64,000 nt of DNA from a virus (taxonomy: Duplodnaviria; Caudoviricetes). How positions within the stretch are numbered: position 1 is the stretch's first letter; each line of letters begins with the position of its first letter. The notes beneath the pieces were generated by a model that did no database searches, was not told the origin of the DNA, and was given only the letters and a program-made list of their open reading frames with translations. The stretch lies in the IMG/VR virus record IMGVR_UViG_3300025711_000239, positions 54,645-118,644 of that record; one strand, given 5' to 3'. This document shows positions 1 to 64,000 of this stretch, one piece after another. The position numbers and the translations under genes were made by a program.

Positions 1-775
1 TGAGCATGTCAGCGTACTTAATGCCCTTAATGCTCAGGTCATCGGATACGCGGCAGAAAATGCGCTCCTGCCAGTCCAGGCTAAGCTGCGTGACCAGCTT
101 TCCGGCCTCGATGTGTGTACGCATTTCGTCGCTCAGCAAATCCTGTTTTTTGCAGCGGATTTTGCCGCCATCTTCCAGTATTGCCGCCAGCTCAGCCTCG
201 TCGCCCAGCGCAAAACCGGCAGGTAGTTCTGCGGCGCGCAGCCATTCAGTCAGCGTCAGCTCAATAGGATTAGCGGCCATCATTGGAATAACCGGCAGTG
301 AGCCGATGGTTTTGCGCAGTAGCGCCAGCATGTCTTCAGCAGATTTAGCGCTGGCTGCGTCAACGTAAATACGGCTGTTAACGCTGTCGATCCAGATGTA
401 CGACTCAGAGCGCCGTGAAAAAGCACGCGGCAGAAGCACACACAGCGCCTCGTCTCTCAGGCTGACTCTTTCACTGCGGCGCACCTTGCGCGCCTGCTCA
501 CGCTCAATTTTCTCCACTTTCTCGGCAACGTAATCATTGAGCGTTGCGACTGGCATGATTTTGGTTTCATGCTGACAGCACAGCAGGTACTGACCGTTCT
601 CAGCCAGTAACATGCTGTCAGACGTCACATTGATCCAGCCTGATTTAGCCATGTCTTGCGCAGCACAGGGAGAAAACGCCATAGTCTGCAGCTGCTGCTC
701 CAGTTCCTCCGCATCGAGCGGAATGTCCCGGTTCAGGCTGTAGACCATGACGTTTTTAAAGAAGGGGGATTTCAT
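1..775 (-). CDS. rdgC: RdgC-family recombination-associated protein (P1 HrdC-like); runs off the left edge
   Basis: Not in the ORF track. Manual translation from ATG at 775 gives MKSPFFKNVMVYSLNRDIPLDAEELEQQL...PCAAQDMAKSGW, a typical RdgC N-terminus. Confidence 0.9.
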   Translation of the reverse strand, partial: MKSPFFKNVMVYSLNRDIPLDAEELEQQLQTMAFSPCAAQDMAKSGWINVTSDSMLLAENGQYLLCCQHETKIMPVATLNDYVAEKVEKIEREQARKVRRSERVSLRDEALCVLLPRAFSRRSESYIWIDSVNSRIYVDAASAKSAEDMLALLRKTIGSLPVIPMMAANPIELTLTEWLRAAELPAGFALGDEAELAAILEDGGKIRCKKQDLLSDEMRTHIEAGKLVTQLSLDWQERIFCRVSDDLSIKGIKYADML

Positions 776-839
776 TCAGAAATGTCTCAACTAAAAGAGT
801 TAATACATTCTAAATAAATTTTTATATTTAAGATAACCA

Positions 840-1448
840 TTACTGACTAAACTCGAATTGCGCCGCGGTTGCGCTGAACGCTCCGCCAGACTGGAACACG
901 ATTTTCCCGCCTATCTTAATAGTCAGATTGCCGCCGACGTCGATTACCAGATTGCCCGGTCCCAGCAGGTAAATATCCCCGCCCTCATTCATCCCGATCC
1001 GCGAACCGCTGGCCGTATTGGCAATCTCATACCCGCCACCAGCAGACCGGATCTCCAATAGGTTATTGCGGTGCGACACAAAATCCGTAGTCGGATTCAG
1101 GGAAGGACGCGCTGGCGCATCGTCCACAGCTGGCGGCTCATACCCGCCACCCTGTCCGGAGGCTTCAGGCGCGACGCTTGGCACGCCGCCCGGTGCAGAC
1201 TGCGCCGCGCCGGTGATTAGCGGGCGCCGGGTATCCGGATTGCCGCGGCCGTCTTTGTAAGGGAACTCCACCCATACCTGATCGCCAACGATACAGGGTA
1301 TAAACGTGTTGCCGATCGGAAGCTGATATTCAGCCCAGGGCAGGGTATCCGCGTCCACATCAGCCCACTGCGGAGTAAGGCGGATCTGCGCCCGCATATG
1401 GCCCAACGGGTCTTTAGTCGCCGTGATAATGGCACGCTGCTTACTCAC
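840..1448 (-). CDS. Baseplate spike-like protein (P1 gp5-like)
   Basis: DPxxxxR..LPWA..GDQVWVEF OB-fold motif with beta-repeat C-terminus; size and synteny match P1 5-6-24-7-25-26. Confidence 0.75.
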   Translation of the reverse strand: MSKQRAIITATKDPLGHMRAQIRLTPQWADVDADTLPWAEYQLPIGNTFIPCIVGDQVWVEFPYKDGRGNPDTRRPLITGAAQSAPGGVPSVAPEASGQGGGYEPPAVDDAPARPSLNPTTDFVSHRNNLLEIRSAGGGYEIANTASGSRIGMNEGGDIYLLGPGNLVIDVGGNLTIKIGGKIVFQSGGAFSATAAQFEFSQ

Positions 1449-2434
1449 TGATTGGGTACTCCTAAAATCATGCGCGTGGTGTAGCCAATCCGATCCTCAT
1501 GGTGAATGACCGCAATGGCGATAAAGTTTTTGGGTAACGTTTCGTCTACTTGGTTTTCCGCGTCATAGCGGTGGATCTGCACGCCAATAACCATGCCTGC
1601 GGTGACGTCCGCGTTGCCGCTGACCTCAATATCCAGTTTGGGAACGATCACCCGCGCCATGTTTGTCAGCGTTGCCACGTCGGCGTCAGAAATGTATTTG
1701 ACCGGCTTCGTCTTATCGCCCACGGCTACGTAGCCCTCTGTCATGGAATAGCCGACATACTGATAGTCCCGGCTGCTGGTGGCGGCGGCATCCTGATTGA
1801 TGTTGCTCAGCTTGCTGATCGTGTAAGCCGCCTGGGGGTTGTTAGCCTCATAGACAAATGCTGCCTTTGTGCCGATTAGCTTTGCCATGTCCTTCATGCA
1901 GAACTTACCGCGGGCGCACCACACCAGCGCGCCATGATCGTCAGCTATCTGGCGCAGCACGCTGGACGGTTTCTCACCCATATTCAGGTGATAGGTCATC
2001 GCTTTGCGGAAGGCATCAGCCTCAATCGTCATTTTGCCAGCGAACTCTGCCATGACGTCACCCGGCTGGCGGTCGGCATACAGTCGCACGCGAGCAGACG
2101 GGGTTTTGAGACGCTTCAAATCCGCTGACACGGCGATGATCCGCACCACGTCACCGCTGGCGGGCGCGGACGTCACGAAAAACGTCTCTGTGTACGCGCC
2201 GCGCTGCCCGGTCGGGTCGCCCAGCTCTGCCACCAGCTCAGCGCCATACCGGGCGCCCATTTCGTCCACCAGCTTTCCGGCTGGATCGTGCGTCTCCAGT
2301 ACCAGCAGCGGCGCAGTCAGCGACGTTTTCTCGATGTAAATCACGGACGTTATCCAGCTGCGCGGCATTTCCGCGCCATTAAGCAGGACCGACTGCAGGA
2401 AGTACTGCATAGGCTTGTTTTGCTGATCAGCCAT
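1445..2434 (-). CDS. Tail/baseplate hub protein (P1 gp6-like)
   Basis: 329 aa, overlapping genes in the late operon; P1 synteny. Confidence 0.65.
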   Translation of the reverse strand: MADQQNKPMQYFLQSVLLNGAEMPRSWITSVIYIEKTSLTAPLLVLETHDPAGKLVDEMGARYGAELVAELGDPTGQRGAYTETFFVTSAPASGDVVRIIAVSADLKRLKTPSARVRLYADRQPGDVMAEFAGKMTIEADAFRKAMTYHLNMGEKPSSVLRQIADDHGALVWCARGKFCMKDMAKLIGTKAAFVYEANNPQAAYTISKLSNINQDAAATSSRDYQYVGYSMTEGYVAVGDKTKPVKYISDADVATLTNMARVIVPKLDIEVSGNADVTAGMVIGVQIHRYDAENQVDETLPKNFIAIAVIHHEDRIGYTTRMILGVPNQ

Positions 2435-3204
2435 CAGTTGCCTCCCGGTGCCAGCTGGGTGTCATAGCGGACGCTCCGGGCATCAACTTCATGCGCGGTC
2501 AGCACATCCACCATGACAATCAGCGACGCCTGGCAGGCGTAAATCCGATCCTGGGTGAACGGCGGCGACATATCGCTGAACATGATGGTTTTGGCGTCCT
2601 GAATGCTGCAGTTGATCTCAACGGGCCAGTGGACCAGCTTTTCCTGCGCCGTGAAGTTAGTGGTGAGCCGGGAGCGGAAGTTAGCGGCCAGCGTGTTGCA
2701 CATCAGTGACAGCGTATCTTTGTCACTGGCAATCAGCGTGATGGAGTAATTGAGCGAGGCCTGTGTAGCCTCAATCTGGGCCAGCGGCATATCGCCTTGT
2801 GACGGGTCGGTAAACTGGCCCAGGTTGCGGTCTATCTCCTGGTCGTTGTTGTCATAGGTGATATCAAACCCGCGAGACAGGTTGATCAGCGGCAGGGCGT
2901 CACGGTTCAGGTCTGGCATGTCCGACGCCTTCACGCTGCGGCGTCCGGCGCCCGCCTGGCGCACGGCGCGCAGAAAATCCATGACGTCATCAAACTTGCC
3001 GACGAATACACGATCTTCCGGCTTTCGCGCCAGAAATGAGCTATAGCGCTGCTCATGCTCCCGCGGCTTGGTTATGACGGCGCTGCTGAATACGTCATTC
3101 AGCGCCTTCGCTACGGCGGCGTCGGCGGCAGTAAAACCGGTACTCTCCACTTTTCCAGTGCGTGTAGTCACCCATTCACGGGTGCGGGAAAGCAGCTGAT
3201 TCAT
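2434..3204 (-). CDS. Baseplate/tail stability protein (P1 gp24-like)
   Basis: 256 aa; synteny and size; translationally coupled. Confidence 0.6.
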   Translation of the reverse strand: MNQLLSRTREWVTTRTGKVESTGFTAADAAVAKALNDVFSSAVITKPREHEQRYSSFLARKPEDRVFVGKFDDVMDFLRAVRQAGAGRRSVKASDMPDLNRDALPLINLSRGFDITYDNNDQEIDRNLGQFTDPSQGDMPLAQIEATQASLNYSITLIASDKDTLSLMCNTLAANFRSRLTTNFTAQEKLVHWPVEINCSIQDAKTIMFSDMSPPFTQDRIYACQASLIVMVDVLTAHEVDARSVRYDTQLAPGGN

Positions 3205-3986
3205 TCGATCCGTCCGTTGCTGGTGGTGTCAAAATTGCGGGCAGGAATGCAGTAGTAAAGCGATCCGACATTCTGCGTACCGAAGCCGTAAATGCGGTGA
3301 ACGTACCACCAGCGGCGTACCAGGTTGCCGCTGGCCATCTCTTCGTTCCACTCAAGGATTGAGCCAACCGGCACACCTTCAGCGGCGATGCGCAGGATCA
3401 GTACGTCGTCAGTAAATCCATCCTGTTCGCCATCGGCATCGAGCACCTGGAAACTTTCGCGCTCGTCCGGACAATCCAGCACCGTGACAATGACCGGATC
3501 AGCATCCTCATAGCTCAGGTGACGCTGGTTATTGTTGAGCTCGGTAAACGACGGCTGTTCAAAGCCCGTTTCATCGTCCACCTCGCCAACGTCGCGCATG
3601 TCCGGCAGGTATAGCAGCGCCTGAAACGCGCTGTAATCGCTCTCAATCGCTTTAATCCAGTCGCGGCGGACCATGTTGTTAAACGAGGCGTGGCCTTTGT
3701 AGCGCGGCTTTAGCGCCGTGCTCTGTTCGCGTGCCGCGAGCGTGTCCGGGAGCGGGGCGCTCAGCGGGTCATGATCCTCACTGCTATTGCTGTTAGCGTC
3801 ATCAGGACCGCCAGCGGTATCGCCATCGGGTGACGAGGCGGCGGTCGGCGCGGCGGCGTCCAGATCGATAACAGCGCTGCTGCTATCCGGCGTATCGACG
3901 GCGGAAGAGGGTTGCTCTGTTTCACTGCTGGTGGCCTCGTTGATCGTCGGTGGATTGTCGGCCAAAAATTCGTCGTACCGTCCCAT
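3201..3986 (-). CDS. Tail stability protein (P1 gp7-like)
   Basis: 261 aa with acidic low-complexity N-terminus; synteny. Confidence 0.6.
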   Translation of the reverse strand: MGRYDEFLADNPPTINEATSSETEQPSSAVDTPDSSSAVIDLDAAAPTAASSPDGDTAGGPDDANSNSSEDHDPLSAPLPDTLAAREQSTALKPRYKGHASFNNMVRRDWIKAIESDYSAFQALLYLPDMRDVGEVDDETGFEQPSFTELNNNQRHLSYEDADPVIVTVLDCPDERESFQVLDADGEQDGFTDDVLILRIAAEGVPVGSILEWNEEMASGNLVRRWWYVHRIYGFGTQNVGSLYYCIPARNFDTTSNGRIE

Positions 3987-5203
3987 TACTGATTACCTGC
4001 TTTTGTCTGGTTTTTTGCGTATTCAATAAACATCTTCTCGGCTTGGGCGCGGGGCGTGCCGCTCAGCACCAGGGCGTCAATGAACGTCTGGCGCTGGATC
4101 TTCGCCTGGTCTGCCAGCTGCTGACGCAGAAGGGCGTTTTTGGCCTTTTCGTCCGCCAGTTCCGCCTGCTTCTTCGCGGCGCGGGTGCGCTGCGCTGCGG
4201 TCAGCTTCTTGGCACGGGTCAGCTGGCCGCGCAGTTTGTCGATCCGCCCGTCGTCGTTGTCCAGGCGCTTCGCAAGCGCGCCCATGCGCTTCTGATACTT
4301 CTCATGCTCACGCTTAACAGCGGCGACGTTCGTCTGCGAACTACGGTTGCGGTTGAACTTCGCTTTGTCGGCGTCAGTGAAGTGCTCAGTGGTTTTGCGC
4401 GGGTCATCGCCATAGGCGTTGTTACTGGCGCTTTTATGCAATGCCTGGCCGATGCGCACCTGCCATGAGGCGGATTGCAGACGGGTGAAGGCGTGAATGA
4501 CGTGCTTACAGGCGACGCCTTTCAGATTCGGGTTTTTCTCTTTGGGGTAGGCGTACTCTTTTGGCGGGGCAAGCGCGAAATTGCCTGCTGTGGCGATGTA
4601 GCGATACCAGTACTGGTGACGGCCACAATCGCAATCAAAAGAGACGCGGCCAGCGCAGAGTCGCTTGGCAATTTTGGCTGCGCTGTCTTTGGCATCGGTG
4701 ATTTCCTCTATCAGCTGATCCCACTCTTCAAAGCGGAATTTCACGCGGTGATGCTTATCGAGCGAGGCGGCGGACGCCTCCACACTAACGGTCAGGACGT
4801 TATGTTTAAGCGTCGTGGGCGTGGCGCGCTTAATGCCACTTCCGTCATCTACCCGGTTGTTGGCGCGCTTAATGTCGATCTGCTGACTACCGGCCACCAG
4901 CTGCGCATACGTGATACCTGCCTGTGAAGAATTGAACTGCTGGCGGGCGCCGGCGCGATTTGCTTCGAACCCTTTCAGATCCTCTTTCGTGAAGAACGTG
5001 CCGGACTTCTTTTTGCCCAGGGCGATAATGTCGTCCAGCGCCTTGTTCTTCAGGGTCAGCGGGTTGAGCGTGCGCCGCGCTATGCGCCGGGATTTACGGC
5101 GGTCTTTATCAATCTGGTCAAAGACGCGGGAGAACTCTTTGGAGGAAAGCCCTGCCGTGTCGTAGCGCCCGGACCGTGTGCGGGCAAACGGAGTATCAGC
5201 CAC
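3986..5203 (-). CDS. Tail protein with SWIM-like Zn finger (P1 gp25-like)
   Basis: CDC...CKH motif; 405 aa; synteny. Confidence 0.65.
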   Translation of the reverse strand: MADTPFARTRSGRYDTAGLSSKEFSRVFDQIDKDRRKSRRIARRTLNPLTLKNKALDDIIALGKKKSGTFFTKEDLKGFEANRAGARQQFNSSQAGITYAQLVAGSQQIDIKRANNRVDDGSGIKRATPTTLKHNVLTVSVEASAASLDKHHRVKFRFEEWDQLIEEITDAKDSAAKIAKRLCAGRVSFDCDCGRHQYWYRYIATAGNFALAPPKEYAYPKEKNPNLKGVACKHVIHAFTRLQSASWQVRIGQALHKSASNNAYGDDPRKTTEHFTDADKAKFNRNRSSQTNVAAVKREHEKYQKRMGALAKRLDNDDGRIDKLRGQLTRAKKLTAAQRTRAAKKQAELADEKAKNALLRQQLADQAKIQRQTFIDALVLSGTPRAQAEKMFIEYAKNQTKAGNQ

Positions 5204-5528
5204 TGATTAGCTCCGGCTTGCCACCAGCAAAGTCGCGTATGCGCCCGCGCAGCCACGCCATATCGGGCAGAGAAAGCGTCTGGCCTGCTGGCAGCGGCTC
5301 CATTTCTGACTCTATTCCGCATAACAGACGGAATACCCAGCGCAGATCGTCATTACCTTCATAGGCGCGGTATGCCGCCAGGTCAGCGCGGAATATCTCG
5401 TCAAGACGGATGGTGTAGTCGCGGTTGTCTTCGTGGAATGAGGCGGATCGCTTGATCACTTCCTGATGGAAGAGGCTGCGTAGCACCACGTCACTAATTG
5501 AGCGATCGTCAAGGCGGTTATAACTCAC
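5196..5528 (-). CDS. Baseplate wedge protein (P1 gp26-like, gp53/LysM-like)
   Basis: RADLAAYRAY..LRWV..LPAGQTLSLP motif; synteny. Confidence 0.65.
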   Translation of the reverse strand: MSYNRLDDRSISDVVLRSLFHQEVIKRSASFHEDNRDYTIRLDEIFRADLAAYRAYEGNDDLRWVFRLLCGIESEMEPLPAGQTLSLPDMAWLRGRIRDFAGGKPELISG

Positions 5529-6178
5529 AGGATACGTTCCTCGTCACTGATTCGCTTGCCGGTCAGCGACTCCGGCACGGCTTCAGCGGCTTTGATTTTT
5601 TCATAGCCGATGATGCGTTTAAGCGTGTCCATAAGGGTCGGCTCCTGCTCTGCGGTCGCGGCGGTCATGGCATTGATGTAGTCCGCTGATGCCACGTTGT
5701 TGTAGCCCACAGCGAAGCAGCACAGAATGGTTAGTACCTGCTCCGGGCGTATCTCGCGCCAGTTGATCCGATAGACCTCTTCACCGCTGGCGTTGTATTC
5801 CACCTCAACGATGGAGTCTGGAATCTCAAATGCGCCCTTGTTCTCTGCTGGCAGCGCAATGTTGTCCTGCAGCAGGAGCTCGTTGTAACGCTCGATGCCA
5901 ATGAGTACCGCTGCACGCCCGTCGCTTCCCCGCGTTTTTAGTGAGATATGGTTGCCGCCTACTTCGTTGGCCACTTTGCCGGTTGCTTCATCCACCAGCA
6001 CCTTGAAGCCCTGTTTACGCAGTGCCTCAACGAAGGGGGCGAGTTTGGCCAGCTGCTTTCGCATGCCCTTTGGCAGCGTCTGCGGCTTTGACATAACGAG
6101 CGTGTGCTCTTCGTAAATGGCGGTGATCGCCATCGGCTGATTAGTGGAAAGACTGATTACTGCGATTTTCTGTTTCAC
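5525..6178 (-). CDS. Conserved P1-family hypothetical protein, first gene of the late operon
   Basis: 217 aa, coupled to the gp26-like gene; late-promoter motif upstream. Confidence 0.55.
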   Translation of the reverse strand: MKQKIAVISLSTNQPMAITAIYEEHTLVMSKPQTLPKGMRKQLAKLAPFVEALRKQGFKVLVDEATGKVANEVGGNHISLKTRGSDGRAAVLIGIERYNELLLQDNIALPAENKGAFEIPDSIVEVEYNASGEEVYRINWREIRPEQVLTILCCFAVGYNNVASADYINAMTAATAEQEPTLMDTLKRIIGYEKIKAAEAVPESLTGKRISDEERIL

Positions 6179-6307
6179 ATCTGTATCCCTGAAATGGCGA
6201 AAGGCCGCATATAGCGGCCTCTCTGGCTTTTAACGTTCCCAACCGCGCGTTGCAGATTAGGTAAGTTGTCAAAAATTCCATCAGGGAACCGCTAACAGCT
6301 TAGGGTG

Positions 6308-6328
6308 ACTGTAAGCGGTTTGTACTTT
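6308..6328 (-). promoter_or_regulatory. Putative Lpa-dependent late promoter
   Basis: AAAGTACAAACCGCTTACAGT, one of four matching 21-mers upstream of late genes. Confidence 0.6.
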
Positions 6329-6626
6329 GCAAAGTAGTGTCAACGAATTTTTTTGCTGGCTAACATTTATCCACCTGAAAAAAATTTTCAGTTTTTTTAA
6401 GCACCTTTTAATTAAAGGTTCCAAAAAAGACAAACTCGCATCAGCCTTGAATTGAAGGGCTTTTACATAGTTATTTTTTTATTAAAAATTAACTATTTTT
6501 TTAGCAAACTATCCTAAATATTAAGAAACACACAGCTTTCAAGTGGTTGATTAAAGATTATTAAACGTTGAATATAAAAATGGTCAGAAGATATAGCTTT
6601 TAAACTTAACTCTACGAGGTTTTAAA

Positions 6627-7409
6627 ATGGCTGAACAACCGCAATTGGATGTTACTGCTTCCGCTCCGAACTGGGGTCCATCGTATAACTTTAATGCTGT
6701 GCAAGATCCTAATTCATTACCTGCTGGAGATCCAAAAGCGCGTACTGATTTAATTCGTGCATATTATGACGGTACAGCTACGGCTAAATGGCTGCAAGAC
6801 TGCCTGAACTATCTCGATAAAGATATGAACGTAGTTAAGGCTTTACTATGCCGCGCTGCTTACGCCGACTATCAGGAAGCCCATGGAGGTGTTGGCTACT
6901 ATGGCTCAATCAAAAATGCGCCTGCTGACTGGCCACCATCTAGCCAAAACATGTTGACAGACAAAGCTTTTGCGCCGCTAGCCGCGCTTTATCACTATGC
7001 TTTTGGAGACGGCTCAGCTATGGCTGTCGATCTCGGTCAGTTGAGTTTTAACTTTGATCGTAATAATTTACCTCCAATAAATAATATTTTGAGCGGCGTT
7101 CACACTGGCGAATTTAATATTAATCAAAGCATCGGTTATGACTTTGCCAATAGCGATCGCTGGGCGTGGTCTTATTTGGGTCGGGTAAGTTTGACTTTGT
7201 CTGGAACACTTAAAGTTGATCCAGCTGGTAATTGGAACTTTGACGGTCGCGTTAATGGTGTGTCAGATCGTTATGATGCAAACCCAGATGCGAAACGAGG
7301 ACAAATTGGCGAGTTACTGACACAAATTTTGGCGCGAATTCCAAATCACACTGAATATGAAATTTTTATGCAGGGTGAGCATCGAATTCAAATTAGCGGT
7401 ACCCGGTAA
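6627..7409 (+). CDS. Colicin M-like lipid II-degrading bacteriocin
   Basis: C-terminal LGRVSLTLSGTL..WNFDG..DRYDANPDAKRGQIGELLT matches the ColM catalytic domain; N-terminal LDVTA resembles a TonB box. Confidence 0.85.
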   Translation: MAEQPQLDVTASAPNWGPSYNFNAVQDPNSLPAGDPKARTDLIRAYYDGTATAKWLQDCLNYLDKDMNVVKALLCRAAYADYQEAHGGVGYYGSIKNAPADWPPSSQNMLTDKAFAPLAALYHYAFGDGSAMAVDLGQLSFNFDRNNLPPINNILSGVHTGEFNINQSIGYDFANSDRWAWSYLGRVSLTLSGTLKVDPAGNWNFDGRVNGVSDRYDANPDAKRGQIGELLTQILARIPNHTEYEIFMQGEHRIQISGTR

Positions 7410-7416
7410 AATATCT

Positions 7417-7438
7417 AAAGGGGGCGTTTGCCCCCTTT
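7417..7438. terminator. Bidirectional terminator between bacteriocin and immunity gene
   Basis: AAAGGGGGCGTTTGCCCCCTTT hairpin. Confidence 0.7.
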
Positions 7439-7439
7439 A

Positions 7440-7790
7440 TTAATTACCGTACTCAATATCGGTTAGGTCAGAACATCGGGGCATGCCGGAGTAGGGGACG
7501 CCAGGCACTGCGCTAACAGTAAACGGTATCATTGCGATAGTAGGTCCTATCTGAACACCGCTCATATCCACACTCACATCCTTTCTAGCTAGATGATACT
7601 TCCCGAAAATACTGTTATCAGGACGCAATACATCCGCTATTACAGCATCAGCTGCTATTGCCGGCTGAAGTGTTTTGCACGCTTCAGTGTCCGCCGCGAT
7701 CTCATTTTTCATGTGTTGCTGAAGTGAAAAGTATCCGATCACCCCTATAGCAAAAACTCCAATGGCAACTTTGCTAACCTTATTCATCAA
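7440..7790 (-). CDS. Cmi/YebF-family colicin M immunity protein
   Basis: N-terminal TM anchor, two Cys, IPF motif; convergent with the ColM-like gene as in cma/cmi. Confidence 0.8.
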   Translation of the reverse strand: MMNKVSKVAIGVFAIGVIGYFSLQQHMKNEIAADTEACKTLQPAIAADAVIADVLRPDNSIFGKYHLARKDVSVDMSGVQIGPTIAMIPFTVSAVPGVPYSGMPRCSDLTDIEYGN

Positions 7791-7910
7791 ATATCCTATT
7801 CACTCAGATGTGAGAATGATAATCGTTTAATGATAATCTTACATGTATTTGATGTGGCAACCAACCCAAAGCTGGTGATTAATATTGCTGCTAACCATAT
7901 CAATTATTAT

Positions 7911-8579
7911 TCAAACACACTCAGTATCCGCCAGTAAGTGTTCGATGCTTGCCATAGTGTAAGCCTTGATCATCAATTCTTTTTCCGTGCCGTTATGCCG
8001 GGAGAATTCTGCTTTACCGCCTGTAATGCCGTCTGCGTGTACCGGCACCAGCCAGTTGAACTCAGCCCGGATTGCTGCCGGTGCAGCGTGCTGGTGATGA
8101 TTATCGCAAAGGGGGAGCTGTAAAAGGTGCGCGCCGGGTTTTGTGCGGCCCTCGATGTGATGCAGGTTGATTACTGGGGATTCCTTTCCGTGTTGTAAGC
8201 AGGCAATGCATGGAAGTTTACCCAGTGCATCCATAACAACGCGCTCGACTGCAGTCGGTGCGCGCCCTTTAAGGCCTCTTCCGGACGCGCTGGCGCGTGT
8301 TTGCCGCTTCGCTGCAACTGGAGCTGGCTTTTTCTCTCTTAGGCGCTCAGAGGCGCTTACAGCGCGTTTTACTGCTTTAGCTTTTTGCTCTGCAATCCAC
8401 TCCGGGGAATTACGCTTTTCAATCTGCCTGGCAAGCATCCTGTTACTGCTGGCTTTCTGCTTTGCGTACTGCTGCTGGCGAAACTCCGGGTCTGCCAGTT
8501 TTGCTGCATGTCTTTCGCGTTGGCGTTGCTGTACTTTTTCCTGCTTTTCCCGTGCGGCCTGAAAATCTGCGCTTTCCAT
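7911..8579 (-). CDS. ref: Ref recombination-enhancement HNH nuclease
   Basis: Basic N-terminal tail; GLKGR..LPCIAC..LHHIEGR..LPLC..HH motifs. Confidence 0.9.
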   Translation of the reverse strand: MESADFQAAREKQEKVQQRQRERHAAKLADPEFRQQQYAKQKASSNRMLARQIEKRNSPEWIAEQKAKAVKRAVSASERLREKKPAPVAAKRQTRASASGRGLKGRAPTAVERVVMDALGKLPCIACLQHGKESPVINLHHIEGRTKPGAHLLQLPLCDNHHQHAAPAAIRAEFNWLVPVHADGITGGKAEFSRHNGTEKELMIKAYTMASIEHLLADTECV

Positions 8580-8689
8580 GATTTAACCAAATCTAAATTA
8601 TTTTTTAGATTGTTGATCACCTTAAGGGATCTGTAAAGCGATATGAAATTGTCCACTGGTTATGGCTTTTAGTTAATCAGCACTGCGGG

Positions 8690-8909
8690 TTATCCACTTA
8701 TCCACTGGATAGATCATATAAATCGATCATATAGAGATCATAAATAGATCCTAATAGATCACCTTGCTTTCAACTTGATGAATTAAAAAGGAAAAAGTGG
8801 GTTTTACATTAGTCTATTCATGGTGGGAGTTAGTCTATTCATGTTGAATGTTAGTCTGTTCATGGTAATTGTTAGTTTATTCATGGTAGGGTGTTAGTCT
8901 ATTCATGGT
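8690..8909 (+). promoter_or_regulatory. Plasmid origin (oriR-like): two DnaA-like boxes, five GATC repeats, five iterons
   Basis: TTATCCACT at 8690 and 8698; GATC at 8712, 8725, 8736, 8747, 8757; TTAGTCTATTCATGGT-type iterons at 8809, 8830, 8851, 8872, 8894. Layout matches P1 oriR. Confidence 0.9.
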
Positions 8910-8951
8910 GGCGGTCATAAATATTCACATTACTACGATCAGGCGATATCA

Positions 8952-9836
8952 ATGGAAAATGGTAATCAAATCAAGACAATAAACGATGCCTTGTCATTTG
9001 TTGGTGGTGAAGAAGGGAAGACTTATACACTGACACCAACGGCTAACAGAACCGTCCAGCCAATAGCATTGATGCGCTTGGGAGTCTTTGTCCCATCGGC
9101 CAAAAATAAGCCCATAGCCGGACGCGGAAACTCCAATATTGACGCTTCGGAAGACCTGCGCGAGCTCGAAATAGCTAAGGCAGAGGGCTACACCAACATT
9201 AACATTCGCGGCAGTCGCCTTGATATGAGTACAGACTTCAAGACGTGGATAGGTGCTATACGGGCGTTCTCTAAATATGGCGACCACTCCAATCGTATAG
9301 AGTTGCCTTTCACTGAATTTGCCAAACTGACGGGCATCGCTGTTGATGATATCAACCAGCGTGCGCGTGATCGTTTTTTTGCGTCACTTAGCCGCATTGC
9401 ATCTATTGTGGTTTCATTCAAAAACAAAGACGGTAGCAAAGGCACTATCACCCACTTACTGCAAAGCGCGACGTTCGACATTGAGAGAGACGTTATCTCG
9501 CTGGAGGGCGACTCCAGGCTATGGGAGCTATATGCTTTTGATCATAAAGTCTTGTTGCAGCTAAAGGCCATACAGGCGTTACCACGCAAGGAATCAGCTC
9601 AAGCTCTCTATGTATACATTGAAAGTATGCCAAATGGATTCATACAGATATCACTGGAGCGTTTGCGTGAGCGGCTTAATCTGACATCTAGCATTAGTGC
9701 GCAAAATTTGGCGATAAGAAATGCTCTGAAGGAGCTACAGAAGATAGGCTATCTGACCTACACAGAAGTGAAGAAAGATGGGGTGGTGTACTTCCAGATC
9801 CATTCGCGCCGCCCGGAGCTGTTGCCAGCCGAATGA
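8952..9836 (+). CDS. repA: Replication initiator RepA (P1/RepFIB family)
   Basis: TVQPIALMRLGVFVP..AEGY..RLDMSTDFKTW..LPRKESAQALY motifs; flanked by iterons. Confidence 0.93.
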   Translation: MENGNQIKTINDALSFVGGEEGKTYTLTPTANRTVQPIALMRLGVFVPSAKNKPIAGRGNSNIDASEDLRELEIAKAEGYTNINIRGSRLDMSTDFKTWIGAIRAFSKYGDHSNRIELPFTEFAKLTGIAVDDINQRARDRFFASLSRIASIVVSFKNKDGSKGTITHLLQSATFDIERDVISLEGDSRLWELYAFDHKVLLQLKAIQALPRKESAQALYVYIESMPNGFIQISLERLRERLNLTSSISAQNLAIRNALKELQKIGYLTYTEVKKDGVVYFQIHSRRPELLPAE

Positions 9837-9837
9837 C

Positions 9838-10061
9838 GTTAGGTGATTCATGGTGAACGTTAGGTGAAAACCGGTAACGCACGCATAACGTTAGGTGATT
9901 CATGGACGGCATTAGTCTATTCATGGCAAATGTTAGAAAATAGCTGCATTTTTAGGCGTCATGCGGACAAAACGCCCAGCACACCATGAATAGACTAACG
10001 TCTGATGCTTCAGGGCAATGTATACCATGAATAGACTAATGCTTACCATGAATAGACTAAT
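9838..10061. repeat. incA-like copy-control iteron array
   Basis: Forward copies near 9839, 9891 and 9912 (plus a degenerate one near 9860); inverted ACCATGAATAGACTAA near 9983, 10024 and 10045. Confidence 0.85.
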
Positions 10062-10135
10062 GCCCGCTGAACGGGGAATGGTCCTGCCATGAACCGGCCA
10101 ACGTTTAACGCACGCTGTGATCTGGACAACCAGCA

Positions 10136-10162
10136 TAAAAAAAGCCGCCCGAAGGCGGCTTC
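10136..10162 (-). terminator. Intrinsic terminator after the small peptide ORF
   Basis: AAGCCGCC-CGAA-GGCGGCTT with A-tract (U-tract on the minus strand). Confidence 0.75.
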
Positions 10163-10165
10163 ATA

Positions 10166-10288
10166 TCAGTTGCTATGGATGACTGTCACCGGCACATTGA
10201 TGTAGGTATTGATGTTCATACCGTCACCTCCGTTTGGGTGCAGTAATGCCACCAGCAATGACACAACGTAAAATGCTTTACGCGTCAT
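10166..10288 (-). CDS. 40-aa peptide, candidate type I toxin (TimP-like architecture)
   Basis: Manual translation MTRKAFYVVSLLVALLHPNGGDGMNINTYINVPVTVIHSN; own terminator; antisense-matched leader. SD is weak. Confidence 0.55.
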   Translation of the reverse strand: MTRKAFYVVSLLVALLHPNGGDGMNINTYINVPVTVIHSN

Positions 10289-10603
10289 TGTTTAAGCCTT
10301 ACAGGTACTGACCAGTGGCGTTCGGTGCGCCCCGCAAGACATAAAACGCATGCTTGTGTTCGGTCGGGGGGGTTGATATGACAGTAAGGTACCGAATTGG
10401 CTGAGAATCCACCTTACTGCTTCGTCTTTACTAAGGATGCCACAACCACATAGGTGGTTTCATTGTCTTTCTACCATGCCACGATAACTTGCCGAAAAAA
10501 GTATCATTCTGATGTTTTTGGTTTTTCCTACAACACAACTTTTCTGAAAGAGTTTTTTCAAAAGTCGGGTTGCAAAGGAGGTCATGGGACGTATACTGGC
10601 GTT

Positions 10604-10740
10604 GAAAACGCATGCTTGTGTTTGCTGTTTTTAGCAAATCAGCAGAGGTGAAAATTGCCTGAGAACAATTTTTGCCTTCTGGAGAAATGCCTGAGAACAT
10701 TTTTCTGGATTCAATAAAGCCGCCTACGGGCGGTTTTTTT
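10604..10740 (+). ncRNA. Candidate ~137-nt antitoxin sRNA
   Basis: TTGCAA(10570)-N16-TATACT(10592) promoter, terminator at 10716-10740; 5' 18 nt complementary to the peptide mRNA leader. Confidence 0.55.
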
Positions 10741-11356
10741 GTATCTGCAACAAGCATATCGCAACCACGCTTCCCATTCATTGCCATCTAAGGCAGAGCA
10801 ATATTACTTTACCTTGGAAGCTACGACTCAAGATCTCATCAACTATGCCTTTTCGCACCTGAGACACATCGTAGACCCGGCACGTCACACGCTTCAAACA
10901 CTATCGCTTCTATTGTGAGTCTTAATATAATTGAGCGACCTTCAGAGGCATTCTATCACACTGTTTTGCGTGACTCCCTATGCTGCGAAATAGGCATGTA
11001 GCCAGGCTTAAATGGTTATTGCCACATCTTATCTGTGTTTTTTAACAGGTTTCAACTCCATGCAATGAATAGCTTCGAGCTCCATGCGCGCCACTCATAC
11101 CCTGTATAGTCAAAATCATAAATGCAGTAGTTGTTCGCGCGCAAGCCCACCATATATAGGGTTTCGCAAAACGCACATAAACTGAAGTAAGCAAGTCAGC
11201 AACGCTGGGCTTTGCAGCGCAGAAAATTCTTTTGTAAATGTCGCTGAGCCAAAAATAGGGCAAAAAAAGCCCTTGGCTATTGATTGGGGGAAGAGAGCGC
11301 AAACAATTGGAGTATGGCTTGCGCAGGTAGGGGGTGACGCAAAATTATGAGAAAAT

Positions 11357-11572
11357 TTAGAGTGTATGTTTCAGCAGTGCAAAGAGCATTGGCCTGCTAT
11401 TAATGGTATTACCCTTCAGGTCTATACATACCCAGTTTTTACGCTGAAACGTGATGTAGCAGTCGGTTCGGTTGATGCGAAGCGGCTCGGTTCTGCCTGC
11501 TTCTACAAAACCTTTTGCCTTCCAATAGCCGCGCATTTTGTCTAATTCGATCTGCTTCAAACCTAAATTCAT
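11357..11572 (-). CDS. Small hypothetical protein
   Basis: 71-aa ORF with operator motif A upstream. Confidence 0.45.
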   Translation of the reverse strand: MNLGLKQIELDKMRGYWKAKGFVEAGRTEPLRINRTDCYITFQRKNWVCIDLKGNTINSRPMLFALLKHTL

Positions 11573-11655
11573 AATGAGGAAATTCTTAAAAACTTTAGAG
11601 TGGACATATTCTCATATGAAATCACCCACTGGTCAATTCCATACTCCTAATCTTA

Positions 11656-11675
11656 TACTGTATTTTTATACAGTA
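11656..11675. promoter_or_regulatory. LexA (SOS) box
   Basis: TACTGTATTTTTATACAGTA directly upstream of the umuD SD. Confidence 0.92.
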
Positions 11676-11689
11676 AAAGGAGGGGCGTT

Positions 11690-12130
11690 ATGCGCTTAAC
11701 AATAATAGCAATACCAGATGAAGCCGCGCCGCGTCAGGCTTTCAGGCAGTTTCTTGAAACAGTGGCGGCGGGCTTTCCGTCTCCGGCCATTGGATATGAA
11801 GACACACCACTGGACCTGAACGAGTATTGCGTGAGGGCAAAAACAGCGACTTACTTCGTCCGCTGTGAGGGTGAGTCTATGATCGGGGCCGGTATTTTTG
11901 ACGGCGATCTGCTGGTGGTGGATAAATCCAAGGCGGCAGCAGACGGGCAGATCGTGATTGCCTCAGTGGACGGGGAGTTTACGGTAAAAAAGCTACAGCT
12001 GAGGCCGGTGCCGATGTTGCTGGCCATGAACCCGCGCTATAAGCCGATCCCTGTCGAGCCTGATTGTCTGGAAATATGGGGGGTGGTGACTTATGTGATC
12101 CACCGTACTGACAATGTTCCTGCACAGTGA
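11690..12130 (+). CDS. umuD: UmuD (S24 autopeptidase)
   Basis: VAAGFPSPA cleavage site, GESM catalytic Ser, FTVKK catalytic Lys. Confidence 0.93.
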   Translation: MRLTIIAIPDEAAPRQAFRQFLETVAAGFPSPAIGYEDTPLDLNEYCVRAKTATYFVRCEGESMIGAGIFDGDLLVVDKSKAAADGQIVIASVDGEFTVKKLQLRPVPMLLAMNPRYKPIPVEPDCLEIWGVVTYVIHRTDNVPAQ

Positions 12131-13379
12131 CGTTAACGCCTTCTACGTGTCGGCGGAGCTGACATTCAGGCCGGACCTTTACGGGCGTCCTGTCGTGGTG
12201 GCGACGAACAACGACGGCTGCATAGCGGCGCTTAACCGCGAGGCTAAGAACGTAGGCCTGAAGCGGGGCGATCCGCTGTTCAAAATCCGAGATACCATCC
12301 GGCGCTACGGCGTGGTGGTGTTCAGCAGCAACTACACGCTGTACGACGCATTCAGTAAACGTTTCCATATGATAGTGGGTGAGTATGTCCCGAACCTGGA
12401 AGCGTACTCGATCGATGAGGTGTTTGGCTCTCTGGATGGCATGGAAAAGCTGGTGGACTTTCAAACATTCGGGGAAGAGATCCGGCGCACAGTTATCCAG
12501 CACACCACGATGAAGTGTGGCATAGGGATAGCGGAGACAAAGACACTCTGTAAGGTTGCCACGCACGCAGCAAAGACCTGGCCTAGAACAGGCGGCGTGG
12601 TGGTGCTGACCGACCCGAAACGGCGCGACAAGCTGCTATCGCTTCTCGACGTCTCCGAGACGTGGGGTGTCGGCAGAAAGATAGGGGCTAGGCTGCAGCT
12701 GATGAACATCAAGACGATGCTCGACCTTGCCCGTGCTGACACAACTATGATCCGCAAAAACTTCAACGTTATGCTGGAGCGCACAGTCCGGGAGCTGCGC
12801 GGCGAACGCTGCTTCGAGCTCGAAGAGAACCCGCCGACTAAGCAGCAGCTGGTGGTAAGCCGTTCGTTCGGTAAACGTCTCACCAGCCTGGATGAAGTGA
12901 GTAACGCGGTTTGCTTCTTTGCCACCAGCGCCGGTGAAAAGCTGCGGCGTGAAAAGCAGTACTGCCGGAATATCACGGTATTTATCCAGACCAGCAAACA
13001 TGATCCGCGCCACGCATATTACTCACGCGGCGCCAGCCATTCGTTTACGACGGCCACACAGGACACACGCGATCTGATTGATGCCGCCGTGCGCGGCCTC
13101 AGAGCTATCTGGCGCGACGGCTACGAATATGCGAAGGCTGGGGTGATGCTGGGAGAGTTCTGCGGATCAGAGCAGCAGCTGAACCTGTTTGACGAGTCAC
13201 TGCCGCGTCCCGGCAGCGATAAGCTGATGGCCGTGATGGACAAGCTGAATAGTTACCAGCGCGGCACGCTGTTTATTGCCGGTCAGGGCGTTAACCTGGC
13301 CTATCAAATGAAGCGGGAAATGTTGTCTCCGCGCTATTTGACCCGTTGGGAAGAGTTACCCGTCGTAAAGATGAAGTAA
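12114..13379 (+). CDS. umuC: Y-family DNA polymerase V subunit UmuC
   Basis: DVNAFY, NNDGC, YSIDE, MKREMLSPRYLT motifs. Confidence 0.95.
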   Translation: MFLHSDVNAFYVSAELTFRPDLYGRPVVVATNNDGCIAALNREAKNVGLKRGDPLFKIRDTIRRYGVVVFSSNYTLYDAFSKRFHMIVGEYVPNLEAYSIDEVFGSLDGMEKLVDFQTFGEEIRRTVIQHTTMKCGIGIAETKTLCKVATHAAKTWPRTGGVVVLTDPKRRDKLLSLLDVSETWGVGRKIGARLQLMNIKTMLDLARADTTMIRKNFNVMLERTVRELRGERCFELEENPPTKQQLVVSRSFGKRLTSLDEVSNAVCFFATSAGEKLRREKQYCRNITVFIQTSKHDPRHAYYSRGASHSFTTATQDTRDLIDAAVRGLRAIWRDGYEYAKAGVMLGEFCGSEQQLNLFDESLPRPGSDKLMAVMDKLNSYQRGTLFIAGQGVNLAYQMKREMLSPRYLTRWEELPVVKMK

Positions 13380-13885
13380 TTTGTGATAAGTACATAATTA
13401 ACATGAATTTAGGTTAAGTATAATTCCAGAGTTACTAGCACCATTAATTTTAGTAGTTAAGCTGATCACTTGTTGATCAACCCTTAGAGTGTGCATACAA
13501 TCAGAAAAAACCGAAAACGCACAAATGAATGAAATGCGTTAACTTTTTCTGGCTTGGAGTTGTATGGATATGACTGGCATAGCAAACTTTGCTTTTAACT
13601 TAATGGTGCTTTTCTTTGCTTTTCTGGCACTGGTGTCTGTAGTGATCTTGTGCGGATTGCCCGCAATTTTGCGAGCATTTGACGCCTACTTAGCAAAATT
13701 AAACTCGCTCAACTGAACCTAAGATATATCCCCGCAATAAATTCAATTTCTTACCTGATGATCAGCTGGTTGCACCTAAAGCCAGCTGGTCTCGCTACTT
13801 CCAGAAAATAAAGTTTAATATAAATTTTAAAAAAATTTAGAATGTCATAAACTTATATCCGAAATTAACCACTGGATTACAGAGT

Positions 13886-14068
13886 ATGCACGTTACAACC
13901 AAAACCCTTAATCTAAGCCAGCCGTTCCTTATCAGTGCTTTACTCGCTGAAATTGCAAGACTTCATCCCGGTGCCAGCGTCAGCAATGCGCAATTCAGTG
14001 CCATTATCGAGGCTGCTAACCATATCGTCTGTGCTTTTAGCCGGAAAGTGGTGATGACTCATGACTGA
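13886..14068 (+). CDS. Small hypothetical protein, first gene of an early operon
   Basis: Overlaps the next gene; operator motif A just upstream. Confidence 0.5.
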   Translation: MHVTTKTLNLSQPFLISALLAEIARLHPGASVSNAQFSAIIEAANHIVCAFSRKVVMTHD

Positions 14069-14705
14069 CCGCTTTTACATGATCTGTACCAGAGATACGG
14101 TAGGCAGTAATGCCTCTTTCTGGTGCCAGAATGGTCATGGCTATCACACCAACATCGACAAAGCGCACGTTTATACCCAGGCAGAAGCACAGAGCCGGTG
14201 GAATACGGGCCGGAGTATCGATCAACCCGTTTGCGCTGACAGCGTTGATGCGCTGGCCGTCGTTCACGTTGACCACCAGCATGTACCCGGCGAATCATTC
14301 ATTACCCCTGATTGCAGTCGGTATGTTGCCTTTCAGAAAGGGCGCTGGGACGGCAATGATCTTTACTGGCTGCGCAACGGCGATGTGCCGACAACCGACT
14401 TCACACAAGCTGCAATTTTCAATAAACCGGGCGATACCTCCAATCTGGTTTGGCTACCGTTCGCCACGGCCGACGCAGTAAAGCGCCGCACGTTCCCTAT
14501 CGCCATGCTGAATCATCGCCGCATGGTGCAGGGTGCTGGCTTACGCGTACCGGCGCACATCAGCCGCGCACGCCGCCGCAAGCCAGGCACAGGAAAGACT
14601 CGCCATAACTGCCCGAACTGCGGGCGCATTAACTGGCAACTAAACCCTTATGACTTTGAAGGCTGCGCTGACTGGCAGTGTGAAGGGACGCCTACGCATG
14701 GATAA
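14061..14705 (+). CDS. Phage hypothetical protein with C-terminal CxxC
   Basis: 214 aa, coupled in the operon. Confidence 0.6.
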   Translation: MTDRFYMICTRDTVGSNASFWCQNGHGYHTNIDKAHVYTQAEAQSRWNTGRSIDQPVCADSVDALAVVHVDHQHVPGESFITPDCSRYVAFQKGRWDGNDLYWLRNGDVPTTDFTQAAIFNKPGDTSNLVWLPFATADAVKRRTFPIAMLNHRRMVQGAGLRVPAHISRARRRKPGTGKTRHNCPNCGRINWQLNPYDFEGCADWQCEGTPTHG

Positions 14706-15174
14706 GGCCGTCTTAGACATGTGCTGTGGCCCACGCATGATGTGGTTCGATAAAGCCGATCCCCGCGTGTTGTATTCCGATATCCGGGAAGAGACCCACC
14801 AGCTGCCCGACCGGGAGCTGGTTATCAGCCCGGACGTGATTGCCGACTTCCGTTCACTGCCTTTCCCGGATAACTCTTTTTATGTGATTGCCTTTGATCC
14901 ACCGCACCTGGAGCGTGCAGGCGAGAAGGGCTGGCAGCGCCTTAAATACGGGGTGCTTAATCGCGGAACGTGGCGCGCTGATTTGCGCGCCGGTTTTACT
15001 GAAGCCTTCCGCGTGCTGCGCCCGAACGGCCTGCTGATTTTTAAATGGAATGAAACGCAGATCCGGGCGCGGGACATTCTGGCACTGACTGACCAGAAAC
15101 CCCTGTTTGGCCACATCAGTGGCAAGCGTGGTTTAACGCACTGGTTTACCTTCATCAAAGACGGAGAGCAGTAA
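14698..15174 (+). CDS. Small SAM-dependent (probably amino-DNA) methyltransferase
   Basis: LDMCCGPRM motif I and FDPPH motif IV; ATG at 14698 overlaps the upstream gene end. Confidence 0.8.
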   Translation: MDKAVLDMCCGPRMMWFDKADPRVLYSDIREETHQLPDRELVISPDVIADFRSLPFPDNSFYVIAFDPPHLERAGEKGWQRLKYGVLNRGTWRADLRAGFTEAFRVLRPNGLLIFKWNETQIRARDILALTDQKPLFGHISGKRGLTHWFTFIKDGEQ

Positions 15175-15530
15175 TGAACCTGCGTAAATTCTTCCGGCTC
15201 AAAGCGCCTTGCGCTAACTGCCCGTTCCTGAAAGCTGGTGGCATCGAGCTGAATCCCGGACGCCTTGAGGGCATCAAAGCGCACTTGCTACGAGACGACT
15301 TTTCATCGTTCTACTGCCACAAAACCACGCACTGCACTGGCGAAGAAGAGGACGAAGACGGCGAGGGTTATAGCCCGTCCGGGAAAGAAGCACATTGCGC
15401 CGGCGCTGCCGCGTTTTTGCTTTCCCGCGGCCGTAGCAACATCGCCATGCGCCTAGCATTTGCTGAAGGGCAGATAACGCCTGCTGATTTTGAGCCTGCG
15501 ATCAGTATGATTACGACAGACTTAAAGTGA
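15174..15530 (+). CDS. Cys-rich phage hypothetical protein
   Basis: PCANCPF..FYCHKT..CAG motif. Confidence 0.6.
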   Translation: MNLRKFFRLKAPCANCPFLKAGGIELNPGRLEGIKAHLLRDDFSSFYCHKTTHCTGEEEDEDGEGYSPSGKEAHCAGAAAFLLSRGRSNIAMRLAFAEGQITPADFEPAISMITTDLK

Positions 15531-15545
15531 CCTATCTACACTGGC

Positions 15546-16379
15546 TTGAACATTAACTGCCAGAATAGAATAGGAACAATAAAAATATGTAGCTGGATTT
15601 ACTCAATGAAAATAAATGCTGAAGGTTTAAGTGTCTATCTAAAAGCCACATCTGAAAATATTGATGACCATTTCAAGCATCCACCTAACCTAATGCACTT
15701 GGTTAATGAAATGGACGAAATATTTCAGAATGAAATATTTGCGCATGAGTATGATGTAAGCGTTATTGCAGGCTTTCTTGCGATGAACTCTTACACATTA
15801 CTCTTAAGTGCTGTTCGGCAGGCGTTGTCCGGTCATATAGTCACCATTTTTCCCCTTGCAAGAACAGCCCTTGAATCCGCATGCTATGCCTATCTTATCG
15901 CACAAGATGAAGAAGTAGGGAGGATTTGGCTTAACCGGAACAAATCGAAAAGCGCACTTGAGAAATGTAGGAAAAATCTAACAGTACAGAAAGCTAAGAC
16001 TCAATTAATGTCCCTCTCTCCTGATATGGCTAACTTTACTAAACAACTGTATGACGAGTCCATTGATCATGGCGCGCACCCTAACCGTAAAGCAGTATTT
16101 AAACATCTGAGTAACATGGATGAGGAAGACGAAAAATCACACAGCTTTGTCTTAACTGGTGTTTATGGCCAAAATACCTGGCAGGTGAACTACGCACTTC
16201 TTGCATGTATTGAATATGGTCAGGCGATTGCGTTCATCCTGGCTGCTTGCGCCAAAGAACATCCTCTTATTTATGAACGTCGTGAAGTTTTTCAAAATTG
16301 GATTGATAAAAAAAATCAAATTGCAGAGGAATTGAATGGTGGTGAAATTGACTACGGTGATTTAACCCCGCCCGCATAA
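15546..16379 (+). CDS. AT-rich cargo protein, DUF5677/HEPN-like candidate
   Basis: RTALES..Y and LYDES..HGAHP motifs; low GC; likely start is ATG 15606. Confidence 0.45.
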   Translation: MNINCQNRIGTIKICSWIYSMKINAEGLSVYLKATSENIDDHFKHPPNLMHLVNEMDEIFQNEIFAHEYDVSVIAGFLAMNSYTLLLSAVRQALSGHIVTIFPLARTALESACYAYLIAQDEEVGRIWLNRNKSKSALEKCRKNLTVQKAKTQLMSLSPDMANFTKQLYDESIDHGAHPNRKAVFKHLSNMDEEDEKSHSFVLTGVYGQNTWQVNYALLACIEYGQAIAFILAACAKEHPLIYERREVFQNWIDKKNQIAEELNGGEIDYGDLTPPA

Positions 16380-16457
16380 CCTCATTTGCATACGCGAGAA
16401 TAGTTACCGCTGGCGGGCGCGCTTACCTGGTGCGCCACCAGCGACACAACAATAATT

Positions 16458-17015
16458 TCAGGCATGAGCAGCGCGGCGGCGCTCGATCAGTTTGTTAGCG
16501 ATAGACTCCACTTCTGCAAAGTCCTTTGAGGCGCTGGCTCTGAGCGCAAGATTCCACTTACTGAGTGTGCGGGCGTTAGCGGCCAGTTCACTGCCTGCCT
16601 TAAGTCGTCCATTCTCTGCCAGCCATTGTGCAACGTCAGCCCAATCCCAAAGTGGTGACTGGCCTTTAATGCGCTGAATAGGGCAGGGGAAATCACCGTT
16701 GCCGCGTGTGCCGTCTTTTAGCATAGCGATGGCCTGGCGGGACATTTCAGAGAGATCTGCAATGTCACTTAAGCCGACCAGTGCAGAATCCACAGACGTT
16801 ACTGTAGCGCCGGTACCGGCAGACTCCACGTTATCAATTGCTGATGCAATCGCATCGTCCAGCGAGTCCGCTTCACGATCAAATTCCAGATAAACAGAAC
16901 GGCCATATGCGCAGATCAGCGCATCATCACAGCCGCTTTCAAACAGCGCATCTTCCAGTCCTTCGGTCTCATACATTACGCCTGAGAGTGTCAGAGTGAA
17001 GTTATAAAGCGCCAT
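16458..17015 (-). CDS. HicB-like antitoxin with HTH domain
   Basis: LEFDREA..L..AI..A domain followed by GLSDIADLSEMSRQAI HTH; downstream of the HicA-like gene. Confidence 0.65.
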   Translation of the reverse strand: MALYNFTLTLSGVMYETEGLEDALFESGCDDALICAYGRSVYLEFDREADSLDDAIASAIDNVESAGTGATVTSVDSALVGLSDIADLSEMSRQAIAMLKDGTRGNGDFPCPIQRIKGQSPLWDWADVAQWLAENGRLKAGSELAANARTLSKWNLALRASASKDFAEVESIANKLIERRRAAHA

Positions 17016-17086
17016 AGTACCTCTTCTTATTCGTTGGTTTTGAGACTCGGTAAAGAGTGGCGTTAACCACTCCTTACCGGGCAAAA

Positions 17087-17311
17087 TCAAGGGCAGTGAC
17101 CTACCTTCCGCTTAATTTGCTTGGCGTGGTTCTCCGGGTTTTTCGGAGTTGACCACACACTCATAGAGTGATCTCGGTGTTCACTTTCTGGATTTCCACA
17201 ACGCAGCTTGCAAAAGCAGTGGGCAGAATCGCCCGGTGGAACCCAAACCCAGCCATGTTCTAACGCATAATCAATGGCTGCTTGAATATGCTTGTTCGGA
17301 TGTTTCTTCAT
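17087..17311 (-). CDS. HicA-like toxin
   Basis: 74 aa, GW....SAH..L.C...WSTP motif. Confidence 0.6.
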   Translation of the reverse strand: MKKHPNKHIQAAIDYALEHGWVWVPPGDSAHCFCKLRCGNPESEHRDHSMSVWSTPKNPENHAKQIKRKVGHCP

Positions 17312-17512
17312 TCGCCTCCGAGTAATACTATTCTATTCTCTGTGTTGACATCCGTCAACGCTGAATGAAATTCATCCGTTGATGCCCGCACCCCTTACTA
17401 CCTGATCGCGTACTGTCTACGGCCAGCCCGGACTAACAACAAGATAATTCATTTTGCTTGTATTGACAAGCAAAAACTATATCTGTATCTTACACCTCAT
17501 GGCGCTGCTTTA

Positions 17513-18235
17513 GTGCCACCGCCCTGGCGGCTCCAGGCAATAAGGAATCATTTCATGCCAATCTCTTCAATGACGGCCACCGCGGCACTTCAGCATATGT
17601 CTTACACCCTGACCGGCGTAATCAAACAGAGCCAGCAGGCGGGCTTTATCGCGGCTGAAGCCTACGCAGATATCAAAACTAATTATGAGCTAGTGGCCAC
17701 CAGCTGCACCGACTTGGCGACCGTTGTCTGGCTGAGTAATCACCTCTGCTTTGGCTACATTGGCGATGAACATACTTTTGAAGAGATCAACCTGGGCTAT
17801 CGCGATCACATCGACTACATCCTCAAATCTGGCTGGCGTCCGGGTACGGCACCGGCGCACCCAATGGTGCTTAGCAATATGTTTGAGCTGGAGTGGTGGG
17901 AGCCTCAGCAGATCACGGTGACTGCGCACAATGCGGATACCGTTACCGGCATTGCCACCATGACAGACACCGAAGGCGAATATCAATTTGCGTTTGAATG
18001 GCAGATGCAGATGGGGGAAAAGGCAGAGCAATATAACCTGCCGTTTATGGTACATATCACGGCAGCACGCTTTACTCTGCCCTATGAGTTCAAACTGTAT
18101 GAATGCGACGGAAGCCCGCTCGATGCGCTGGAAGCCATTCAGGAAATGGATTGCGCCTTGGGGTTTTGTAACGAGTATTTCGCTGACGTCTATGAAGAAT
18201 ATGCCCCGGCAGAAGGGGAAACTAATCGAGGCTAA
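17513..18235 (+). CDS. Acidic hypothetical protein
   Basis: Long ORF at the head of an operon; start uncertain. Confidence 0.5.
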   Translation: MPPPWRLQAIRNHFMPISSMTATAALQHMSYTLTGVIKQSQQAGFIAAEAYADIKTNYELVATSCTDLATVVWLSNHLCFGYIGDEHTFEEINLGYRDHIDYILKSGWRPGTAPAHPMVLSNMFELEWWEPQQITVTAHNADTVTGIATMTDTEGEYQFAFEWQMQMGEKAEQYNLPFMVHITAARFTLPYEFKLYECDGSPLDALEAIQEMDCALGFCNEYFADVYEEYAPAEGETNRG

Positions 18236-18237
18236 TC

Positions 18238-18462
18238 ATGACCGATAAAGCACGCGATCCACGGGCTTTAAATTCAGTGAAAGGAGCCGCCCCAGCGACG
18301 ACTCAGATTCAGATGCGCGTCGTTCCCGATGTTAAAAACCGCTATGTCGCACAGGCACAGCGGGAAGGGATGAAGCTGTCAGAATGGATTCAGTATCACC
18401 TTAATGATGTTTGCCAGTTGGCAGATGACGTAAAGCTACAGGATAAGAACACCAGTGATTAA
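18238..18462 (+). CDS. Ribbon-helix-helix-like small protein
   Basis: IQMRV...KNRY...AQREGMKLSEWI pattern. Confidence 0.6.
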   Translation: MTDKARDPRALNSVKGAAPATTQIQMRVVPDVKNRYVAQAQREGMKLSEWIQYHLNDVCQLADDVKLQDKNTSD

Positions 18463-18763
18463 ACAGGAAATAAGGGCGCTGTTTCTGGCGAACGGCTTCA
18501 AAATGGAGCAACAGCCTGATGGCAGTACCGATTTAAATCCCGCCTGCTACAGCGTCGCTCAGGCGCTTGCAGAGCAGTTCAGCGATATTTACGGGCAACC
18601 GGCAGGAAATGTTGAGATCGCCGCTGGTGGTGGCGCAGAGGCCCGCACAATGAAGCTGTTTCACGATAAGGCGGCAAGCATTGAGTTTCCGACCTACATC
18701 ATCCGCAAGCCGTCGAGAACATCCGCGCTGGCCACCAGCAAAAATACGGTATGCGGGCGCTGA
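18455..18763 (+). CDS. Phage hypothetical protein
   Basis: IRALFLANGF..Q.DG..DL.P motif common in phage early genes. Confidence 0.5.
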   Translation: MIKQEIRALFLANGFKMEQQPDGSTDLNPACYSVAQALAEQFSDIYGQPAGNVEIAAGGGAEARTMKLFHDKAASIEFPTYIIRKPSRTSALATSKNTVCGR

Positions 18764-19125
18764 TGGACGACAGGTTAAGTCAGTACGGCTGGCTCTCGTT
18801 TGAGGGCTGGCCGGACAGTGAAGTTCACGACTATCTCACCACTAAATGCGGCATCATTCACGCCCGCAAATTACCGGATGGTAGCTGGACTGGTCTTCTG
18901 CGTCTCCTGTACACGCTCAGCGTCTGCATGGGGATCACGCCAACGGACGTGTATCAGTATCGCTGGTGCTTTGAGGATCCGAATGAGGCGGTGTTTCTCT
19001 ATAAAAACGCCTTTGAAGTTGATGAGATACCGGAGCGCCGGGAGTCGCTGGTGGGCCACCGGCACACGACCGGCACTCCGCTTTACGTTGAGTTTGATCA
19101 ACTGGGTTTGCCGAAGTGGCGTTAA
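18751..19125 (+). CDS. Hypothetical protein
   Basis: Coupled ORF in the operon. Confidence 0.5.
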   Translation: MRALMDDRLSQYGWLSFEGWPDSEVHDYLTTKCGIIHARKLPDGSWTGLLRLLYTLSVCMGITPTDVYQYRWCFEDPNEAVFLYKNAFEVDEIPERRESLVGHRHTTGTPLYVEFDQLGLPKWR

Positions 19126-19247
19126 TCACCAGCTGACGCATAGAACGGTTAAACAATAAACAAACAGATTAACTAAACTTGTTACTTTATGAGCCATTAA
19201 GTTTAATGGCCTCAATACCTGCTTATTGCTTTCAAAATGGAATAGTA

Positions 19248-20183
19248 ATGAATTTTCTAAAACGGTTCTCAAAGGACTATCGGCGCATTACCTCTCGCCA
19301 CAACATCCCTTACGCGCAGGTTGCTGGAAGTAATAGCCGTAATGATATATCCAGCGTTGTTATCCCAACTGTAGGCGCTGACTTTATTGAAGAGGCCATT
19401 CTTAGCGCCACGTTCGCAGCACGCTATGCGCCAGAGCTGCGCGAAATAGTTATCGTGACCGATCAGCCTGCTTCCGCATTTACTAATCTGCCGGAAAAGG
19501 CGCGGGTTGTGACACTGGATATTCAGATCCCAAATCCTTCACACCGCTATGCGCAGATATACAAAAGCCGTCTCTTGAAAATGCAGGCTCCGTTATCAGC
19601 CAGCCCGGACTCGACCGGCGTACTGATGATCGACTCAGATTTAAATCTTCTGAAAATGCCGAGCTACCAGCTGGAGAAATTCAGCCTCTACTCATGCTTC
19701 CGTAACGGACGTATGGGTGCGAAGTTTGAAAAGCGTGGTTATCAGAACGTGCCAGCCTATTACGCTAACAGTGTGCGGCCTGGTCTGGAACAGCACGTTA
19801 ACAGCGCGTTCCTGGCGGCTACCTACTTCACATGGCAGAGGCTCTGCCCGTTGTGGGTAAACCTGTTTAATGACACATGGGAAACGCTCCCGGATGATCA
19901 ACCACCAACGGATCAGCCGCCGCTGTCAGCCGCACTGGATACCCTGGACTATCAGACGGTGAACTTGGGTGACTGGACTAACTGGCCGGTATCCAAAAAG
20001 ATTGGTGGCACGCCGTCTGTTATTCCAAAAGAAGTGATTGGCGCTCACGGTGGCTTCCCGTTAAGCGAATGGCAGAAGTATCTGGATAACCCCGATCAGC
20101 CGTTGCTGTTTCGTGGTCAGGATTACACCCGCAAAGTGCGCTATCTGACGGATGAAGAAAAGCGCGCTGGCGTTTCATCCTGA
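19248..20183 (+). CDS. GT-A-fold glycosyltransferase-like protein
   Basis: IVIVTD, LMIDSD (DxD), VNSAF, TDQ and H motifs resembling GT8; start uncertain. Confidence 0.55.
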   Translation: MNFLKRFSKDYRRITSRHNIPYAQVAGSNSRNDISSVVIPTVGADFIEEAILSATFAARYAPELREIVIVTDQPASAFTNLPEKARVVTLDIQIPNPSHRYAQIYKSRLLKMQAPLSASPDSTGVLMIDSDLNLLKMPSYQLEKFSLYSCFRNGRMGAKFEKRGYQNVPAYYANSVRPGLEQHVNSAFLAATYFTWQRLCPLWVNLFNDTWETLPDDQPPTDQPPLSAALDTLDYQTVNLGDWTNWPVSKKIGGTPSVIPKEVIGAHGGFPLSEWQKYLDNPDQPLLFRGQDYTRKVRYLTDEEKRAGVSS

Positions 20184-20302
20184 TTACCACTGTCCACCAG
20201 CTATCCGGCTGGTGGCCGGTTATGAGTTACAGTAAACGCGGCTCTACGTTTTGACGTGAAGGCGCAGATGTATAAAGTAGAATTAATCAGGTAGGAATAG
20301 GG

Positions 20303-20833
20303 ATGAAATACGCGCAGTTGAAGCGCTTCTGGCATGTGGAAGTTATTGGTGTTGAGAAAAAGTTTTCCTGGGTTCGGCTTGCAACAAGGCTCCGCAACAA
20401 GCCGGGGCTGAAGTTCATTTTCTGGTGGCGCTTAGCTAGTTTTCTTTATGAAAATGGATACCGTCGCATCGCGTACCGTATTCACTCACGCATTAAAGGC
20501 CGCTTTGCTTGCGATATCATGTTGGGCGCAAAGATAGGCGAGGGCTTGAGTATCGCACATCATGTTGGCGTCGTAGTCACCAAGCGGGTTGTGGCAGGGC
20601 GCAATATGCGGCTGACGCAAAACTCCGTAATAGGAAACAGTGGGAAAGGAAAAGACGGTTCAATTCAAATTGGCGATAACTTTTTCCTGGGATCAAATAG
20701 CTGTGTAATAGCTGATAATCTGGTGATCGGGAACAACGTTACCGTCGGTGCAATGAGCTTTATTAATAAAGACATTCCTAATAACTCCACAGTTTACACC
20801 CGCAAAACTGTAGAGCTCGTAGAAAGGGATTAA
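20303..20833 (+). CDS. Hexapeptide-repeat O-acetyltransferase (CysE/WcaB-like)
   Basis: AKIGEGLSIAHHVGVVV, IGDNFFLG and IGNNVTVGAMSFINKDIP repeats. Confidence 0.85.
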   Translation: MKYAQLKRFWHVEVIGVEKKFSWVRLATRLRNKPGLKFIFWWRLASFLYENGYRRIAYRIHSRIKGRFACDIMLGAKIGEGLSIAHHVGVVVTKRVVAGRNMRLTQNSVIGNSGKGKDGSIQIGDNFFLGSNSCVIADNLVIGNNVTVGAMSFINKDIPNNSTVYTRKTVELVERD

Positions 20834-21016
20834 ATGCCAGCTACCTGGCGAATGAAGAAAATCGCGTAGGCGTCTTCTCCTTCTCCCGAATGACCACCAG
20901 CTATATGGCTGGTGGATTGTTACTGGCTTAAGCCTGCCAGTTATGCTGTACCTGACAGGCTTAACATCAACTAAGCCCGAATTTATTGGCCGGACATTGT
21001 TACAGGTAATTCGCCA

Positions 21017-21379
21017 TTGATATTTTTAGCGGTGGCTGGTGGCGTTTTGTTGGCACTGGGTGGAGTCGGTACGCTGGTTTATCTCAAAACTGGCGATCAG
21101 TACTACAGCGTTTCCAATCTGGAAGAGTGTAAAAACTACACTAATGACCAAGCAAAAGAAGCAGTACTAAGCGCACGTCTTAAACAGCCTAATGGCTGGA
21201 AAAGCTGGGGGGATGCTTCTAAGGTCGCCAATCAAAATGGCATAAGGTTCATTGATAACGAAATCAAAGGCCCGGACAAGATCTGGATGATCCCGTTTTA
21301 TGACGAAAAAATCCCTGATAAGAAGCAGTTTGGCATGCTGGATTGTGGGACATTAACAGTCGAGTTTGCGTCTGAGTAA
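21017..21379 (+). CDS. Orphan YebF/Cmi-family protein
   Basis: TM anchor, C..., WMIPF, LDC...VEF motif. Confidence 0.65.
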   Translation: MIFLAVAGGVLLALGGVGTLVYLKTGDQYYSVSNLEECKNYTNDQAKEAVLSARLKQPNGWKSWGDASKVANQNGIRFIDNEIKGPDKIWMIPFYDEKIPDKKQFGMLDCGTLTVEFASE

Positions 21380-21444
21380 TGCGCTCTCGTTCTAAATCAC
21401 AAACCGCTTATCCTGGCCGTCAAAATGACTAAGAGGCCACCAGC

Positions 21445-21861
21445 ATGACTACCCAAACCGACTCAAACTCTTTTACCGTAAATGCGGGCGCATCGTCAGA
21501 AACAGCAAACGCCGGCGAATTGATCGCTTTCGCCGGCGCGAGGTTTTCCCTGCCGATTATCCCGGCGCCGTTGGTTGTGTCGTTCTACGGCTCGGACGGC
21601 ACGCGGGCGCAGCTTACAGTGAATAAGGGAAGGGTGACGTTTGAGGGTGATCCGGACGCTGCAGCGGAAATGTTTATCGAGGCGGTGACACGGAAGCATG
21701 CGCAGCAATGGGGCGCGCAGCAGGCGCAGCTTGAGAAAGCAGAAGCCCAGCTGGCGGCATATTCACACCATAACGGCCTGATGATGCTCTCACAGCGGCT
21801 GGTGGACGCAGAGAAGGAACGCGACGCATTGCGCGAAGAAATTAACCAGTGCAGGACATAA
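21445..21861 (+). CDS. Phage hypothetical protein with coiled-coil C-terminus
   Basis: SD GAGG; 138 aa. Confidence 0.5.
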   Translation: MTTQTDSNSFTVNAGASSETANAGELIAFAGARFSLPIIPAPLVVSFYGSDGTRAQLTVNKGRVTFEGDPDAAAEMFIEAVTRKHAQQWGAQQAQLEKAEAQLAAYSHHNGLMMLSQRLVDAEKERDALREEINQCRT

Positions 21862-21925
21862 GTTAACCGGACTCCGAACAGGGCAGAACGTTCACTATAG
21901 TTAGCAGACTTACTAAACGATCAAG

Positions 21926-23188
21926 TTATTTTATCCGGGGAATGTCTTTCAGCCGCGTGGTGTATCGAGGCGACAGCATTTCCCTCTTCATCTGCCACGC
22001 GCTGTCTTGCTCCCCCTGGCCTGCGAAGAATACCTTCCCCCTACCGGAGCGATTGATAGCGTCTAGCGCGGCCATTAGCGCGTCAGCGTTAGCTCGCGGC
22101 TGCTGCTCACTGAACATGTCAAACTGCGCTACACCTGACTGGTAAAAATCGCCCAGCATGACGCCTGCTTTTGCATACCGGTAGCCGTCGCGCCAGATGG
22201 TGCTCAGTCCGCGCAAAGCTGATTCGATAATGTCCCGCGTGTCGCTGGTGGGGTAGTCGCAGACACATGATGCAGTATTCGAATACTGCGGATCATCCGC
22301 GTGCCTGGCGGTGGCGATCGACACGCCAATCTGACGGCAACGTGAGTGTTGCTCTCTCAGCTTTTCTGCTGCACGCGTGGCATACAGTGTGACGGCCTGC
22401 TTCATGTCCTCCAGCTCTGTGATCCTCTCACCAAATGATCTAGAGTTTAAAATGTTCTGCTTTGGCGGCGGGGCGTCTTCCAGTGCAATGCAGGATTCAC
22501 CATTAAGCTCACGGGTGGTGCGCTCAACGATGACGTCAAAGTTTTTCCGTATCATGCTGATGTTACTGTCAGCCAGCTGTAGGGCCGTGGTGATCCCCAG
22601 CTGGTGCATGCGCTTGGTAATACGCGGACCGATACCCCATATATCGCCGACGTCGATCAGGTGAAGTAGCTTTCGCTGCCGGGTACGGCTGGACAGGTCT
22701 ACCACACCCTTTGTTTGCGTCCACTTCTTCGCAGCATAGTTAGCCAGCTTGGCCAGTGTCTTCGTCGGGCCAAATCCCACGCCGATGATCAGCCCAGTTT
22801 CCTTCCGAACACGCTCACGCATCTGGTGTCCGAACGTCTCAAGCGGGATCAGATTACCAATGCCGGTGACGTCCAGAAATGATTCATCAATGGAGTAAAC
22901 CTCCTGTCCAGCCGCCATCTCTCCCAGGATGGCCATCATGCGTGCAGATAGATCGCCGTACAGCTCGTAATTGGAACTGAACACATGCACGCCATTCTGT
23001 CTGAAAAAACGCTCATTCAGAAACAGCGGCGCCGCCATCTTGATCCCCAGGCGCTTTGCCTCCCCCGAACGTGCGATCACACAGCCGTCATTGTTCGAAA
23101 CGACGACAATGGGCTTACCGCGCAGATCGGGCCTGAACACGGTTTCACAGGAGGCATAAAAGTTATTGGCATCGGCCAGCGCGAACAT
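21926..23188 (-). CDS. umuC: Second UmuC
   Basis: DANNFYASCE, SNNDGC, YSIDE, WQMKREMLSPRYTT motifs. Confidence 0.95.
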   Translation of the reverse strand: MFALADANNFYASCETVFRPDLRGKPIVVVSNNDGCVIARSGEAKRLGIKMAAPLFLNERFFRQNGVHVFSSNYELYGDLSARMMAILGEMAAGQEVYSIDESFLDVTGIGNLIPLETFGHQMRERVRKETGLIIGVGFGPTKTLAKLANYAAKKWTQTKGVVDLSSRTRQRKLLHLIDVGDIWGIGPRITKRMHQLGITTALQLADSNISMIRKNFDVIVERTTRELNGESCIALEDAPPPKQNILNSRSFGERITELEDMKQAVTLYATRAAEKLREQHSRCRQIGVSIATARHADDPQYSNTASCVCDYPTSDTRDIIESALRGLSTIWRDGYRYAKAGVMLGDFYQSGVAQFDMFSEQQPRANADALMAALDAINRSGRGKVFFAGQGEQDSAWQMKREMLSPRYTTRLKDIPRIK

Positions 23189-23190
23189 GC

Positions 23191-23568
23191 TTACTCTCCA
23201 GCGGGTCCGTTAAAGCCGATCCCGGCCACATCCGTTAAGGCATAAGCCACTACACCCCATACAGGAAGCGCCTGGCTCACATCGAGCAGCGTTACAGTCT
23301 CGTCCGCATCCAGCGCTTGTAGAGCGGGAACCGGATTGAGCAGTAACCGCCTTAGCGTCAGCTCGCCGTCAAACTCCGCCACGATAAGCTGGCCGTGCGC
23401 CGGCGTCAGGGCGCGATCGATGGCCAGCACGGACCCTTTGACGATCCCGGCGCCAGGGCAGTCGGACTCGCTGCGCATCAGATAGGTTGAGTAAGGGGAA
23501 AGATATACCAAATCGCCCAGGTTCAGGCGCGTTTCAGTGTAGTTCTGGGCGGGGCTCTGAAAGGCCAT
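23191..23568 (-). CDS. UmuD'-like (HumD-type) subunit lacking pro-peptide and catalytic dyad
   Basis: Starts at MAFQSPA; the SM Ser and VK Lys motifs are replaced (DCP, LRR). Confidence 0.8.
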   Translation of the reverse strand: MAFQSPAQNYTETRLNLGDLVYLSPYSTYLMRSESDCPGAGIVKGSVLAIDRALTPAHGQLIVAEFDGELTLRRLLLNPVPALQALDADETVTLLDVSQALPVWGVVAYALTDVAGIGFNGPAGE

Positions 23569-23752
23569 TGCAATGCTCCATTCTGATCAACGTTATACAG
23601 CTCCTGAAATGAGTATATGACGCAGCAGGTGGAAATGCTCAGATGTACAAGCCAATGTCCGCTATGAGTGAAAAGCAGTATGTAAAATCGAAGTAGAAAA
23701 GATAAATGCAAAATGCATTTATCTTTTTCACAGCTATCAAAACCGTTGACGT

Positions 23753-24424
23753 TTAGTCTTCTTGATTCTCTTTTTTCTTTATTGCATCGCTATACCGCTG
23801 CCGCTCAATAAGGCTGGCACTTGGATCGTTCAGTACATCCTTACCTTTGATATTTACGTCGTGATCTATCTCATGTTGTGGGGCATAGCTTTTATCTACT
23901 CTACCTTGTGAAGTTGCGCTCGTTAAGCCAGCGGATAATGAATCCAATTTATCCACATCAGAGGTTCCTATGTAGGCAAGGAGAAAAGCAAAAATAAAAG
24001 TACCGTACCACACCATAGTAAAGGTGCTCATTCCATAACTGAAATCGGAAACACTTGCCCTTGTAGCGAATAAAATTAAAAAGGAAGCTAAGACTAAGGC
24101 GCGTCTTTTCCATTTATTCAATAAGTTACGAGAGTATTTAACATAGTTAACCAGCGCAATCCCAAACAGAATAACAGATAATAACATCGCCCATACTGGA
24201 AGTGACGGGAAATGGCTGTCGCAATTACTTGCTATTGTAACCAATGAAGCAATTAAAAAAATAGAAAGAATATACAAACGAATGGCAAGTCCTATTTTTT
24301 CACGTTTATCAATCTTTAAGAAAAGAACCGGCAATACAACCAATGCGTTTATGGGCATTGATGAAAAAATAAGACTTAGATACTGTTGCATGTTGACACC
24401 CCGCCTTTGCGCTATTAAAGCCAT
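23753..24424 (-). CDS. AT-rich multi-pass membrane protein
   Basis: About 5 hydrophobic segments; low GC. Confidence 0.55.
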   Translation of the reverse strand: MALIAQRRGVNMQQYLSLIFSSMPINALVVLPVLFLKIDKREKIGLAIRLYILSIFLIASLVTIASNCDSHFPSLPVWAMLLSVILFGIALVNYVKYSRNLLNKWKRRALVLASFLILFATRASVSDFSYGMSTFTMVWYGTFIFAFLLAYIGTSDVDKLDSLSAGLTSATSQGRVDKSYAPQHEIDHDVNIKGKDVLNDPSASLIERQRYSDAIKKKENQED

Positions 24425-24815
24425 TTAAAATAAAATTATCCCAGCTACTTCAAGAAGATTTATAGCTTATTGATTATCTTCAGCCAGGAAATGGATAGCC
24501 TTCCGTAGATTAACGTATCGAACCTATAGCTATGTGCATTAAACAAGGCTAGAGAATACTACGAAATAGTTATAAAAGAATCAGTACTATCCATTTACCT
24601 TAGTATTTCTTGGGTGCGCAACTCAGATTGGCTCAGTGTCATTAGCAGGCATAAAAAAAGCCCCGGTTAAGGGACTTTGGAGAGCAAAGGCTAATGGCAA
24701 CATCCAGCAAGAAACATCCGCTATGTAAATTACCAAGCCCTTAGATTTATACAAGCTATTTCAGCGCCAGCCTGAAACACTTTAACCTGCTAATTCTGGC
24801 AGGTATTAACGCCTT

Positions 24816-25610
24816 TTATTCCGCTTTCTGCGGTTCTGCCGTTGCCGCTGTGGCCACCAGCTCCGGCTCAGGCTGTGGGACGTCGGCTTTGATCTTTGCC
24901 AGCAGGATAGTGCGCTGTAGTTGCGCCTTTTCGGTAGCCTCTTTCACCATGTCTTCATCCAGCCCAACAACCGCGTATTTATCGAGGCCTTCAACACGGA
25001 ACAGGTTCGTTTCCGGCACCAGCTGCTTCAGGCCAATTTCATTCTCCGGGGTAATGTAGAGCAGTTGCGGCTCTGCTTCTGCTCCGTCCGGGATGTACAC
25101 ATAAGCACGCTGGCCAACACCGATTGCCTGAAGGAACAGGAGGCAAACTGCCAGTGGCAGTGAGGGGTGTGACACGCTCATTGGCTGTAACTTACCGGCC
25201 AGCAAGCCGTGTAGTTTCACGTCATATGGCCTGAAGCGGCTGATTGTCTCCACGCGCCATGAGCCCGCCAGCGAACCGTCCACAAACGCCTCGCCAGTCG
25301 CATTCATGGCGATCTGACGCATGAGTAGTTGCGCAAAGCTGTTATCAAGCGTCGGCGCGAGGGGCAATGCGCCGGTTTTCTCGTTGATAGAGTTCACAGC
25401 ATCCTGGCGGCTGGCGGCATCTTCCGGCAGTTCTTGCTGGTGTAACAGCCAGAAGCGATCGTTTTTGTTAACCCACACTGTCACGCCTTCAACGTTCTGC
25501 GGCTCAAAACCCAGCGCGCCCAACAGCGCAATCTCCACATCTTGCGGAAGGATCTCGCCCTTATCGTTCAGCTCAATCGCGGTTTCTTTATTGATAATGT
25601 ATCTGGTCAT
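24816..25610 (-). CDS. Phage hypothetical protein (possible ABA-sandwich/DUF2591-like domain)
   Basis: ..PLAVCL.FL..IG motif; coupled in the operon. Confidence 0.5.
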   Translation of the reverse strand: MTRYIINKETAIELNDKGEILPQDVEIALLGALGFEPQNVEGVTVWVNKNDRFWLLHQQELPEDAASRQDAVNSINEKTGALPLAPTLDNSFAQLLMRQIAMNATGEAFVDGSLAGSWRVETISRFRPYDVKLHGLLAGKLQPMSVSHPSLPLAVCLLFLQAIGVGQRAYVYIPDGAEAEPQLLYITPENEIGLKQLVPETNLFRVEGLDKYAVVGLDEDMVKEATEKAQLQRTILLAKIKADVPQPEPELVATAATAEPQKAE

Positions 25611-25619
25611 GATCGGGCC

Positions 25620-26216
25620 TTATTTGGTTGAGGTCTTTTTGCTGGTGGAGGTGTTGCTGGTGGTATCGGTCGCTGCTGGCTCTTCAGTTTCTGCTGTCTC
25701 CTGCAACTCTGCCGAGGTAGTGGCTGTATGGTCCTCTGTCGGCGTCGGATCGGCCTGAACCGATGTAGAGGAGCCAAAGCCGTTATCGCCCCGGACGGTT
25801 TCTGACAGCTCATCGACTTCTTTCCAGGTGACAGGCTCGACTTTCTCGATCATTGCCTGCGCAATTACCATTCCGGCTTTTGGCTCAATGAACTCGCCAC
25901 CTTCATCGGCAATCATGCGCAGTTTGATCTCGCCACGGTAATCGCTGTCGATGATGGCCACGTTGTTTGCCAGGCGCAGGAAGTTATTCGCCGCCAGCCC
26001 GGAACGGGGATAAATCTTCATGCAGTAGCCTGCCGGAATCTCCACGGCCAGCCCGGTTGTGATCCACCATGCACGCGGCTGGCGTGCCGCGCCTGGCGTC
26101 TGTACAACGTTGAGTTTCACGTCCAGCGCGGTGATATCCCATTCAGCAGCGCCGTCTGAACCTCGGAACGGCAGTACTGCATCAGGGGTGAGGCGTTTGA
26201 TCTTAACTTGTGGCAT
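25620..26216 (-). CDS. dut: Trimeric dUTPase with C-terminal low-complexity tail
   Basis: PRSGLA, IIDSDYRGEI, IAQ and RGDNGFGS motifs. Confidence 0.9.
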   Translation of the reverse strand: MPQVKIKRLTPDAVLPFRGSDGAAEWDITALDVKLNVVQTPGAARQPRAWWITTGLAVEIPAGYCMKIYPRSGLAANNFLRLANNVAIIDSDYRGEIKLRMIADEGGEFIEPKAGMVIAQAMIEKVEPVTWKEVDELSETVRGDNGFGSSTSVQADPTPTEDHTATTSAELQETAETEEPAATDTTSNTSTSKKTSTK

Positions 26217-26694
26217 GGCTTTTCTCCGGTGATTTAAAGGTGTAATGGCGGCGTTTGCGGACAGAGTTTTCATAAAGGGGAACGTCTGTGTATTCCACCA
26301 GCCCGCGGGCAATGAGTTTCTTAACTGACTGCAGGAAGAGGGAGTGACTTACATCAAATTCCTGACGCACGTTTCTGGCGGTGATGTACCGGTGCTGGTT
26401 GAGCAGCATCAGAATGTATTCTTCAATCTTCCCCATCTTCAGGGGAATCAGGCTGGTGGCATACGCGGCAGACACTGCCAGGGTGTACTCGTTGTCAATA
26501 GACCGCGTGATTAGCCCATTCTTCTGCAGGTCCAGCAGCGTTCCCCGTATGACATGCGTAGACGTGTCAGGCAGGGCTCGTGTAAAGCGGCGGCGCGTGG
26601 CGATACGCTCATCTTTCAGCAGCAGCAGCACTGCTGAAGCCGTCTCCGGATAGCGGGCGCGAAAAATTTTAAGTTTTGGTAAAAGGCGCTTCAA
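26203..26694 (-). CDS. Basic tandem winged-helix-like protein
   Basis: L..LQKNGLI...Y and VKKLIARGLVE...Y repeats; operator motif A upstream. Confidence 0.5.
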   Translation of the reverse strand: MKRLLPKLKIFRARYPETASAVLLLLKDERIATRRRFTRALPDTSTHVIRGTLLDLQKNGLITRSIDNEYTLAVSAAYATSLIPLKMGKIEEYILMLLNQHRYITARNVRQEFDVSHSLFLQSVKKLIARGLVEYTDVPLYENSVRKRRHYTFKSPEKSHATS

Positions 26695-26805
26695 AGTTCT
26701 GTTATCCTTGCCAATGGTTTATTTCGGATACCTACATCCAGTGGTTAACGTTTGAACCTGATTGATTGAACGGAATAAGGGAGCCAGTGATGGTTCCCTT
26801 TTTCT

Positions 26806-27264
26806 TTAGTCCTGAGTCCATTTCTCGCCCGTATCCACGCACACCACGCCGTGACACACACGCCCTTGATCAAGCCTGAAAGCCATGCCGCCCAGCCGGT
26901 TGCGCCTGCGGTAGAATTGCGCGCCTGACAGGTAGGCATGCGGCACGCCGGAATCAATCGCCCCTTCCTCCGTACACTGACCGTCCTCTGCATCGGCATA
27001 GCCACGCGCAAACTCGCTGAGCACTTCACGCCGGTCTTCAAAGCGAATAATTTCGCCCTGATCCGGATCGCGTGCGTACTCGATCGCGCTGTATTTAACG
27101 AGGGATGCGACGGTTTTGGGATGCCGGAATATTTCCTCGCCCCAGTACTGGCCGGTGCAGGAATCGACGTAGGAGCCGTTGGAATAAGTGCCGATAGGGT
27201 TAGAGACGTCGTGAGCCATAGCCACTGCCACGAAGAAGTTAACGACGTTGCCGGTAACAGACAT
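26806..27264 (-). CDS. Hypothetical protein
   Basis: Coupled to the upstream gene. Confidence 0.5.
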   Translation of the reverse strand: MSVTGNVVNFFVAVAMAHDVSNPIGTYSNGSYVDSCTGQYWGEEIFRHPKTVASLVKYSAIEYARDPDQGEIIRFEDRREVLSEFARGYADAEDGQCTEEGAIDSGVPHAYLSGAQFYRRRNRLGGMAFRLDQGRVCHGVVCVDTGEKWTQD

Positions 27265-27596
27265 TATTTCCCCGCAAAGAGCCGTTCCCGGCTGCTTAAG
27301 GTGTTGGTTTCCTGCCGGGTGAAAGCATCGTCCACCAGCCCAACAAACGCGGCAAATTCACTTCTGTAATACTCCAGTAGTTTATTTGCGGCGCGGTCGG
27401 TGATGTTTTCCACGTAATAGCAGGCGCTGTGTCGGTCGCGCCAGGGTTTATCGAGGGTCAGCAGCGGAACGGCTTCAGAGAGGGTATTAACGCTGAACCC
27501 CACCAGCACAACTCCGCCGCGCTCGATGGCGGTGAAGTTCAGCTGGTGGGCCTCAACGGTAAACGTTCGTGTCAGTAAGATTTTTTCTCTGGCCAT
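27264..27596 (-). CDS. Hypothetical protein
   Basis: 110 aa, downstream of the recombinase. Confidence 0.5.
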   Translation of the reverse strand: MAREKILLTRTFTVEAHQLNFTAIERGGVVLVGFSVNTLSEAVPLLTLDKPWRDRHSACYYVENITDRAANKLLEYYRSEFAAFVGLVDDAFTRQETNTLSSRERLFAGK

Positions 27597-27689
27597 CGGT
27601 AATCGCAGGGTGCGGGACGGCCTGAATTGTCGGGGATAAATCTTACCATTACAATTATTATTTCTTTAGATTTCGATAAACTTAATTCT

Positions 27690-28721
27690 CTATTCCCCGT
27701 CCAGTATCCCCGACATTTTGCCTTTCTGACTTTCAGAGCGGCGCAGATAGCGCATGACCGTTTTCGGATCCTGCCAGGTGCCTTCCTGCATGATTTGGGT
27801 AATCGTTGCGTCGCGTTCGGCCATGTCCATCGCTGCACCAACACGGGCGCTGTGACCGGACCATTTCGTATAACGGCCTTTGTTATCCTGTACCGGGTCT
27901 TTCCCCAGCAGATCCCATGCGTCTTTGAAAATCTTCTCGGTCGCCGGTGCCGACATAGGCTTTTCAGATACGCCAGCCGTATTGTTATGGCGGACAGGCC
28001 CGAAAACCATCGCATCCGGATGATGGATCAGCCCGGAAAGGTCCAGCCAGTGGAGCAGATGACCGGCAGCGGCACGGCTGAGGTGCTTTATCACGCCCGC
28101 GGCCGTCACCATCGTTTTAGTGTGTGACAGGTTAATCACCACATGGCCACTGTCGCTGATATCAAGATCACGCACCCGGATGCGGCTGAGCTCGGACATT
28201 CGGCAGAGGGTGTTATAGGCGACAAACAGGAATGCCAGGTTGCGCTGATCGGTCAGCCGTTCGGAGCGGCCCATGAGGTGCGACAGCAGCTGCAGGTCAG
28301 GAAGGCGAAATGGCACAGCCTGGCCGGTGCGCTCACCCTGCAAAACGGCCTCGCGGCGGATGCGTTTCATGGAGCGTTTCAGGTCCACGCTTCCCCGGAG
28401 ATCTGGCAGGCCGCTTTCCCGGCATAACATGTTCATCATGGCATAGTGCTTGTCGATCGTGCTCGATGCCAGGCCGCTTTCTGCCATATCCAGAAAGTAT
28501 TCCCGCGCCAGCTCAGGGTCGATCGGCAGATAGCCAACGTCACGCTCGTTACACCAGAAGGCCCAGCGACGGATGACAGATAAAAGGTCGCGGAAAGTAT
28601 TCTCGGAATAAGCGGCCTTATCTGCGATGAATCTCCGCAGGTTATTAGCAATATCTTCCGGCGTTAATTGCGTTAATTCTGCCGGGAGTGCGCCGGTCTT
28701 TATTTGAGCCAGATGTTTCAT
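27690..28721 (-). CDS. cre: Cre/Dre/Panto-family tyrosine recombinase
   Basis: 343 aa; YNTLCRMSE, KT, WSGHSARVGAA.DMA, W and VMRY residues as in Cre. Confidence 0.93.
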   Translation of the reverse strand: MKHLAQIKTGALPAELTQLTPEDIANNLRRFIADKAAYSENTFRDLLSVIRRWAFWCNERDVGYLPIDPELAREYFLDMAESGLASSTIDKHYAMMNMLCRESGLPDLRGSVDLKRSMKRIRREAVLQGERTGQAVPFRLPDLQLLSHLMGRSERLTDQRNLAFLFVAYNTLCRMSELSRIRVRDLDISDSGHVVINLSHTKTMVTAAGVIKHLSRAAAGHLLHWLDLSGLIHHPDAMVFGPVRHNNTAGVSEKPMSAPATEKIFKDAWDLLGKDPVQDNKGRYTKWSGHSARVGAAMDMAERDATITQIMQEGTWQDPKTVMRYLRRSESQKGKMSGILDGE

Positions 28722-28911
28722 TTATATATTTCATCCCAAATCACAGAGACAACGCTACGCGAAATCTACGAAAAAAGCAGGGGTATGATACGTCAGATTT
28801 CACGTAGCGACGCCCGATGCAAAACCGCTCACAAAGTACACAGTTTGCCTGCGGCCTCGCTAATCTGATCATTTGATCATCAACCACTGTTCAAGCATAC
28901 ATGAAACAGGG

Positions 28912-28945
28912 GAAACTTTATATAAGGCTTATTATTTAAAGTTTC
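28912..28945. other. 34-bp lox-type recombination site (pox/rox-like)
   Basis: GAAACTTTATATA-AGGCTTAT-TATTTAAAGTTTC: 13-bp arms with 1 mismatch and an 8-bp asymmetric spacer, upstream of cre. Confidence 0.9.
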
Positions 28946-29331
28946 ATTTTTTGGAACTTATCGGGTGGATGCTGGCCTAGAGAGTAGCTAAATCGAAAAA
29001 TTTGCAAATTCGTTACGCTATTGTTCGTGATCGCAAGCATGCCTTCATATATGATCATTTGGCATTCAATTTGATTGCAAATAGTTACTATTATCAGTTG
29101 AGGCTATTGCCGTGAGCGCGTTGTGCCTGGTAATAGTTACACAACCCTGAACACACAGTTTCATTGATAAGCGTGTACAGCGGAAATATCTGACAGATGC
29201 ACAATGCAGACTATTCTTATTATTGCAATTCTAAGGAGAGTTAATTTTACATGGCTACTGATTCTGTCTATATTCGCCTGCATTAAGTCCAGAGAGGCTT
29301 GTACCGCTCATTAATATTTTTGGAATACATT

Positions 29332-30414
29332 ATGCCTAACTTCAGCGATGTAGAATTTGAGAAACGTTATAAACATTTTCTACAGGTACAATCCGAGTGG
29401 CTAACTCTCATTACGGACCACCAGATTTTCATTGATAAAAACGCCTTGGGTGAAGAATGCCGTCCTATCGGGTTTATCACTGACAAGAAAGCCTTCCAGC
29501 GCGCCGAGCACCTGCTGGCCGATTGGCAGAGTTTTGCTGACCTGGCAGAAGAGAAACGTAAAGCGCGTTCAATCGCTATCACCACGAACCTTTATCTTCC
29601 AGTTCCGACCCTGATAGTTAATCCTAAGCACGTCACCATTAACCGCTTCCGCGCCACTGCGACCGCGAACCACACACGCGAAGATATTCTCAGACGTTAT
29701 GAGAAGCAGATCGGCAAGCTGCGCAAGGTTCCGTTTGCTGCCGGTGCCATCATGTCGCTGGAGGATGAGAAAAAGGTATTTGAAGAGGCCGCGCCTGGCG
29801 CAATGTACCGCGCACGCACCAGCAACTACTCTGACATTCAGGTAACGGCGCGTTACACCGACGACAAGAAAGACGAAGGTGAATCGTTCCGGTATGGCGC
29901 GCACGGCATGCTTATCTACGGCGACAACCTGAATAAAGAGCGCGACATTAAGCTGAACGTTAACAGCAACGGCGGTTACACGTCCTCTTATGATGCGATC
30001 TCACCTATAACATGCTCAGTGCTGCCGAATGCCAAGCTGTACACGATGGAAGACGTGGAATACAGCAAAACTCTGGCTGCGCAGCGGTCTTCGGTTGCAT
30101 ACACGGTAAACACACGCCGCGCTCAGTTTGAAAACCGGGCAAAGGCCAAGATTGCGAAGGCAAAAGACGCACAGGAAGCGCGTCTGTTTAAGGCTGAAAT
30201 CGACGAAAACCGTGACCTGCTGGAGAAGCTGGAGGCCTATGACTGGGCGCTGCTGGATAAGAAGGTAGCAGCTGGTGATACAGAGCAGCTGACTATGCCG
30301 GAAATCCGTAAGCGTTACGGCGGTGAAGAGCCTCGCGCCGGTAAAAACATGCGCAATATGTACACTCTGCTGCGTGAGTTAGAAAGCAATCAGAAAAAGC
30401 AGGACCAAGAATAA
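29332..30414 (+). CDS. c1: C1-type primary repressor
   Basis: RP.., LYLPVP, SSYDAISPITC..PNAKLY motifs resemble P1 C1; lies between pacB and the lox site as in P1. Confidence 0.8.
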   Translation: MPNFSDVEFEKRYKHFLQVQSEWLTLITDHQIFIDKNALGEECRPIGFITDKKAFQRAEHLLADWQSFADLAEEKRKARSIAITTNLYLPVPTLIVNPKHVTINRFRATATANHTREDILRRYEKQIGKLRKVPFAAGAIMSLEDEKKVFEEAAPGAMYRARTSNYSDIQVTARYTDDKKDEGESFRYGAHGMLIYGDNLNKERDIKLNVNSNGGYTSSYDAISPITCSVLPNAKLYTMEDVEYSKTLAAQRSSVAYTVNTRRAQFENRAKAKIAKAKDAQEARLFKAEIDENRDLLEKLEAYDWALLDKKVAAGDTEQLTMPEIRKRYGGEEPRAGKNMRNMYTLLRELESNQKKQDQE

Positions 30415-30444
30415 TCAGTATCCTGCCACCAGCAGTGAGAACAG

Positions 30445-30468
30445 AAGGGCGCATAAGCGCCCTTTTTT
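30445..30468 (+). terminator. Terminator after c1
   Basis: AAGGGCGC-ATAA-GCGCCCTT followed by T-tract. Confidence 0.8.
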
Positions 30469-30537
30469 ATTGCCGTTAATCTGCCGTTTCGCCTGGTTGT
30501 TAAGCAGCTACTGACTATAGTGGTTGCCCGCTGGTGG

Positions 30538-32049
30538 TCAGGTCAGCAACGCATCCAGCTCTGACAGCTCATCCAACTTGCTCTGTGTGAAGTCAGCCAT
30601 ATCTTCGCTCAGTTCGGCCTCTGCCGGACGGTAGCCAATCAGGAAAATGAAGCAGTAGGTATCCCAGCGGTCAGGCGACTTGATGTTAAGTTTTTGGCGC
30701 ATCTGCGGCTTAGGCACCATCATAATCCGCCCCATTTCATCCATAAAGTACGGAATTTTTGAAGCCTGCTCTGCCGTGTGCTGCGAGATATCAATGCGCA
30801 TACGGCCCGACCGGATCGCGTCAGCAGCCATGATGTTCGACCAGGCGCGCTGGTTCTTAAAGCGCTCCCTCACCTTCTTACTGAATGGCGGCTGGCCCCA
30901 GCGAATACTGACTGCGTTAACGCCCCGGCGCTCCAGCTGCTTAAGCGTACCTGATCCCACGCCGTCTCCGTCCACGGCAATCGTAATGCCCGGATAGCGC
31001 TCCTGCGTGCATTCGTTGGCTATATAGTCACCGAACGAGATCGGATCCATTGTGCCTGGCATTTCCACCAGCTTAAACGACACGACACGGCGGGCATCAC
31101 CGTAGCCGGATACCTTACAGATATTGAGTATCGACTTATCGCGCCCGTTACCGACGTCGGCGGTGGCCACCCATCCCCAGCCCTTCTCCAGATACACTTT
31201 CCGGCGCGCTGCGCGATCGCACTCGTCACGTCCCAGCAGATAGCCGCTGACGTTACGCGGGAAGCGGCCCAGCACCTTCACCATGTATTCCAGTGAATCA
31301 CGCCCGCCGTACTCCACCAGCTTCTCCCGGATGAACTTCAGGGTTACGTGCGGCGCTTCTTCGGAGTTGAGCACAATGGCATTCCAGAAGCCGTTAGGGT
31401 TATCCGGGTGTCTGGCTAAAGAATGGTGCGAGTCATAGAAGTAACCACTGGGGCGAGTAGGCTGCGACATCATCAGCATGCGGTTATCGTCTTCTGTCAG
31501 CGCACCACGCATGATAGCGATCGCTTTATCAGAGATACCCGACGCTTCATCGAGAATCAGCAGGATGTGCGCGGCGTGCTCACCGGCCAGCGCTTCCTCA
31601 TTACCCAGACGATAGCCCTTACAGAGCACCTCCCAGATGCCCTTACGCGACTTCTCATAAAACATGGTATCGGTCAGGGTGAAGTAGTTCTGAAGCCACG
31701 GGTGACGTCTGGCGGCGTTCGCCCAGTAGGTTTTCACATACTTGAATACGCCGGTCTTAACCTGCCCGATTTTGTTGGCCACGATGATTACACGGGCATC
31801 CGGATACATGATCATGTAGATAAGCAGCATCATGGCCGTCAGGGATGATTTACCGGTACCGTGTCCGGACGTTACGGTAGTCTGGCTCCCGGTCTCCTGT
31901 ACGGAGTTCATGATCTCTTCCTGTTGCCAGGTGGGGATCATGCCAAACAGCTCAACGACGGCCAGCGCCCAGTTATAGCGGTACCGGATAACCATATCGC
32001 GCCAGCGCGGGTCTGTGGTAACGCTCTTAATTCGCTTCTGGCCACCCAT
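30538..32049 (-). CDS. pacB: Terminase large subunit PacB
   Basis: SGHGTGKS Walker A, ILDEASG Walker B, ADVG and KSPD nuclease motifs. Confidence 0.93.
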   Translation of the reverse strand: MGGQKRIKSVTTDPRWRDMVIRYRYNWALAVVELFGMIPTWQQEEIMNSVQETGSQTTVTSGHGTGKSSLTAMMLLIYMIMYPDARVIIVANKIGQVKTGVFKYVKTYWANAARRHPWLQNYFTLTDTMFYEKSRKGIWEVLCKGYRLGNEEALAGEHAAHILLILDEASGISDKAIAIMRGALTEDDNRMLMMSQPTRPSGYFYDSHHSLARHPDNPNGFWNAIVLNSEEAPHVTLKFIREKLVEYGGRDSLEYMVKVLGRFPRNVSGYLLGRDECDRAARRKVYLEKGWGWVATADVGNGRDKSILNICKVSGYGDARRVVSFKLVEMPGTMDPISFGDYIANECTQERYPGITIAVDGDGVGSGTLKQLERRGVNAVSIRWGQPPFSKKVRERFKNQRAWSNIMAADAIRSGRMRIDISQHTAEQASKIPYFMDEMGRIMMVPKPQMRQKLNIKSPDRWDTYCFIFLIGYRPAEAELSEDMADFTQSKLDELSELDALLT

Positions 32050-33323
32050 CAGGCTTCATCCTCGCCCGGTATGACGTCTATCTCAGGCGGTATATCGTCG
32101 TCATCGCCATACAGCTCCGCCGTGGCCATATAGTCAAAGTTGCCATTCAGATTACCCTCGCCCGCCGTTTCGCCGGCGCGGTTCTCTCCGTCCGCCTGGA
32201 CGTCACCAAATCCACCACCATCCACCAGCGCCGCGACTGCTGCACGCCGTTCCTCTACAAAGGCTGCGCTGGTGGCCTGCTGTTCGCGGAACTTCCTCGC
32301 ATCCCGATCCAGCTGTTCTTCAGTAACCGCCCCGGTTTCATCAACTGGCGGTTCGGCGTTCTTGAGCTCGTTCTCAAGGCGTCTGGACAGCGACTCCGGC
32401 AGCTTGATACCGTGCCGCTCGATGTATTCTGCCGTCTGCAGTAAGTCCCAGTCCTTTTCTTCGCGCAGCTGGTAGGCACGGCTGATCACCTCACCGGCGT
32501 TATGCGTCAGCGCATGCTTCTCATTGTCGCGCCGGTTCTTATCGGTGCCGCTGGCTATCGCGGCTACGCGTGTGGCGTGGTCATTGACCAGATAGCCGAC
32601 TTCAATCATCAGCTTGGTCATTTTCAGGATAGGGTGAGGCCCGCCACCGCCTTCGTCATCACCCTTTTTGCCACCGCTCTCCAGGTTGTCGGCTTCGAGC
32701 TCAAACAGCTCTACCGCCCGCGCCGTGGTGCGCTTCAGCAGGTCCATGTGGGCCAGCGAGTCAAACAGCACCGTCATGGCGCTGGCCTCCACGCCCTCGC
32801 CCAGCACCTCTAAAGCCGCTTCATAATCTTCCGGCCGCGGGTAGCCGCGCCGGTTAGCCACCAGCTTAGTTTCATGCCCTTCCTCAAAGGGTTTACCCTC
32901 CCCGCGAGGCTTTGGAGTGTGCTTCGGGCGCCCGGAATCCTGATCACCGGCATTTATGATCTTTTTGGCATGTGAAGCATTGGGCTTTTTCTTCGCGCCA
33001 GGCTGCGCTGCTGTGTCAGCGCGTGGTTCCAGCACCCCCTCTAAAGCCGCGCTGTGCCTGAGTTTTCGCCCGTTTCGGCGGATGGTCAGGTCTTCTTTAC
33101 TGGTGTGATCATTTTGATGATCAGAAGCGTGATCACTCGAATGATCATGATTGTGATCACCAGCCTGATCACTCATTGCGGCCAGCGCCTTGCCGTTCAG
33201 CTCCCGACGTGCGGTGTTAAACGGCAGACCGTAGTGCTCACAGTACTCTTTGACGGTTATCCCGCTCTGCGCCTTCTGCTCGATGAAGGCTTTTCTGTGG
33301 TCATCCCAGTTAACTTTGGACAT
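32049..33323 (-). CDS. pacA: Terminase small subunit PacA
   Basis: N-terminal HTH; contains the pac repeats; coupled to pacB. Confidence 0.88.
   Translation of the reverse strand: MSKVNWDDHRKAFIEQKAQSGITVKEYCEHYGLPFNTARRELNGKALAAMSDQAGDHNHDHSSDHASDHQNDHTSKEDLTIRRNGRKLRHSAALEGVLEPRADTAAQPGAKKKPNASHAKKIINAGDQDSGRPKHTPKPRGEGKPFEEGHETKLVANRRGYPRPEDYEAALEVLGEGVEASAMTVLFDSLAHMDLLKRTTARAVELFELEADNLESGGKKGDDEGGGGPHPILKMTKLMIEVGYLVNDHATRVAAIASGTDKNRRDNEKHALTHNAGEVISRAYQLREEKDWDLLQTAEYIERHGIKLPESLSRRLENELKNAEPPVDETGAVTEEQLDRDARKFREQQATSAAFVEERRAAVAALVDGGGFGDVQADGENRAGETAGEGNLNGNFDYMATAELYGDDDDIPPEIDVIPGEDEA
33106..33171. repeat. pac site: six TGATCA hexamers at 12-bp period
   Basis: TGATCA at 33106, 33118, 33130, 33142, 33154, 33166 inside pacA, like the P1 Dam-regulated pac hexamers. 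Confidence 0.85.
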
Positions 33324-33356
33324 GGTTTATCGTTCAAAAAAGGCCAATAAACCGGG

Positions 33357-33377
33357 ATGGTATGGAGTCTGTAATTT
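33357..33377 (-). promoter_or_regulatory. Putative late promoter of pacAB
   Basis: AAATTACAGACTCCATACCAT. Confidence 0.6.
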
Positions 33378-33508
33378 GCAGTGATCACAATAATGATCAC
33401 GGACTACACAAACGCGCTGGAAAGTTACCGTTTAAGTGTCATTTTTTTAAAATTAGTGGTACTTTTGAATCTCAATCAAAGTACGAAATAAACCACTGGA
33501 TAATTTAA

Positions 33509-34633
33509 ATGACTAATAAGAAAGCTGTTTTAGTAGCTGTAGATGCGGGTTCAGGCAACGTAACGATTGCCTATGAGGAAAAAGGCCAATGGCTTTCCCT
33601 TATCACCCCGTCGCTGGTTCATGAAGGCCACCAGCAGTCCTATTCAAACAATGCGTCATCTACCTGGTTTACCGAAAACGGCAACGGGAATGAAGCAGCC
33701 TATACCGTCGTGAAAAAGGGCTTTACTGACCTGTACGACACCTGCGACCCGGACTACCAGATTTCCGCACCACACCGCGTGCTGGTTCATGAATGCCTGA
33801 AACGTGCTGGCATCGTGGATTGCGACGTCATCCTGGGTGAAACCCTACCAATCGGACAGTTCTACAGCGGTACCGGCGTTATCAATCAGGACCGCATCAA
33901 CCGCAAAGTTGAAAGCCTGAAAAAGCCTGTGCGCAACTACAGCGGCGACGTTGCTCCGGCGCGCATCAAACACGTTGAGGTCTTCCCGGAAGCTGTACCG
34001 GCGATTCTGGCCGCACAGTCCGAATTTCCAGACCTGGAGCAGGCACAGACCATTCTGGTGATTGATATCGGCAGATTCACCTGTGATATCGCTATCGTGG
34101 ATGAAGAGCTGGTGCCAATTAAAAAGGCCAGCTTTGAGCATGGCATTCAGAAGATGATTAACCGCGTCCTGGTGCTGCTGCAGGAGTTCGAAAAGAGTTC
34201 TGGCCGCTCATTCAACGCAGAAGAAATCCCGGTTGGTATCGTGGACGATATTATCCGTCAGGGTTACATCGGCTCCCGTATGGAAGCAGCCAAAGACAAG
34301 CGTATCGACGTAACCAGCGTTATCGATCAGGCAGCGGGTGAGCTGGCGTCTGAAATCTGGCGTGACGTACGCTCTCTGCTGCGCAACGTAATCGCCCTTG
34401 ACGCTGTTCTGGTTGTCGGTGGCGGTGCTAACTATCTGGCAGGCCGTCAGGCAGGCCTGAGCGACCATACAGCTGACTGGCACGATATGGTCATCATCCC
34501 GGCACAGCCAGAGCTTTCCATTGCGCGTGGCGTATTCATGGCGCTTATGTCATCAGAAGAAGAGCTACGTGACACGATCAAAGAAACGGCGACCGTAAGC
34601 GACATTAAAAGCCGCGCCAGCGATAAAGGTTAA
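33509..34633 (+). CDS. parM: ParM/StbA actin-like partition ATPase
   Basis: VDAGSGN, VFPEA, IDIGRFTCD and VVGGGA actin-fold motifs. Confidence 0.9.
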   Translation: MTNKKAVLVAVDAGSGNVTIAYEEKGQWLSLITPSLVHEGHQQSYSNNASSTWFTENGNGNEAAYTVVKKGFTDLYDTCDPDYQISAPHRVLVHECLKRAGIVDCDVILGETLPIGQFYSGTGVINQDRINRKVESLKKPVRNYSGDVAPARIKHVEVFPEAVPAILAAQSEFPDLEQAQTILVIDIGRFTCDIAIVDEELVPIKKASFEHGIQKMINRVLVLLQEFEKSSGRSFNAEEIPVGIVDDIIRQGYIGSRMEAAKDKRIDVTSVIDQAAGELASEIWRDVRSLLRNVIALDAVLVVGGGANYLAGRQAGLSDHTADWHDMVIIPAQPELSIARGVFMALMSSEEELRDTIKETATVSDIKSRASDKG

Positions 34634-34635
34634 CT

Positions 34636-35193
34636 ATGAGTCAGGTATTAAGATTAAGCGGGCTGGAGGACGACGGGTTACTTACCGGCGCTGCTCTGGC
34701 TGAATATAACCGGTTGCAGACCAACGCGGCCAAGCGTAGCTATCTGGTGCGCCTGGTGCGCAGTGGCTACGCGCTGGATGAAATGGGCTTAAGTCCCGTC
34801 ATCGAGCTGTTGCAGACAACGGACGGCAAGAAGTTCCTGAAAATGTCCGAGCGTGAGCGTCTGCAGCGTCTGCTTACCATGATCAGCGCCCTGTTGGGTG
34901 AAAGCGCTGGCGTGCCGGTTGCTGCTGCTCCGTCAGCGCCAGCAGCCGTACAGTCAGCGCCAGCGGCGGAACAGGCTATGCCAGAGTCAGTAGCGCCACC
35001 AGCAGCAGAAGCCCTGCCAGCTGAGCCGGTAGCTACTGCCAGTGAGCCTGAACAGCCTGTCGCTGCTCCTGCCCGGAGTACATCGGAGTCTTCGGACGAA
35101 GATGATAAGCCACAGGCATGGGGCGGTCCGTCAATGGCCAAAGCAGGTAAAGCACGTAACCTGCTTCAGGCCAGCAAAAAGAACGCCGGATAG
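34636..35193 (+). CDS. ParR/StbB-like adaptor
   Basis: Follows parM; folded N-terminus, Pro/Ala-rich linker, short basic C-terminal helix. Confidence 0.6.
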   Translation: MSQVLRLSGLEDDGLLTGAALAEYNRLQTNAAKRSYLVRLVRSGYALDEMGLSPVIELLQTTDGKKFLKMSERERLQRLLTMISALLGESAGVPVAAAPSAPAAVQSAPAAEQAMPESVAPPAAEALPAEPVATASEPEQPVAAPARSTSESSDEDDKPQAWGGPSMAKAGKARNLLQASKKNAG

Positions 35194-35214
35194 TCCTGAT
35201 TATCCCAGCCCCGT

Positions 35215-35622
35215 TCACATGAGCGGGGCATTCTCTATCCTTCCCCTTCTGCACATATCCATCAGTTCCCTTGCCATTGCGCACACCGACTGCTGCTCCA
35301 TTTCCTTTTTCTGAAGAACCTGCTTCGTGGCGCTTTCCACACACAGCGAACCGTAATTGAGATCCTTTCTTCCGCGTACCTTGAAGATATAGCCGTTCAT
35401 GGCCTCCAGCCGATACTGGCGGGGATACGCGTCGGGATGTACCCGGCATTGTGCGAACGGCGAACGTACAAAGGAGCGCAGGATATTGGAGATAATGCCG
35501 GTGTTCACCGCTAAGTGCGGGTATTCAGTTTCCACCAGCTTAGTGACTTCGGCCACTGTCATGTAGTCCCGTCTGCGTATCAACAGATCGGCTACCTCTA
35601 TACTGCTCACCTTTTGGTCCAT
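35215..35622 (-). CDS. lpa: Late promoter activator Lpa
   Basis: S.E.AD..IR....EYPHL.V..PR..MAR.L pattern as recalled for P1 Lpa; upstream of pacA on the same strand. Confidence 0.7.
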   Translation of the reverse strand: MDQKVSSIEVADLLIRRRDYMTVAEVTKLVETEYPHLAVNTGIISNILRSFVRSPFAQCRVHPDAYPRQYRLEAMNGYIFKVRGRKDLNYGSLCVESATKQVLQKKEMEQQSVCAMARELMDMCRRGRIENAPLM

Positions 35623-36040
35623 GTACTGCTCCGCTTGAATTGACTACAAGCAATTCTAAGGATTGTGTAATCCGAGCAAGTGCGAACGATGTAAATATCG
35701 CCATTATTAGCAGGTATGAATGAGTTTTCAGGATGATTCTGGCCATGACAGGCGTATGGCTAAACTGGCTGGTGGGCTTATCATGTTGTGACGATTGCAG
35801 TACTGGCAGTGTACTCCCGCACTATTACCGGCCCTTAATAGGTCCACAATAAGTTATAGTGCTGAGCGGTATTATCACGGAAAAACTGGATATGTTACTT
35901 AGAGTTTGAACAATGTGCAGTGTGTTGCCGGTGCCGGACGAGGGTGTTCATCCGGCAATCATGTATCAGGTAGTGGCTTACTACTCTGAACCAGAAAGTT
36001 ACTCTGTCACGTCCAGACTACTGACTTTTTACTGTTCCCG

Positions 36041-36631
36041 TTACACCACCTTCCAGTCGCTTGCGAGAATATCGGTAGAAGCAGGCGACCAGTCAGAGAC
36101 AGTCAGCTGTTCTGCGTCAACGAGCAGAAGCTGAGGCATCTGCGTGACAGTAGCCTCCGGATTGCAGTCAAAGTAACGTGCCGGTACGCCGTACATGTCT
36201 GTTCCCATCAGCGCGGCGCGCATCATGCCTCTGTTGAGTCGGAGATAAACTCCCTTCCCCCATGTTTCCCGTGCCACCTTACAGCCTTCAGATAGCCATA
36301 GTTGTGCCACGGCTAGCGGTGCATGCTCCTGCCTGAAATTCAGTTCGCCCTTCTCAATCATCGCTTCATTTTGCAGGATCAGACCGTTCAACTTAATCAG
36401 CGCGACACAGGCGGCGTGGTTCAGGGTTTCGCCATAACCGGTCATTGTCAGGCCGTTTTTACTGATAACGGCGGCATATCCGGTGTTTTTGGTCTCGGAC
36501 GTCTCTGTAATGGTGTATCCAAGACGGGCAATAACCGCCAGAAGTGCCATATAATCGCCTGCGTAGTCAGCTTCGGCATCTGCGAACATAGCGATCGTGG
36601 CATTTAATTGTTGAGCGGTCATCATTATCAA
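36041..36631 (-). CDS. ABA-sandwich-like domain fused to DUF2829/Tad2-like domain
   Basis: C-terminal LSEGCKVARETW...WSPASTDILASDWKVV. Confidence 0.75.
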   Translation of the reverse strand: MIMMTAQQLNATIAMFADAEADYAGDYMALLAVIARLGYTITETSETKNTGYAAVISKNGLTMTGYGETLNHAACVALIKLNGLILQNEAMIEKGELNFRQEHAPLAVAQLWLSEGCKVARETWGKGVYLRLNRGMMRAALMGTDMYGVPARYFDCNPEATVTQMPQLLLVDAEQLTVSDWSPASTDILASDWKVV

Positions 36632-36960
36632 TAGCCTCGTTTCTGTTTGCGCTTCTGCGCTGTATGTCTGCGTTTCTTCTCTGCGTCGCAGTGCTGCTGT
36701 GCTTCTGCAATGCTTGTGGCCAAACGACGTATTCCCTGTTCGATCTCTTCCTGCGCCGGTGGCCGGGTATCGCCCACCAGCAATGTTCTTACCTGCGGTA
36801 CGGGAATGGTTGGCGGACGGCGGGCTACCCAGCTGAGACTCCCCATTAATGCGCCCATCAGTGCGATCTTTTTCATGCGTTTTCTCTTCCTGCAGGCGTG
36901 CAGAATCCCCGGCAGGTGCCGGTGATTAAATTTCACCTGGTTAAGTCCGGCGTGGGACAC
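36628..36960 (-). CDS. Hypothetical basic protein
   Basis: Coupled to the downstream gene; start probably at MKKIAL. Confidence 0.4.
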   Translation of the reverse strand: MSHAGLNQVKFNHRHLPGILHACRKRKRMKKIALMGALMGSLSWVARRPPTIPVPQVRTLLVGDTRPPAQEEIEQGIRRLATSIAEAQQHCDAEKKRRHTAQKRKQKRGY

Positions 36961-37021
36961 GCACGGCGATAATTTGAAGCCAGCGCCAGCGCCGGCGCGT
37001 GGCCAGTTGGCTGTAATGAGA

Positions 37022-37122
37022 TTGTGCTGCCCGGATTCGAACCGGCTACCGTCCGTCTGTCCCCATCAGGCCTTACGGCTATTCAATGGAACGGCGGCTG
37101 CTCCCCTTAAGCGACAGCACAA
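37022..37122 (-). ncRNA. tRNA-like RNA with expanded central arm
   Basis: Acceptor TGTGCTG/CAGCACA, D-like arm GCTT-AAGGG-GAGC, T arm CCGG-TTCGAAT-CCGG; about 50 nt replace the anticodon arm. Confidence 0.5.
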
Positions 37123-37344
37123 CGGTAAAAGCACGTTGCAGGCGCTCTTACCTGTTGTCCTATATCAGCCCGCCACCAGCTGCGCGACAAGCCATTTATG
37201 ACCAGCAAACAGTCCGGCATTCAGCAGGCCGTGAAACATGGCAAACTGCATAGCTCTGATGGTCTTTGTGTAGGTGCTGTCACTCATGCGTATCACGTCC
37301 GGATTGGCTGGCTGTCTTACCCTGATCATGCCAGAAGTAGCGTC

Positions 37345-37734
37345 TCAATATTCTGGTAAATAAAATCCGCGAATACGGGTTGCTAACAGTTTATTGCAAA
37401 GGGATATTGCCCCTCTCTGCGCCAGCATCAGCTGTGACTCTACAGGCGATAATTCCTCAAAAAGAGGTGAGTCCTGCATCATTTTAATCATCTGATCTTC
37501 CATGTCTGACAGTATTTTCAACTCCATAATGGCGCGCTGCTGATACGGGTCAAGATGTGAAACATCTTCCATCACGACATAGCTTTCAGCCAGTTCTTGC
37601 TCACTTACTAGGGCAATGCAGGATCCGTGTTCATCCCATAGTGCGTATTTGCACAATCCACTATTCTTTTCTATACGCTCAATGGTTAACGGCTGCGGTC
37701 TGGCTAAAGCGACACGATTTTTACCCTTGTCCAT
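37345..37734 (-). CDS. Protein with crAss001_48-like helical C-terminal domain
   Basis: LDPYQQR...EL....F.ELS..E..LM.AQ..A.....L.TRI..F pattern. Confidence 0.6.
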   Translation of the reverse strand: MDKGKNRVALARPQPLTIERIEKNSGLCKYALWDEHGSCIALVSEQELAESYVVMEDVSHLDPYQQRAIMELKILSDMEDQMIKMMQDSPLFEELSPVESQLMLAQRGAISLCNKLLATRIRGFYLPEY

Positions 37735-37972
37735 ATATACCTCTCATAAATGTTTATGGTGGCCGGTGCCATACCCGGCAAGTAACCCCTCAAGTGACTG
37801 GTCAACCTGGTTACTGGCGGCTTTAACCCCTGTGTACGCGACTGAAGAAGCGGGGGCCAGTCTTGCGATCGCAGCAGCAACTGCGAATGCACCACAACGG
37901 ATAGAGCACTGACCATTCCTAGTCCAATGGCGCTTTGCGCAAAGCATCAATGCTCTTTCCTGTTGGTGTGCC

Positions 37973-38101
37973 TTATTTGCGTCGCTGCTTCTTCCTGCTG
38001 CCTCTTACCGCTTTAATGAACGTCTCGATGGCATAGATGGCCACCAGCGCGTAAATCACGGTGAGAAACGGGTGCTCTGCAGCAAATTCTGATAACGACA
38101 T
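37973..38101 (-). CDS. 42-aa single-TM protein (TciC-like position)
   Basis: Manual translation MSLSEFAAEHPFLTVIYALVAIYAIETFIKAVRGSRKKQRRK; SD AAGGA. Confidence 0.5.
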   Translation of the reverse strand: MSLSEFAAEHPFLTVIYALVAIYAIETFIKAVRGSRKKQRRK

Positions 38102-38327
38102 AATGCGTCCTTCGTAGAGGAATGCTGTCTATTCCAGCTGTCAGAACTAACCGCCCAGGCGCTCAACCTGCGATGACAATATCCTGCTGGCTGGATGACA
38201 TTACGTGTTGACCGGATAACCAAACAGACGAGAAGGTAATTAAACGCCCAAGCTCCGCACCCACATGTCCCATAATGCCCCACTTTCGGCCACCAGCAGG
38301 GATCGCTGGCATATTGTTACTGGCCGT

Positions 38328-38492
38328 TTATTTCTTTGCTGCCTTAAAGGCGAACTTTAAAAAAGGCATGGCGACATAAATAGCAAGGCCGATTAATGCT
38401 AAATCAGCGCCCACTGATAAGATCCTACTGGTGAAGTCCACCAGTATGGCCAGCAGAAGCAGCAGCGCGGCAAAGAAAAGGCGGAATTTCAT
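38328..38492 (-). CDS. 54-aa two-TM protein (DUF3927/TciB-like)
   Basis: Manual translation MKFRLFFAALLLLLAILVDFTSRILSVGAD...; TAATG overlap with the TerB gene. Confidence 0.7.
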   Translation of the reverse strand: MKFRLFFAALLLLLAILVDFTSRILSVGADLALIGLAIYVAMPFLKFAFKAAKK

Positions 38493-38926
38493 TACACGTA
38501 ATCGTCGTAACGCAGGCCCAGCACACGGCCAACTTCTTCGATAACTTTCTTTTCTTCCGGCGCGATATCACCATCAGCTTCAGCCAGAGTGATCATGTTC
38601 ACGAACACTTCAACCGCCTCTTTCTGGTCGTTTTTAATGTCCTGGATTTCTTCTAAGATTTTGTTCTTGCCTACGCGGAAACCGGCTTCAAGCTGCTCTT
38701 TAAAGCGGGTAATGCTCTGCGTAATTTCAGGACCAAAATGCGACAGGTTGGCATTCGAACGAAGCAGCTTATCCAGCTTGTCCAGCTCCGACTGATCGAT
38801 AGACCCATCAGCTGCAGCCACAAGCAGGCAACCGCCAACGATCGCTTCCATCAGGTCGCGGTTTTCAATCTTCTTCAGTTCCTGACGTGCTGCTGCTGCT
38901 TTCTTGCCAAAAATTTTGCCAAACAT
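38492..38926 (-). CDS. TerB-family protein (P1 TciA-like)
   Basis: VAAADG.ID..E and AEADGDI..EE motifs. Confidence 0.88.
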   Translation of the reverse strand: MFGKIFGKKAAAARQELKKIENRDLMEAIVGGCLLVAAADGSIDQSELDKLDKLLRSNANLSHFGPEITQSITRFKEQLEAGFRVGKNKILEEIQDIKNDQKEAVEVFVNMITLAEADGDIAPEEKKVIEEVGRVLGLRYDDYV

Positions 38927-39634
38927 AGCGTTCCCCGGTGAGGTTTAGAAAGGGTTGTTGTGACCGTTTTCCGTTAGCGCGATTGTTTAATGAGGCGGGA
39001 CTTAAACCCGCTTTGCTTTCGCAGCCCATCGCTGACCGCCCGTGTTAATTCACAGGCAGGGCTTTCGCCCCGTGGATTCCGGATCCACAACTCCTACGGT
39101 GTGTTAAAGCGATCACCACAACGGTCGAGAACACTGAGCAACCACGCGCCGGGTGTTCAATTAAGTCACCCTTCAGTGCTCTCGCCGTTATGGGCTGGTC
39201 TTTCCCAGCTGTCACGAACTGTTAAGGTCTGCCGCTGACCTGTCCTGCCACCAGCCAAATTAGCCGGTAGACAGGGCATCGCCTGGTGTTGGCGTGTAGT
39301 GCATGGGGGGCTGGTGCCTCCAGCTGTCCGATACGGAATCTACGGACGGGTCACGTAAAGGAATTTGCAAAACGTCAGGTAACTGTTCCGTCCCGCGTGC
39401 GCATAGCCGCATTCCCCCATTTGTGAGCGCGCTGACAGAAGCGCCAGCACGCTCACAAATAGTGATCCCTTACGAGGATCAGGCGGGAACATGTTTAAGC
39501 CTCATGGGGCATTCTTTGCGCGGGATTAGTCCATCAACCGCGTTCACTGCCATGACAGGAGGGGCTACTTGCCGTTCACCCTACTCATAACACACCCGGA
39601 AAAAGCTAATAACCGGGGGCGGCCCGTTACGAAC

Positions 39635-39707
39635 TGGTGCATGGGGCCGGATTTGAACCGGCGGCGGACTTAACGACTTCTGCGTTCGGCCTCTTCGCTA
39701 CCCATGC
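39635..39707 (-). tRNA. Degenerate tRNA-like gene (GTT triplet in an unpaired anticodon region) with encoded CCA
   Basis: GCATGGG...CCCATGC-A-CCA acceptor, D arm, GCCGG-TTCAAAT-CCGGC T arm; the anticodon stem does not pair. Confidence 0.6.
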
Positions 39708-40144
39708 TGAATATTTGCCGGTGCATACCCGGCGCGGACACTTAGGTATCTGGTCAACCTGTCCGCTTGCGTCACAAATAGGTGTGGAGGCACCTGCCAG
39801 ATTTGCATTGCGTTTGCCTCGCTGCCGAAGCGTTTCCCCGTTTTCAGCCGTCAGCACACCTTGATGCACTCACGGCTGAACCTGAAAAAAAGCCCGGAAA
39901 CTACCGGGCATGAAAGTTACTACACACAGCAAAATCTACTCTGGAATAGACTTTGATTTGTGAAAAAAGAGCGGACTAAACAGACAGTTATGATTAATCC
40001 GCCAAATGCCTATTATGAATTTTGCACGGAGCAGTAAAGTCCTTGTCAGCGGGGAGAAATGTACACAAAGCGGAGTTATGAAGCAATGAAAATCTAAGAA
40101 ATCTCTTAGATTTTCAAAGCACGGTAAAAGGAGGTGACGGAGGA

Positions 40145-41434
40145 TTAGCGGCGCTTTACTTTCGGGTTCTTGATGTTCTCAATGTCGCCGTTCACCTTCG
40201 CCCACTTGATGCACCAGCTGTTCACGGCAGCGCGGATCTCCATCACTGATGCCTCGCTCAGCCCCTTCACCTTCGCCAGTTCTGTAGGCAGTTCACCACC
40301 AGCATCGGCAACCGTCTCATATCCCGCCTTAATCAGTGCGTTAAGGGCGCGTGTCGGTATGGCCAACTCGGAGACCGGCGCGGCTTTGCCATCCAGAATG
40401 CGCTGGTGGAGACGCGGGTAATCGAGCGCTATACGTTTCATGATGCGTGCGTGCAACTCGTCGTTAACAGCGGTATCCCACATCGGCTCAAGGTCCGGCA
40501 GCAGGCGGAATACCGGATTGCCCCATACTCCAGGCACAACGTCCATTGCCAGCATCATCGCGGTGCGGATCTGGAAATGGAAATCAGCCGTTTCAATAGA
40601 GACGTCGCGGATACCGTGGAAGACACTCAGACCAAAGTGGAAGTTGTAGATGTAGCAGCCCACGTCACCGGAGCCGTCCGGCAGCTGAAGCAGGAACTGC
40701 TGCACGTCTTCCCGGCCATCGTGGAAATCGACGCGCTCTTTCAGATTGTTATAAAGCGCAGTTGTCTTAAGCAGGTCATTAGCCGTTTCAGCGCGCAGGC
40801 GGCGCTCATCGCCGACAACCTTATCCGCGATGTTCAGTTTGCTCTGTAAGTCCTGACGCTTAACGCTCTCCTTTTTGCGGTCAGCGCGCATCTGCGAAAT
40901 GGTTTTATCCCGCTCGTTCAGATCAGTTGCCAGGCGTTCAGGGTGTTTACGGCGGTATTGCGTGTGCTCCAGATTGAGCGTTGCCAGCGCCAGCTGCGCG
41001 GTCGTCAGGGCGGACTCCATCCCTTGTAGCTTCGTTTCCGCTTTGATTGCGCGGTTTTCTGCTTCCAGCACGCTTTCTTTTGCCGCGTCTCTTGCTTCTT
41101 CAATGGCGTTCTGTGCATCGAGACGGATTTTCGTTACTTCGTTGTGCAATGCGGACTGCGCGCCCAGCTGCTGCTGCGCCTGCTCCAGCGCCTCTAACAT
41201 CAGATTGTAGGTATCAGCTTCATGGTTGAGGCGCATGCCGATATCGATCTGGATCTGCTCCAGTGCGTTTGTACAGTTATCAAGGAGGCGTAGCTCCAGG
41301 TCATCGAGCGTCAGGCGTTTTCTGACGGAATTAAGCTGGCCGTAAGCGGTGACAAAGGCCTGATGAAGAACATCGTCATCAACGTTACATTCAGGGAGAT
41401 TTTGCAGCTGCTGGAGTGGAGCAAGAGTAGTCAT
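40145..41434 (-). CDS. PmgS-like coiled-coil protein with C-terminal RNAP alpha-CTD-like HhH domain
   Basis: 429 aa; N.EAD..N.L and DF..Q motifs recalled from P1 PmgS; C-terminal EL.IPTRALNALIKAG..TV.D..L.KVKGL. Confidence 0.7.
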   Translation of the reverse strand: MTTLAPLQQLQNLPECNVDDDVLHQAFVTAYGQLNSVRKRLTLDDLELRLLDNCTNALEQIQIDIGMRLNHEADTYNLMLEALEQAQQQLGAQSALHNEVTKIRLDAQNAIEEARDAAKESVLEAENRAIKAETKLQGMESALTTAQLALATLNLEHTQYRRKHPERLATDLNERDKTISQMRADRKKESVKRQDLQSKLNIADKVVGDERRLRAETANDLLKTTALYNNLKERVDFHDGREDVQQFLLQLPDGSGDVGCYIYNFHFGLSVFHGIRDVSIETADFHFQIRTAMMLAMDVVPGVWGNPVFRLLPDLEPMWDTAVNDELHARIMKRIALDYPRLHQRILDGKAAPVSELAIPTRALNALIKAGYETVADAGGELPTELAKVKGLSEASVMEIRAAVNSWCIKWAKVNGDIENIKNPKVKRR

Positions 41435-41576
41435 AATGTGTTATCAGATCCGCGTGTTATTTGCGGCGGATGATAACTCGAAATTGACCACTGTCTAAGG
41501 GTTTTCTTAGATTTCGTTTAACGATTTAGGAGGGATAGCTGGTGGCATTGTTCCGGACTCTGCCACCAGCAGTGGA

Positions 41577-41873
41577 TTACAGCAGTTTCAGCGCCGTTAT
41601 GAATAAGGCAGCAGCAGTAACGATCATCAATACATTCAGCAATACAGAGGGTACTTTGATATCGCCTGACTCATACTCAGCCTGCGTCATCCGCCCTAGG
41701 TAGCTATGCGAGACCAGCACTGCGTTTTCGTCAAAGCTCAGCGTAGCCCGAACTGTCTCCAGCGCCTGACGGGATATCTGACGTGTGGCCAGCTGGACTA
41801 TTCCGGATCGCATCTTGCCGTTGTCACCCATGTAGCAGACCGTATGATAGTGAAATGGCTTGTTCTGGCCCAT
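41577..41873 (-). CDS. Small protein with C-terminal TM segment
   Basis: SYLG.MT..E motif; coupled. Confidence 0.55.
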   Translation of the reverse strand: MGQNKPFHYHTVCYMGDNGKMRSGIVQLATRQISRQALETVRATLSFDENAVLVSHSYLGRMTQAEYESGDIKVPSVLLNVLMIVTAAALFITALKLL

Positions 41874-42391
41874 TAGGCGACTTCCACCCAGTCAGTTACG
41901 CGCATATCGTTAATGCTCAGGTCGTGCATTTCCACGCCGCCGTCCGGTCGGGTCAGAATCAGCACGTCACAGCCTTCATGCTCCTGCTCAAGCGACACAA
42001 AATAACCCGCCCCCCACGCTTCCCGACGCATCAGCAATTCCGGATCTTCTTTCATTCTCAGTAAGGCCTGGTCGTAGCTGCACGTAATGGCACCGATTCC
42101 AATTTTGCTCAAACCTTCGATCTGTGCCGTTGTCATGCGTCCGCGTCCTTCTGTTAATGATTTTCTCAAGATGTAGCTAATCCCCTTCACGCCGCCGAAA
42201 TAGTTCAGCTGGCGGTTGCTCATGCCGCTGCGCGTCATAAGCTCCTGCTTCGGTACTTTGAAAATGCCGACGTCCATAGCAATGTCGGCAAAAACCGAAA
42301 GCCCCCGTCCCAAGCTGTCTCGCGTCTTATTACGGCGCGCATACTGCTCAAACGTGGGGCATCCGGTAAAAAATTGCGCATCAAAAAGCAC
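41873..42391 (-). CDS. TetR-like HTH fused to DUF2829/Tad2-like domain
   Basis: GIFKVPKQELMTRSGMSNRQLNYFGG followed by YDQAL.RMK....MRREAW...DM..TDWVEV. Confidence 0.6.
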   Translation of the reverse strand: MLFDAQFFTGCPTFEQYARRNKTRDSLGRGLSVFADIAMDVGIFKVPKQELMTRSGMSNRQLNYFGGVKGISYILRKSLTEGRGRMTTAQIEGLSKIGIGAITCSYDQALLRMKEDPELLMRREAWGAGYFVSLEQEHEGCDVLILTRPDGGVEMHDLSINDMRVTDWVEVA

Positions 42392-42982
42392 TTATTCGCT
42401 CCAGAATCCGTCGTTCTCATGTGCTGGCATTACTTCACCTGCTTTGAGAACCGCATACTGTTCCATCACGCTGATCGTTTCTTCAGGTGAAAATGATAAA
42501 AGAACGTAATACCCCTGCTCCTTAAGGCGACGCATCCACGTCACCTGATGCTCTGAAGGCATACGCTTACCGTGTTTCTGCTCTACACGCATTCCGTGAT
42601 AGACGCCTGCCGGTATTTCCAGGGACATATCCGGAACGCCCCGCTTTGCGCCTTCAGCCTCAATTGCTGCGGCGGTCGCCTTTAAGCGAAATCCTCCGTT
42701 AGGTACGGCAAACAGATGGTCATAAATAACCCTGTTGTGACGGTGAAAATGGTCAAAGATTCGAACCTGATCGTAATGCTCTTGCCTGCCTTTGCGCAGA
42801 TCGGGATTTTTGACGAGAGCGGCCAGCGCTTTTGCGTGAACCGATATTTCAATAACTGCCGCCAACCATGCAGACGCTTTGCCGGATTTTACCGACGATC
42901 CACCAGCAGATTTTTCTGCTGTTCTGGTGCGGTTTTTTTGATTTTTTTTATAAGAGTGCAACCACTCTTCACTGAAGCGCAT
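42392..42982 (-). CDS. VRR-NUC nuclease (P1 Mat-like position)
   Basis: EH..Q, AVPNGG, GVPD, VEQK and SEHQ..W motifs; probable start MRFSEEWL. Confidence 0.8.
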   Translation of the reverse strand: MRFSEEWLHSYKKNQKNRTRTAEKSAGGSSVKSGKASAWLAAVIEISVHAKALAALVKNPDLRKGRQEHYDQVRIFDHFHRHNRVIYDHLFAVPNGGFRLKATAAAIEAEGAKRGVPDMSLEIPAGVYHGMRVEQKHGKRMPSEHQVTWMRRLKEQGYYVLLSFSPEETISVMEQYAVLKAGEVMPAHENDGFWSE

Positions 42983-43118
42983 ATCCGGATTTGCCAACCG
43001 ATGATTAATTAGTCTAAAAGATGGATCTGCGTTGGGGGCTATTTTTAACGCTGAGACGGGAAAAAACAAGCCTGTAATCTACATCTTTGAAAGATAGTCA
43101 TTACAGGCAGTTACCTTT

Positions 43119-43283
43119 TTACTGGTGAGCCATCCACATGAACGCCAGGGTATAGATAAGACCGATAGTGCTAAGGCAAAGCGTGACGAATCTGCCGATC
43201 ACATTAGAAAAAGGCGTGACTTTTGCGGTAATAGCCTTGTTTGAGGTGGCATTAACAAAATCACGCTGCGCAAAATTTTTCAT
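43119..43283 (-). CDS. 54-aa protein with C-terminal TM segment
   Basis: Manual translation MKNFAQRDF...LCLSTIGLIYTLAFMWMAHQ; AG-rich SD. Confidence 0.4.
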   Translation of the reverse strand: MKNFAQRDFVNATSNKAITAKVTPFSNVIGRFVTLCLSTIGLIYTLAFMWMAHQ

Positions 43284-43435
43284 GTTATATTCTCTCTGTT
43301 GTGCGCAGGGGTGTACGTCGCCAAACTGAACCCCTGCGAAAGTGAAAGCCCGGCCATATGGTCGGGCTTTTTCTTGGTCGCCGCCTTAGCTGCTTAATGC
43401 AATCTAAGGGTTTTCTAATTTACCGTCAATTAAAA

Positions 43436-43720
43436 TCACGACTTTTCGTCACTTTTCGTCTGTGGCAAGGCTTCTCCGGCATTTTTCAGGCGTGATAATG
43501 CGTCCTGTAGTGCGAAAATCCAGCTACTTTTATCCAGCTCCCGTACCCGCTTAACTCTCTCCTGGGTGTAAGGATTAATAACCCAAACCCATGTTTCACT
43601 GTCCTGGCGATCTCGCATCGTAAATACCCCAGTTGGGGGGTAAAAACTCAGCTCAGCGCCATTCACATAGGCATAGGCTTCCAGTTCCTCCAGCTTAAGG
43701 TGTTTATTCTCTCGCGGCAC
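43436..43720 (-). CDS. Lxc-like modulator (by synteny)
   Basis: darB-ulx-lxc order and size as in P1. Confidence 0.45.
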   Translation of the reverse strand: MPRENKHLKLEELEAYAYVNGAELSFYPPTGVFTMRDRQDSETWVWVINPYTQERVKRVRELDKSSWIFALQDALSRLKNAGEALPQTKSDEKS

Positions 43721-43728
43721 GGTCTCTC

Positions 43729-44157
43729 CTAAAATCTTCTTTTCTCTATGGATTCATCATAGCTGACGTACAGGTAAGGTTCAGTATCATCCGCTGACGG
43801 CATCACAGGAAGCAGATGCACCGCGCTGAATACGGCATCATTTTCTGTCCGGTCGTCAGCGTACAGGTGCGCAGCTATGACCGTAAGAGCAGGACGCGAA
43901 AGCGAGTATATTTCAGCTACATCACTTTCGACTACCTGCCCAAATTTAGTATTAGCACGTTCAAGCAATAACGTTTTGACTGCAGGCCACCACGGGCCAA
44001 ATGCCCGATACGCGAACCTGGTACTGCTGACGCGCTTTACTAAATTTTCCAGATAGTTTACTAAAAATACTTCTTCGGTTCGCCCGTCCAGCGCCAGTGG
44101 TAGCAGGCTTTCAATGTAAGTCTCGGTTGGCTTGATAGTATCAATCAGTGTCGTCAT
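43729..44157 (-). CDS. Ulx-like protein
   Basis: YRAFGPWWPAVK motif; directly downstream of darB. Confidence 0.65.
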   Translation of the reverse strand: MTTLIDTIKPTETYIESLLPLALDGRTEEVFLVNYLENLVKRVSSTRFAYRAFGPWWPAVKTLLLERANTKFGQVVESDVAEIYSLSRPALTVIAAHLYADDRTENDAVFSAVHLLPVMPSADDTEPYLYVSYDESIEKRRF

Positions 44158-44188
44158 GTTAGACGGCCCTCGCGGGGCCGCTCCTGAA

Positions 44189-47100
44189 TTATGCGTTAAC
44201 AATGTCGTTGCGTAACGCATCGAGATCGTGGGAAGAAGGGATAAGCCAGGCGGCTTGTGTAAACTCGTTTCCGGCTACCGGGTTTTCTTCGAAATTCCAG
44301 AATTTCGCGCCGTACTTCTCTTTAATCAGGTCACGCACTGCTTTGCGCTTAAGTACCGGCTTGTCGCTGGTATCCATCAGCACGTAGGCACCTCCAGCCG
44401 GGAAGTCGATTTTAAAGGTGCGGTTCATCCACTTACGCGAGGCCACCAACTCCTGCTCATTTTTCATTACCTGGAAGCCATCAGCCTGCTTCTGTACCTG
44501 GACTGTGCGCACGGTCGCTGCTGCAGCCACAGCGCGCTGGCTTGCTGCTTCACGGCGGGCCTTTACGTCTTCAGGCGACAGTTTGCCGATCATCAGCGCT
44601 TTATAGTCGTCCCACGTCGTCGCGTACTCGCGGTAATCGCCTTTTTCCATTCGATCCAGCCACAGATAAACCATCGTTAGCTGCCGCTTAATAGCGTTGG
44701 ATGAGGCGAATGTTTCAACGGTAATTCCGGCGTCATCGAGCGCACCCAGTGAAACGCCGGCGCGCAGATAAATTGCAGCCGGTGACTCCGTTACGGTTGC
44801 TGCCCGGTCAATGTCACTGTAAGCATCAAACTTAGACTTCACCAGCAGCACGGCAATACCGGCCTGGCTATCACTCTCGCTCATCTGGCGGAACTGCTGC
44901 AGCGCGGCGGCGGCATACTGTTCTGTCAGTGATTTGACAGCCTGCACCTTGCCGTCCGCCATCTCGTTACGCAGGTGTTCGAACATTGCTTCGTACTCAT
45001 GACGGTTAGAGAAGCCCTCCATGCCGTTACGGAACTGACGAAGGCTGATAACGTTGCTCCAGTAGTAACGGTCCTGCGCCGAATCCAGGAAGGCGGCATG
45101 TGCCTCTTCATCATTCGCGCCGGTCACTGACCGCTTTTTGGGGTCGTTCGCTTCGAACTCGGCCACCAGTCGGTTAAAGACTTTAACCACGTCCGCCATG
45201 CCCGCCTGCTTCCCGTAAGCCTGCAATGCCGTGTCGTAATTACGGCCAAACATTGCCTTAAAGAAGCCCTGGGCGCTGTAGATGTTGTTGTCCACGCTGT
45301 ACTGATAAAGCTCACGCTTCAACTGCTCGTCGGTGTGGTCCGGGTACAGCCACGTTTCAGCCGGTCGCTCTTCGCTGGCGCTGATCGTGCCTCTCAAGTA
45401 AGCCAGTTTCAGCCTGCCGTCATTGTCGCGGTAGAGCCATCCGTCCGTGTTCACATTCAGGACGCCCGCGTGAATGGCCGCATAGAAGTCAGCACGGCTT
45501 AGCGTGTCCGCCAGGTTTACCGGCTCGATTCCCTTCGCTGCTGTCTGGAGCGCTTTTGCCTGGTCACTGGTGATATCCACGCGGTCGCCCACCAGCGCAG
45601 ACGGCATTTCAGCAAAGCCACCGACATTCGGACCGGTATAGCAGCGCAGCGGCTTGTGGATCAGCTCAACCTCAACCGTATTTTTCTCCGGGAAGAATTT
45701 ACGGATCTGGAATACGCCCTTTTCTTCACGGTCATCGTTTAGCCAGATTTCATAGGTCGCGCCAATTCGCACCAGCTGGCCGTCTGGCAGTTTCATGTAC
45801 TGCTCCGGGGCGCGCAGCACGTCCGGATCGACTTCCAGCGCGCCGGATTTAATTGCGCGTTCCACTTCACCGCGGGAGCGCTTAATGGTGCTGGCTGCAC
45901 TTTTGGAGCGCGTCAGCGCCTTACGTGCGCCGCCCAACTCCTGCTCCAGCTTTTTCTGCTTCGCCAGACCTTCACGCAGTGCAGCACGTGCTACACGACG
46001 ATCCTGACCGCGCCAGGCATCAGCTGACCGCTTGCCGTCTCTTTCAAGCTCACGGTTATAGGCTGCTTCTGCGTCGGTGACGTCCTCACGCAGGCCATCA
46101 ATCTCGCCGTTGATCGCATCAAAGGCAGCAGACAGCTTGGTAATATTGCCTTCCAGCACTTCAACTGGCGTGGCGGCAGCAACGCTTGCCTTCAGGTAGA
46201 TATCCAGCGCGGCAGCGGCTTCGCGCTCGGCCTGCTGGCGGTCGGCTTCCCGCTTAGCTTTCAGCTGTGCATCCACGCGGGCGCGACGCTCTTCCGGGTT
46301 AGCGGCCAGCAGCAGGCTTTGCTCTTCTTTCGACTCCACATCGCCGTTTTTGATACTGGACACGTCGGATTTCATAACGTCATTGATCCAGTTTTTCTTG
46401 CGCTGCAGCGTCTCCAGGCGGAACTCGTCAAATGATCCTTTGCCACAATAGTAATGCACGCGCATGGTGTCGCGCTCGGAGCCCACGCGGGCGCCGCGTC
46501 CGTTACGCTGATCGATACTGGCTGGCGTCCAGGGGAGTGTCAGATGGTGCGTATCAGCGGTGCCTTTGTGCAGGTTTATCCCTACTTCGGCCTTTTTGTT
46601 GCAGATGATGATCGGCGTGCGGCCTTCGTTATAGTCGGCGGCAATGCCTTCCATCCCGGCCAGAGAGGCGTCACTCAGTGCGGCCTGATAATCCTCATAG
46701 CGCGCCAGTTCCTCATAGTACTTATCCCATGAGCCGTCCTTAAAACTGCCGTCTGCTTTTTCCACCGGCTCCACCGGCTTCTTAACGGGCTTCACCTTCA
46801 CGCCAGAGGCTTTGCTGACTGTTGTGGCATTGATAATGCCTACCTGCTGCTCCGTGAGGCCTAGGGCGCTGGCGATAATGCGGCGCAGCTTGTTGTGCTG
46901 GGACTTTTCATCCATGAAGATGATCTGTTTACCATCCGGCAGTCCTGCCTTCAGGTTCTCAATCAGCGCGGCATACTTGGGCGGTACCGGGTGTGAGACG
47001 TTTTCCATGCTGATACCGGCAGACGCGATCGCGGCCAGTACCTGCTGCTCCAGCGTGTCACTCACCACCAGCTCCACGACGCCCCCGCGATTCTTCAGCG

Positions 47101-50100
47101 TGGTTTTGACTACCTTGCTGGTGCGTGTGTCGGTCAGGCCGGTTTCCGCGTCCTCAGCTGTCTCTTCTTCATCACCGGCAAGCAGCTGGCCACCGGCCTC
47201 ACCTGGCAGCGCCCGCGCCACCTGTTTCGCCAGTTCCAGATCCTCTTCACGGAAGCGGAACGTGATAGCAGAGCGGTACAGGTCCGGATCGATAACCACC
47301 TTATCCATATCGCGGATAACGGAGAAAATGAAATCGTCGTCGTTCTGCACGATGGACATGGTGCCGTCGCCATTGTCCTGGACGGTTTCCTTCTGCCCGA
47401 TACGGCTGGCGCGCACGCGCAGCTCTTCATAAAGCTCCTTCTGATCGCGGGTCATCGGCACGCCCACGGTTTTCTCGTCGAGGCCCGGAATCTTCACGCT
47501 GTCTTTCACGTCAGCAGCAGATTTGAGCGTCGTCCAGCGATGGAATATTCCGCGCAGGCCGTCTAGGTTTTTGAAGCCCACCAGCCCCTGCTTGTCTTCC
47601 AGTTCGCCGGAAATCTTCTGCACGGTCACGGATTCGGTTTCACCAAACACCCGCACAAAGTCATCCGGCGTCAGGATCCCCATCGCCTTCCATTCATCCA
47701 GCGACACGACGTGTGACAGCATGTTAAAGGCGTCAATCGGGGAGTTAACCAGCGGCGTTGCGGTCAGCATAACGACGCCGCGGCCGTTGTACTTTTTCAT
47801 CATGTACTGGCTTTTTACGGCCATATCGCGGGCAATCTTGGAGACGGAGGGATTAGGCAGGTAGGCCAGCTGGCCCGCCTCACGTCCGGCGCTGTGCGAG
47901 TTGCGGTAGTTATGCCCTTCATCTGCGATCACGCTATCAAAGTGCATATCCTCAAAGTACGGGATCTGGCTCTTTTTCTTCGTGCCGGTATCGGCGGCTT
48001 TGTCGCGGAGTTTGTTACGGGACGTGGCGGCGCGGTGTGTGGACTTCATCAGGTCCGTGCGGCCATTCTCAATCTGGTTAAAGACAGCCTGGCTGGAGTT
48101 TTCCTCAATGGTCTCCGGGCGCATCGGGATATCGCCAAACTGCTCTTTGGTCATCACCACGGCGCGGTAGTTGGAGACCGGGATCATGTTCATGCGCTCA
48201 AGCACGGTTGCGGCCGCGGACTCTTTCACCACGTTTCGCATCACCGGCTGGCCGTCTTTGTCCAGTTTTGGCTCGTTGTTTTCGTCGCGCTCCTGGGCCT
48301 GCATGATCTGGCCATCTTCGCCGCGCACTTCGTCCAGCCCGACAAACAGGATGTTCTGGAAGGCTTCGGCGCTATAGAAGCCCTGTGCTTCGTGATACCA
48401 GTTCTGGAGGACGGCTTTCGGCACGACGTAGACGGTTCGCTTACTGCGCCCCACCTCGTAGTTATAGGCTTCCAGTGCCAGCGCCGTTGTGGTTTTACCC
48501 AGCCCCGTACCAAAGCCCATGATGCCGCGCCCATCTTCTGACAGGCGCCGGACTTCGGCATTCTGGTAGCTCAGCGGGATACGCTTTCCGCTGATCTGTT
48601 GCAGTTGCAGCGAGGAAGAAGAATGCTCAAACGGAACATAGCCATTGAACGCATCGTTGTAGTCGCTGACGACGGTTTCCACGTCCGGATGCGTGCGCAG
48701 CCAGTCGTTGAAATGCGACTCCAGATCGCTAATGCGCTTCAGGTACGCATTAGCATTCACCCCGCGTGGCTTCACGCCATTGAGGTAATTCTCCAGCTGG
48801 TTATAAAAGCCGTCTTTGTAGCTGGCGCGCTTGAACTCGGTCACGCCGCCTTTGCTGGTGACAGAGCGAACCTGATAGCCAGAGAAAACGCCGTCTTTGC
48901 CCGCGTAGTTGTCTTCTGAGGTCAGATAGCCGTTATCGTTTTCCAGGTCCTGGGTGTATTTGAAGTCATCAAAGCCCTGCTCGATCAGAAATTCTTTGAT
49001 CAGGCGACGGTCCAGCCAGCGGGCATTGAGGTTAACTGTAATATCTTCAATCGACGTGTGCTTGCGCTTCTCGTTAATGGCTTCCAGCTGGCGGACATAG
49101 TTCGCCTTTACCGGGCCATCCGGCGTGTCGTCAATAAGCCCCGCCAGACGGGAAACTTTGCCGCGCACGTTCCCGCTGGTGGCACGGGCCAGCGGCATGA
49201 TATTGCCGTTACCATCGAGGGCGATCTCCGGGAAGGTCGCCAGGTGCGCCAGCAGCGCCTCGTCATCCTCCGGCAGTTGCCCGGTAAACGCGGCGCGGAA
49301 TGCCGACAGCGCTACAGGTACCAGATCCACATCACTGAAAAGGTGCGATACAACCTGCTCCGGGCTGGCGAAATCGACTGCCGCAGCCTCGCTGCGGTCG
49401 ATGGTGCCGTTCAGCAGCGCAGACAGATCACCTTCACGGCTGACGTTGGCCTGAAAACTCAGCCAGCCTTTCGCGCTGGCGTCTGACAGTCCGGCCAGCT
49501 TCAGGCCTTTCGGCGTGCCGTACTGGCCTACTTCTTCGCTCACCAGGCGGGCAGCGTCGGCAATGATGCCGCTGGCGTCGCCGCCCAGCATCTGCGTATT
49601 CAGCGCGTCATTGATACGCAGACCGATGATCGAGGCACGCATAACGCGCCAGCGGTGGCCTGGTTTCTGCTGCATGGCGAAACGGATAGCAGCATGGGTG
49701 CGATCGTCAAACAGCTGGGGATATTCCACGCTGGCGGCGTACAGTTCGCGGCTGTCCAGCGAAAGCATGCCGTTAATGGTGCGCGTTTTAGTCTGAAGGT
49801 CGCCAAAAGTGGCCGCGCCGAACCGCGCCGCGTCGATCCCGCTCGATGCCGTTGTGGCGTCTTTGATGAAACGGGTGCCGTCATAGGTGTGCCAGACGCC
49901 AGCCATGAGGCGCTTATCACCTTCAACCGGCGACTGCCAGACGGCGGCAGGCGTACCCAGCCGATCCCAGTCGATACGGCTGTCAAAGCGGCGCGACAGC
50001 GCGGCCTTCATTGCCTCATTGGTCAGCTGGCCATCTTTCTTCACCACCAGGATGTTGTTGAAGTCAGATCGCTCAGTTTCACCGTGAACAAAGCGACGGC

Positions 50101-51058
50101 CTTCGGTTTCAAACCACTTGCCCCGGATGAACGTTGGCCACAGCACGCTTGCCGCCTCAAGCGACTGTTCATCGCTGTCATGCACCAGCTGCGTCAGCGC
50201 TTCGGTGTGCTTTCTCAGCACCCACACATCCACCACCGTTGCGGTACCGCTTTCAGCAAACGTGCCGGACGGCATACGGTGCGCGCCCAGGAACTCCGCC
50301 ACACGGGAAACGCGATCGCGCAGTTTTTTGTTGTTGCCGCCGCCGTCGGTCATGCCGTTGGGAACTACCAGCACCACCAGCCCGCCATACTTCACCTTGT
50401 CGATGGTGCGCATCACAAAGTAGTGGCCGACGTTGGTTTCATCTCGGTAAGCCGGGTCGAGCTCCGCAAAGCCTGTGCGCGAGTCTCCAAATGGCACATT
50501 ACCTACGGCGTGGTCATAGCTGTTGTCTGGCACGGATGCCGCCAGCTTCTCAAACGCGCCCAGGCGAACATCGTCCTCCGGGTGCAGCAGCTGGTTAATG
50601 CGTCCGGACGTGTCCGAAATCTCCGCTGACGTCATCATGGCGCCAGCCGGTTTTGTCTCCTGAAAAACGCCGGTACCGGCTGACGGCTCCAGCATGTGAC
50701 CGCTGGTAATGCCGTAATCGGAAAACAGATCCCATATTCCCTCGGCCATAAATGGCGGCGTGTAGTACTCGTACTGACTGCCGCCACTGCCTTCAAGACC
50801 GCCCTCGCCGCTGTAGCCCGCCAGCACCCGGCGCTGCTCATCGGTCAGCTTGTTGCCGTCGAAGCCCTGCGGCAGTGAGTTAAGCAGTGCGATCGCGTTG
50901 TCGTTTGCACTGCGGCGCTCACGCTGCAGGCTCACGCCTTCACGCTTGGTAACGCCAAACGCTACAACGGTCCGCTGTTTGTGCAGGCGCATGACCAGCC
51001 GGATCAGTTCCTCAACCGATCCCGCCTCCTGCACCGCCCTGTTTGTTGGATTTTCCAC
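44189..51058 (-). CDS. darB: DarB antirestriction protein (methyltransferase + SF2 helicase)
   Basis: 2289 aa; LEPSAGTG/NVPF methyltransferase motifs; GLGKT, DEGH, TATP and QRNGRGAR helicase motifs. Confidence 0.93.
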   Translation of the reverse strand: MENPTNRAVQEAGSVEELIRLVMRLHKQRTVVAFGVTKREGVSLQRERRSANDNAIALLNSLPQGFDGNKLTDEQRRVLAGYSGEGGLEGSGGSQYEYYTPPFMAEGIWDLFSDYGITSGHMLEPSAGTGVFQETKPAGAMMTSAEISDTSGRINQLLHPEDDVRLGAFEKLAASVPDNSYDHAVGNVPFGDSRTGFAELDPAYRDETNVGHYFVMRTIDKVKYGGLVVLVVPNGMTDGGGNNKKLRDRVSRVAEFLGAHRMPSGTFAESGTATVVDVWVLRKHTEALTQLVHDSDEQSLEAASVLWPTFIRGKWFETEGRRFVHGETERSDFNNILVVKKDGQLTNEAMKAALSRRFDSRIDWDRLGTPAAVWQSPVEGDKRLMAGVWHTYDGTRFIKDATTASSGIDAARFGAATFGDLQTKTRTINGMLSLDSRELYAASVEYPQLFDDRTHAAIRFAMQQKPGHRWRVMRASIIGLRINDALNTQMLGGDASGIIADAARLVSEEVGQYGTPKGLKLAGLSDASAKGWLSFQANVSREGDLSALLNGTIDRSEAAAVDFASPEQVVSHLFSDVDLVPVALSAFRAAFTGQLPEDDEALLAHLATFPEIALDGNGNIMPLARATSGNVRGKVSRLAGLIDDTPDGPVKANYVRQLEAINEKRKHTSIEDITVNLNARWLDRRLIKEFLIEQGFDDFKYTQDLENDNGYLTSEDNYAGKDGVFSGYQVRSVTSKGGVTEFKRASYKDGFYNQLENYLNGVKPRGVNANAYLKRISDLESHFNDWLRTHPDVETVVSDYNDAFNGYVPFEHSSSSLQLQQISGKRIPLSYQNAEVRRLSEDGRGIMGFGTGLGKTTTALALEAYNYEVGRSKRTVYVVPKAVLQNWYHEAQGFYSAEAFQNILFVGLDEVRGEDGQIMQAQERDENNEPKLDKDGQPVMRNVVKESAAATVLERMNMIPVSNYRAVVMTKEQFGDIPMRPETIEENSSQAVFNQIENGRTDLMKSTHRAATSRNKLRDKAADTGTKKKSQIPYFEDMHFDSVIADEGHNYRNSHSAGREAGQLAYLPNPSVSKIARDMAVKSQYMMKKYNGRGVVMLTATPLVNSPIDAFNMLSHVVSLDEWKAMGILTPDDFVRVFGETESVTVQKISGELEDKQGLVGFKNLDGLRGIFHRWTTLKSAADVKDSVKIPGLDEKTVGVPMTRDQKELYEELRVRASRIGQKETVQDNGDGTMSIVQNDDDFIFSVIRDMDKVVIDPDLYRSAITFRFREEDLELAKQVARALPGEAGGQLLAGDEEETAEDAETGLTDTRTSKVVKTTLKNRGGVVELVVSDTLEQQVLAAIASAGISMENVSHPVPPKYAALIENLKAGLPDGKQIIFMDEKSQHNKLRRIIASALGLTEQQVGIINATTVSKASGVKVKPVKKPVEPVEKADGSFKDGSWDKYYEELARYEDYQAALSDASLAGMEGIAADYNEGRTPIIICNKKAEVGINLHKGTADTHHLTLPWTPASIDQRNGRGARVGSERDTMRVHYYCGKGSFDEFRLETLQRKKNWINDVMKSDVSSIKNGDVESKEEQSLLLAANPEERRARVDAQLKAKREADRQQAEREAAAALDIYLKASVAAATPVEVLEGNITKLSAAFDAINGEIDGLREDVTDAEAAYNRELERDGKRSADAWRGQDRRVARAALREGLAKQKKLEQELGGARKALTRSKSAASTIKRSRGEVERAIKSGALEVDPDVLRAPEQYMKLPDGQLVRIGATYEIWLNDDREEKGVFQIRKFFPEKNTVEVELIHKPLRCYTGPNVGGFAEMPSALVGDRVDITSDQAKALQTAAKGIEPVNLADTLSRADFYAAIHAGVLNVNTDGWLYRDNDGRLKLAYLRGTISASEERPAETWLYPDHTDEQLKRELYQYSVDNNIYSAQGFFKAMFGRNYDTALQAYGKQAGMADVVKVFNRLVAEFEANDPKKRSVTGANDEEAHAAFLDSAQDRYYWSNVISLRQFRNGMEGFSNRHEYEAMFEHLRNEMADGKVQAVKSLTEQYAAAALQQFRQMSESDSQAGIAVLLVKSKFDAYSDIDRAATVTESPAAIYLRAGVSLGALDDAGITVETFASSNAIKRQLTMVYLWLDRMEKGDYREYATTWDDYKALMIGKLSPEDVKARREAASQRAVAAAATVRTVQVQKQADGFQVMKNEQELVASRKWMNRTFKIDFPAGGAYVLMDTSDKPVLKRKAVRDLIKEKYGAKFWNFEENPVAGNEFTQAAWLIPSSHDLDALRNDIVNA

Positions 51059-51137
51059 TGTGTAACTTTTCCTCAGATTGCATAAAGCGGATATGCTTTA
51101 TCTGATTCTAAAGGTTTATTAAATAGGGCGTATAAAT

Positions 51138-52838
51138 TTGGCTACTAAAAAAAAGGCGTTGTCCGTTTTAAGCGCATTGAGGCAGGCATTCCGGGGGGCT
51201 GCGACTGAGGCACCGCAAAGTCTCGCATGGACTAACGGGCAAAACGTGGTCGTCTCCCGCTCCGGGCTGGCGGCTATGGCGTACAACGAAGGGAAAGCGG
51301 GGGAAATGACCTCGGCTGGCGACAGTCTTTACCTGGGCGCAGAGTTGCCGCTGGACCGGCTACAACGCTATGCGATTCTGGAGGAAATGGCTAATAGCCC
51401 GACGTGCTCAGCAGCGTTAAATATCCACATTGGCCACGCACTCGCGCCGGACAAAAAAACCGGGCTGGCGTTCTCTATTATGCCGGTCGATCCGTCCGAC
51501 GCAGAAGGCGCGGCACGGGCCAAAGAGCTGCAGGATGATTTGGGCGCGATGATTAACCGGCAATTGCCGTCGCTGGCTATGACAATGGCGATTTTCGGCG
51601 TGTCCTATGTGCGCCCCTATGCCCGGTCAGGGAAAGGGATCACCAGCCTGGAAAACAGCTATTACTCGCTGCCCTATTTCATCCAGGAGTTTTACAAAGG
51701 TGATCAGCTGGTCGGCTTCGGCGGGGATTATGTGCTGTCACCCGATACCCATACCCGCACGCTGTCTACGCCGTGGTCGCTGGTCCCGATGAAAAATCCG
51801 TACTGGACACCCACGCGTAATGTGCAGCCGGTGACGTCCGGGAATCGTGGTTATTCTCTGCTGTCGGAGGAAGAGGACAAGGAAGTTGCGGAGACGCAGA
51901 ACTACGGCACCAGCTTCCTGGCGCACGCCTATGAACCCTTCCTGAATCTGGTCGGCGCGCTGAATGCGCTGAAGGCAACTCGCTACAATGCTGCCAAAAT
52001 TGACCGCCTGATTGCTCTGACTACCAATTCACTCGATCCGGTCGTTGGCGCAAACTATACCCGCACCGTCTCGCAGACGCTCAAGCGCCACGGCGAAGCA
52101 CTCCAGAAAAAAGCGGTGAACGGTAACACCATGCCAACCGTGATGAACCATGTGATCCCGGTAATGGGTGACGGCAAAAACGGGATTACGATCGACACGC
52201 AGTCGATACCCGCGGACATTACCGGCATCGAGGACGTGATGTTTCACCTGCGCCAGCTGTGCGCCGCGCTCGGTATCGACTCAACAATGCTGGGCTGGGC
52301 CGATCAGATGGCAGGCGGGCTGGGTGAAGGCGGCTGGATACAGACGGCCATTCAGGCGGCACTCCGGGCGCAGTGGCTCAGACAGGGTGCGCAGGAAATG
52401 ATTTACCGCTTGATAGACATTCATTTGGCCTTCAAATACGGCAAGGTGTACCCGGTCAACGATCGTCCATATGTCGTTCAGTTCATTTCAATGAACACCG
52501 CAATTCAGGAGGAAGAAAGCCGTGAAATGGATGCCCGCGCCAATTTCATTACCCTAATGGTGCAGGTCATGGACGCACTTCAGGCGAATAACAAGCTGGC
52601 GGAAAACGACACGTTCATGCGCTACCTGTTCAGCGATCAGCTGAAGATGGACGGCGGCACGCTCGACAAGATGCTGGCAGAGTTTGAGAAGAGCAGGAAG
52701 AAGGCGGACGCGCAGGAGGATGAAGGCGGTGGAGGTGGCATGATGAATGAATCAGCACCTGACAACATCGATCCGGCCAGTTGGACACATGACGAACTCG
52801 TAGCCTTTGCTCGTTATGTAACCTCGCCCGACAAATAG
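51138..52838 (+). CDS. prt: Portal protein
   Basis: 566 aa, divergent from darB and followed by the protease, as in P1. Confidence 0.8.
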   Translation: MATKKKALSVLSALRQAFRGAATEAPQSLAWTNGQNVVVSRSGLAAMAYNEGKAGEMTSAGDSLYLGAELPLDRLQRYAILEEMANSPTCSAALNIHIGHALAPDKKTGLAFSIMPVDPSDAEGAARAKELQDDLGAMINRQLPSLAMTMAIFGVSYVRPYARSGKGITSLENSYYSLPYFIQEFYKGDQLVGFGGDYVLSPDTHTRTLSTPWSLVPMKNPYWTPTRNVQPVTSGNRGYSLLSEEEDKEVAETQNYGTSFLAHAYEPFLNLVGALNALKATRYNAAKIDRLIALTTNSLDPVVGANYTRTVSQTLKRHGEALQKKAVNGNTMPTVMNHVIPVMGDGKNGITIDTQSIPADITGIEDVMFHLRQLCAALGIDSTMLGWADQMAGGLGEGGWIQTAIQAALRAQWLRQGAQEMIYRLIDIHLAFKYGKVYPVNDRPYVVQFISMNTAIQEEESREMDARANFITLMVQVMDALQANNKLAENDTFMRYLFSDQLKMDGGTLDKMLAEFEKSRKKADAQEDEGGGGGMMNESAPDNIDPASWTHDELVAFARYVTSPDK

Positions 52839-52902
52839 AGTCAGGTTAAATATTACTCATAGCCGCCCTTGAGCTAATCAATACGCGGCTATTTCAACCT
52901 TT

Positions 52903-53160
52903 TCAGTGAAGCAGCGAAATAACCTGCCAGTCAGCTGACAAAATATCTTCAGGCGTTGGATCATATATTGATAACTCGCCGGACTCGCCCATGAATATAA
53001 ATTGCATCTGACTATCTGAATCGGCCTGCGTGAATACGTGAATAGGTGTATCGCCCCATTTTGCACGGCGACAGATAGTACTGTCAGTCAGGCTTATGGC
53101 AAGCATGGCATTGGCGAACCTAAGCACCGCCTGGGATGGCGTATAAGAGATATCAGGCAT
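52903..53160 (-). CDS. Stand-alone DUF2829/Tad2-like protein
   Basis: FANAM....RRAKW...YDPTPEDILSADWQVI; SD GAGGAG. Confidence 0.7.
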   Translation of the reverse strand: MPDISYTPSQAVLRFANAMLAISLTDSTICRRAKWGDTPIHVFTQADSDSQMQFIFMGESGELSIYDPTPEDILSADWQVISLLH

Positions 53161-53215
53161 GGAGTGCTCCTCGTACTGAAAGAAGCGTCACTACTGGAGG
53201 TTCCAAGCTCCGGGT

Positions 53216-53291
53216 GGTGACGTTGACAGGGTTGGAACTACCGGCGTACGAGGAGACCGGCCTACCCGAAGGTAGCCCCGCCAACGCCACC
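53216..53291 (-). ncRNA. C4-family antisense RNA
   Basis: Cloverleaf GGTGGCGTTGGCGG..CTACC-TTCG-GGTAG..CCGG-TCTCCTCGTACG-CCGG-TAGTTCCAA..CTGTCAACGTCACC, with complementary targets on both sides. Confidence 0.85.
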
Positions 53292-53402
53292 ATTGAAACA
53301 TCTGGCAAACACCAGACGTGGTAGCGCCGGAGGCACTAAGTGCCTCCTCGTACTTTCGTTCGGGGTTCCAATCCCGACCACTGTTTATGCAGTGGCGCGC
53401 AC

Positions 53403-53430
53403 ACTATATCCGCGATGCGGATAAATTCAA
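53403..53430 (-). promoter_or_regulatory. Sigma70 promoter for the c4 module
   Basis: TTGAAT-N16-TATAGT with operator motif A adjacent (53439-53461). Confidence 0.6.
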
Positions 53431-53497
53431 TATTTCTAATATGAAATTATCCAGTGGTTATTAGATCCACTGATAACCAAAGAATCGCTAACCCCAT

Positions 53498-53518
53498 AAA
53501 TTACAACCTTCCTACCAT
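53498..53518 (+). promoter_or_regulatory. Putative late promoter of pro
   Basis: AAATTACAACCTTCCTACCAT. Confidence 0.55.
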
Positions 53519-53588
53519 CATCTCACGCAGGCTATCGCCAGCGCTGCCGCCGCTTTGCGGGGCATAACCCTGTGATTATGAGGTACTT

Positions 53589-54593
53589 ATGGAAGCACTC
53601 CGCACGGTAACGGATCGTTTTTCATTGATTGATAAAATTCGTCGGTTTACACCACAAAACGACCGCAACTACCTGCTGCGATCTGTTCGTGAAACGTTCG
53701 CCAGCCCCGAAACTCAGGAGCGTATTCAGCTGGGGGAAATGTTCGGCTATTACGGCCACGGACGCCGCGCCGCCTACTACGCAAAGACTGGACGGCTTAA
53801 CCTGCCGGAATTTGCGGTTGTGATGATTGATGGTAAGCCAGTGACACTGGAAAACGTGCCGTCGAACCGCACTCTGGATGCCAGCGTGGATGATAACGGC
53901 ATCGTGACTCACGTTCAGGAGATTCTGGATACCGAACCCGGCAATATCGTTGACGGCATGAACCGCTCACGCGCTGGTGGCTGGTCCTGGGCTACTGGCG
54001 GCGACGATAACGCCATTTCGAAAGTGACTAGCTTCCACGGCTTCGACTATGTGACGAACCCAAATTATATCAGTCAGGACCACCCTGCTCTGCTTCTGGA
54101 ATCGGCCAGCGAACGAGCCGACATGATGCACGCGGGCTTAATAGAAAAGGGATATTCGGAGAATCAGGCTGCTGACATTATTCAACACTTTGAAACCCTG
54201 CGTAGCCAGACAGCAATGCTGGAGTCCGTGGATTTTTCACTGCTGGAGTCTGCGCTGCATATTGAGCACGGTAAGCGTCTGGAGGTAGAGGAACGTCTGC
54301 GAAACGCTCAGCTAATGCTCGAAAGTGCTGGCACCGTGGCAAAGGCCCGTCGCCGGATCATGAAGGATGCGCTGGCTAACATGCCGCTGTTTTTAAGTAA
54401 AGTTCAGCAGGCGGCATTATGCCGGATGGACACGCCGGAAGACGCGCAGATCGTCGCTGCAATGCTGGAATCAATCGGCACAAATGCGACGGCTACACTG
54501 CCGATCGGCACCGCCCACCAGCACACATTACCGCAGACGCGCCCGCCAGCTGTGGACTCAACACCACTGCTGTGGATCAACCCAAGAAAATAA
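53589..54593 (+). CDS. pro: Head-processing protease
   Basis: GYYGHGRR, GGWSWA and GFDYV..PN motifs; synteny. Confidence 0.8.
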   Translation: MEALRTVTDRFSLIDKIRRFTPQNDRNYLLRSVRETFASPETQERIQLGEMFGYYGHGRRAAYYAKTGRLNLPEFAVVMIDGKPVTLENVPSNRTLDASVDDNGIVTHVQEILDTEPGNIVDGMNRSRAGGWSWATGGDDNAISKVTSFHGFDYVTNPNYISQDHPALLLESASERADMMHAGLIEKGYSENQAADIIQHFETLRSQTAMLESVDFSLLESALHIEHGKRLEVEERLRNAQLMLESAGTVAKARRRIMKDALANMPLFLSKVQQAALCRMDTPEDAQIVAAMLESIGTNATATLPIGTAHQHTLPQTRPPAVDSTPLLWINPRK

Positions 54594-54853
54594 GGGAAAA
54601 AAGAAAACCGTGCCCTGAAAACTGGGGCACGTTTTAGTCAAAACTAAAAATTAGGAAAAAGCTGAGTGTTGATCCGGAACGGGATCGAGTTTATTATCCG
54701 CGCTCTGATTCAGTTTAGCGGCTGAATGAGAGGACGAAAAAAAATCGGCTGTTAGCGCAGACGATTTTTTAAGCAACTTTGTGTGGTCTTCGACAACCAC
54801 ACCGGCGTTGTGCCGTATAACTTCTTTGAACGGAAGTTGGCCTTAAAACCATT

Positions 54854-55780
54854 ATGACGCCAGGTATTGCACCTGTTGTCTCATGGAGAACAACTGTGCC
54901 TATAGTAGCTAATAGCGCCGATCCCGGCAACACTTTTCCCGCATTCTGCTCAAATAACGAGCACAGATCTGTCCGAATTACCGGCTTTGATCTCACCCAC
55001 ATTATTGAACTTTCCCCTCTGCCGAAATCTGTCACCCGCGTTTTAAAATTTGCCTGTAATCTGGCCGGTTCTACGTCCGATTTCATCATCATTAAATCGC
55101 TCAGGAATCTGGCTGAAGAAGCCGGTTGCAGTATCTCCACCGTTCAGCGTGCTTATCGTGCTGCCGTTAAGCTGGGGATCCTCAGCTATGAAGAGCAGCG
55201 CGACGAGAAAAATCACAGCGTCAGCAAACCCAGCAAGTACACGTTTACCAGTAAAGCACTGTCCTTTGTACGGGCCAGTCTGGACGCACTGAAAGAGGCG
55301 AATCTGAAGCCGTCCGGACGTCAGACCATAGTTCGGAGAATTATCGCTAACGCCTTCTTTAATAACGATTTTATCCACAACACACCTAGTCAAAATGAAC
55401 AGGCCACCCCTGGTCAAACTGACCAACAAGAAGTAAGAGATCTCTCCAGTAAAAGAAAAATACAAAATGGAGAGGCATTAAATTCTGAGGTTCAAAAGTC
55501 ATCACAAGAACAACCGGCCTTTGTGAAAAAGTTCGGGCTCTACCAGAACACGCAAAAGCAACTGGCTGCAGCATCGTCAGCAGCGCAGAACGAACGAAGC
55601 GCAGAAGAGTTTCAGCGAAAAGGCGGAGTACTGCATGAAGCATATCAGGCGCTGAAATCTACGTTCAGGGCAAAGCCTACTGGTGGCAGGAAGCAAAAAA
55701 GTCGCCGCTATGTTGACTCATTAAGCGGCGACTACTCAAACGTGGACTATGCGATCCCTGAAGGCTGGCGCGGGTATTAG
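54854..55780 (+). CDS. repL: Lytic replication initiator RepL
   Basis: GFDL..NLA..TS..LAEEAGCSISTVQRA..GIL HTH like P1 RepL; perfect DnaA box TTATCCACA at 55371 inside the gene; start possibly GTG 54896. Confidence 0.8.
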   Translation: MTPGIAPVVSWRTTVPIVANSADPGNTFPAFCSNNEHRSVRITGFDLTHIIELSPLPKSVTRVLKFACNLAGSTSDFIIIKSLRNLAEEAGCSISTVQRAYRAAVKLGILSYEEQRDEKNHSVSKPSKYTFTSKALSFVRASLDALKEANLKPSGRQTIVRRIIANAFFNNDFIHNTPSQNEQATPGQTDQQEVRDLSSKRKIQNGEALNSEVQKSSQEQPAFVKKFGLYQNTQKQLAAASSAAQNERSAEEFQRKGGVLHEAYQALKSTFRAKPTGGRKQKSRRYVDSLSGDYSNVDYAIPEGWRGY

Positions 55781-56268
55781 TCGGTAATCACACCTCCGGA
55801 TTTCAGGTAAGCGTCGAGTAGCGTCTCAAGGGGATGCGTTTTCTGACCATACGGCGAACCAGTGAGCGAGGCCCAGATATCGTTAGTTTTGCCGATCGCT
55901 GTGCGGATCCGTCCGGCCAGCACGTCGGAATAAGCCCCTTGCTCTTTCAGCAGCTGGTCAAGCAATCGCTCCTGTGAGGCAGGGCTAAAATCAGGCAGAT
56001 TCAGCTGGTTTTTATAGGCAGGCCAGTAGCGATAAAGCTGCTGATAGCGGCCTGCTGCGGTAGACGCCAGGCCATGACTGTTAAGCGCTTTTGCACGGCG
56101 ATGCGCAAACGGGTGATCGCTGAAGTCGGTAAAGACTTCGCCCTGCTTTTCGCCCAGCCCGGTCACGATGACGTCATAGCCATTCATACGGGTTAACGGG
56201 TGAGTATTGGTTCCTTCGGAAAAGGCCAGCATGTCGCCAAAGGCTTTACGGTTTGGGGATTGGTCCAT
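55777..56268 (-). CDS. Lambda R-type lysozyme/transglycosylase
   Basis: SEGT, STAAGRYQ, DFSPASQ, WASL.G..YGQ motifs; start set at MDQSPNR, downstream of the late promoter. Confidence 0.92.
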   Translation of the reverse strand: MDQSPNRKAFGDMLAFSEGTNTHPLTRMNGYDVIVTGLGEKQGEVFTDFSDHPFAHRRAKALNSHGLASTAAGRYQQLYRYWPAYKNQLNLPDFSPASQERLLDQLLKEQGAYSDVLAGRIRTAIGKTNDIWASLTGSPYGQKTHPLETLLDAYLKSGGVITD

Positions 56269-56302
56269 TTTGGTTCCGCTCTCTATGTTGATGAAGAGCC
56301 GG

Positions 56303-56323
56303 ACTGTATGGAGTTTGTAATTT
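56303..56323 (-). promoter_or_regulatory. Putative late promoter of the lysozyme gene
   Basis: AAATTACAAACTCCATACAGT. Confidence 0.6.
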
Positions 56324-56458
56324 CCAGTGAAAGAAAGGCCGCATGGTGCGGCCATTGTGCGTTAGCTCATAGCGGGCATTAAGCACCTATAGTCCGCTCT
56401 GTGCCAAAAGCGGACATTCCGTTCAATAGCTCTAACTTCTCTTTTGGCTTATAGGATG

Positions 56459-57340
56459 TCAATTATTTTGGCTGCGTCTATATTCGTCTACCTTATTTTT
56501 GTGCTTAATCATTAATTCTCTATCAGCTTCTGGAAGAAAACTATAGTCGAAAAATTTATCAATTTTCTTTTTCGCACACAATCTGATTAAATCAGGCGTG
56601 AAATATTCATATACAGGGTTGAAATCATTATTTTTCTTCATTGCTATTTCAGCATCTAATATTCTACGGTCTAACTCATTTAAACTTGAATTCAGCCAAT
56701 GCATAAGCTCATGAAAGCTGTTGATTTCATCTGCTTGAATTCCTGTATATCTTGAAACGGCTAACGGATAACTTATATCTTCGTCTATAATTAGATCAGT
56801 GACAATGATAAGAATCATTGCACATGAAAGTATCTCTCTGTCGTCAAAAAGATCATATCTAAGTTCATATTTTATTCTTATTTTCTTTGAGTGCCCCCAA
56901 TACCTTGTGCTAGTTAGAATGGCTCTATTTAAACAGGATTTTAATATATTGGATTGTACCAAGTGGATTGTTTTTTTCTTAAACTCATCAAAAGTATATA
57001 AGCTTATATTTGTATGCTTGGTAGCTTCTATGGCACCGGTCTGGAACCCATTTTTGGATATAATAAAACCTCTATCAGCTCCAGTATTTTGAATTACTGT
57101 CGAAAACGCATGAACAACTTCCTTGGTTACATTACTATTCCAATATTTAGCTTCTACAAACCATTTGAAATCCGTGCCAAGATATTTTGACTCCACTACT
57201 ACATCTATATCTGAGCTTCCTCTTGCCCCATCTACTGTAACGTTTGTCTTAGCGCTAGCGCCTATGCTTTTAAAATGCTCGCAAATTTCTTCTTGAAATT
57301 TATACCACCCAGACTCTAGGTTTTTGTTATATTTAGTCAT
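56459..57340 (-). CDS. Mrr-cat-type PD-(D/E)xK nuclease with helical C-terminal domain
   Basis: FQEE, DIDV, VEAKYW and GFQTGA motifs; very AT-rich. Confidence 0.8.
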   Translation of the reverse strand: MTKYNKNLESGWYKFQEEICEHFKSIGASAKTNVTVDGARGSSDIDVVVESKYLGTDFKWFVEAKYWNSNVTKEVVHAFSTVIQNTGADRGFIISKNGFQTGAIEATKHTNISLYTFDEFKKKTIHLVQSNILKSCLNRAILTSTRYWGHSKKIRIKYELRYDLFDDREILSCAMILIIVTDLIIDEDISYPLAVSRYTGIQADEINSFHELMHWLNSSLNELDRRILDAEIAMKKNNDFNPVYEYFTPDLIRLCAKKKIDKFFDYSFLPEADRELMIKHKNKVDEYRRSQNN

Positions 57341-58098
57341 CTAAGGATCTCATAATATTTCAAATAAGGGAGCATTACTTGGTTGCAATGAAATAAAAGT
57401 AATGCTAGTAGTAGGGTTGCCAATGATCTATTTTCATGTAGACTTTTCTATCTCACTAATCGTCAAAATGCAATTGTTTACTTCCAAAATTTTTAATTGC
57501 AGCATCTTAGTTTTTTCTTAACCAATACGGCGTTATTATTTAAAGCTTGAGAAGCTAGCACATTGTTGCTGTTAACTAACATATATTAGCCCGTTTATGG
57601 CTCACAGCGCTCCGCTAGTTCTGTCTGATGTCTGCCGTGCTAAAAGCGGTATCTATCCATATAAACCTAAGCTGTCAGGCTAAAAACGTACCTCTTCGAT
57701 GTTGGGCGGAGCTTACCAGCTTGTCGGTTAATGCAGTTTGGCTGACGACATGGCTGACCAAGGAAACTTGAGGGGACTATTAAATTCGCTTAGGGAGGTG
57801 TGGTTCAATGCAGGTGATAAAACTAAGGAAAAGATCTGACTAGTTATACGGCTTCGAGTACCAAAATACGAGTTGTTGACAAGAATTTGCATTCTCTCTT
57901 AGTTAACGAGCCGAATGCTGTGGCTAGGATCAAATAACCAATTTCTTCATCACAGTAAACTTAGCCTACACCAGCCACTTTTTTTCTCAAAAGCTCAAAT
58001 CTGTAGACAAATTGTACAGACTAAATGTATAACAAATAATTAGGATTATTCTCACTCCTGACTGATGTCTAACAGACTGTCCACGTACTCTTATCTGG

Positions 58099-59049
58099 AT
58101 GAAAAATATGGAAATTGAGAAAAACACGATTGATGATGTTATGCGGGCTGTGTTTGAAAATATCCTGTCAAATGGTGTTCCTGTTGAAACAACACGGGGA
58201 CCGACAAAAGAGATTCTGGGTACACACATCATTTTGAGCAATCCGATTTGCCGGATTAGCAGAACAGAATCCAGAGGTAAAATATTCACCTGTCTGGGTG
58301 AGTTGATGTGGTACCTATCAGGCAGTGACGAGGTTGAATCTATTCGCTATTACATCTCAAAATACCAGGATTCTGCAGAAAGTGATGGCACAATTAATGG
58401 CGCTTACGGACCTCGTCTCTTTGGTACCAAGAATGAAATTAACCAGATTGAGAATGTCATCCGGCTTTTAAAAAAACGCAACACATCTAGGCGAGCAGCC
58501 ATACAGCTTTTTGACGCAAACGATATAGCCCATCCCTTCGTTGAAGTCCCCTGTACTGTCGGGCTCCAGTTTGCGATTAGGAATGATTCCCTCGATATGT
58601 TCACATTCATGCGCTCTAACGATGCGCGAGCAGGACTGGTTCACGACATATTTGCATTCACGATGCTTCAGGAAATGATTGCAAAAACCCTCGGTTTAAA
58701 TTTGGGCGTTTATCGCCATTATGCGGCAAGTCTGCACATCTATACCGAGGATATTCCCCTCATCGAAGCTGCGCTTAAAGAGGGTTATGCGCCATCTGCA
58801 CCAGTTATGGTGGCAATGCCCACAGAGGATATAAATCACTACTTATGCATCATTGTTGATGCAGAGAAACGCATCCGAGAGGGCGACATTCCAGACATTG
58901 ATACGCTAAGCCTGAGTGAATACTGGAAAGATGTCCTTCGTATGCTGGCGATATTCAGATGCAAAAAAGACAAGGACTTGCCAGCTGCTCGGTCCATTGC
59001 CGGGAAATTGCAAAATCAGTCATACAAAATTTATCTTGAGTGGTTGTGA
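58099..59049 (+). CDS. Thymidylate synthase-fold enzyme (dCMP hydroxymethylase-like)
   Basis: AYGPR, SRRA, PCT, MRSND, HD in place of the PFN Asn, and SLHIY. Confidence 0.85.
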   Translation: MKNMEIEKNTIDDVMRAVFENILSNGVPVETTRGPTKEILGTHIILSNPICRISRTESRGKIFTCLGELMWYLSGSDEVESIRYYISKYQDSAESDGTINGAYGPRLFGTKNEINQIENVIRLLKKRNTSRRAAIQLFDANDIAHPFVEVPCTVGLQFAIRNDSLDMFTFMRSNDARAGLVHDIFAFTMLQEMIAKTLGLNLGVYRHYAASLHIYTEDIPLIEAALKEGYAPSAPVMVAMPTEDINHYLCIIVDAEKRIREGDIPDIDTLSLSEYWKDVLRMLAIFRCKKDKDLPAARSIAGKLQNQSYKIYLEWL

Positions 59050-59996
59050 GGGAGAAAATGAAACGACAGGATCTAATTGATGAAATTTCAGAGCAGCTCG
59101 AATCGTTCAGTACACACGAAATCCCGCTCAGGGGATTAGATACCCCCGACAAAATCACAACGCTCGCCGCACAGATACTCGACAGCAAGCGTCGTATTGA
59201 GTACGTCGGAGCCATTGGTAGAAATAAGATATCCCCGCTTCGGGGAAATCCCCACAGCGATATTTTTGATCCGCTACGAGCTGCATGGTTGCATGTTTAT
59301 GAAGGGAATGTAGATGAGGCGTGCTGGCTTATTTTCCTGTCCACCCACTTTGGCAAACATCTCAAATATGGTTGGCAATTGTGCGCCGACATTTATGGTG
59401 GACTCGGTGGCGATGTATGGACTTGGGAGAAAGTGGTTGCGGAAGTGGACACCTTTCACGCCTGGTATGAGGGCTGCTATCGCCAGATGCTGGCAGACGG
59501 TCAGAAAAGAAGGTTTGGGAACCATAGAAAGTACGAATCCCTCAAACCGGACAGCAAGCGCCCCCTTCCACGCGTTATCAGCTCATACGTAGCGTGGGTA
59601 GGAAACGTAGGTAGTCACGAAGCGCGATTTGCTGAAGCCAAAGCCGCATCTAGTAGTCAGGAAGAGTACTTTGATATTCTTTACCGAAGCATGAGGGCTG
59701 TTTTGTCATTTGGGCGGGCTGGAAGGTTCGACTTTCTGACAATGCTCATCAAGTTCTGCATTATTGATGCCAAGCCGGGAACGCTGTATCTGAACGGGGC
59801 AACAGGACCTCTGGATGGCGCAAACCTTCTATTTTACGGTGAAGCGAGAAATGCGGCCAATTATAAGGTATTAGACGATCTTCTGGCGAGGCTCAGCGCC
59901 TTCATGGACATGGGACTGCTTGAAATGCAAATTCTTGAGGATGCTCTTTGCAACTGGCAGAAATCACCCTCTCGCCACGTTTACTTTGGCGGATGA
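59040..59996 (+). CDS. alpha-glutamyl/putrescinyl thymine pyrophosphorylase-like (clade 3) protein
   Basis: FDPL.AA, EACWL.FL..HFG, FGNHRKYESL, FGR..RFD.L, GATGP..GA and EDALCNWQK motifs; coupled to the TS-fold gene. Confidence 0.7.
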   Translation: MVVREKMKRQDLIDEISEQLESFSTHEIPLRGLDTPDKITTLAAQILDSKRRIEYVGAIGRNKISPLRGNPHSDIFDPLRAAWLHVYEGNVDEACWLIFLSTHFGKHLKYGWQLCADIYGGLGGDVWTWEKVVAEVDTFHAWYEGCYRQMLADGQKRRFGNHRKYESLKPDSKRPLPRVISSYVAWVGNVGSHEARFAEAKAASSSQEEYFDILYRSMRAVLSFGRAGRFDFLTMLIKFCIIDAKPGTLYLNGATGPLDGANLLFYGEARNAANYKVLDDLLARLSAFMDMGLLEMQILEDALCNWQKSPSRHVYFGG

Positions 59997-59998
59997 TT

Positions 59999-61081
59999 TC
60001 AGGACAGATCTTCACGGTTATATTTGACTTTGAATTTGGCAAAATGATCAAAGGGAATTTTTTGGGCGTGCTGTAACTGCCCCAGCACTATCCCTTTTGA
60101 TACACCAATTTTCCGAGCAAATTTAATAATATTTTTCCAATTTCGCCCACTCAGCTTGTCAAACTCTGCACGGTATGCTGGGGGAATCAGGACGTTGCTG
60201 GAAAACTCGTTTGCTTCCTGTTCTTCTTTTTCAGAAAGGCCACTCATTCCTTCTATGCGGTGCTGTTCACAGTTGTGCAGAACCAGATGGCCAATCTCAT
60301 GGAACAACGTAAACCAAAAATGATCGTCTCTGAGATACCGAAAACTCATTATTAGTGTCGCTTTGCCAGACTCAAAAAAACAGGTAGCGCCGCTTGCTGG
60401 ACAACCTGTTGGCGTTGGCAGGATCACAAGCGCTACACCAGCGTCAGCGAGTATGCTGCGTATCGCAGGAAGAAATACTTTGGGATCAGCTTCAAGAGAA
60501 TGTTTTCTTAAAGCTTCTAGGCTGCCTTTAAGTATTTCCTTATCCCATGCATAAGTTCTCTGTTTTCGCGAAATATATTCAGCTTTCTTGAGCCAAGTTA
60601 TTACGGCCATTTCTTCCGTTCTGAAAGCTTCAGATTTTCTGAAAGCTATAGCAGTCTGTTTACTTTTATAATAATCAAACCATTCAGGTACAGATGAAAC
60701 GCCGAAAAAACTCAGGCAATACTCTACTTTTTTATTACCACTCAGGCCCTTCGGGATCCAACCCAGTTTACTCATATCTGACGTAGGCAGAGACTGAACC
60801 CATTCATTATTTTGGCGAATGATGGCATCTTTATGTTGGCGATATTTATTTTCACGACTGAGCCAGAAAGTCGTGCTGACATTGAAGAGAGATTCAAGTT
60901 TGTTGGCAATCTTCTCAGTGAGAATAAGCTCACCAGAAATCAACTCACGACTTTTAATCATGGAAAGGCCAACTCTTTTACTGAGCTCTTCTTCGTTGAA
61001 ACCAAGTTCATCCATGAGGTCTATTATGGTATCTCCGGGGGCTGACACCCAATCCGTGTTAAATCCGTTATCAGAAACCAT
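59999..61081 (-). CDS. HigA-type HTH fused to ImmA/IrrE metallopeptidase
   Basis: PG..I HTH; DHFWFTLFHEIGH; E.EAN.F. Confidence 0.88.
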   Translation of the reverse strand: MVSDNGFNTDWVSAPGDTIIDLMDELGFNEEELSKRVGLSMIKSRELISGELILTEKIANKLESLFNVSTTFWLSRENKYRQHKDAIIRQNNEWVQSLPTSDMSKLGWIPKGLSGNKKVEYCLSFFGVSSVPEWFDYYKSKQTAIAFRKSEAFRTEEMAVITWLKKAEYISRKQRTYAWDKEILKGSLEALRKHSLEADPKVFLPAIRSILADAGVALVILPTPTGCPASGATCFFESGKATLIMSFRYLRDDHFWFTLFHEIGHLVLHNCEQHRIEGMSGLSEKEEQEANEFSSNVLIPPAYRAEFDKLSGRNWKNIIKFARKIGVSKGIVLGQLQHAQKIPFDHFAKFKVKYNREDLS

Positions 61082-61523
61082 AATCTTCGCCTATATGAAC
61101 CAATTTCAACCGAGTTACCCGACCCCAATCAAGTGAATTGTCTGCCTGACGGGGTGGTTTGAGATGACCATTTACAAAGTACATCTTAACGCCTTCGCTA
61201 AGGTTAATTGTAACGTAATCGCATCCATTTTCGCATAAAAACTCTGTTTTAAGAAAACTTGGAAGCTCAGCTATCGATGCTGAAGACCAGATATCAGCAC
61301 ACCGCACGCGCAGTTTTGCAGCTACGGCATCACCGAACAAATTTATCCCTGCTTCTTTAAACTCAACTGAATCTCTGAGTTCGGAACTGTCACAAAAAAT
61401 CTGCAATGGGTTACCAACGCTGAGCGATTTATCAGAGAATATTATATTGTAATGTATAAAAAATCCACGGTTTAACGGGCAGGTACATGAGGATGTCAAT
61501 GAAATTTCAATAATTACGCTCAC
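61071..61523 (-). CDS. HigB-like (killer suppression) protein
   Basis: Overlaps the antitoxin start; G..VA.KL..R...I and DW..V..L motifs; true start probably further downstream. Confidence 0.55.
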   Translation of the reverse strand: MSVIIEISLTSSCTCPLNRGFFIHYNIIFSDKSLSVGNPLQIFCDSSELRDSVEFKEAGINLFGDAVAAKLRVRCADIWSSASIAELPSFLKTEFLCENGCDYVTINLSEGVKMYFVNGHLKPPRQADNSLDWGRVTRLKLVHIGEDYGF

Positions 61524-61787
61524 CTCTTAGTAGAAACTGTCATCTAGGAACAGTGAACAAAGCTTATAACTAAAATCTCCTCATTTTTCCGCTGTAGCTC
61601 TCTGGTCCTACCCACGAAATGCGAACTCACTTTGTTGCGGCCAATATTGATCTCCATTCGGCATTCTATTCTTTATCATCCATTTGGAACGCACCATGAC
61701 TAGTAAGCAGCGCATAAAGCACTAAGGGTACCTGACCAACTCTCCGTTGATTCACTCATAACGCTGTTAGCAATGTCCGCTTTTCGT

Positions 61788-63031
61788 TGTGAGTTCAACG
61801 GGTCGATGCAACGCTATCCTTAATCAAGGGGGGCGTTGCCATGAAACGAAGAACTCGGATTAACTACACGCCAGAGCAGAAGGCGATTATCTGGGACAGA
61901 TATAAGCAAGGTGATTATCTGGGACAGATATAAGCAAGGTGATTCCCTGCATGATATCGCCAGAATGTTCGACAGATATCATTCTTCTATTATGCCCAAT
62001 ATCCATCAGACTGGTGGATACCGCCCCCTGTCCAAAAGCGGCATCCGTTAGCGCTTTCACTTGATGAAAGAGAGGAAATATCCAGAGCGCTGGTAGCAAA
62101 ATCAGCATCAGGGCGATCGCAAACAAACTATCGAGAGCCCCCTCAACGATTAGCCGGGAAATAAAGAGGCACGCTGGTGCAAATCAATACCGTGCATCAA
62201 AAGCGGATACTGCTGCGTGGGAAAATGCTCTGAGACTAAAACCTTGCAAGCTAATTGAAAGACCCAAAGTGTAGAATCATCGCAGAGAAGATGCATCAGG
62301 ACTGGTCGCCGGAACAAATCGCCGGTTGGCATAAACGCTGTTATCCGGATAATCAGGAAATGCATGTGCCACACGGAACGATATATAAAACGCTTTTTAT
62401 ACAAACCCGGGGTGCATTAAAAAAAGAACTGCAGCAATGCCTCAGAAGCGTAAGAGTCGTGCGTAGATCCAGAACATCATCGCTTAAAGGGAAAGGATTA
62501 GGGTCAATCCGGGATACGATCTCTATCAGCGAAAGACCACCTGAAGCCGCTGACAGAGCCATACCCGGTCACTGGGAAGGTGACCTGATCCAGGGCTCTA
62601 AAACTCCTATATCGTCACCCTCGTAGAACGTCATTCCCGTTTTGTTATGCTGGCCAGGATCGGGGACAACAAGACCATAACGGTTATATCTGCACTCATC
62701 AAACAAGCCCGGGAATTACCTGCTGAGCTTTATAAAACATTAACATGGGGCTGGGGCGCTGAAATGACCAGCCACACCCGGTTTACTGTAGCCACAAATA
62801 TCCAGGTTTACTTCTGCAATCCTCAATCCCCCTGGCAACGCGACTCCAATGAAAATACAAACAGATTGCTTAGGCAGTATTTTCCAAAAGGAACTGACTT
62901 ATCGGTTCACAGCCAGCAAAGACTAGACAGTGTTGCCAGGCAGCTCAACGAGAGGCCAAGAAAAACGCTAGACTATGAATCACCCGCAGAGCGTTTTAAC
63001 CAATGTGTTGCATCCATCGGTTGAACTCACA
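61788..63031 (+). mobile_element. IS30-family element with inactivated transposase
   Basis: Terminal IRs TGTGAGTTCAAC..GATGCAAC; fragments WSPEQI, GHWEGD, SPWQR..NENTN.LLRQYFPKG; frameshifts plus a 28-bp tandem duplication at 61885-61940. Confidence 0.92.
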
Positions 63032-63082
63032 GCGAAAAGCGGACATTGCTAACAGCGGTCTATGTGAAACTCGCGGAGCAGG

Positions 63083-64000
63083 TCACCTATATGTCTGAAC
63101 TTTGAACTCACTGAGATCACTACTTTCAACTATCTCAAAAAAATTGATGTCATTTTTCATATTTTTATCAATAAGGTTTTTGAAGGAAAGTTTACGTTCC
63201 TTACTCATTCTCAAGCCAAAAATGACTTGGTTCAATGTCCCAGGAAAATCAAACAAACCAGATTCTTCTTCAATGTAACGCCATTCTTTTTCATACTTCC
63301 AAGCAGGAGTTTTAGTGCTGATGGTTGATCTAAATGTATCGTCTTCAAATGAAACTCTTTGAATATTAGATACGCCACTGTAGGGTGCCATAATGTGCAC
63401 TTCGTTTTTAAAACCAACCTTGAACGTAGGTTTTTCTTTGGCGTAATTAACAGGTAAACAATTTCGGGCGCTAGCTAATTTACAATCACCAGATGTACTA
63501 AATCCAAATACAATACCTTTATGATTATCTCCATAGTGTGCCCACATCAATTCATTGCTACAAGTTTCACTAAGGCTAAAAACCCCAACTAAAGACAGGC
63601 GGTGTCGCATATCTTTAAATATATCTCTTGGATTTGACAACTTCATACCATGTTCAGAATATAGAGTCCGAAGAGCCTTCATTTTTCGATCGTGACTCAA
63701 GTTTCTAAAACGCTTCAACCATTTTCTAGTTGATCGTTCATTCATTGAAAAAAGCGTTTCCGGTGGCTGAAATGTAGGCATGGTAGTTACAGCCCCCATT
63801 ATTTGCCCCCGCTCTAGTTCAAGAATTGTCCTTTCCTCCCAATCTTTGGGAATCTCACCAATTCTACATTCTAACGGATCATTTAGTTGTTTTGGGGATG
63901 CAAGCCAGATTTTTTTATTTTTAATTATTTCTTCTGTTCGCTCAGAATCATCTCTATACTTATAAAGAACCTCGGGCTTTATTTTTTCAGGCTCAGTCAC
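63083..64000 (-). CDS. DUF2971-family protein (start at window edge)
   Basis: LYKYR, NDPLE, LMWAHY.D.HKG and K...W.YEKEWR motifs. Confidence 0.8.
   Translation of the reverse strand: MTEPEKIKPEVLYKYRDDSERTEEIIKNKKIWLASPKQLNDPLECRIGEIPKDWEERTILELERGQIMGAVTTMPTFQPPETLFSMNERSTRKWLKRFRNLSHDRKMKALRTLYSEHGMKLSNPRDIFKDMRHRLSLVGVFSLSETCSNELMWAHYGDNHKGIVFGFSTSGDCKLASARNCLPVNYAKEKPTFKVGFKNEVHIMAPYSGVSNIQRVSFEDDTFRSTISTKTPAWKYEKEWRYIEEESGLFDFPGTLNQVIFGLRMSKERKLSFKNLIDKNMKNDINFFEIVESSDLSEFKVQTYR

Follow-up and report, generated by a model that had tools for sequence, protein, structure and literature searches.

Genomic setting and extent of the cassette

The window, by which we mean the whole 64,000-nucleotide stretch analysed here, has a backbone GC content mostly between 0.50 and 0.62, which drops to 0.38-0.49 between 56 and 62 kb. 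The window contains 67 copies of the Chi motif (GCTGGTGG), where 2.08 would be expected, and every site lies at or before position 54522, leaving none within 54523-64000. An initial annotation had described the region as AT-rich and Chi-free, and both properties hold. The cassette considered here (Table 1) is cargo in this accessory, Chi-free part of a D6/P1-like Pantoea phage-plasmid. A close relative of the host phage-plasmid also bears Dar-type anti-restriction genes.

Table 1. Features of the cassette and its immediate neighbour, in window coordinates
Feature	Position	Strand	Basis
Mrr_cat nuclease-domain protein, neighbour outside the cassette	56459..57340	-	Pfam Mrr_cat, 9.1e-16
Mobile four-gene cassette, extent	57990..61691	.	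blastn vs Ca. Pantoea communis contig L004
TS-like enzyme, predicted dCMP C5-hydroxymethylase (MilA-like)	58099..59049	+	Pfam PF00303; MilA best solved relative
Pplase3, aGPT-Pplase clade 3 / ADDT-like	59040..59996	+	PF18746 and PF18724; AF2 model matches 8z2m
HTH-M78, Xre-type HTH fused to M78 (ImmA/IrrE) peptidase, PD-lambda-2 component B-like	59999..61081	-	PADLOC, Pfam
Small conserved protein, about 108-111 aa, HigB position	61071..61406	-	Family HMM, N-terminus alignment

The initial annotation had flagged 56459-61523 as a unit, with the Mrr-type nuclease gene at one edge. Using blastn, we found that a Ca. Pantoea communis contig (L004) matches the window at 97.4% identity across exactly 57990-61691, with unrelated flanks that diverge from the window 109 bp upstream of the TS-like gene, while matching to contigs from runs X17 and X18 ends at 61479. 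As judged from these alignments, the unit proper is a cassette of four genes and 3.7 kb in which the TS-like and Pplase3 genes are opposed tail-to-tail by those for the small protein and HTH-M78, and we redrew the boundaries accordingly. The Mrr-like gene is present as described, has weak PADLOC matches to PDC-S02 and mREase_IV, and lies 758 bp upstream of the TS-like gene, outside the segment common with the Ca. Pantoea communis copy.

Pplase3 probably starts at ATG 59058, which gives the 312-aa length found in homologues, and the TS-like gene is annotated from an alternative ATG (58108) in NZ_CP134741.1. The small protein likely starts at TTG 61406 (111 aa), aligned to the N-terminus of its family, and the open frame extends to GTG 61523. 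The last 11 nt of its reading frame also form the start of HTH-M78. On the other side, the stops of Pplase3 (59996) and the convergent HTH-M78 gene (59999) are separated by 2 bp, confirming the arrangement reported initially. We also looked in the cassette for an operator of at least 10 nt common to both promoters and found none.

We compared 104 related loci, 80 from genomes and 24 viral, which span many phyla by record titles. The TS-like gene adjoins Pplase3 in 101/104 loci (77/80 genome loci, the three misses being contig ends, and 24/24 viral loci), which supports the proposed functional tie between the two enzymes. HTH-M78 is likewise present in 101/104 (78/80 genome, 23/24 viral), and the 3' ends of the two convergent gene pairs overlap or lie no more than 10 bp apart in 65 of 76 loci. 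On the other hand, Mrr was found in none of the 104. The expected co-occurrence of the neighbourhood is therefore seen for HTH-M78 but not for Mrr, and the cassette is probably not a partner of the adjacent nuclease. Around the related loci there is no conserved extra gene and no other recurring biosynthetic gene; the most frequent flank family is integrase (11/80 loci), and none of the Pfam-annotated families that recur in the flanks is a dCTPase. Some loci carry optional in-operon partners, namely a UDG-like gene (30/104), DUF4031 (13/104) or NUDIX (6/104).

Most copies are chromosomal, beside integrases and R-M genes. A tblastn search with Pplase3 matched 0 of 50,697 GenBank phage records, and IMG/VR yielded only 24 loci among 2.9 million contigs. 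A search of 5426 complete E. coli genomes found a Kluyvera-type cassette, 95.9% identical, in 237 of them, and this close version makes the system easy to test. Since a 97%-identical copy sits in other flanks and the Kluyvera-type cassette occurs in E. coli genomes, the cassette is, by comparative sequence evidence, self-contained and horizontally mobile.

A predicted cytosine-directed enzyme pair

The TS-like protein matches Pfam Thymidylat_synt (PF00303, 1.2e-27) but misses every cut-off of the NCBIfam thymidylate-synthase equivalogs, with a top score of 108 bits against 174.55 and the rest at 27-77 bits against 108-427. We therefore rejected a housekeeping ThyA. Among solved relatives, MilA (5b6d) is the best match (E 6.4e-43), with ThyA at 1e-16 or weaker. 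The alignment bears out the residues singled out in the initial annotation: alongside Cys152, the RSND of residues 172-175 aligns to MilA RAND and ThyA RSAD, and Asp183, in VHDIF, falls opposite Asp in MilA and Asn in ThyA. Among 77 sequences, Cys152, Ser173 and Asp183 are each conserved in 77 and Arg131 in 76, while position 149 is acidic (Asp/Glu) in 66, with Glu in the window copy. An Asp replacing ThyA Asn177 is described as conferring cytosine specificity (PMC5175136, PMC13326640), and an acidic side chain in place of ThyA L143 as admitting water, so that hydroxymethyl rather than methyl is formed (PMC13326640). Ser173 and Arg131 are of the deoxyribose type (ThyA S167/R126) and replace Ala176 and Lys133, given as the ribose-type residues of MilA (PMC5175136). 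These substitutions support a cytosine-type, deoxy-type enzyme.

With Ser and Arg of the deoxyribose type, an Asp of the cytosine type and an acidic side chain where ThyA has L143, the TS-like protein is likely a dCMP hydroxymethylase. It shares with MilA and T4 dCMP hydroxymethylase the fold, the catalytic Cys, the cytosine Asp and the acidic residue, but differs from MilA in its deoxy-type residues and from both in its partner, which is neither MilB nor a glucosyltransferase. Since flavin-dependent 5-hydroxy-dCMP synthases also occur among TS homologues that share this Asp-plus-acidic pair (PMC13326640), 5-hydroxymethyl-dCMP is a probable rather than a firm product. The protein is far from phage homologues, with a best full-length match of 27% identity and 0 records at 60% or above.

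Pplase3 was correctly assigned to clade 3, since it matches aGPT-Pplase3 (PF18746) at 2.3e-94 (316 bits, cut-off 25) as well as ADDT (PF18724) at 7.7e-66 (223 bits, cut-off 26.2). The clade has 3259 relatives in our protein collection, and the searches made here turned up no assay or structure for it. A structure search with the AF2 model (pLDDT 93) against 48,161 chains ranked 8z2m, the PaMx11 glycinyltransferase gp46, first (VIA-align Z 10.4, with 219 residues aligned at an rmsd of 4.5), although in helical folds the arrangement alone can give a Z this high. A BFVD search returned AADT matches with probability 1.0, and the second-best fold match was a queuosine-5'-monophosphate-cleaving DUF2419 enzyme (Z 8.7). 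All 26 sequences compared retain E300, D301 and C304, and a local hhalign set C304 on Cys247 and E300 on a Glu of gp46, with a match probability of only 6.5%. From these data, Cys-dependent chemistry on a hydroxymethyl-pyrimidine is somewhat favoured, and we consider free nucleotide and DNA about equally good candidates for the substrate.

[quoted passage not shown] Like the pathways described there, the cassette pairs a TS-fold enzyme, here a predicted C5 hydroxymethylase, with a transferase of all-helical, DNA-glycosylase-like fold, and both the phage transferase and Pplase3 carry a conserved Glu-x-x-Leu-Cys-x-Trp (PMC8989533, PMC11472151). Unlike the phage systems, the cassette has a cytosine-type TS (Asp183 in 77/77), belongs to clade 3 rather than clade 2, is without a DNA kinase, is joined to an HTH-M78 control gene (101/104 loci), and is not found in cultured phage genomes. 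The initial annotation saw no nucleotide kinase gene in the window, and this extends to the whole 118,644-base record, where Thymidylate_kin, Cytidylate_kin and dNK profiles gave 0 matches each. Similarly, tblastn with the PaMx11 5-hmdU DNA kinase (gp49) against the window and 106 loci returned nothing significant (best E 0.039). Host kinase handles 5-hm-dCMP poorly, and since a dNMP kinase is missing from the record, 5-hm-dCMP may never reach DNA. Clade 3 appears to act on a cytosine derivative and to manage without the DNA kinase on which its characterised relatives depend.

A putative control pair resembling PD-lambda-2

HTH-M78 matches PADLOC PD-Lambda-2_B (PDLC03982) at 1.3e-29 over residues 15-341 of 360 and Pfam Peptidase_M78 at 1.8e-8, while its match to HigA TIGR02607 (9.7e-5) falls under the cut-off of that model. 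The window copy carries a HEIGH motif, and 77 of the 78 family members retain HExxH. PADLOC lacks a model for either the TS-like protein or Pplase3, so the proposed PADLOC check recovered the control gene but not the enzymes.

An open reading frame lies directly upstream of HTH-M78 in 72/78 loci, and one family HMM fits 70 of 73 sequences (window copy 8e-24). The small protein of the window has 0 matches in Pfam, PADLOC, NCBIfam and PHROG. Across its family, HigB-like signals comprise one Pfam match in 45 (E 0.0032) and 9 of 30 Atlas matches in RelE/HigB-labelled clusters, with 0/45 matching the PADLOC PD-Lambda-2_A model and none in the PDB. HigB identity is therefore weakly indicated by homology: of the HigB/HigA-ImmA pair named initially, the HTH-ImmA gene is confirmed and belongs with the enzymes, while the HigB label is unconfirmed.

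In PD-lambda-2, an abortive-infection system of three genes that has been validated (Vassallo et al. 2022, PMC9519451), B is toxic alone, A neutralises B, and C is required for defence but not for neutralisation. The cassette resembles it in the component B match and in a small gene that overlaps the start of B, as component A does (PMC9519451). On the other hand, its small protein misses the A model, and two convergent nucleotide/DNA-modifying enzymes take the place of C, a P4 antitoxin-like component; the other reading frames scanned around the cassette had no PD-Lambda-2 match.

Candidate function and alternatives

Following the comparisons above, a defence role is still the best reading, and we lean slightly towards it. 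In its fuller form, that of a mobile four-gene anti-phage cassette in which an enzyme pair acts on the deoxycytidylate pool or on DNA under a TA-like control pair, we see the chances as balanced. From its residues, the TS-fold enzyme would convert dCMP and methylene-tetrahydrofolate to 5-hydroxymethyl-dCMP. The conserved Cys and Glu of the clade-3 AADT-like enzyme would then attack C6 of the 5-substituted pyrimidine, so that the C5 group is swapped or removed, without the DNA kinase needed by phage pathways. As a net effect, the deoxycytidine supply would be drained or corrupted, or a lesion-like base would enter replicating DNA, and phage DNA synthesis would stall. By homology to PD-lambda-2 A and B, the pair formed by HTH-M78 and the small protein would hold the cassette in a silent or inactive state until a phage infects.

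A more specific version, which we regard as unlikely, is that infection triggers a flood of 5-hydroxymethyl-dCMP that only phages with their own broad dNMP kinases load into DNA, where the kinase-independent, cytosine-directed clade-3 AADT relative and a TDG-like glycosylase (the 30/104 loci) would produce adducts or abasic sites and destroy the replicating phage genome. If true, it would introduce both cytosine-directed AADT chemistry and a defence marking invader DNA via the nucleotide pool, each for the first time.

Alternatively, the roles may be reversed, such that HTH-M78 kills by abortive infection, the small protein restrains it, and the enzymes form an accessory or sensing arm replacing PD-lambda-2 C, for example by signalling that a phage has altered the dCMP or folate pools. 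The toxicity of B alone, its rescue by A and the defence-only role of C (PMC9519451) favour such an arrangement, as do the strength of the component B match and the retained HExxH. However, both enzymes keep all their catalytic residues unchanged from phylum to phylum, which fits effectors at least equally well, and the optional partners in the operon are nucleotide/DNA enzymes (UDG-like, NUDIX and DUF4031). We find this rather unlikely.

Self-modification for anti-restriction, in which hypermodified cytosine in mobile-element or host DNA shields it from restriction as in phage hypermodification, would suit the homology to phage base-modification enzymes, the phage-plasmid setting and the Dar-type genes of the close relative. 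However, neither a dNMP kinase nor a 5-hmdU DNA kinase was found, the Pfam-named recurring flank families lack a dCTPase, and the near-absence of the cassette from GenBank phage records and IMG/VR contigs, its mostly chromosomal copies near integrases and R-M genes, and its attached TA-like controller make it quite unlikely.

We give slightly less weight to two unrelated, co-travelling modules, an addiction (TA) pair and a nucleotide-metabolic pair making a free base or nucleoside, like MilA and MilB in mildiomycin synthesis. MilA is the closest solved relative of the TS-like enzyme, and the DUF2419 fold match would suit such a pair, but co-occurrence in 101/104 loci, the overlapping or near-abutting 3' ends, the replacement of the MilA ribose-type residues by Ser and Arg across the family, and the lack of other recurring biosynthetic genes in the flanks leave it distinctly unlikely.

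Finally, the initial suggestion that the cassette makes a cytosine self-mark for use with the neighbouring Mrr-type nuclease is extremely improbable: an Mrr_cat gene does lie nearby and a GmrSD_N protein gene adjoins the Ca. Pantoea communis copy upstream, but Mrr is outside the transferred segment and lacks comparative support (0/104), and such a mark would be self-harming because Mrr and GmrSD families cut modified DNA.

If the cassette defends, as we slightly favour, base-hypermodification enzymes, so far known only from phage counter-defence, would also serve the host side, adding a new effector logic to nucleotide-centred immunity, and the cassette would define the chemistry of aGPT-Pplase clade 3. 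DefensePredictor lists an aGPT-Pplase-containing system as predicted and unvalidated, with TS and 5-hmdU-kinase domains among those validated (PMC13092281). In the text and legend by which we compared them, the legend of that predicted system (Science 2026, Fig. 6F) adds an HTH and a UDG, fitting the cassette and its UDG-bearing variant, while the validated TS-containing system is listed with a dNMP kinase, unlike our aGPT-Pplase pairing (PMC13092281). Nearest-neighbour PADLOC assignments are sparse, with the top family at 4/141 as a raw count (NUDIX, candidate PDC-S07). Speaking for defence, of two E. coli contexts that we read, one lies in an island at selC that carries an integrase and type I R-M, and the other contains a PADLOC dGTPase (2e-109), IS elements and type I R-M.

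A four-gene cassette carried by a phage-plasmid

The flagged interval encodes a thymidylate-synthase-fold protein (TS-like) and an aGPT-Pplase clade 3 protein (Pplase3), arranged tail-to-tail with a small protein and a protein joining an HTH domain to an M78 peptidase (HTH-M78). The open frame of Pplase3 overlaps the TS stop; since the annotated homologue is 312 aa, we place the Pplase3 start 9 nt past that stop, and its own stop is 2 bp from that of HTH-M78. GC content is 0.38-0.49 in this region compared to mostly 0.50-0.62 in the backbone. Chi octamers (GCTGGTGG) occur 67 times in the window, compared to 2.08 expected by chance from shuffles, with all 67 in positions 1-54522 and none in 54523-64000, the last 9.5 kb, which constitutes the accessory region. 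The backbone of the element is extremely Chi-rich. Gene calls, Pfam matches, and GC and Chi counts bear out the initial annotation in its gene identities, 2-bp stop spacing, low GC and Chi-free region, except that no family search supports the name HigB that it gave to the small ORF. The upstream regions of the TS gene and of the small ORF had no words of 10-12 nt and no palindromes with 7-nt arms in common, and a promoter and terminator scan found sites no more numerous than in shuffled sequence.

Features of the cassette, its surroundings and related loci
Feature	Source	Coordinates	Strand or orientation	Detail
Mrr_cat-domain protein	window	56459-57340	-	Pfam 9.1e-16
TS-like (thymidylate-synthase-fold protein)	window	58099-59049	+	PF00303 1.2e-27
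Pplase3 (aGPT-Pplase clade 3 / ADDT)	window	59040-59996	+	2.3e-94 and 7.7e-66
HTH-M78	window	59999-61081	convergent	360 aa; N-terminal HTH, C-terminal M78 (ImmA/IrrE) peptidase with HEIGH
Small ORF	window	upstream of HTH-M78 gene		11-nt overlap with HTH-M78 start
Two neighbouring short ORFs	window	62255-63024	+	123 and 125 aa
DUF2971 protein	window	63083-64000	-	cut by window end; PADLOC candidate PDC-S31 4.9e-48
Cassette, first copy	whole record (G000:C1)	20451-21290		
Cassette, second copy	whole record (G000:C1)	113795-114634		
Extra segment, ~1.45 kb, with alpha/beta hydrolase gene	Pantoea agglomerans plasmid NZ_CP134741.1 (L001)	13518-14966		between lysozyme gene and Mrr
GmrSD_N + Schlafen AlbA_2 domain protein	Ca. 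Pantoea communis contig (L004)	3841-5631	-	precedes cassette
UDG-like gene, example	L018	7199-8002	+	
'MazG-like family protein' gene, 87 aa	E. coli contexts L109 and L110	15499-15762 in each		3' of cassette

At E <= 1e-5, the Pplase3 family counts 3259 relatives. When one genome per species was scanned by pattern, 375 encoding stretches emerged, of which 80 loci were retained, and IMG/VR added 24 for a total of 104, all of which were searched with the window proteins by tblastn. TS-like was found upstream of Pplase3 in 77/80 genome loci, the three misses being loci truncated at contig ends, and in 24/24 viral loci, while HTH-M78 was convergent downstream in 78/80 and 23/24, respectively. A small ORF sits immediately upstream of the HTH-M78 gene in 72 of 78 loci, and one family HMM matches 70 of 73 such ORFs, including that of the window. 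The 3' ends of Pplase3 and HTH-M78 overlap in 35 loci and are 0-10 bp apart in 30, together 65 of the 76 measurable. DUF2971 was present in none of the loci (0/80 genome, 0/24 viral), and recurring flank families reached a maximum of 11/80 loci, with integrases commonest and recombinases, transposases and type I R-M genes next. The Ca. Pantoea communis contig matches exactly window positions 57990-61691 at 97.4% identity, with no match past either edge, and the mobile unit is therefore ~3.7 kb and excludes the Mrr gene. The initial annotation had placed Mrr as a nuclease flanking its module; the finding itself is real, but Mrr occurs in none of the 104 loci (0/80 genome, 0/24 viral) and lies outside the segment common to Ca. 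Pantoea communis, so we redefine the unit as a four-gene cassette with Mrr as an independent neighbour. Altogether, the cassette is a widespread, mobile and uncharacterised four-gene unit.

The record is a 118,644-base provirus with two cassette copies 93,344 bases apart, and it probably runs beyond a single unit length of a circular phage-plasmid of about 93 kb. A circular Pantoea agglomerans plasmid of 94,249 bp is 99.3% identical to the 5.2 kb surrounding the cassette and is annotated with P1-type ddrA and olxA, a 6.9 kb SNF2 gene, and portal, head processing and lysis genes. Since these genes are P1-type and the portal protein shares 63% identity with its phage D6 counterpart and 50% with the P1 one, we consider the cassette to be cargo on a D6/P1-like phage-plasmid, within its accessory region. 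The alpha/beta hydrolase segment of NZ_CP134741.1 is missing from the window. The plasmid match ends at 61786, which places the DUF2971 gene outside it. The two short ORFs preceding DUF2971 look like pieces of a broken transposase, and Pfam gave no match to them at E <= 0.001.

A predicted dCMP hydroxymethylase paired with Pplase3

The best solved relative of TS-like is MilA, a CMP 5-hydroxymethylase (E 6.4e-43), with ThyA structures at 1e-16 or weaker, and TS-like scores far under every NCBIfam thymidylate-synthase cut-off. No record among 50,697 from phages reached 60% identity, and the top full-length match was at 27%. Across 77 sequences, the nucleophile Cys152 is invariant, as is Asp183 at the position of ThyA Asn177, which governs cytosine specificity; Asp is the mark of cytosine users in the MilA comparison (PMC5175136). 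At the two deoxyribose positions, Ser173 (MilA Ala176, ThyA Ser167) is kept in 77/77 and Arg131 (MilA Lys133, ThyA Arg126) in 76/77, and in MilA the combined Ala176Ser and Lys133Arg changes turn CMP use into dCMP use (PMC5175136). Glu149, at the position of ThyA Leu143 and linked to water access, is Asp or Glu in 66/77. Since these residues fit the MilA findings as well as the N177D and L143D/E rules stated in a 2026 paper (PMC13326640), we read TS-like as a predicted dCMP C5-hydroxymethylase. The same paper reports that enzymes with this N177D and L143D/E pair can be flavin-dependent 5-hydroxy-dCMP synthases, making a 5-hydroxylating enzyme a minority alternative to the predicted hydroxymethylase.

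The aGPT-Pplase clades were reportedly defined by Iyer et al. in 2013. For Pplase3, the confident AlphaFold model (pLDDT 93) returned nothing from the PDB by Foldseek at E <= 0.001, and a Pplase3 sequence profile found nothing among PDB sequences at E <= 10. Exhaustive structural alignment ranked PaMx11 gp46, a 5-PmdU glycinyltransferase, first (Z 10.4), then the queuine-salvage enzyme DUF2419 (Z 8.7) and a series of helix-hairpin-helix DNA glycosylases (Z 5-8); predicted viral structures labelled AADT also matched, with probability 1.0. Across 26 family members, residues E300, D301 and C304 (motif LEDALCNWQK) do not vary. In the sole hhalign segment with gp46, for which overall probability is low, C304 falls on Cys247, the proposed nucleophile (PMC11472151), and E300 on the adjacent Glu; in clade 2 enzymes, Cys and Glu are essential (PMC8989533). 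Clade 2 enzymes depend on a dedicated kinase that phosphorylates 5-hmdU in DNA, whereas no such kinase was found at the cassette: the PaMx11 5-hmdU DNA kinase gp49 gave nothing significant in the window or in 106 loci, and thymidylate, cytidylate and deoxynucleoside kinase families were absent from the whole record. By tblastn, Pplase3 was found in 0/50,697 GenBank phage records, and the only longer protein containing it, which has 666 aa and integrase domains, probably reflects two genes fused in gene calling. Complex prediction for TS-like and Pplase3 scored 0.00, which is uninformative either way.

Putative control pair and optional partners

HTH-M78 matches the PADLOC model PD-Lambda-2_B at 1.3e-29 over almost its whole length, and HExxH is kept in 77 of 78 relatives. 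PD-lambda-2 is an abortive-infection defence comprising a HigB-like A, an Xre-peptidase B that is toxic alone and rescued by A, and a third gene C (PMC9519451). The small protein occupies the A position. Within its family, HigB-like_toxin was found in 1/45 members (E 0.0032) and the PADLOC PD-lambda-2 A model in 0/45; 9/30 of its Atlas feature matches fall in clusters labelled RelE/ParE with 20% HigB-like, and PDB sequences gave no match. A HigB-like A component is thus a weakly supported identity for the small protein.

A UDG-like gene of ~266 aa lies between TS and Pplase3 or just 3' of Pplase3 in 30/104 loci (26/80 genome and 4/24 viral). Its product matched no Pfam family with the threshold relaxed to E 10, and its profile found nothing credible among PDB sequences, the best hit being a retron RT at E 0.031. 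The predicted model (pLDDT 92.5) matched thymine DNA glycosylase, family 4/5 UDGs, UdgX and SMUG1 with probability 1.0 and a best E of 5.7e-5, and a G-x-N-P-S motif is invariant; the assignment to the TDG/UDG-superfamily fold therefore comes from the fold search, not from sequence searches. DUF4031 occurs in 13/104 loci and a NUDIX protein matching PADLOC candidate PDC-S07 in 6/104, and together with the UDG-like gene they suggest chemistry on the nucleotide pool and on DNA bases. DefensePredictor predicts, as yet without validation, a defence system containing an aGPT-Pplase; HTH and UDG are named as well in the legend of its Fig. 6F, and TS, dNMP kinase and 5-hmdU kinase domains are found in its validated E. 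coli systems (PMC13092281).

Altogether, an anti-phage system is the most likely reading of the cassette. The effector arm would consist of the putative dCMP hydroxymethylase and a kinase-independent clade-3 AADT-like enzyme, and the control arm would resemble PD-lambda-2 A/B; past the first enzymatic step, we infer the mechanism. A literature search, which covered the text and figure legend of DefensePredictor, found no experimental study of the cassette.

Genomic neighbourhoods and transcription

Megablast of the region found no match in E. coli genomes or phages. Of 5426 complete E. coli genomes, 237 carry a Kluyvera-type cassette with 95.9% identity, chromosomal in every case. Two of its contexts were read. 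One, in NZ_CP051698.1, is a selC island with an integrase, where the cassette directly follows a type I R-M system; in the other, its neighbours are a dGTPase (PADLOC defence model 2e-109), a further type I R-M system and IS elements. The 87-aa 'MazG-like family protein' of both these contexts had no Pfam or PADLOC match. A PADLOC tally of 141 nearest neighbours gave per-family counts without a background control, and we therefore take it to indicate sporadic defence neighbours rather than enrichment.

Among sequencing runs considered as RNA evidence, X17 and X18 are labelled RNA and look like DNA, since their contigs are 20-34 kb, and X15 is probably DNA. Two short contigs from the soil metatranscriptome X19 are at least 99% alike to window positions 58241-58491 (TS gene) and 60794-61031 (HTH-M78 gene), at most a weak hint that the two genes are transcribed. 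Finally, two restriction-enzyme-family nuclease domains from different families adjoin the cassette, namely Mrr_cat in the window and GmrSD_N in Ca. Pantoea communis.
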